From positions 1 through 23,679 of the forward strand of contig JBKHVI010000014.1 of NCBI GenBank assembly GCA_046570105.1: a stretch of DNA of 23,679 nucleotides, given 5' to 3'. Below the pieces are notes generated by a model, which was not told the origin of the DNA, did no database searches, and was given only the letters and a program-made list of their open reading frames with translations. This document shows, piece after piece, positions 1 to 23,679 of the stretch; within the stretch, counting starts at the first letter, position 1; each line of letters starts with the position of its first letter. A program made the translations under genes and the position numbers. This DNA is from Bacteriovoracia bacterium (GTDB lineage Bacteria > Bdellovibrionota > Bacteriovoracia > Bacteriovoracales > Bacteriovoracaceae).

Positions 1-490
1 CGTAAAAATCAAAGAAGTCACCGCACTTAAACTTCACCTGCTTTCAGACTCATTCACGAATGCAGGAACGATCACACGCACAGACATGCAGTGTGAATGT
101 AAGGAGAGCGACCAGGATTGTCTGCAGTTCTTAGAGGCGGCCAAGACAGACGCGCGTTTTTATAGTGATTCAAATAAAAATTTCTATTATTGCCCTACCG
201 GTAATTTAAAGGGCATGAATGGAGTTCTCGCCAAAGGTGAGCTGCGCTTAAATCCAGCAACACCGTTACAAATAGAAATGCACTCCCACGGCCGTGGCGG
301 CAGCTTGCTGCATCCGAATCATTTTGTGAAATTGATGAATGGTGATTGTCGAAGTGCACAGACCGAAGTTTACGATCAGTGTGCTGTATGGGCCTATTCT
401 CACTCACAGCCGAGCTCCAACTGCGCTGAGGTTCCGCCTCATTGTCGCACTCCCGAGGGCTATCTCGGGAGTCGCGAGAGAATTAAGTAA
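1..490 (+). CDS. Hypothetical Cys-rich protein, C-terminal part (5' truncated by window edge)
   Basis: Frame of ORF 86..490 is open back to position 2 (VKIKEVTALKLHLLSDSFTNAGTITRTD-MQCEC...); 8 Cys in the visible part; stop abuts the mltA stop. No recognisable family. Confidence 0.6.
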   Translation, partial: VKIKEVTALKLHLLSDSFTNAGTITRTDMQCECKESDQDCLQFLEAAKTDARFYSDSNKNFYYCPTGNLKGMNGVLAKGELRLNPATPLQIEMHSHGRGGSLLHPNHFVKLMNGDCRSAQTEVYDQCAVWAYSHSQPSSNCAEVPPHCRTPEGYLGSRERIK

Positions 491-1633
491 TTATTTTTTG
501 ATTAAGAAAATCTGTCGGCCCATGCGCTTGGTATTGTGAGCGATATAGGCGGCTTCCTCGCCGTAGCCCATATACAAATCACAGCGTGCATTACCTCGAA
601 TCGCACCACCGGTATCTTGTGAGATAAAGAAACGGCTGAAGTTCTCATACACAGGACGCCCGTTTGCCCCCTGACGAGGCTTATCCGCTTGAACGAACGT
701 AATCATTCCGACTTCCGTATAGATGCGAGTATCAATCGCTAGAGAACGACCTTCGGTCAAAGGAATATTTTTTACGCCCAATGGCTCAGTCTTGGTTTCT
801 TTAAAGAAAATATAAGACGGAGAGCTGGAAAAAATCTCACGGGCGCGATGAGGATTCTCCTCGATATAGCGCTCTTGCGCTTCAATGCTGGCGCCATTGG
901 CCGGTAACATGCCTTGCGCCACCATGTAGCGGGAGATGAATTCAAACTTCTGCCCATTGGCAGCGGCATAACTCAAATAAATTTTCTCTTCTGTGCCATC
1001 AGCATTTTGCAAACGGGCACGACCGCCACCTTCCACATGCAAAATATAAATATCAAAGAGTGAATCTTCCACCCACATCAGCTCCAGGCCCTGGCCCTGA
1101 AGAGCACCTTCAAAATCGATTTGCTCACGCGTCTTGCTCTTTAAATCTGAGCGCGAAGGAAGTGCATAGATGGGATTTTTAAAACGCGCGCTTGGTGTAC
1201 GCGAGGCCACGACATCAGGACTAAAGTAAGCAGTGAAAAGTGTCGCTTTCTCTTGTCCTGCACCTGGCTCACTCGCTGCAGGTACTGGAGTGTATTTTTC
1301 AAACTCGCTATTGATGCGCGCTGATAATTGCGCCATACAATCAGGGCGAACCGCTTCTTTCAAACAGCTCTGCGCCTCGCTAGTGATCTCTTTGAATAAC
1401 TCCATGGATTCAACTAAACGTTTAGCGGGATAAGTCTTATCACCAAACTTCACTTGGCCCTTAGGAGCAGAGCGCTTAAAAGCGGCCAGTTGGCGCTCGA
1501 TAGCAATTTCCATATTTTTGAGTTCCATATCATCAGTAAATGAAATGGTTTCATTAAGAGCTCGGGTGGGAGTCACCAAGGTTTGAGCATGAAGTGCAAA
1601 ACTCACAAGCGACAACAAAAGTGCTGTTTTCAT
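491..1633 (-). CDS. mltA: Murein lytic transglycosylase A (MltA, 3D domain)
   Basis: FTAYFSP, LHVEGGG, PSYIFF, RSLAID and 3D motif QDTGGAIRG..RCDLYMG; N-terminal signal peptide; GGAG RBS upstream. Confidence 0.92.
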   Translation of the reverse strand: MKTALLLSLVSFALHAQTLVTPTRALNETISFTDDMELKNMEIAIERQLAAFKRSAPKGQVKFGDKTYPAKRLVESMELFKEITSEAQSCLKEAVRPDCMAQLSARINSEFEKYTPVPAASEPGAGQEKATLFTAYFSPDVVASRTPSARFKNPIYALPSRSDLKSKTREQIDFEGALQGQGLELMWVEDSLFDIYILHVEGGGRARLQNADGTEEKIYLSYAAANGQKFEFISRYMVAQGMLPANGASIEAQERYIEENPHRAREIFSSSPSYIFFKETKTEPLGVKNIPLTEGRSLAIDTRIYTEVGMITFVQADKPRQGANGRPVYENFSRFFISQDTGGAIRGNARCDLYMGYGEEAAYIAHNTKRMGRQIFLIKK

Positions 1634-1699
1634 CGGGAACTCCTTCGATAGAAAAGGCAGTTTAGGAAACTAAGACGTGAAGAGTCAAAGGATTTAGGC

Positions 1700-2206
1700 C
1701 TAAAGAGTCTTACCTAAGAAAAGCAAGGGTTTACCATTCCAAAGACGCTCAACTTTGTGATTAAAACCAAGCTTTTGATAGAAGGAAACATTGCGGGCCC
1801 CTGATAAAGTAATGAGATGTAACCCTCCCACTCCTAGGCCTATTAAATCAATCTCTAATCGTTCGACGAGTTGACTCCCTATTCCATGCCCACGTGCTTC
1901 CTCGGCACAGTTAATATGCAAATGGGCCGGATAGCGCTGATAGAGATCATCAAAGATGCTTAAGTGGTCACTCCAATATGCACCGATATTTTTTGTAGTC
2001 GCTGAGGCGACAATATATCCCACGACGCTTCCATCCAGTTCGGCCACTAAGGCCAGCTCAGAGAAATAGCTATCGAGATACTTCTGTTGAAATTCGACCC
2101 GCTCATTAATGGAAGCAAATTGCGTACGCGAGGTGGTTTCCCAAAAAATATCTTGAACCGCTTCATGATCCGACGTTTTGTAAGGGCGAACTATGACCTG
2201 AGCCAT
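1700..2206 (-). CDS. GNAT family N-acetyltransferase
   Basis: VVGYI, YPAHLHIN, acetyl-CoA motif RGHGIGSQL, FYQKLGF. Start moved to ATG at 2206 (AAGGTG upstream), overlapping the end of the upstream gene. Confidence 0.85.
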   Translation of the reverse strand: MAQVIVRPYKTSDHEAVQDIFWETTSRTQFASINERVEFQQKYLDSYFSELALVAELDGSVVGYIVASATTKNIGAYWSDHLSIFDDLYQRYPAHLHINCAEEARGHGIGSQLVERLEIDLIGLGVGGLHLITLSGARNVSFYQKLGFNHKVERLWNGKPLLFLGKTL

Positions 2207-3348
2207 GCCAACACCTTGCGTGCTTGACGCTCTTCCTGGGGGAATTGATTTAAATCCATCTTCTCTGGCCAGATCTTTGCCAAAATCCAATCCAATTTAT
2301 GATTTCGCAAAACATCTTTTACCCAATCAAACTGCCACCAAGTCAGGGGTGGTCGTGTTAATTGCATGAGCCTTGCAAAATTCTCGTCTTGTATCAACTC
2401 ATCATCGCTGCGTTTATCAGCAAAATTCATTCCTGAAAGGTGTAAAATGATCTCGCGACGTTGACGCCAGAGCGTTGTCTCATGCTCCCCTTTCCCTGCG
2501 AGAGCTTGTAACAGATGCCAGCCTTCTCCAATGGTAAAAACGGCGGCCAAGAGTGCATTAGAATGTCCAAAGCCGGCCAGATTCTTGTTATAGATTTTCT
2601 CAAGCTTCAAGGGATCTAAGAGACCACCTTGAAATTTGGCCGGCAAAGTATGATGTCCTTGCAATTGATTCCAAAAGAGAAAAGGTGTGCCTGACTTGCG
2701 CGCTTCTTCACTGACATAAAATGGCGACAAATACGACAGATCCATTTGTTCAAGCAGCTCTGCTAACTCACTCGAAAATTGCAGCTGATACTTCATGGCA
2801 AACCGATGGGCCCGCAACAAGCGAACTGGATCTTTCATAAAGTGAGCGCGATCACAGGGCACTAGTACTTTTTGTTTGAGATGCTCTACCCCACCAAAAG
2901 GATCGACCAGCTCCCACGACTTGCCATTGAGTTTGGCGCCCAGAGCATTGAGGGTAAAATCACGTCGAATCGCAGCTTCAGGAAAACTGAGCTTCCAGTC
3001 ACTCTCGCTTTCAAACTCACCATGTCCAAAGGTGTCTTTCGCGGCATAAGTTTCACGGCGCGGAGGAGCGAATTGAAACTCCTGTCCACTTTTTTTAGCG
3101 CGCATAACTTGGTGTGATTCAGGATTAAGCTGATAGTCTTCGGCGAGTTCCTTCAAAAAACTCTTCCAGCGCGCTTGATTACCATTCGAATGTGAGAGTT
3201 CAAAATCCCAATCCAAAATGTCTGCCTGATTCATCAACAAATCACGAACAGCACCGCCTACTAATGTAACGGTGAAACCATGGCTATGTGATAAACGAAA
3301 AAACTCGGCCAGCTCACTTGGAATCAGTGTCTCAAGGCGCGAGAGCAT
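2191..3348 (-). CDS. cca: Class II tRNA nucleotidyltransferase (CCA/poly(A) polymerase family)
   Basis: LVGGAVRDLL..DWDFE, RRDFTLNAL, DPFGG, DPVRLLRAHRFA motifs; no obvious HD domain. Confidence 0.85.
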   Translation of the reverse strand: MLSRLETLIPSELAEFFRLSHSHGFTVTLVGGAVRDLLMNQADILDWDFELSHSNGNQARWKSFLKELAEDYQLNPESHQVMRAKKSGQEFQFAPPRRETYAAKDTFGHGEFESESDWKLSFPEAAIRRDFTLNALGAKLNGKSWELVDPFGGVEHLKQKVLVPCDRAHFMKDPVRLLRAHRFAMKYQLQFSSELAELLEQMDLSYLSPFYVSEEARKSGTPFLFWNQLQGHHTLPAKFQGGLLDPLKLEKIYNKNLAGFGHSNALLAAVFTIGEGWHLLQALAGKGEHETTLWRQRREIILHLSGMNFADKRSDDELIQDENFARLMQLTRPPLTWWQFDWVKDVLRNHKLDWILAKIWPEKMDLNQFPQEERQARKVLAWLRS

Positions 3349-4253
3349 TATTTCTTCCTGACCGCTTTGGCACCATCAAGCAGATGGGTATAAACACCTT
3401 TGATCTTCAAGCTGTCGGCTTCTTCCACGCGACAAGCAAAGCAGATGGTGTTGTTAAAGACTTCCGAGTCTTTGAGTGTTTTGACTTTGTCTTTATAGAA
3501 CGAGCGATTCAATACGTGAGTCGGCACCACCGCCATGCCTAGTCCTTCAGCAACGCCTGTTAAGAGCTGGCCGAAAGAGTTGACCACCAGGCGTGTTTTC
3601 ACCTGGCGAGGAAGAGCGCCGAAGTGCTCACGACACCAACGGAAAAAGAGCGGATCGTTTTCTTCGAACATCAATACGGGATACTCTAAAAGAGCTTTTA
3701 GATCCGTTTTATCAGTGATTTTAAAATTCTTATCATCTGGGAAAACCAGCACAGAGTGCTCTTCATTCAAGACCCACTTCTCTGCCCACGCTGGCACTTG
3801 ATAATCAGGTAGAATCAAACAGTCCACATCCCCGCGTTCAAAGCGACGAATGAGATTTTCAGGAAAATCCATACTGATTTTCACTTCGAGTTCTGGATGC
3901 TCGCCGAGATAATCAATAATTCGAGAACTAATCCAACTTTTCCCCAGGCCCGCAAGAGTGCCGACGTGCAAAGTCCCACGCACTTCCTTCGCCTCTTGGT
4001 GGATATGGTCAATGGTGTCTTCCACACGCTTGAGATACTGCTTAGCGACCTTAGCGAGCTTGCGCCCGGGTTCAGTCAATGTGACGTTTTTCCCGTGACG
4101 GGCCAAGAGCGAAAAACCTACGCGGCCTTCGAGGGTTTTAAGTGTCTGGGATACAGCGGATTGAGTCACCCCGAGGGTCTCAGCGGCCTTAGAAATACTG
4201 TCACTCTGTGAGAGCGCAATCAAAACTTGTAGATGGCTTGATTCGTATTTCAT
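3348..4253 (-). CDS. LysR family transcriptional regulator
   Basis: HTH SISKAAETLGVTQSAVSQTLKTLE, LTEPG, GTLHVG, substrate-binding domain with GLGMAVVP; 301 aa. Confidence 0.93.
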   Translation of the reverse strand: MKYESSHLQVLIALSQSDSISKAAETLGVTQSAVSQTLKTLEGRVGFSLLARHGKNVTLTEPGRKLAKVAKQYLKRVEDTIDHIHQEAKEVRGTLHVGTLAGLGKSWISSRIIDYLGEHPELEVKISMDFPENLIRRFERGDVDCLILPDYQVPAWAEKWVLNEEHSVLVFPDDKNFKITDKTDLKALLEYPVLMFEENDPLFFRWCREHFGALPRQVKTRLVVNSFGQLLTGVAEGLGMAVVPTHVLNRSFYKDKVKTLKDSEVFNNTICFACRVEEADSLKIKGVYTHLLDGAKAVRKK

Positions 4254-4266
4254 AAGTTTTTAATTC

Positions 4267-4424
4267 TTTTCAAGTAGACCATCTCATCCTGGCGCACAGA
4301 CTCGTAGAAAATTCAAAGTTTGTGCCAGGATGAATTAGTTAGAACACTAGAAATCTCAGGCGTCCTCTAATTCTGTCTTTTCAGAAACTGAATCCCCTTT
4401 CGGACTTTATGGTCTACTTGAAAA
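4267..4424. repeat. Structured intergenic element, copy 1 (16-bp perfect terminal inverted repeat, internal hairpin, conserved blocks A-D)
   Basis: TTTTCAAGTAGACCAT (4267-4282) / ATGGTCTACTTGAAAA (4409-4424); internal stem TCATCCTGGC (4284-4293) / GCCAGGATGA (4324-4333); blocks shared with 11226-11384. Confidence 0.9.
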
Positions 4425-4434
4425 TCAATTTAAT

Positions 4435-4470
4435 AAAAAAAAAGGGATCAGTTTTGCTGATCCCTTTTTT
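4435..4470 (-). terminator. Intrinsic (possibly bidirectional) terminator downstream of fusA
   Basis: AAAAAAAAAGGGATCAG-TTTTG-CTGATCCCTTTTTT: 8-bp stem flanked by A and T tracts, ~20 nt after the fusA stop. Confidence 0.9.
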
Positions 4471-4489
4471 CTTTAATTAGTTAACAAAT

Positions 4490-6670
4490 CTAGTCAGCAC
4501 GCTCGTTAAGCTTCTCTTTACGATCGTTCATGACTTTCTCTTGAACGTGGCTTGGGCATGGCTCGTACTTAGCGAATTCCATCGAGTAACCCGCTTTACC
4601 AGCTGTACCTGAACGCAACGTTGTTGAGTAACCGAACATTTCTGACAAAGGAACGTGAGCGTTAATAACAGCGTCACCACCTTCAGAAGTTTCTGAGCCC
4701 AAGATCACACCGCGACGTGAAGACAAGTCACCGATGACGAAACCTTGGTATTCTTGTGGAGTTTCAACTTCCACTTTCATGATCGGCTCAAGAAGAACTG
4801 GGTTAGCGCGCTTGATAGCATCTCTCATCGCCATACGAGCAGCGATACGGAACGCCATATCAGACGAGTCAACGTCGTGGTATTGGCCGTCTTGCAAGAA
4901 CGCTTCAACGCCGATCACTGGGAACGCCGCCAAAGGACCTTTGTTCATAACGTCGTTAAAGCCTTTGTCACACGAAGGAATAAATTCGTTCGGAATAACA
5001 CCACCCTTAATCTCGTTGGTGAACTTGTAAACTTGGTCTTCGCGCTCTTTGCGATCTTCTGCCAATGGCTTGATCTTACCGGCCACTTTAGCGAACTGAC
5101 CTGAACCACCGGTTTGCTTCTTGTGTGTGTATTCCAAAGTTGCTTCGCCACGAATAGTTTCGCGGTAGTTAACTTGAGGAGCACCGACTTCAACTTCAGC
5201 TTTGTACTCACGCTTTAGGCGCTCAGTATAAATCTCAAGGTGAAGCTCACCCATACCAGCGATACGTGTCTCACCTGATTCTTCATCAGTGAAAACGTGG
5301 AAAGTTGGGTCTTCTTTAAGGAAGCGCTGAAGGCCTTTGCCCATCTTCGCTTGCTGCTCTTTATCTTTCGCTTTAATTGAAAGCTCGATAACTGGTATTG
5401 GAATATGCATCCCTTCGCACGACAAGTGCTCAAGGTTCGAATCCTCACCGACGAAAGTATCACCCGAAGCACAGTCAACACCGATCATCGCGATGATGTC
5501 ACCAGCGATGGCGTAATCGATATTGTCACGGTCGTTTGAGTTCATACGAACGATTCGTCCTACACGAACGCGCTTCTTAGTACGAGTATTGATAAGAGTA
5601 TCACCCTTATTCAAAGTACCTTGATAAATACGAGTGTAAGTCAACTGACCGAATTGTTCGTCAGTGATCTTAAACGCCATACAAACAAGGCCCTTCTCAA
5701 AGTTTGGCTCAAGATCGATCTTTTGGTTGATCTTAGAGTCAATCGCTTTTGGCTTCTCACAAGTCACTGGACTTGGGAGGTAGCGAGCAACGGCGTTCAA
5801 AAGAAGTTGAACACCTTTGTTTTTGAAAGCTGAGCCCATGAATACTGGAGTCAATTTCAAAGACTGAGTCGCCTGGCGAATCACACGGTGAATAGTTTCA
5901 TCACTTACATCGCGGCCTTCAAGGATATCTTCCATCATGGCATCATCGAATGCAGAGATAGAATCGAGAAGAGCTTCGCGGTAGCTGCGAGCTTGCTCAA
6001 CGTAATCAGCAGGAATAGCTTCTTCGCGCACTTTCTCGCCGTTATCGCCGTCGAAGTAATAAGCTTTTTGAACGATCAAATCGATTACGCCAATGAAGTT
6101 TTCTTCAGCGCCGATAGGAATCTGCATAAGAACGGCGTTGTGGCCAAGTTTCTCACGAAGAGCTTTTGTTCCGTTGAAAGCGTTTGCTCCCATACGGTCC
6201 ATCTTATTCAAAAACGCCAAACGTGGAACACGGTAGCGCTTCATCTGACGGTCAACTGTGATTGATTGTGATTGAACACCAGCAACCGAACAAAGAACCA
6301 AGATCGCACCGTCAAGAACGCGCAATGAACGCTCAACTTCAACTGTGAAATCCACGTGTCCCGGAGTATCGATCAAGTTAACCTTGATGCTTTTGCCATC
6401 ACCTTCAGCGAAAGTTACACCAGTGTTATCCAAACCGCGCCACTCAACAGTGGTTGCAGCTGAAGTAATAGTGATACCCTTTTCACGCTCGAGTTCCATG
6501 TGATCCATGGTGGCACCAGCGCCGCCGCCTTTTACGTCTTCAATTTTATGAATTTTATCGCAGTAAAAAAGAATACGTTCAGACAAGGTCGTCTTACCTG
6601 AGTCAATGTGGGCCGAAATACCGATGTTACGGGTTTTAGGCAAATTCTTTTGGTCTAAACTAGCGCTCAT
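4490..6670 (-). CDS. fusA: Elongation factor G (EF-G1/spd-type paralogue, outside the str operon)
   Basis: [68 protein letters not shown]. Start set at ATG 6670 (GGGAG 5 nt upstream). Confidence 0.97.
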
Positions 6671-6726
6671 CATGTCTCCCAACGATAGAGGATTTACTTA
6701 CAGTCTTTAATGTTTTTATCGAGCGC

Positions 6727-6756
6727 ATCATAATGAAATCACGCCACATCCGTCAA
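6727..6756 (-). promoter_or_regulatory. Putative sigma70 promoter of fusA
   Basis: Minus strand TTGACG-N18-TATGAT followed by GC-rich GCGC discriminator-like sequence. Confidence 0.6.
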
Positions 6757-6827
6757 ACGCTTTTGACCTGTAAGTTTACGATTTTGCCTGTTGCGAAATG
6801 ATGAAGTCCGAAGCAATATAAGGGCCC

Positions 6828-7469
6828 ATGACATTTAAAAAAGACCTCGCTAAAGACGTCCTCTATCAAGGTGTTAAAACGCTGGTAGAGCATCCACACC
6901 CGCATATTCACCTCTCACAGCAGAAGCTTTTCACGCTATTCAGCCTGGCCTTCCAATATATTCTCTTTCGCTCGACCAAACAGCCCGGGCATTACATCCT
7001 GAGAATCGAAGATTCTTTCCTCGCTGACAAATTGGCGCGCAAGGCCAAAGACGAGACAACGCGTAAATTTCTCCAAAAATTACTCATTCCTCGTCGTCTG
7101 AACTATGGAAACGCCGTTTTTCACCTGGATTATTTCAATTTGAGCACCTGGAGTGTCACGAAGGATCTCCCTAAGGAGCGCATTCAGGGCGCCATCATCG
7201 TAAAAAACACCTCTCATAATCCTTTGATTGATGAGGGTGATTTCCGCCACGTTGATGCTGAGAACATGCAAAACGAAGCGGCTATGCAGCTTTTTGGTAA
7301 GAACTATTATCTCAACTCACTGATGGAGTTTTGTCCTCGTACCGTTACGATTGCTTTTGATGATAATTTTGAAGGTACAGAAAAACTCGCTTTCCCCTTC
7401 ATAACAGAAGAAGACGAGCGAACGGCAACAGGTGTGAAAATTTCTGATGATGTGGCCTGGGACGACTAG
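6828..7469 (+). CDS. Hypothetical protein
   Basis: 213-aa ORF filling the gap divergent from fusA; no recognisable motif. Confidence 0.7.
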   Translation: MTFKKDLAKDVLYQGVKTLVEHPHPHIHLSQQKLFTLFSLAFQYILFRSTKQPGHYILRIEDSFLADKLARKAKDETTRKFLQKLLIPRRLNYGNAVFHLDYFNLSTWSVTKDLPKERIQGAIIVKNTSHNPLIDEGDFRHVDAENMQNEAAMQLFGKNYYLNSLMEFCPRTVTIAFDDNFEGTEKLAFPFITEEDERTATGVKISDDVAWDD

Positions 7470-8245
7470 CCGCCAGTTTTCTTTCCTTCCAGCCACTCAC
7501 TATTTTTTGCATTCCCCTCACGATCCCACTCTTTCCAAGTGCCATGCTTGAGATCGTTTAGATAGCGTCCTTCCGAGCGCTTTTCTCCTGAACCAAAATA
7601 AAAAGTCCATGGACCCGTCTTAATGCCCTCTTGGTAATTACCCTCAGCAAGTAAACGTCCGTTGTCATAATAGTGGCGCCAAATGCCGATTCTCTTACCT
7701 TTCAAGACTTCTCCCTCGGCGGCAACTGTTCCATCCTCAAACGTGATGGAAATGTTGCCCTCTTTAACCGAGGTTTTTTCAAAGAACACATCTTGCGGCG
7801 GAAGATGCCACTGGAAACCTGCAATATGTTCTTCTTTTTGCAGCTTTCTCACTGTTCGCAGAACAAAATACTGGGCGGATTCCCGCTCAGCATTTGAGAC
7901 ATCTTTCAAGTAGGAGACTTCATCTTTGAGTTTGCCAAAAACACGGGGGAAAATAGCTGCAAAACTTTGAATGTCATCGCCATCTTTGAGAGGAAGCGCT
8001 TTGGCGATCACACCTAGCATGGCCTCATTGGTGCGCACGACAGTGTCGATCTCATCACTTGAGAGCTGCAAAAAATCGTTAAAAGTGCGGACATTCTTAG
8101 TCACCCAACGCATGAAGAGTGGATCTTCTAGAATCCCATTCATCAGAATCATTTGGCGCTGAGATGCCCCCGTCACTTCGATCGATTCGACGAAGTCTTT
8201 GAGTCCGTCCCACTGACGTTTTTTTATTCGATCTAACATGCTCAT
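7466..8245 (-). CDS. FliG C-terminal-like domain fused to MORN-2/YwqK-type beta-hairpin repeats
   Basis: C-terminal repeats GKRIGIWRHYYDNG, GIKTGPWTFYFGSG, KHGTWKEWDREG; N-terminal helical region (EDP..TFNDFLQL) resembles FliG-C-like proteins. Start probably ATG 8245. Confidence 0.7.
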   Translation of the reverse strand: MSMLDRIKKRQWDGLKDFVESIEVTGASQRQMILMNGILEDPLFMRWVTKNVRTFNDFLQLSSDEIDTVVRTNEAMLGVIAKALPLKDGDDIQSFAAIFPRVFGKLKDEVSYLKDVSNAERESAQYFVLRTVRKLQKEEHIAGFQWHLPPQDVFFEKTSVKEGNISITFEDGTVAAEGEVLKGKRIGIWRHYYDNGRLLAEGNYQEGIKTGPWTFYFGSGEKRSEGRYLNDLKHGTWKEWDREGNAKNSEWLEGKKTGG

Positions 8246-8378
8246 AGGTTTGTGATTATAGACCAGAAATCTAGTCCGCAACTTAAGATTAATAAGTATT
8301 GGTTTTTACAAAAGCTATCTCAAGAAATGTTGCGTTTTTCTTAATCAAATAGCGTGATTGGCGAGGATTTTTGACAGT

Positions 8379-8798
8379 TTACTTCTTCGCCTTGCTCGCC
8401 ACACTGATGATCTTTTTAAAAAGCTCGGCTTCTTGCCAGGGCTTCACGATGTAATCATCCACGCCCGCCTGCACGGCCTCGAGTACTTGGTTGATGTCGT
8501 TCATGGAAGAGATCATCAAAAGTGGGAGATGCTTGGTGGTGGCATCTCCGCGAATGAGTTTGGTGAGATCAATTCCTGAGCCCTCTTTCATCATCATATC
8601 GGCCATCACAAAATTGATCGGAGCAGCACTCGTTTGTAACCCTTTAATTGTGGCATAGGCCTCAGAGCCAGATTTAGCGAAAGTGATCTGAGTGACTCCA
8701 TAGGCTTTCATTTGGGCGGCCATAACAACTCGCATACTTTGAAAATCATCGACTAAGAGGAAATGCATTTTGGCAATTTCTGGTGGAAGTTTACTCAT
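8379..8798 (-). CDS. Single-domain response regulator (CheY-like)
   Basis: LLVDD, phosphoacceptor D in MADMMM, LPLLMISS, AGVDDYIVKPW. Confidence 0.9.
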   Translation of the reverse strand: MSKLPPEIAKMHFLLVDDFQSMRVVMAAQMKAYGVTQITFAKSGSEAYATIKGLQTSAAPINFVMADMMMKEGSGIDLTKLIRGDATTKHLPLLMISSMNDINQVLEAVQAGVDDYIVKPWQEAELFKKIISVASKAKK

Positions 8799-9217
8799 GC
8801 TCGCCTCTTCAAAATACCATCCACCATTTGTTGCATGTGCCGCGCGAACTCACTTTCGGTATGCTTGTCTTTGATAAAAGAATTCAGCAACTGGCCTAAT
8901 TCCGCCTTAGAATTGGAATTAAAAATATGCACTTTGAGCTGCTCAAGTTTAGTCGTCATTTCTTCAGAGATTTGCATATTGGCGGGCATATACAAGATAT
9001 GCAACAGACTCATCTCGGGAAAATTATAGGCACGTAAAAAGAAATTGGCGTAATTAGGATCTGAGAAAAAAGTTACGGCAAACTTTTGCTGCTGGCCGGT
9101 TTGTACAATCTCTACAGGATGATCAGTCTCCATGCAGAGAACACCCTTGGATTCCAAAAGCTTTTTGATTTCAGCGGTGGCCTCAGAGATTTCGCCCACA
9201 AAGAAAAAGAGTTTCAA
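8795..9217 (-). CDS. Hypothetical protein (possible degenerate receiver-like fold)
   Basis: 140 aa, TTG start with GAGG upstream, stop overlaps the CheY-like ATG; alternating beta/alpha pattern only. Confidence 0.6.
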   Translation of the reverse strand: MKLFFFVGEISEATAEIKKLLESKGVLCMETDHPVEIVQTGQQQKFAVTFFSDPNYANFFLRAYNFPEMSLLHILYMPANMQISEEMTTKLEQLKVHIFNSNSKAELGQLLNSFIKDKHTESEFARHMQQMVDGILKRRA

Positions 9218-9241
9218 TGACCTGTCCTCATAAATTTAAGC

Positions 9242-10387
9242 TTATGAGATTTTATCAAAAACTGGGCCCAATTGTGACAAAAGCTTCTGCTGCAATAAAG
9301 CGTCATGCAAAAGTCCAACTGAGAGCCTTAGTCCGTTCTTAGACCGTTTTTCTAGTCCCAATGCCTCTAAAACGTGGCTAGGCTTGGCCGCTCCGGAGCT
9401 ACAGGCCGCTCCAGCTGAGACTTCTAGACCCTTCAAATCAAAGAAGGGCAAAGAGAGATCTGAGGGAAGTTTATTCAAGACAAACAAAATTGTGTTCAGG
9501 TTCAAGTGCTGCGCTCGCTGAGAGATGCGAGTCCCCTTGCCTTGTAAGCGTTGGTCAAAATAAGTTCTGAGCTCTTCAATGAGTCTCTGTTGAGTATCAG
9601 GATTAAATTGCGCTTTCAATTCTTCAAGTGCCAACTGGAGAGCATGGGCCCCCATAACGTTTTCTGTACCTGAACGCATTCCCTTCTGCTGACCACCACC
9701 GATAATCAGTGGCTCGCCTGTCCAGGAAGTTTTAATGAAACTAAAACCATGCGATTTGAGTCCACCACATTTGTGAGAGGAGAAAGAGTAATAATCAAGT
9801 TCAGGTGAGAGTTGCCAGCAATCAGCAACTTTACCAATCGCTTGAGCGGCATCCACATGAATGAGGGCATTGGTTTTTTGTTTTAGAACTTCTGCCCATT
9901 TTAAAGGCCACACCACACCCGTCTCATTATGAACCCAAGTGAAGTTGATAAGAATGGAGTGGTCGGTATAGTTCGATAATAGATTAAGAGATTCTTCGAG
10001 ATTAAGATCGCCCTCGAGATCCACCACAAATTCAGCGGTCATCACACCCTGGGCACGCAAACGATCAGCTTGTTGTCTTACACAGGAGTGATCCAGTGGT
10101 GAATAGACAAATAGCAAAGGTTTTTTTGCTGATTGTTGCCAACTCCACACTGCGGAATTAATCGCTTCGGTCGCACCGGAGTGATAAACCAAATGGAAGT
10201 TTTTTTCGGAGAGCGAGAATGTTTTGTAGATTGACTGGTGGGCCTCATCTAGCGCGCGAGCGGCTTTTTTGCCCGAGCTGTGCTGAAAGGCAGGATTCGC
10301 CCAAAAAAAATCACCCTTGGTGAGCCAGCGAGTTACCGCTGGTGCCAAGGGTGTTGTTGCATTGTGATCTAGATAAATTCGATCCAA
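9242..10387 (-). CDS. iscS: Cysteine desulfurase (IscS/NifS, group I)
   Basis: YLDHNATTP, SGATEA, HNETG, HVDAAQAIGK, PLP Lys in SSHK, RSGTENV, catalytic Cys in SAGAACSSG. Confidence 0.92.
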   Translation of the reverse strand: MDRIYLDHNATTPLAPAVTRWLTKGDFFWANPAFQHSSGKKAARALDEAHQSIYKTFSLSEKNFHLVYHSGATEAINSAVWSWQQSAKKPLLFVYSPLDHSCVRQQADRLRAQGVMTAEFVVDLEGDLNLEESLNLLSNYTDHSILINFTWVHNETGVVWPLKWAEVLKQKTNALIHVDAAQAIGKVADCWQLSPELDYYSFSSHKCGGLKSHGFSFIKTSWTGEPLIIGGGQQKGMRSGTENVMGAHALQLALEELKAQFNPDTQQRLIEELRTYFDQRLQGKGTRISQRAQHLNLNTILFVLNKLPSDLSLPFFDLKGLEVSAGAACSSGAAKPSHVLEALGLEKRSKNGLRLSVGLLHDALLQQKLLSQLGPVFDKIS

Positions 10388-10924
10388 TTACTGATTCACT
10401 TCCCCAATGTTGTTACGGATAGCTGATCCGAAAGCATTCGAGGTGTTAGTGTTAGCAGCATTGGCTTCACGAGACTTGCGAGAAAGATCGCCCAACGTTG
10501 TTGTTGCGAGGTATTCCTGCATGATATTGCCCAAGTTTTCGAAGTAACCCTTAGTGAGGTGGAACTCAGAAGTATCAACGATGCCGTTGATGTCGTTGCC
10601 GCTTTCGTCCTTCATGATTTCGATACCAGAAGAAGGAATGCCAACGATGTCGCGAGCTGGGTTGATGTTCTCACCAACGCAATCAAGTACGTCTTTAACA
10701 GAGATTTCGTCCATTGAACGAGCTAGTACATATCCGCCGCCTGGGCCGCGAACCGACTTAACCACTTTACCTGTACGGAGCTTGCGGAAAAGCTGCTCGA
10801 GATAGTGGAGAGAAATTGACTGACGAGTAGAAATTTCCTGCAAGCGAACAGGATTACCACTGCTGTTGAACGTTAGGTCCAACATTGCACGAACTGCGTA
10901 ACGGCCTTTAGATGTAAGTCTCAT
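10388..10924 (-). CDS. Rrf2 family transcriptional regulator (IscR/CymR-like, lacking the Fe-S Cys triad)
   Basis: MRLTSKGRYAVRAMLDL, ISLHYLEQLFRKL, SVRGPGGGYVLAR; start ATG 10924 with GGAGG RBS; directly upstream of iscS. Confidence 0.92.
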   Translation of the reverse strand: MRLTSKGRYAVRAMLDLTFNSSGNPVRLQEISTRQSISLHYLEQLFRKLRTGKVVKSVRGPGGGYVLARSMDEISVKDVLDCVGENINPARDIVGIPSSGIEIMKDESGNDINGIVDTSEFHLTKGYFENLGNIMQEYLATTTLGDLSRKSREANAANTNTSNAFGSAIRNNIGEVNQ

Positions 10925-10998
10925 AGTCTTCCTCCATAAAGAAGCGGTTGGTGATTGTGAATCCGGGTTATCTTTCTTCCTTGATCCCGGGAGCATGC

Positions 10999-11030
10999 CT
11001 TTAGTTGACCATCCAAAGTCAGACTAAAAG
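10999..11030. promoter_or_regulatory. Putative Rrf2/IscR-type operator (imperfect palindrome)
   Basis: CTTTAGTTGAC-CATCCAAA-GTCAGACTAAAAG resembles IscR type-1 sites (..GTTGAC..GTCA..); lies just downstream of the predicted promoter. Confidence 0.55.
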
Positions 11031-11043
11031 TGTCTCGTAGAAT

Positions 11044-11073
11044 AGTATGACCCCCTGGAGTTTCCGCCGTCAA
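11044..11073 (-). promoter_or_regulatory. Putative sigma70 promoter of the Rrf2-iscS operon
   Basis: Minus strand TTGACG-N18-CATACT. Confidence 0.5.
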
Positions 11074-11225
11074 ATATAATTTCTGCCCCGACCATTAAAT
11101 ATTCTTGCAAGAAAAGTTATTGGAAAAACGTGAAGGATATCAATATATTTGCGCTGAATCGGCCTTGTGCGGTGTCAGTTTGCCCCTACGGCAATTTATT
11201 CCGACTAAGTCGGTTTTTTGAAAAT

Positions 11226-11384
11226 TCTCTAACTTTCAGGTCTCATCCTGGCGCATAGATCAGTTAAAAGAACAAAACTCATGCCAGGATGAACTGCAAT
11301 TTCTAGTAGAAATTTTAGGCGTCCTCTAAATGTTATCAGGAATTAAGGTGAGTTCTGCTTCGGACTTTACCTGAAAGTTTGAGA
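11226..11384. repeat. Structured intergenic element, copy 2
   Basis: TCTCTAACTTTCAGGT (11226-11241) / ACCTGAAAGTTTGAGA (11369-11384), 15 of 16 positions paired; same blocks A-D and spacer lengths as 4267-4424. Confidence 0.9.
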
Positions 11385-11402
11385 GGATATATATGGAAAA
11401 AC

Positions 11403-11858
11403 TCAATCATCAATCAAAGTCGACAGCGTGAAGTTGCGCGAAGGCGCCTCACCTTCTTGGGCGGGTTTGCCGAAGCTGAGCTCAAGAACGTAGGTCGCCC
11501 AATTTTCGGGAAGCTCACGAAACAAACGACGAGAAAATTTAGCGCCCCACTCGGCCAAGAAATATTGTTTATCTTCTAAGTAAACCGACAATTCTAAAGG
11601 GACGATCTCATCGGCGTTTTCAATGCGATAAAAATCACCATGTAGAATCTGGCCGCTCTCACTCAAAATCGAATAACTCGGGCTCAATGTTTCATCCGCG
11701 CCAATGAAGTGCTGGCAGAAAGTTGTTTTGCCCACTCCCAAGGGACCATCCAAAACAATCAAAGCTGGCGACTTGGTCAGCTCCTTCAACTCATAAACAA
11801 TATAAGGAAGATCACTGGTATAAACTTTCTTCCACTCGCGGATGAGCTTCTTACTCAT
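11403..11858 (-). CDS. tsaE: tRNA threonylcarbamoyladenosine biosynthesis ATPase TsaE
   Basis: Walker A GPLGVGKTT, SPSY, HGDFYRI, EWG; follows nnr as is typical. Confidence 0.9.
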   Translation of the reverse strand: MSKKLIREWKKVYTSDLPYIVYELKELTKSPALIVLDGPLGVGKTTFCQHFIGADETLSPSYSILSESGQILHGDFYRIENADEIVPLELSVYLEDKQYFLAEWGAKFSRRLFRELPENWATYVLELSFGKPAQEGEAPSRNFTLSTLIDD

Positions 11859-13444
11859 GCTTCACCATCAAGGCGGTTAAAGACCTCAGGCAATGTTTCA
11901 ATCAAACTCATAGCACTCATAGTGCGCACACCGAACTTCTCTGCCGCAAATTGACCAGCGAGGGTGTGAATATAGACACTCAAAAGTGTCGCCTGATTGG
12001 CATGCTCGTATCGATGCATAAGAGCATCTTGTTCACGACGAAGGCCTGTCTCTTGGGCCAAGAGCCCTCCAAGAATCCCAGCTAAAACGTCCCCTACTCC
12101 ACCCGTCGCCATACCATCGTTTGGCGAGAAGTTAAAATAGGTGCGGCCAGAAGCAAGACCTAAGTAAGTACAAGGACCTTTTAAAAGAATGGTGCAGTTG
12201 ATGCGCTCAACCGCCTGGCGAAGTGATTCATAAGGACGGATCTCAACTTCTGATTGCTCCATGTCGCAAAAGCGGGCGAACTCTCCAAAGTGCGGCGTCA
12301 ACACTGTCGGTGCATGACGCATACTAAAGACCTGGTGATCCTCTTTCAGATTAAGTGCATTGATAGCATCCGCATCCAGCACCAAAGGCCCTGAGAAATT
12401 GTTCATAATCTCTAAGACTAAGCGACGCGCGCGCGCTGAGCGACCAAGACCAGGACCAATAACTAAAGAACTATATTTATCTAGGCTCTTTAAAACCTTG
12501 GGCCACTTTGATTGATCATTGGGAATAAAGCCTGTCATCACTTCAGGAATGAGTCTTGACACCATCTCTTGGTGTTGTGGCTCCCAAGTTGCGACTGTAA
12601 CAAGTCCTGAGCCTGCTTTCAGAGCGGCCATACCGGCCATAGCAGCGGCACCGGTGAGGCCATGAGAGCCACCGACCACGAGTGTGTGACCGAAGATTTT
12701 TTTATCAGCAAACTTGCTTCGTGCATCGCTTTGATAAGGAATATTTTGACGAGTCAAAAGAAATTTATCAGCTTTCTCCATCACAAGTTGCGGTGGAAAA
12801 CCCACTGGCAATACTTTGAGTTCACCTGAGAGACGAGCACCATCGGCGACATAGTGACCGACCTTGGGGAAACCAATCGCCAACGTCATATCTGCTTTAA
12901 TCGCATTGCCTTGGGCAAGGCCGGTGTCACCTGAAATCCCTGTTGGGATATCCAGTGCCACGGTGTAGTTGGAGTTTTCATTCACAAAATTGATCACATC
13001 ATAAATGAAATGTGACAAAGGCAAGCGCACACCCGTGCCAAAGATGGCATCCACGACTAATTTCGGTAGAGGATTTTGGGCGAAATAGCTCTCAAGACCG
13101 TTGAGATCTTTAATATGGTTAACCTTAACTCCGAAAGCGCGCGCCATTTTGAGTTGCGTTTGATTTTCCGGCGAACATTCTTTTTCATCAAACAGCATAA
13201 AGGCGCGAACACTGCGTCCAGGACGCATTAAATGACGAGCAAGAGAAAAACCATCAGCACCGTTATTGCCTTTGCCGATTAGCAAAACCACATCGAGTTC
13301 GGCATCAAATGCTTTGATTCGCTCTTCTAAAACCTGAGCACCCACGAGGCCCACGTTTTCCACGATTAGATGTTCGTTAAAAAAATGCTTCTCGGCCGCA
13401 AGCGTTTCAATTTCTTTCATCTCTTTTTGGGTCACGATACGCAT
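11855..13444 (-). CDS. nnr: Bifunctional NAD(P)HX epimerase/dehydratase (YjeF/Nnr)
   Basis: GKGNNGADG, DAIFGTG, DIPTG, GPGLG, VLDADA, TPHFGEF, LLKG, ATGGVGDVLAG. Confidence 0.95.
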   Translation of the reverse strand: MRIVTQKEMKEIETLAAEKHFFNEHLIVENVGLVGAQVLEERIKAFDAELDVVLLIGKGNNGADGFSLARHLMRPGRSVRAFMLFDEKECSPENQTQLKMARAFGVKVNHIKDLNGLESYFAQNPLPKLVVDAIFGTGVRLPLSHFIYDVINFVNENSNYTVALDIPTGISGDTGLAQGNAIKADMTLAIGFPKVGHYVADGARLSGELKVLPVGFPPQLVMEKADKFLLTRQNIPYQSDARSKFADKKIFGHTLVVGGSHGLTGAAAMAGMAALKAGSGLVTVATWEPQHQEMVSRLIPEVMTGFIPNDQSKWPKVLKSLDKYSSLVIGPGLGRSARARRLVLEIMNNFSGPLVLDADAINALNLKEDHQVFSMRHAPTVLTPHFGEFARFCDMEQSEVEIRPYESLRQAVERINCTILLKGPCTYLGLASGRTYFNFSPNDGMATGGVGDVLAGILGGLLAQETGLRREQDALMHRYEHANQATLLSVYIHTLAGQFAAEKFGVRTMSAMSLIETLPEVFNRLDGEA

Positions 13445-13447
13445 AGA

Positions 13448-14194
13448 CTAGCCTTTTTTAAGCATGTGACAGAGTTCTTGCACCACCGGGCCCATGCCGC
13501 GGAACAGTGATTCTCCCACAATCCAATGTCCAATATTATATTCTTCAAATAAACCGGCCTCGATCAGAGGCTTGAGTGATTCATTAGTCAGACCATGGCC
13601 TGCATGATAGCCGCGTCCTGCTGACTTTATTAATTTGTGACCTTGAGCATACTGCACTAAGTGATGCTTGATCTCTTTGCCTTCCAGGAAATCTTTCGCG
13701 TATTCGCCCGTATGAATTTCCACTGCATGAATCGGTAATTTCAAACAGCGCTCGAGTGTCGCAGGATTGGCCTCGACAAACAGCGACACTTTGGTAGCCG
13801 AACTTTTTTGCGCTAATTTATTCACTGCCATGACCACTCGACTCCAGGTGAGTTCGTCACTTAAGGCCAGACCACCTTCGGTAGTGCGCTCCTGACGCTT
13901 CTCTGGCACAAGGCACACCCATTCAGGTCTTTCACGACAAGCGATCTCGACGATGTCAGGGTCGCAGCCAATTTCTAAATTGAGTGGTTTGCCGTAATGA
14001 CGACAAAGATCGTGAACCGGTGCCAGATCAGTATCTTGAATATGGCGTCGATCTTCGCGCAGATGGATGGTGATTTGATCAGCGCCCGCTTGCAGGGCCA
14101 TATCAGCTGCACGAGAGACACTTGGGTAACTCTCACCACGCTGTTGGCGCAAAGTCGCTACATGATCGATATTGACACCTAGACGTACATTCAC
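13448..14194 (-). CDS. pdxJ: Pyridoxine 5'-phosphate synthase
   Basis: LGVNIDHVATLR, HLREDRRHI, VPEKRQERTTEGG, EIHTG, AGHGL, NIGH; probable GTG start at 14194 just after the glmM stop. Confidence 0.96.
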   Translation of the reverse strand: MNVRLGVNIDHVATLRQQRGESYPSVSRAADMALQAGADQITIHLREDRRHIQDTDLAPVHDLCRHYGKPLNLEIGCDPDIVEIACRERPEWVCLVPEKRQERTTEGGLALSDELTWSRVVMAVNKLAQKSSATKVSLFVEANPATLERCLKLPIHAVEIHTGEYAKDFLEGKEIKHHLVQYAQGHKLIKSAGRGYHAGHGLTNESLKPLIEAGLFEEYNIGHWIVGESLFRGMGPVVQELCHMLKKG

Positions 14195-14196
14195 AA

Positions 14197-15561
14197 CTAC
14201 CCCAAAGACTTCGCAACAAGATCCGTTAATTCGCGACACAAACGCTTCACCTGAACGGCATCTCGTCCTTCCACCATGACTCTGGCCAATGGTTCAGTGC
14301 CTGAGAAGCGCAACAAGAGACGGCCCGTGCCTTTGAGTTCGGCTTCGGCTGCTTTGACTGCATTGGCAATCGCAGGCACTTCTTCAAAAGGAGTCTTTTT
14401 AGAAATGGTCGTGTTCAAAAGAATTTGTGGATACAGTTCCACTTCATCGGCCAACTCTTTAAGACCTTTGCCATAATGCTTCATACACTCAATGACTTTA
14501 AGCGCGGCCAGAATGCCATCGCCTGTTGTCGAGTGACGCTTGAAGACTAAGTGCCCTGAAGGCTCTCCCCCAAAAAGCGCACCATTTGAGCGCATGCGTT
14601 CAACAATGTAGCGATCACCCACTTGTGTGCGATGCAGAGTCATACCGTGAGTTTTAAGGAAAATTTCTAATCCAAAGTTTGACATCACTGTGCCCACGAT
14701 TTCATTTTGGTTATCGAGCTGGCCACTTTCTTTTAAAAAGCGCGCCGTCAGACCAATTAATTTATCGCCGTCGATAACAGTGCCATCACGATCAATCAAC
14801 ACCACACGATCGGCATCACCGTCGACGCAAACACCTAAGTCTGCGCGAAACTTAACCACATGATCGGCACAGTTCTGCGGATGGAGAGCTCCACAGCCTT
14901 GATTGATATTCATCCCGTTAGGGTCTTTACCAAGCGAGATCACTTCAGCGCCTAGTTCTTCAAAAACTTGCGGAGCAAGCTTGTAACCCGCTCCATTGGC
15001 GCCATCCACCACAATACGAAGACCCTCTAGCGAGTAGTGATTATTGAATGCTGATTTGGCATGAACGATATAGCGGCCGATCACTTCGTCCAAGCGACGA
15101 GCATTACCTAATTCAGCACCGACTTTGGCTGGAATCAGTGATGGATTCAAAATCATTTTTTCTAATTCGATTTCGACTTCATCAGGGAGCTTGTGCCCCG
15201 AACGATCGAAAATCTTAATGCCATTATCTTCAAAAGGATTATGCGAAGCCGAAATCATCACACCGGCATCAGCGCGCATACTCTGAGTTACGAAAGCGAC
15301 ACCTGGAGTTGGCAGAGGACCTGTGAAAATCGCGCGGCCACCTTGCGAACACACACCGGCCGAGAAGGCCTGCTCAAGCATGTAGCATGATAGACGCGTA
15401 TCTTTGCCGATGATGATCAGTGGTTTGCGAGTCGATGCTTGTTGCTGAAAATAATAAGTGACTGCCCGGCCCAAGGCCATCGCCACTTCGCCGGTCATGG
15501 GGTGAACATTGGCCTTACCGCGGATGCCGTCAGTGCCAAATAAACTGCGCTTTGAACTCAT
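14197..15561 (-). CDS. glmM: Phosphoglucosamine mutase
   Basis: FGTDGIRG, GKDTRLS, active-site ISASHNP, DGDADR, VGDRY, GGEPSGH, RFSGTEP. Confidence 0.97.
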   Translation of the reverse strand: MSSKRSLFGTDGIRGKANVHPMTGEVAMALGRAVTYYFQQQASTRKPLIIIGKDTRLSCYMLEQAFSAGVCSQGGRAIFTGPLPTPGVAFVTQSMRADAGVMISASHNPFEDNGIKIFDRSGHKLPDEVEIELEKMILNPSLIPAKVGAELGNARRLDEVIGRYIVHAKSAFNNHYSLEGLRIVVDGANGAGYKLAPQVFEELGAEVISLGKDPNGMNINQGCGALHPQNCADHVVKFRADLGVCVDGDADRVVLIDRDGTVIDGDKLIGLTARFLKESGQLDNQNEIVGTVMSNFGLEIFLKTHGMTLHRTQVGDRYIVERMRSNGALFGGEPSGHLVFKRHSTTGDGILAALKVIECMKHYGKGLKELADEVELYPQILLNTTISKKTPFEEVPAIANAVKAAEAELKGTGRLLLRFSGTEPLARVMVEGRDAVQVKRLCRELTDLVAKSLG

Positions 15562-15601
15562 GATTTTACCTCTATGTGAAGAGGCTTTCAGGATACCGCG
15601 G

Positions 15602-16516
15602 CTACCTTGGCCCTACCAGGATTTTCTTAGGGCGAATATCGACCAAATGTAAGCGCGGTGGTAGTACGGCGCGAAGCTCCACTTCACTCTTACCGCGAAG
15701 ACCTTCAGGGACTTCTGCCCAGACTTGTACATTCAAATCAGACTTATCTACTCGCCGGGCCATATCTTTGGGTGCCCACAGCACGAGTGTTACAGTTTGT
15801 TCTTTAAGCATCCGGCCTTCACCTAAAATTCTTATGGGCACTCGCTCCAGCACTAAATTAGCTTTTTTCGCCTTGAGCTGATAGTTCAACTGAGCGCTGG
15901 TTGGGCGCGAAATCAGTAATCGTTCATCTGGTAAATTCCATTCCAGACCGAGGGAATTTTGTCCGTAAAGACTTTCCACTTCAATCGGTTTAGTCAGCAC
16001 TTCCTTGAGTCCGCTAATCAAGCTTCGTGGCCCCACCACTTCCACTTCAGTCGGTTTAATTTGCGCTTTTAATAATTGCAAATCGGCCGGTAGATCACCC
16101 GACAAAGTATAGCGAACTGGTAGAATTTTACTCGCTTTGCGCTCCAATCTGAGTGGCAGAACTCGTGGAGTAATCTTCTCCACTTTGACACCAAATGGAA
16201 GCTTTAAGTCCTCATCTTTCAGTGTGGGCTTAGGGCGCAGATTATCTCTCCATGGTGCGCGAGAAATATCTACCAAGATTTTTTCTTCACGCTCCATCAT
16301 CGTGCGCATAAAGGCACGCGGACCTTCCAAGACCACTGTTGCTTCTTGCGGTGGCTTACCAGCAAAGACCACGTTGTCCCCTAGTACATATTGCAAAGTA
16401 ACGGTTTTTTCTAAGCGAATGCGAGAGGCATTTAAGACATAGAACCAAAGAATCGTTCCGGTGAAAAGTGCCACCACTTTGAGGGAATGTTTACGTGAAC
16501 GAAAGCGCAACTTCAT
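15602..16516 (-). CDS. cdaR: CdaR/YbbR-domain diadenylate cyclase regulator
   Basis: N-terminal TM helix (LKVVALFTGTILWFYV), repeated YbbR-like units (VVLEGPR, VEVVGPRS); between cdaA and glmM. Confidence 0.85.
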   Translation of the reverse strand: MKLRFRSRKHSLKVVALFTGTILWFYVLNASRIRLEKTVTLQYVLGDNVVFAGKPPQEATVVLEGPRAFMRTMMEREEKILVDISRAPWRDNLRPKPTLKDEDLKLPFGVKVEKITPRVLPLRLERKASKILPVRYTLSGDLPADLQLLKAQIKPTEVEVVGPRSLISGLKEVLTKPIEVESLYGQNSLGLEWNLPDERLLISRPTSAQLNYQLKAKKANLVLERVPIRILGEGRMLKEQTVTLVLWAPKDMARRVDKSDLNVQVWAEVPEGLRGKSEVELRAVLPPRLHLVDIRPKKILVGPR

Positions 16517-17316
16517 GCTCCCACCTCACGTTCGGCTGCACTGCTATTGCGCTCGGAATGTAGCAGTCGCTGACGCAATCCTCGACGGAGCGAGTTTTCA
16601 TCCAGGACTTCTTGAAAAATACCATCATGACAGATTTGGACTTTGCCTGTTTCTTCTGAAACAACCACAACGACAGCATCAGAAACTTCACTGATACCAA
16701 GTGCAGCACGGTGACGAGTACCAAAATGACGATCTACTTCACCAGATTTTGAGAGAGGAAGAAAACAGCCAGCTGACTGAATCATACCATCAAAAATAAT
16801 CACAGCACCGTCATGCAAAGGTGAATTATTTTGAAATAAAGCGTACAAGACATCAGAGTGAATGCGGGCATCCAAACGAGTACCGGTCAAAGAGTAATTT
16901 AAGAGACCGTGGTTTTTCTCAAAGACCACGAGTGCTCCGGTTTGCTCTCGAGAGAGGGCCATACACGCGGCAACAACTTCTTCGATATGCTGATCCATTT
17001 TAGTTTTACCTGAGCGACCCACAAATCGAGTGCCACCAAAGAGGGCCAAGGCACTTTTAATTTGGTCTTGGAATAACACAATGACCAGAATGAATAGGTA
17101 ATCAAAGAATAATTGTAGCAGCCAACTTAAAGCATGAAGCTCATAGGTATTAGCACCCCACCACAGTCCTGCCATGGCACCCAGGCCCAAGAGCATTTGC
17201 ACCGCGCGCGTACCTTGCACGATCATCAGCATGCGATAAACGATGAAGCTCACCGCTAAAATATCGATGAGATCGAGCGCACGCAAATTTTGAAGGAAAG
17301 GTAACAAGTCCTGCAA
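16513..17316 (-). CDS. cdaA: Membrane diadenylate cyclase CdaA (DAC/DisA_N domain)
   Basis: Three N-terminal TM helices, GTRAVQML, GALVVFE, SPLHDGAV, GTRHRAALG, VVVSEETG. Confidence 0.95.
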   Translation of the reverse strand: MQDLLPFLQNLRALDLIDILAVSFIVYRMLMIVQGTRAVQMLLGLGAMAGLWWGANTYELHALSWLLQLFFDYLFILVIVLFQDQIKSALALFGGTRFVGRSGKTKMDQHIEEVVAACMALSREQTGALVVFEKNHGLLNYSLTGTRLDARIHSDVLYALFQNNSPLHDGAVIIFDGMIQSAGCFLPLSKSGEVDRHFGTRHRAALGISEVSDAVVVVVSEETGKVQICHDGIFQEVLDENSLRRGLRQRLLHSERNSSAAEREVGA

Positions 17317-17381
17317 GACGGCATCTCCAAATGGTTATGCCGTCTTATCGGTTGAATCTTGAGAAACAAAACAAGAGCGTT

Positions 17382-19352
17382 TTAGGCCGCTTCTTCTTGG
17401 TCTTCTACCTCTTTCTCGATAACCGCTGGTGCCGGTTTCGCTTGAGGATTCTTGAGTTGAGCAATGACATCGTCAGACATAATGAGCTTCTTTCGAAGCG
17501 CCTCACGTGAGATGCCCATCGATTGAGCGGCCTTAGACTTATTACCCTTATGGCGTTTGATCTCCGACATAATCATCTCACGCTCTACCAAGCAAACTCG
17601 ATCTTTAAGCGCGATAGAATGGTCGTCAGCATGAGGAATATGGTCTAACTGGCAACCGCCATGTTTCGAAGTATCAAGAATAGGTGTCGCCTTAGTTCCA
17701 ATCTCAGTGATGATATGAGTCTTTGGATTATAGAGCACCGCTTTCTCGATCGCATGCTCCATTTCACTGACGTTTCCTGGCCAGTTATATTGAGCAAACA
17801 TCTCTTTAAGTTCTGGTGAGAGTTCTTTCAGCAACAGTCCTTGCTTGCGACATTCTTTGCGAAGGAAATAAGATATTAAATCTTCCACATCGGGCTTACG
17901 CTTTCTCAACGGTTCAATGAAAATCTCTGAAGCTCCAAGATAGTGCATCAAGTCTGGATTGAATTTACCCTCTTCCGCGAGCGCTTTAAGATCTTGTGAC
18001 GATGTTGCAATCACGCGCACATCAAGACTGATGTTGCTACCTGCCACACGACGCTCTTTTAAACACGTCAGGAGTTTTTGTTGTAGGCCCAAAGGCATAT
18101 GACAAATTTCCGCAAATACCACGGTACCGCCGGTACAGGCCTCAAGTTTTTCGAAGATCTCTTGTGCCAAATTTTCTGGATCCACACCTTGGCAATTCAC
18201 CTGATGATAAGGATGGAGTCCCCGCTTACCTTCAACGTGAATGATTCGACCAAGCAGACGCTTACCGGTACCCGACTCACCTGTCACAAGTAGTGGACTA
18301 TCGATATCTTTGAGTTTCACGATTGAGCGACGGACGTCCCCGGTTGCTTGTGAGCGGCCAATCCAGGCATGCTCACGATCATACGGCGTCGAGAATCGGC
18401 GAATCAGTGATTTCTCAGAAATCGGATTGTAATTGTGAAAGACCGAAGAACAGATCAGACCAAGAACTTTCATGGTCTTTTCATCTTCAGCTGTAAAGCG
18501 ATCTTCGTTACGTTTATTAAGAATTTCAATTACGCCGATGATCTTGTCTTCACGGTTATGAATCGGTGCACAGATAATACTTTTGGTTTGAAAACCTGTC
18601 ACACGGTCGATCTCTTCCGAGAAGCGCACTTTGTCGGTTTTGCAATCAATATTCAAAGATACACCCGTGGTAAATACGCTACCGGCAATACCTTTGCGAT
18701 AATCAAATTTCAAAAGTTCTTTATCAATTCCCAACGCAGCAGCAGCTTCAAGCTCATTTGAATCAGGATTGATTAAAAAAATAGTGGCACGTTGAGCATT
18801 TAGAATACGAGTAATCTCTTCCAACATGCTTTCAATGAATTTTTCTTTGTTACCAAACTGCGTGATGTCTTTAAACAAAGACAACAACAGCGAGAACATC
18901 TCAAAGCCTTCTTCCGCCGAGGTAAAACGCTCTGTCAGAGCAAGTTGCACCAACGAATCTTTCAAACGCTCTGGTGGAAGACTGTTAATGTATTGCTCAA
19001 TAAAGCGCTTCATCTGAACAAAATCATCTTTATCTAACTCAGCACCATAGTTCATGATGCCAGAATCAGCACTCATGCCTTTAGCGTTGGAAGCGCGCAC
19101 AATCGAAGCCTGAAATTCATGACGGAAACGTTTAAATTGAATCGCACAACGAACTGATTCACCTACAGCAATTCGAGCTTCGGTCACAAAACCTAGGCCT
19201 GTCATACTGACGTCCATCAATTTCACTTTATTCAGTGGACGAAATTTTCCGTACTCGTCTTCTTGTTCCACAAGGAAGAGAACATCGTCGCGCGTTTCGA
19301 CAGGTACACGGAATGATTGGTAATATTTAAACTCAGCGAGGCTAGTCAACAT
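17382..19352 (-). CDS. PilZ-GAF-AAA+-Fis HTH regulator (degenerate sigma54-type activator)
   Basis: PilZ DVSMTG; GAF (GIAGSV, DRVTGFQTKSIICAPI, IGVIEILNK, FTAEDE); GESGTGK, DVRVIATS, PLRKR, WPGNVSE; HTH GNKSKAAQSMGISREAL. Confidence 0.88.
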   Translation of the reverse strand: MLTSLAEFKYYQSFRVPVETRDDVLFLVEQEDEYGKFRPLNKVKLMDVSMTGLGFVTEARIAVGESVRCAIQFKRFRHEFQASIVRASNAKGMSADSGIMNYGAELDKDDFVQMKRFIEQYINSLPPERLKDSLVQLALTERFTSAEEGFEMFSLLLSLFKDITQFGNKEKFIESMLEEITRILNAQRATIFLINPDSNELEAAAALGIDKELLKFDYRKGIAGSVFTTGVSLNIDCKTDKVRFSEEIDRVTGFQTKSIICAPIHNREDKIIGVIEILNKRNEDRFTAEDEKTMKVLGLICSSVFHNYNPISEKSLIRRFSTPYDREHAWIGRSQATGDVRRSIVKLKDIDSPLLVTGESGTGKRLLGRIIHVEGKRGLHPYHQVNCQGVDPENLAQEIFEKLEACTGGTVVFAEICHMPLGLQQKLLTCLKERRVAGSNISLDVRVIATSSQDLKALAEEGKFNPDLMHYLGASEIFIEPLRKRKPDVEDLISYFLRKECRKQGLLLKELSPELKEMFAQYNWPGNVSEMEHAIEKAVLYNPKTHIITEIGTKATPILDTSKHGGCQLDHIPHADDHSIALKDRVCLVEREMIMSEIKRHKGNKSKAAQSMGISREALRKKLIMSDDVIAQLKNPQAKPAPAVIEKEVEDQEEAA

Positions 19353-19385
19353 GCAGATCCCCTTTCCTCAAAATGTCTACTGCCC

Positions 19386-19414
19386 ATATCGGTTGGCAGT
19401 TCAGAAAACTTGAG
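19386..19414 (-). promoter_or_regulatory. Putative sigma28 (FliA) promoter
   Basis: Minus strand CTCAAG-N15-ACCGATAT, 33 nt upstream of the ATG at 19352; resembles the TAAAG..GCCGATAA consensus. Confidence 0.55.
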
Positions 19415-19426
19415 TAAGGCGTTTAA

Positions 19427-20269
19427 CTATCGAATAATGTGGGCAAGAAAGTCACGGGCCAAGGATCGGCCAGTGACCTGATCCAATTGTTCAAAACCAG
19501 GAACTGTATTGATGTCACTGATCACCGGACCGTTTGAACTTATCAAAATATCCAAACTCAAAAGATCAGCTATCGGATTCTTTGTGAGCTGATCAATCAA
19601 AGCACGCAACTCTTGAGGATAGGTTTTGAGTTCAGTCGCCACGCCCCCTTGCGCAAAATTGGCCACACCACTCACCCCTCTTCGCTCTAAGAGTGCCCAT
19701 GGACGCTGACCAACCAGAGTTAAGCGATATTCGGGTCCAGGGGCAAGTCGAGGTTGAATAATAAAGTCCTGATCATTCAAACGATGAAGTGTTTCAAGCC
19801 AATGAAACATATCACTCGTTTTACTAAAAAAATGCACCCCTACTCCGCGCATCCCGCGATTCATCTTAAGAACCCAGCCATGAGGCGTAAGGTGTTGCTC
19901 AGAAAACTTCTGCCAATGGGGATCGCTCTCCAAAAGTGCACGACGGTGCATAAAAAAAGGAATCGCTGGGAGATCACGCTGACTCATCCACAACGCCTGG
20001 CGCGACTTATCCCATAGTTCCTGGCGAATCTTCCAGGCATTATACTGTCGACCCCAGCGCGGCTCCTGTAATAGCGTCCAAACAAAATTATCCGCCTCCA
20101 CTGACGAAACACGATTTAAAGTTTTGTCATAAGTATGTTGAGTCAGAGGCCAGCTTATTCTTTGTTCGAGCGGATTTAAAACTTCGGCGCCACCAAACTT
20201 TTGGGCGGCCGTCAGCAGTGACTGATTTGAATAAGTCTGAGGATGTTGTGTCAAAAGACATAAACGCAT
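19427..20269 (-). CDS. RimK-like ATP-grasp ligase
   Basis: DKSRQ, VLKMNRGMRGVGV, FIIQPRL, EYRL, ANFAQGG, LDIL, SDINTVPGF. Confidence 0.82.
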   Translation of the reverse strand: MRLCLLTQHPQTYSNQSLLTAAQKFGGAEVLNPLEQRISWPLTQHTYDKTLNRVSSVEADNFVWTLLQEPRWGRQYNAWKIRQELWDKSRQALWMSQRDLPAIPFFMHRRALLESDPHWQKFSEQHLTPHGWVLKMNRGMRGVGVHFFSKTSDMFHWLETLHRLNDQDFIIQPRLAPGPEYRLTLVGQRPWALLERRGVSGVANFAQGGVATELKTYPQELRALIDQLTKNPIADLLSLDILISSNGPVISDINTVPGFEQLDQVTGRSLARDFLAHIIR

Positions 20270-20314
20270 AAGAGAATTTTACAGAGAATCCACCCCGCTC
20301 TACAATCAACACTC

Positions 20315-21271
20315 ATGATGAAATACTTACTTCTTCTCTTTTTATTCTCCTGCGCTGCGCAGATTAGGCCTGAAACAGGGTCAGAAGCTCCTGTCGCGAT
20401 AGTAGAAGTTGCGACTGAAGCTCCGCCCACGCCTCAACCCAAACCGACTCTCACTCCGGCACTCACCTCGTGGTGCGAGCGCACTGACAAAGAATTTACC
20501 CGCTATAACTGGGGCAAGAGTCGCTGCGATGAATTTAATTGGTCTCATGTGCGCAACTCTGTTGATGGCCATCCCATCGCTTGGATGGTGTTTGGCGATG
20601 AGACCACATTAGAAAATAAAAATGTCACTTTGATTATGTGTGGCGTTCACGGCGATGAAATTACACCGATAAAATTTTGCTACGACATACTTTATGATCT
20701 CAAAGACTTCCATTGGGATTTCTCTGAGCGAGTTGTGGTCGTCGCTCCCATCGTTAGCCCCGATTCATTTTTTAAGGCGCGCCCCACTCGCACCAATTCC
20801 CGCGGAGTGGACGTCAACCGTAACTTCCCAACTAAAGACTGGAGTGCGGATGCCATTCGTTTGTGGACGCAGCGACATGGTAAAGACAAGCGCCGCTTTC
20901 CAGGAAAAAGAGCATTGAGTGAACCGGAAGTCGTTTTTCAGGTGAATCTCATCAAGCGCTATAACCCCGCCAAGATTATCTCGGTGCACTCACCGCTTAT
21001 GATGTTGGATTATGATGGACCGGATTTAACCCATAAAGAGACAGGGCCTGCTAAGGATCTTTTACTTTCCATGTCGGAGAAGGCGAGCGGCTACAAAGTC
21101 TCAAACTACCCTCACTTCCCAGGTAGCTTGGGCAATTGGGCCGGACAAGAATTAGGTATTCCCACCTATACTTTAGAACTTCCCAACTCTGACCCCCATC
21201 AGAGCACCAAATACTGGCGCCAATTTCGCGAGGCAATTCATCACGCGATCGAACAGAAAGTTGGACCTTAA
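20315..21271 (+). CDS. M14 zinc carboxypeptidase lipoprotein, murein peptide amidase MpaA-like
   Basis: Lipobox LFSC, Pro-rich linker, GVHGDE, RTNSRGVDVNRNFP, SEPE, ISVHSP, PGSLGNW, TLELP. Confidence 0.88.
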   Translation: MMKYLLLLFLFSCAAQIRPETGSEAPVAIVEVATEAPPTPQPKPTLTPALTSWCERTDKEFTRYNWGKSRCDEFNWSHVRNSVDGHPIAWMVFGDETTLENKNVTLIMCGVHGDEITPIKFCYDILYDLKDFHWDFSERVVVVAPIVSPDSFFKARPTRTNSRGVDVNRNFPTKDWSADAIRLWTQRHGKDKRRFPGKRALSEPEVVFQVNLIKRYNPAKIISVHSPLMMLDYDGPDLTHKETGPAKDLLLSMSEKASGYKVSNYPHFPGSLGNWAGQELGIPTYTLELPNSDPHQSTKYWRQFREAIHHAIEQKVGP

Positions 21272-21885
21272 GTCAGAACCTTGTTTATCATCCATCCCTT
21301 CGGCCGATCTAGATAGATCAATTCATTCATTCGTCTAAATATCACTGTCATTTTCTTCTCCTTTGCCAACTTCTTTAAATCCCGCACGACTCCTAATGAT
21401 GAGTACCCGTCGACATATGCCCATTTCATTCCAGAGTGCTTTTGCTCGTTGAATAAGACGTAATGAACGGCATTTCGTGTTTCTCTTATGGAACGCAAAA
21501 CATGCAAATGATAGCGCCCCAGTTGCACCCGTCCTTTTCTCAAACCTTTAGCGATCGTCACCGTGAGGGAGCGCATGCCGCGAGTTAGGGTGGCATTGTC
21601 CTGCGCTTCAAGAATCAAATGAATGTGATTTGACTGTAACGAATAATGAATCACTCTGAGTCCCATCTTACGGGCATTGAGAATCGCCCTTTTCAAAAGA
21701 CTGAGTCCCTTTTTGTGGCGAATCATTGTGCGGTATTTGAAATTCACATGCATCGCATGTTTCATTACAACCTTCTCACGCTTGCGATGGGCGACGCCTT
21801 TGGAATGAATACGCTTTCTACCGGCCCCAGGTCTTCTGCCACCGCGTGATCCTTTGTAGAGATTGAGTTTCATTTGTTTTGCCAT
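21268..21885 (-). mobile_element. HUH (Y1) tyrosine transposase, RAYT/IS200-like
   Basis: HUH motif SNHIHLILEA, candidate catalytic Tyr in AVHYVLFN, RYH upstream, basic N-terminal RGGRRPGAGRK arm; GGAGG RBS favours the ATG at 21885. Confidence 0.85.
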
Positions 21886-21903
21886 CATGCCTCCGATTGA
21901 AAA

Positions 21904-22011
21904 AGGCATATGTCGCTCATCCTACAGATGATTGAAGAGGAGTATGTGCGAGGAAATGAGCTTTGTTTCTGATATGGAGCGAGAATGCCTAAATTTTAGA
22001 CACCATACTAA
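21904..22011. repeat. Hairpin-rich region upstream of the HUH transposase with degenerate similarity to the intergenic element
   Basis: CTCATCCT (21916-21923), TGTGCGAGGA (21945-21954), AAATTTTAGACACC..CTAA (21991-22011) in the same order as blocks A, B, C; imperfect inverted repeat AGGCAT..TCGCTC / GAGCGA..ATGCCT. Confidence 0.5.
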
Positions 22012-22105
22012 TTGCTGACCTCAAATCTTCACTTAAAAGCAAATAAACCACCCTTGGCCGGCACCCGACTTGAATATAAGACCCTCAAAAGAACGGGAGA
22101 TATTC

Positions 22106-23248
22106 ATGAAAGCACTATTGCTAGTCGCCACTTTTGCTATGACTTCTTATGCTTGGGCCAAGCCCCTCACCATGACAACAGCGGCAACTGCTCCTACCAA
22201 ACAATGTGATACTGATTCACTTGAATCATGCTTTCAAGACCGTACGAAGGCCAATCACGCCTTTGAAATGCTTCATCGTGATGAGCAAGGCAACATCAAG
22301 CGTACCAAAAAAGTCGCGCTCCTCATTCACGGTCTAAGTGACTCACCCTATTTCTATCGCGATATCGCGCAAATTCTTTTCAAACAAGGAATCAACGTCA
22401 TTGCCACTCGCACCACCGGCCATGGCACTGATAAAACTCATCTCAAAAATGTCACCAAAGAGATGTGGTATGAGGATGTGAAATTCGGCATGCAGAAGGC
22501 ACGTGAATTAGGAGATGAAATTCTTCTAGGTGGAATGAGTCTTGGGGGTGCTTTGGTATTACGGGAAGCACTTATAAACAAAGATGTTAAAGGACTGCTC
22601 CTTTTCTCACCTGCTTACAAACTACCTAAAGACTTTAACAACACTTGTCGCTTGGAAAACCGTTTGCAGCGCCCCTTTATTAGATTAGTAGGTCGTATCG
22701 CGGGCCTTGATACCGACGATTACCAAGCGAAAAAAGAATTTGGCGTTGATGTGCGCTACCAAGGCATTCATAACAACGGCACTTGTGAATTGATTCATGT
22801 GAATAAAGAAATCGAAAAAATTGCCCGCAAGCAAGTCGGCAAAAAAGCTGAACTCTTCTCAAATCTTGATATCCCTATATTTAACGTCATCAGCGAATAC
22901 GATACAGCGATTGATTTGCCTTATGTCAGCTCACTTTCAAAAAATGCTAAATCAAATGAGCGCGGACTTTCTCACTTGGTGGTGTATTCAAAAGCAGAGG
23001 CCACTCCAGGTCTTATCAATGAAGCTCGTGTGACTTTTAGAAAAAATGTTCCCTGTATGCGCCACGCTTCGGTGTTGCTGCGTCCATCAGTTGAAATGAA
23101 TTATGTGGAAGCCAAATGTGAATTTACCACACCAGAAGAGATTAAACTTTTTAACTCCGAGAGCAAATACGACTTCACCCCTGAAATCAATTTTGAATTT
23201 GATTTCATGGAAGAAAAATTGGTTGAATTTATTGAGCAGCTTCCTTAG
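22106..23248 (+). CDS. Secreted alpha/beta hydrolase (esterase/lipase-like)
   Basis: Signal peptide from ATG 22106 (GGAGA RBS), LIHGLSDSP, GHGT, nucleophile GMSLG, candidate Asp (EYDTAID) and His (MRHAS). Confidence 0.85.
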   Translation: MKALLLVATFAMTSYAWAKPLTMTTAATAPTKQCDTDSLESCFQDRTKANHAFEMLHRDEQGNIKRTKKVALLIHGLSDSPYFYRDIAQILFKQGINVIATRTTGHGTDKTHLKNVTKEMWYEDVKFGMQKARELGDEILLGGMSLGGALVLREALINKDVKGLLLFSPAYKLPKDFNNTCRLENRLQRPFIRLVGRIAGLDTDDYQAKKEFGVDVRYQGIHNNGTCELIHVNKEIEKIARKQVGKKAELFSNLDIPIFNVISEYDTAIDLPYVSSLSKNAKSNERGLSHLVVYSKAEATPGLINEARVTFRKNVPCMRHASVLLRPSVEMNYVEAKCEFTTPEEIKLFNSESKYDFTPEINFEFDFMEEKLVEFIEQLP

Positions 23249-23679
23249 TTTGTCTTCGATGGTGAGGGCAATGCCTTCACCATCACAAGTGGCAGGATGA
23301 CGGCTACAGCACCGATGCCATAACTAACACTCGCCCCAAAACGCCAATAAATCAGACTCGCGCCAATCGGACCCAATACGCGTCCCAAAGATCCAAGACC
23401 TCTGAATTGTCCCAAGGCGCGGCCCTGCTCCTGAGCAGGAGAATAAAGTGACACAAGACTCGTCAGACAAGGAATCACCATCGCAGAGCCGACGGCCAAG
23501 AAGAAGAGACCAAAATAGAGAAGCCAAATTTGTGATGAGTAACCAATCAATAACAATCCTGGAATGATGGCAACCAATCCTTGCACCGCCATTTTCGCTT
23601 CACCCACAGTGTGAGCTTTACGGCGAACGTAGCCCCCTTGCACCATCGCAATCCAGAAACCGATAAAGACAAACATCTT
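23245..23679 (-). CDS. MFS transporter (TetA-like), C-terminal part
   Basis: Hydrophobic helices, PCLTSLVS..EQGRALG..SLGRVLGP motif; 5' truncated by window edge. Confidence 0.85.
   Translation of the reverse strand, partial: KMFVFIGFWIAMVQGGYVRRKAHTVGEAKMAVQGLVAIIPGLLLIGYSSQIWLLYFGLFFLAVGSAMVIPCLTSLVSLYSPAQEQGRALGQFRGLGSLGRVLGPIGASLIYWRFGASVSYGIGAVAVILPLVMVKALPSPSKTN

Follow-up and report, generated by a model that had tools for sequence, protein, structure and literature searches.

Small structured repeats are common in bacteria, and whether or not they are junk is rarely clear. As characterized in PMC3184786, on which the comparisons below also draw, bacterial MITEs combine inverted ends, flanking direct repeats, stable folds and sites that are filled in some genomes and empty in others. 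In the same source, bcr1 of the Bacillus cereus group is a transcribed element of ~155 bp flanked by constant 5-bp direct repeats, with a cruciform-like predicted fold that comprises two independent stem-loops and is kept by compensatory changes; Chunjie of Geobacter measures 178-235 bp, with 21-bp terminal inverted repeats (TIRs) and 9-bp direct repeats; Nezha is a cyanobacterial MITE; and REP elements are hairpin-forming intergenic repeats enriched between convergent genes (PMC3184786).

The repeat family described here, from a Bacteriovoracia bacterium, resembles bcr1 as portrayed there (PMC3184786) in size (~155-165 bp), in being non-coding, in its patchy occurrence between close strains and in its short flanking direct repeats, and it likewise possesses an outer stem and two stem-loops with compensatory changes. 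It differs in the host phylum, which is unrelated, and in the direct repeats, which span 5-15 bp as opposed to the constant 5 bp reported for bcr1. In kind, bcr1 is the closest known system. With Chunjie and Nezha, as PMC3184786 describes them, the family shares TIRs, target duplications, stable folds and filled and empty sites in related genomes; the TIRs of those two elements, however, match known IS, whereas no partner was found for the present element. Several features of a bacterial MITE are found, namely small non-coding size, TIRs, target-site duplication, filled and empty sites and many dispersed copies, but the family departs from a classic MITE in that its interior is better conserved than its ends and the length of its duplication varies. 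Literature searches on repetitive intergenic elements of Bacteriovorax and on MITEs of Bdellovibrio yielded no description of such a family; we regard it as a new, structured, MITE-like one, of a kind already known.

Two copies of the element in the window

The window, that is, the whole stretch of 23,679 nucleotides that was analysed, is contig C14 (JBKHVI010000014.1) of genome G000, a 3.02-Mb assembly of 131 contigs (GCA_046570105.1) with 44.6% G+C. It carries two copies of the element on the forward strand, the parts of which, with three helices designated P1, P2 and P4, are as follows.

4259..4263, unstranded: left TTTAA, 5-nt target-site duplication of copy 1 (joint 4258>4429 in X7)
4264..4428, + strand: element copy 1 (covariance model R1 match 4266-4426, E 7.8e-30)
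4264..4282, + strand: copy 1, P1 left arm, terminal inverted repeat (perfect 16 nt, 4267-4282)
4284..4293, + strand: copy 1, P2 5' arm TCATCCTGGC, within block A (sequence and fold alignment)
4324..4333, + strand: copy 1, P2 3' arm GCCAGGATGA, within block B (sequence and fold alignment)
4362..4365, + strand: copy 1, P4 5' arm GTCC, within block C (sequence and fold alignment)
4402..4405, + strand: copy 1, P4 3' arm GGAC, within block D (sequence and fold alignment)
4409..4427, + strand: copy 1, P1 right arm (perfect 16 nt, 4409-4424)
4429..4433, unstranded: right TTTAA, 5-nt target-site duplication of copy 1 (X7 joint)
11225..11386, + strand: element copy 2 (model R1 match 11225-11386, E 2.4e-30)
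11225..11241, + strand: copy 2, P1 left arm (sequence)
11243..11252, + strand: copy 2, P2 5' arm (sequence and fold alignment)
11283..11292, + strand: copy 2, P2 3' arm (sequence and fold alignment)
11321..11324, + strand: copy 2, P4 5' arm GTCC (sequence and fold alignment)
11362..11365, + strand: copy 2, P4 3' arm GGAC (sequence and fold alignment)
11369..11385, + strand: copy 2, P1 right arm (sequence)

An initial sequence-only reading of the two copies had described blocks A (4282-4296 and 11241-11255), B (4323-4334 and 11282-11293) and D (4399-4409 and 11359-11369) as identical between them and block C as identical at 21 of 23 positions, with intervening spacers of 26/26, 13/13 and 28/29 nt, a 10-bp stem between A and B and a pairing of GTCC with GGAC; all of this is borne out. 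What that description did not contain is the outer inverted repeat that closes both copies and that differs in sequence between copy 1 and copy 2 while its complementarity is retained. The body of copy 1 sits between two copies of the target TTTAA.

Two observations concern the surroundings of these copies. Positions 4436-4472, in the gap that separates copy 1 from the end of the EF-G gene, comprise an A-run, a GC-rich hairpin and a T-run, with the look of a bidirectional intrinsic terminator; the same terminator-like hairpin is present in relatives without the element, so copy 1 was inserted beside it. At copy 2, a contig of run X4 matches the window up to 11241 and again from 11400, with 79 other letters in place of 11242-11399, and hence, in some strain, these flanks enclose a body that is different or shorter.

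Conserved blocks and variable spacers across the family

The search of the genome with the blocks and a covariance model that the sequence-only reading had proposed as a check uncovered a sizeable family. Block A alone occurs exactly 20 times in the G000 genome, nhmmer with a profile from 28 copies retrieves 31 full-length copies (E 8e-44 to 5e-22) and five weaker partial ones, and covariance model R1 yields 35 matches; the recurrence of the blocks and the size of the family far exceed chance. The copies are 160-166 bp long in this genome, and their pairwise identity is low (median 0.59, maximum 0.82). Over the 31 copies, mean column identity is 0.96 for block A, 0.94 for B, 0.78 for C and 0.83 for D, against 0.47-0.56 for the spacers, the lengths of which fall within 25-27 nt (26 in 24 of the 31), 12-14 nt and 24-29 nt. 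Thus, of the claim that the spacers are locked in length, the narrow range stands across the family and a strictly fixed length does not; random spacer lengths combined with uniform divergence, the pattern that further copies had been expected to display if that reading was wrong, are the contrary of what the 31 copies display. Given their variability, the spacers leave no room for a conserved reading frame, and the element, with the size of a MITE, is non-coding. It had not been recognized, from the sequence alone, as a known riboswitch, ribozyme, attC site or GTAG-type REP, and it matches no Rfam family: there is no match in the window at the gathering score and, when 20 copies were searched by E-value, the best matches were of E 0.12 and 0.58, far below gathering. 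An isolated second right-arm sequence, ACGGTCGAATTTGA, lies just upstream of one copy (C6:3660-3700 in G000, and locus L053 in the sister species G007), and may be left over from an adjacent or nested copy.

Conserved blocks set apart by variable stretches that hardly differ in length could also suggest a scaffold with spacers that serve as exchangeable guides, in the manner of guide or bridge RNAs, a possibility that had been raised from the two window copies. This reading now seems barely credible: the longest exact matches of 93 spacers in the masked genome are 11-17 nt, which is the range of 465 shuffled spacers, so that the spacers match the remaining genome no better than shuffled ones; no match was found among phages, plasmids and viral contigs; the neighbours of the copies include no adjoining recombinase or nuclease gene; and the spacers of orthologous copies drift, at 17% of positions.

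A three-helix fold maintained by compensatory changes

RNAalifold, applied to the 31 copies, predicts three helices, namely an outer stem of 14 bp (P1) that encloses two hairpins, P2, a hairpin of 9-11 bp formed by blocks A and B, and P4, a 4-bp helix of GTCC in block C with GGAC in block D. In the trimmed alignment, pairing is intact in 94.8% of 897 cells and both sides have changed in 18 of 29 pairs, with compensatory changes in all three helices; none of 500 shuffles attains any of these measures, and when the partners are slid by 1-3 columns, only 29-47% of the cells are paired. P1, at least 14 bp long, has 91.7% of its cells paired, as befits the terminal inverted repeat of a bacterial MITE. 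Variation in P2 is rare and matched (CC/GG to TC/GA or AA/TT), as it is in P4 (GTCC/GGAC to GCCC/GGGC, GCCT/AGGC, GCTC/GAGC or GTCT/AGAC), although some of the changes in P2 and P4 are inherited within one five-copy subfamily and accordingly represent fewer events than cells. The proposal of a scaffold of constrained geometry is thus upheld in the form of conserved blocks within a conserved fold, the pairing of which is maintained by compensatory change.

The mean folding energy is -55.7 kcal/mol on either strand (z -6.4 and -5.7), and the mismatch-type cells of P1, counted from the alignment table, comprise 13 of the G-U type and 13 of the A-C type, with no G-U bias. Neither folding nor the balance of G-U and A-C cells prefers a strand, and readings at the level of RNA and of DNA both fit. 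Template switching at quasi-palindromes can yield compensatory changes in DNA inverted repeats without selection. Hairpins within the spacers are visible in some copies and have no family-wide support when the 31 copies are folded against shuffles (mean z -0.43 and -0.42, with z < -1 in 7 and 5 of the 31 copies), and most copies could form an alternative to P4, a competing hairpin within block C (CTTGAGG/CCTCAAG) that shows little covariation.

Insertion, target duplication and empty sites

That the element is mobile DNA is well supported by comparison of filled and empty sites. For copy 1, an 89.6-kb contig of run X7, from a close strain, is colinear with window positions 3000-12500 and skips exactly 4259-4428, where TTTAA fits either side of the joint, and in 8 of 10 relatives in the genus the site is empty, the LysR-type and EF-G genes adjoining without the element. 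Direct repeats of at least 10 bp flank 5 of the 31 copies, as compared to none of 930 pairings of flanks taken from different copies, and for all five repeat-flanked copies some relative has an element-free orthologous site with a single copy of the repeat.

C44: relative's orthologous site, element-free, single repeat of 12 bp
C49: relative's orthologous site, element-free, single repeat of 13 bp
C1:32529: relative's orthologous site, element-free, single repeat of 10 bp
C1:104438: relative's orthologous site, element-free, single repeat of 15 bp, one mismatch
C38: relative's site, element-free, single repeat of 10 bp, 28-nt arm remnant 9 nt away

Together with copy 1, six duplications in G000 (5, 10, 10, 12, 13 and 15 bp) have each been checked against an element-free site in a relative. 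Insertion takes place in intergenic DNA at the 3' ends of genes, with duplication of 5-15 bp of target, and the suggestion that the element could be the substrate of a recombinase is vindicated to the extent that target duplication on insertion marks it as the substrate of some recombination or transposition enzyme. The sequence-only reading had, on the other hand, set the element apart from MITEs, and this contrast has to be abandoned, given that TIRs, target-site duplications, filled and empty sites and a patchy distribution are hallmarks of MITEs. Opposite G000 C38:14824, contig C349 of G007 (L111, ~2350-2400) has no element at that point and carries, 9 nt off, 28 nt of an element arm, either the footprint of an excision, perhaps, or the decayed trace of a second insertion in a hot spot.

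Insertions of different ages appear to be represented. Copy 2, an older insertion, has counterparts at its site in the sister species (G007:C132) and in the X7 strain. Seven other relatives of the genus yielded no element at the orthologous place, and for two of them, G006 and G010, the alignment shows an empty site. At the other extreme, five copies in genome G041 are 92-100% identical over 189-191 nt, suggestive of a recent burst, and four of them, when aligned, share the exact ends TTAACTGACCC...GGGTCAGTTC, with inverted ends of 23 nt and flanking repeats of 9-10 bp. At ~237 bp, this is the longest form of the element, and with its 23-nt TIR and 9-10-bp duplication it closely fits classic MITEs such as Chunjie and Nezha as these are described in PMC3184786. 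Longer outer arms are also present in many copies of G003, G006 and G007, the G000 copies being the shorter form. Among copies with intact duplications the tips have no common terminal sequence, and in copies a few extra bases lie between the duplication and the stem. The combination of variable tips, a conserved interior and variable duplication length leaves room for recognition through internal hairpins.

The search for the mobilizing enzyme

An autonomous partner with matching ends was found in none of the carriers, all of which are draft MAGs, and neither PF01609 (DDE_Tnp_1) nor the reverse transcriptase family RVT_1 is present in G000. Several candidates were considered and rejected: the two rve-type transposase genes of G000 have unrelated surroundings and no matching ends, and their relatives do not track the element; an IS5-like gene near a G007 copy is bounded by inverted repeats of its own that are unrelated to the element; and no element ends lie close to a weak rve-like gene of G041. 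The second of these belongs to a small IS5-type IS (L168:1459-2353, G007 C238) that encodes a 250-aa DDE_Tnp_1 transposase and lies 226 nt from the element copy. A left and a right half of the element on the same strand of G041 contig C16 (L167:960-1060 and 7950-8060) are 6.9 kb apart, with eight ordinary-looking genes between them; these halves were dismissed as an autonomous parent, the enclosed genes being an FMN reductase, a GNAT protein, a hydrolase and unknowns, with no transposase, and could be either a split copy or a captured block of genes.

The remaining candidate is a family of Y1_Tnp-like genes of ~210 aa with an HUH-like motif, which has nine dispersed loci in G000 that are 60-92% identical, one of them within the window.

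21268..21909, - strand: 213-aa Y1_Tnp/RAYT-like gene (PF01797 23.4 bits; REP-associated tyrosine transposase model 19.6 bits)

These genes score 19.6-20.5 bits against the NCBIfam model of REP-associated tyrosine transposases, far below its cut-off of 80. The paralogues share the gene and ~35 nt upstream only. In the genus, the family is patchy, being present in 5 of 11 genomes, namely all four carriers of the element and one of the seven non-carriers (G008). A P1+P2-only copy of the element, 85-109 nt long, lies over the stop codon of one Y1-like paralogue, on the opposite strand and at the same place in G000 (L077:1954-2038, C33) and G007 (L082:1231-1339, C362).

These genes bring up the possibility that the element is REPIN-like, moved as folded single-stranded DNA by HUH tyrosine (RAYT-like) proteins for which P2 would serve as the REP-like recognition site. 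The element is indeed hairpin-forming, intergenic and enriched between convergent genes, as REP elements are according to PMC3184786, and there are RAYT-like genes in the genome. The presence of nine loci with an HUH-like motif and a weak match to the REP-associated model, the distribution of the genes over carriers and non-carriers in the genus, the truncated copy at one paralogue in two species, the conserved interior hairpins with variable tips and the equal folding of both strands would all be accommodated. Yet the element is a branched unit of three helices and ~165 nt, not a GC-rich palindrome or doublet of 20-40 nt; the G+C content is 37-49% among the matches listed, whereas REPs are short GC-rich palindromes that have a conserved 5' tetranucleotide and occur single or in inverted doublets. 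The co-occurrence with the genes, seen in 5 of 7 carriers, fails in the other two, G041, which has the youngest copies, and G043, neither of which has a member of the Y1-like family at E 1e-5 and the latter of which has no PF01797 match whatsoever. No hairpins flank the Y1-like paralogues, the C72 paralogue, 92% identical, has no adjoining copy of the element, and the model score is far under the cut-off. Finally, the element duplicates 5-15 bp of its target, and target duplication is not a known outcome of HUH Y1 transposition. The link of the element to the RAYT-like gene family is accordingly weak, and a REPIN-like nature of the element is quite improbable.

Distribution and genomic placement

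Model R1 has matches in 4 of 11 genomes of the genus (G000, G007, G006 and G003, with 35, 19, 11 and 5 matches, respectively) and in none of 30 genomes sampled from other genera, families and the phylum. An exact-pattern scan of bacteria and archaea, with one genome per species, detected 28 loci in six assemblies (MAGs), all of them labelled Bacteriovoracaceae, Bacteriovoracia or Halobacteriovoraceae, and three of the six are further carriers, with 6, 4 and 6 model matches. In the metagenome collection, the element is present at 26 of 28 pattern loci and is not found at the other two, L202 and L207. One of these, L202:2500-2555, on an unrelated AT-rich metagenome contig, is a lone hairpin with the P2 stem TCATTCTGGCGCA...GCCAGAATGA in which the rest of the element is absent. 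Neither BLAST searches of phages and plasmids nor a pattern scan of viral contigs returned the element.

Most copies are situated between convergent genes, in either orientation. Counting copies with two neighbours (n=29), with genes from a crude ORF caller, convergent gene pairs hold 19 of the 29 against a genome share of 18.1% (binomial p 2e-8), divergent pairs hold none against a share of 16.5% (p 0.005), and the ten copies between tandem neighbours comprise four in sense and six in antisense orientation. Many copies, copy 1 included, start a few bases from a stop codon or beside an intrinsic terminator; the flanks of the copies contain no common promoter or terminator.

Constraint on resident copies

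Comparison of G000 with its sister species allows one to ask how copies evolve once they have landed. By their flanks, eight of 18 G007 copies are located at the site of a G000 copy, four at a site that is empty in G000, and six are unplaced. In the five orthologous pairs in which both copies are intact, 6 of 250 positions differ in blocks A, B and D and the core of C (2.4%), compared to 56 of 327 in the three spacers (17%; Fisher p 1.6e-9), a contrast that may be inflated by a bias toward conserved blocks, these pairs being among the best-scoring copies; we judge this bias too small to yield 2.4% against 17%. In P1, 14 of 140 positions differ, such that five pairs have changed on both sides and are still paired, two have one-sided changes and four contain a non-pair. 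In the genes that adjoin these pairs, the differences amount to 3.3%, 1.3% and 23.9% at first, second and third codon positions, respectively, so that constraint on the blocks is about that on the first two codon positions, with spacers that are near neutral. The argument that uniform neutral decay does not suffice to explain the pattern is thereby confirmed, with blocks that change 7 times more slowly than spacers in orthologous copies.

Selection for transposition cannot keep intact a copy that is already in place, and hence the constraint on the blocks points to a role in the host. From this comparison, selection on the core blocks after insertion appears well supported, and biased repair is less likely to be the cause of their conservation. 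Not all resident copies are kept, however: in three of the eight orthologous pairs, one or both species have a degenerate or truncated copy. In one of these, blocks C and D are lost in G000; in another, a solo P2 hairpin is present in both species; and in the third, P4 is broken in both species, blocks C and D are identical, and P2 has a compensatory change.

Constraint of this kind might suggest that the family is primarily one of functional structured RNAs, either small RNAs or 3'-UTR modules, with mobility being incidental. The compensatory changes in three helices and those between orthologous copies, including one in P2 of the C3 pair, together with block constraint at the level of the first two codon positions, are what such an RNA family would be expected to display, and the closest analogue, bcr1, is reported as transcribed (PMC3184786). 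Against these stand the lack of a strand signal, with -55.7 kcal/mol on both strands and 13 versus 13 cells in P1, the occurrence of tandem copies in both sense and antisense, the absence of a promoter or terminator common to the flanks and of a match in Rfam, and the outcome of the screen of RNA runs for the locus, in which no run contains it and a single one shares 5% of its words. Taking both sides together, we regard a primarily RNA-level identity of the family as decidedly unlikely.

Probable movement and proposed retention of the element

The scenario that best accommodates all these observations, and that we consider probable, is that of a non-autonomous, non-coding, structured, MITE-like mobile repeat that is retained by the host after insertion. 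The element, ~165 bp here and ~237 bp in its longest form elsewhere, has spread within a lineage of Bacteriovoracaceae. An enzyme supplied in trans would recognize it by its conserved subterminal hairpin blocks, with the variable tips playing no part, and would insert it through staggered cuts in AT-rich sequence next to terminators. The host would then keep resident copies, the folded three-way junction acting at convergent gene ends in either orientation. Most plausibly, such a junction would function within the 3' untranslated RNA of both neighbours, as a barrier to degradation or read-through, or else as a site for a protein that binds hairpin DNA.

Several observations speak against this scenario: no carrier yielded an autonomous partner, the interior is better conserved than the terminal repeats, some resident copies have decayed, and duplications of 5-15 bp and unconserved tips are unusual for a single DDE transposase. 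It is conceivable instead, albeit unlikely, that the element is a module recognized through its internal hairpins, that an enzyme outside the DDE class, perhaps of the multi-copy RAYT-like HUH family, mobilizes it in single-stranded DNA form or by way of an RNA copy, and that the host then retains it for a sequence-specific role at convergent ends. If true, recognition of internal hairpins by a non-DDE enzyme would explain both the ragged ends and the 5-15-bp duplications.

Returning to the MITE-like mobile repeat retained by its host, it is precisely the departure of the family from the textbook MITE that makes it a good case for questions of recognition and movement. For a class of repeats in which function and junk are seldom told apart, the family offers the advantage of insertions that two species have in common and that lend themselves to comparison, and the slow blocks set against drifting spacers argue that the copies act after landing. 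Furthermore, in a group of predatory bacteria that is uncultured, copies of the element provide insertion markers at the level of strains.

Follow-up and report, generated by a model that had tools for sequence, protein, structure and literature searches.

The locus analysed here raises the question of how copies of one short repeat can carry terminal arms that differ in sequence between copies and yet pair within each copy. Two such copies lie in a stretch of 23,679 nt (the window), which is part of contig C14 of the genome of a Bacteriovoracia bacterium (G000; a 3.0-Mb assembly in 131 contigs, 88% complete). A preliminary description of the sequence had offered three explanations: (i) that insertion copies part of the target in inverted orientation, (ii) that the element carries a sequence complementary to its target and is guided there by base pairing, and (iii) that the arms are the covarying closing stem of a structured RNA, reminiscent of the a1/a2 arms of retrons. 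We therefore analysed both copies, their relatives in the genome and the corresponding sites in related genomes.

Both window copies are of a short form and read on the + strand, copy 1 at 4267..4424 (134.6 bits with covariance model R1) and copy 2 at 11226..11384 (138.7 bits with the same model). As had been described, copy 1 is closed by a perfect 16-bp inverted repeat, its 5′ arm TTTTCAAGTAGACCAT (4267-4282) pairing at 16/16 positions with the exact reverse complement ATGGTCTACTTGAAAA (4409-4424), and copy 2 by a different one, TCTCTAACTTTCAGGT (11226-11241) and ACCTGAAAGTTTGAGA (11369-11384), with 15/16 positions complementary. The boundary assigned to the arms, at the T of block A and the A of block D, is also seen in both copies: the innermost arm pair consists of the T preceding CTCATCC and the A following GGACTTT, and the arms abut these conserved blocks. 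A search for the copy 1 arm gave two matches against none expected in 100 shuffles, and the arm complementarity of both copies is not a chance effect. Inside the arms lies a hairpin, P2, at 4284..4333 in copy 1 (stem 4284-4294 with 4323-4333, the apical part being variable) and at 11243..11292 in copy 2 (stem 11243-11253 with 11282-11292). Further 3′ are the two halves of a helix recognised by covariation, P3, with GTCC at 4362..4365 and its partner GGAC at 4402..4405 in copy 1, and at 11321..11324 and 11362..11365, respectively, in copy 2. Overall the two copies share 79% column identity; the conserved blocks are common to both and the arm sequence is not. The + strand folds far better than shuffled sequence (z of -6.8 for copy 1 and -4.8 for copy 2), and the reverse strands fold about equally well.

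Copy 1 is flanked by the genes for a LysR-family regulator (start at 4253, - strand) and EF-G, the latter with its terminator, and copy 2 by those for an Rrf2-family regulator and TsaE, the stop codon of TsaE (11403, - strand) being 18 nt away. The folded strand of both copies is antisense to the neighbouring genes. In relatives the LysR-family gene starts merely 8-30 nt past the EF-G terminator (window 4253-4490), so that the LysR promoter must overlap the 3′ end of the EF-G gene; in G000 copy 1 is wedged 13 nt upstream of the LysR-family start codon.

A profile search of G000 found 32 full and four partial copies of this repeat, and covariance model R1 returned the identical list. The full copies measure 152-177 nt (a non-coding, multi-copy element of ~160 nt), 30/32 lie outside any ORF of at least 120 aa by crude ORF calling, and they are dispersed singly across 27 contigs between housekeeping genes. 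Far from being missing in most copies, the closing stem, P1, is present in 32/32 with 11-23 pairs; its inner 14 pairs are exact Watson-Crick pairs in 19 copies, with 13/14 in 11, 12/14 in one and 11/14 in one. The arm sequence itself is not conserved, unlike that of classic MITEs (mean pairwise arm distance 0.40). Many copies agree with a loose consensus, TCAAATTCRCCCGT/ACGGGYGAATTTGA, from which other copies, the two in the window among them, depart widely; the arm sequences grade into one another and do not fall into a few conserved types.

The taxonomic range of the element is narrow. Model searches found it in four of the 11 genomes of the genus (35 matches including partials in G000, 19 in G007, 11 in G006 and five in G003) and returned nothing from 30 additional genomes of its family and phylum. 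In wider sampling runs, which scored the best 19 or 70 candidates per genome and so give lower bounds, it was present in at least four of 151 family genomes, the additions being two genomes of a second genus (g51), and no copy was among the candidates scored in 150 phylum genomes other than G000. Scanning one genome per species with a 23-base pattern yielded 14 true loci in Bacteriovoracaceae/Bacteriovoracia MAG records. Five alphaproteobacterial loci from the same scan were set aside as unrelated, being P2-only matches that are mutually heterogeneous and belong to no Rfam family. These are TCATCCTGGCGCA...GCCAGGATGA hairpins with a 44-nt loop in Sphingomonas, Rhizobium, Dongia and a Rhodospirillaceae MAG (L132, L136, L143, L146 and L148); their contexts are unrelated and only the P2 part of the model was matched. 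There were no matches to the element in viral contigs, none to Rfam over the window at gathering score and nothing consistent on either copy at E values up to 10, and narrow word searches of the literature found no such element for Bacteriovoracaceae.

To relate the arms to the insertion target, we compared filled sites with empty ones, as the preliminary description had proposed. All eight congeners that have the LysR/EF-G locus lack the element there, and lack both arms as well. At the TsaE site G007 carries an orthologous copy, and seven other congeners have an empty site from which the arms are absent. The outcome at both window loci is therefore that neither arm is present without the element. 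Across copies, arm distance increases with core distance (r = 0.49; 0/2000 permutations as high), and the distances of 5′ and 3′ arms track each other (r = 0.91). Since the empty sites have neither arm and arm divergence tracks core divergence, the arms were not copied from the target; they belong to the element and are inherited with the core. This contradicts both inverted copying of the target (option i) and guide pairing with it (option ii), as do the insertion duplications, which are direct repeats (10-13 bp) located beyond the arms. The idea that arm hairpins already present in the genome serve as targets was also rejected, since only two solo arm hairpins occur genome-wide against 32 full copies. 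Further arm-like sequences were found in the flanks of only 3/32 copies.

A few observations could nonetheless be read in favour of arms made from, or complementary to, the target. In two of the six copies with duplications the bases adjacent to the element complement part of the duplication (TTTATC and GATAAA at C103; GGGA and TCCC at C44a), and a site filled in G007 carries both arms as a short hairpin in G000. Against these stand the absence of either arm from the empty sites at both window loci and at two proven duplication sites, the correlation between arm and core distances, the loose consensus common to many copies and the ratio of two solo hairpins to 32 full copies, which fits internal deletion; we regard a target origin of the arms as extremely unlikely. 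The solo hairpin at the site filled in G007, a truncated copy on contig C9 and a mini-copy on C33 read as products of internal deletion. The deletion derivatives comprise the solo arm hairpins at C9:43435-43500 and C29:8008-8050 (with fillers of 10-20 nt), the mini-copy at C33:17850-17935, which consists of P1 and P2 only and abuts the stop codon of a Y1-like gene, and a stump of the 5′ arm and half of P2 at C9:15577-15607, a site that holds a full copy in G006.

The element is mobile DNA and inserts as DNA with direct duplications of ~10-13 bp. Insertion polymorphism was observed among congeners, sites filled in relatives being empty in G000 and vice versa. Direct repeats of 9-13 nt flank 6/32 copies, compared with 0.4% of 992 mismatched flank pairs; the remaining 26 copies have no flanking direct repeat above chance. 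Empty sites prove two target duplications, one of 13 bp and one of 10 bp: the C49 copy has two CTAGGGACGCTCT around it in G000 for a single CTAGGGACGCTCT in G007, and the C1 copy (32530-32692) has two GTCAGTGAA(G/C) in G000 for a single one in G006. No short fixed duplication was found directly at the stem, and in several cases the duplicated stretch includes the stop codon of the gene upstream.

Placement is strongly biased to gene ends. A crude ORF finder called both neighbours for 30 copies; the genes on either side are convergent in 21 of these, tandem in nine and divergent in none. The distance between P1 and the gene end is often 0-16 nt, and the element sits almost exclusively at gene 3′ ends. 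Orientation is uninformative at convergent sites. Of the nine tandem sites, six have the folded strand antisense to both genes and three have it in the sense direction, and this antisense majority, together with the antisense window copies, is a poor fit to a sense 3′-UTR role. A same-strand intrinsic terminator lies within 60 nt downstream in 8/32 copies, copy 1 included; no element-borne U-tract terminator was found after P1, and several copies adjoin ordinary terminators. At one locus in G007 (L067, contig C7, ~1684-1840) three tandem 52-nt units (CATCCTGTTATCGCCGACTCTCGCC...) directly follow the element copy, and the orthologous site in G000 is without the whole block.

Alignment of the 32 copies with MAFFT and folding with RNAalifold gave three helices: the closing stem P1 formed by the arms (15 bp), the hairpin P2 (CAUCCUGGCG/UGCCAGGAUG, 11 bp) and the long-range helix P3 (GUCC/GGAC, 4 bp). 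We then used an alignment of 67 copies from G000, three congeners, the two g51 genomes and two further MAG records; this alignment was fitted to the model and thus leans towards structure, and the unfitted 32-copy alignment gave the same helices. Of 1992 cells in the 67 copies 96.5% were paired, compared with 79.1% when partners were shuffled and 30-45% when they were slid. Changes on both sides were seen at 27/30 pairs, and 0/500 shuffles reached any of these measures. All 15 pairs of P1 have changed on both sides, which, with the compensatory changes in orthologues described below, bears out option (iii) in so far as it saw in the arms the closing stem of a structured element. In the g51 copies P1 and P2 are built from wholly different sequences and still pair, and GCGUCC and UUCGGAC are retained. 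Within P3, 49 copies have U-A and 16 have C-G at pair 109-193. The halves of P3 are ~40-80 nt apart with a hairpin between them, and the arms of P1 ~130 nt apart.

Other pairings were less consistent. A local GAGG/CCUC hairpin round GCGUCC is weak (at most 44/67 copies) and competes with P3, and a candidate AAGCU/AGCUU helix has partial support (34-55 of 58-66). G·U pairs outnumber A·C by 54 to 0 in P2, where 50/54 come from one conserved pair, and weakly, by 16 to 10, in P1; this excess mildly favours the + strand as aligned. Hammerhead-like boxes spotted by eye fall within P2, and that reading was dropped.

Comparison of resident copies suggests that the fold is under constraint after insertion. 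The closest pair of copies in G000 is still at least 21% apart in the core, so the copies are old, though their stems are intact. Four orthologous pairs between G000 and G007 differ at 14/240 paired columns (5.8%) and 64/397 unpaired columns (16%), and in the genes alongside them 26.6% of 5267 third codon positions differ. Five orthologous pairs together show eight compensatory double changes, two one-sided changes with pairing kept, four one-sided breaks and one double break. For one G000/G006 pair, in which 51/101 unpaired columns differ, orthology is uncertain. The slow change relative to third codon positions, with the compensatory changes, is the main evidence for a fold that is used in place. 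The sequence just outside the arms is unusually prone to indels, with large two-sided indels in the C14b and C19 orthologues; the C19 orthologues also show a mirrored change from A-U to U-A, and mirrored indel-like shifts were seen as well. Template switching between the arms is a possible contributor to their complementarity.

A long form of the element, in which the core lies within an outer stem of ~23 bp (AACTGNCC...TGGTGTT), was found in G003, G006, G161, one further MAG and as two copies in G007. The same 23-bp repeats (AACTG...TGGTGTT) bound a 1037-bp insertion sequence (IS) in G161, G006 (two copies) and G003, and the IS, like the long form, is flanked by duplications of ~8-11 bp. The IS encodes a protein of 298-334 aa with an N-terminal zinc finger of the IS1/IS1595 type, which matches the IS1 family weakly (E 6e-9, 36 bits, below the NCBIfam cut-off of 100). 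No trace of the folded core was found in the interior of the IS, which indicates that the core is carried as cargo and did not arise from the IS by deletion. The IS protein is encoded in 8/11 genus genomes, including two intact copies in G000, and also in genomes without the element. No long-form copy was found in G000, all 32 copies being without the IS repeats, and the P1 arms show no likeness to these repeats (mean score 4.9 versus 4.6 for shuffles). A parent IS with matching terminal repeats is thus present for the long form, and none was found for the short form. The intact 1037-bp IS1-like copies of G000, at C3:76583-77619 and C11:~56858-57937, have imperfect repeats (AACTGCC...GGTGTT) and a direct repeat of ~11 bp; the left repeat of the C11 copy is tandemly duplicated, and a third, broken copy lies at C38:27706-28635. 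At C57:2429-3280 G000 also has an 850-bp insert with two small minus-strand ORFs just past a terminator, at the exact site of a long-form copy in G007, and the position resembles an insertion hot spot.

The best explanation of these results, and one that we consider reasonably probable, is an apparently undescribed, non-coding, ~160-nt, MITE-like mobile repeat of a few Bacteriovoracaceae lineages that carries a fold maintained by selection, probably an RNA fold. The arms would differ among copies because old copies drifted while the fold was kept in place, and arm sequences that vary yet always pair are what the closing stem of a conserved, maintained fold should look like. Compensatory changes have preserved P1, P2 and P3 alike, among paralogues, between orthologues and in lineages whose helix sequences are wholly different. 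Maintenance would most probably act on the transcript, making the element a structured RNA module at gene ends, with a termination or insulation signal, a 3′-end protection signal and a processing signal as candidate roles. In other lineages the core may have been picked up between IS1-like inverted repeats and then spread as a conventional MITE. On this explanation descent with compensation accounts for arms that differ between copies and pair within them, and exotic insertion chemistry is unnecessary. A stronger version, to which we assign some, though low, probability, is that P2, the long-range GCGUCC...UUCGGAC helix and the junction blocks, which make up the conserved core, form a new functional RNA carried as cargo by two mobile shells, either its own covarying arms or the IS1-like repeats, and maintained at each site by selection. 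The host, or the element through host tolerance, would then depend on the fold, and a self-processing ribozyme or a protein-recruiting RNA marking the boundary of convergent transcripts would be candidates.

Maintenance of the fold by selection on resident copies has to be weighed against accounts in which the pairing arises otherwise. Were the element purely selfish DNA, the fold would act as single-stranded or cruciform DNA in transposition, recognised by a structure-specific enzyme, with no role for the host. The mobility of the element and the target duplications it leaves are in keeping with this, as are the absence of an orientation preference relative to genes, the folding of both strands, the narrow and patchy taxonomic range and the presence in the same genome of HUH/Y1 transposase-like genes (eight Pfam matches, a 9-locus family) and of the IS1-like IS. 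We nevertheless consider it unlikely, because selection at the stage of transposition cannot maintain the stems of resident copies, and here cores at least 21% apart have stems that are 96% paired. Moreover, paired columns of orthologues change 4-5 times more slowly than third codon positions, a covarying 4-bp long-range helix would be unusual in a DNA recognition site, HUH transposition is not known to leave a target duplication, and the Y1 genes do not track the element. Mutation alone might also keep the arms complementary, if quasi-palindrome template switching or mismatch repair of hairpins during replication copied changes between the arms. The first of these processes is well established as a source of mutation, and the mirrored double events between close orthologues (the A-U to U-A change in C19, and indel-like shifts) and the unstable sequence just outside the arms of the C14b and C19 orthologues are in keeping with it. 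Such copying is an improbable explanation of the whole pattern, however: it leaves unexplained why unpaired columns also change more slowly than third codon positions (16% versus 26.6%), why single-stranded blocks are conserved and why P3 covaries although its halves are ~40-80 nt apart around an intervening hairpin, and the ~130 nt between the P1 arms is far for the mechanism.

We consider it highly improbable that the copies are free-standing small RNA genes, or retron-like RNAs, with promoters of their own and arms of the a1/a2 kind. Strong covariation and conserved junction blocks would be expected of such genes, and the 8/32 copies with a same-strand terminator within 60 nt downstream, copy 1 among them, would suit them; but the other 24/32 have no such terminator, no conserved promoter-like block lies upstream, the flanks beyond the arms are unrelated among copies and many copies are wedged 0-16 nt from two convergent stop codons. 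Nor does the insertion with target duplications fit, or the lack of a reverse transcriptase and of an Rfam match. The retron analogy drawn in the preliminary description is not borne out, as G000 (88% complete) has no match to the reverse transcriptase profile RVT_1 and the neighbours of the window copies (LysR, EF-G, Rrf2 and TsaE) are housekeeping genes.

No cognate transposase was found for the short form. G000 has eight Pfam matches to Y1_Tnp and a family of ~210-aa Y1 proteins at about nine loci. One of these paralogous loci lies in the window, an HUH/Y1 transposase-like ORF of 213 aa at 21268-21909 (- strand; Pfam Y1_Tnp, 23.4 bits) with a weak match to REP-associated tyrosine transposases. 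The Y1-like loci carry a conserved GCGACATATGCC box before the start codon and its reverse complement ~490 nt within the gene, which in the window are at 21895-21915 and 21411-21431. A partial element, the C33 mini-copy, lies near only 1/8 Y1 loci. The Y1 family occurs without the element in 10/12 genomes holding it, and the element occurs without the Y1 family in G136 and G161. A Y1/HUH transposase as the mobiliser is thus unsupported, by the flanks or by the distribution over 151 genomes.

Among known kinds of repeat, REP, BIME and REPIN elements are likewise multi-copy and palindromic and often lie between convergent genes, and Y1/HUH genes are co-resident here. REPs are GC-rich hairpins of 20-40 nt that flank a RAYT gene and make no target duplication. 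The element differs from them in its 160 nt, multi-helix fold and duplications and in neither flanking nor co-occurring with Y1 genes; membership of the REP/REPIN-RAYT kind was rejected on the partial element at 1/8 Y1 loci, the discordant distributions and the target duplications. Palindromic elements derived from IS200/IS605 insert without duplication beside a fixed tetra- or pentanucleotide, and the 10-13-bp duplications of unrelated sequence do not fit this pattern. Nor do single copies on 27 contigs with housekeeping neighbours fit an integron attC site, which would stand in a tandem cassette array beside an integrase. The likeness to retron msr-msd is limited to two complementary arms closing a structured non-coding stretch, and the 32 dispersed copies with duplications, the lack of an Rfam match and an assembly with no reverse transcriptase set the element apart. 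With the IS1 family the long form shares the 23-bp repeats of the 1037-bp IS, with ~8-11-bp duplications at both; the differences are that the IS is without the core, that the 32 copies in G000 are without the IS repeats and that the family match is below the curated cut-off.

The element is a small, non-coding, multi-copy repeat with terminal inverted repeats, target duplication and presence/absence polymorphism, the features of a MITE. The ERIC, Correia, RUP, BOX and SPRITE families have conserved terminal repeats and short duplications (TA in the ERIC type and in Correia). The element differs from them in that its complementary arms vary freely and the conserved part is internal. In a review that treats such repeats (PMC3184786), ERIC, Correia (CREE), RUP, BOX and SPRITE resemble it in their small size, inverted terminal repeats, duplications, long stem-loops and position at gene 3′ ends. 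The same review describes MITE-like repeats as folding into long stem-loops and tending to occupy gene 3′ ends, and SPRITE as biased to convergent gene ends (PMC3184786). The closest parallel given there is bcr1 of the Bacillus cereus group, a dispersed, non-coding repeat of ~155 bp in which compensatory changes keep a long double-stranded fold; size, dispersal, flanking direct repeats, strain-variable distribution and a fold kept by compensation are common to both (PMC3184786). As bcr1 is presented in that account, its direct repeats are of 5 bp (PMC3184786) rather than the 10-13 bp found here. The hosts belong to unrelated phyla and the two repeats are not alike in sequence; the present element is further set apart by its junction of several helices, one of them long-range and covarying, and by its mainly convergent placement. 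Transcription, proposed for the present element, has been shown for bcr1 (PMC3184786). The element is thus MITE-like in kind, and four features distinguish it: arms that are complementary yet free in sequence, an interior of several helices that is conserved, long duplications (10-13 bp) and two alternative shells.

Small intergenic repeats are usually dismissed as decaying selfish DNA, and here three helices are kept even between orthologues. Occurring both naked and wrapped in IS ends, the core clearly illustrates how different vehicles spread one structured module. Should the fold act in RNA as a terminator, insulator, processing signal or ribozyme, it would reveal the way in which the compact genomes of predators punctuate convergent genes, and a proven function would add a new class to the structured RNAs of bacteria.

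A further conserved stretch adjoins copy 2. Between the start of the Rrf2 gene and the copy, window positions 11120-11222 (+ strand) are conserved across eight genomes of the genus, with no match in Rfam. Its features are a promoter-like site at 11120-11149, a pair of hairpins and, at 11201-11219, a terminator made of CCGACTAAGTCGG and a T-run, and by these sequence features it looks like a small RNA of ~65 nt, divergent from Rrf2.
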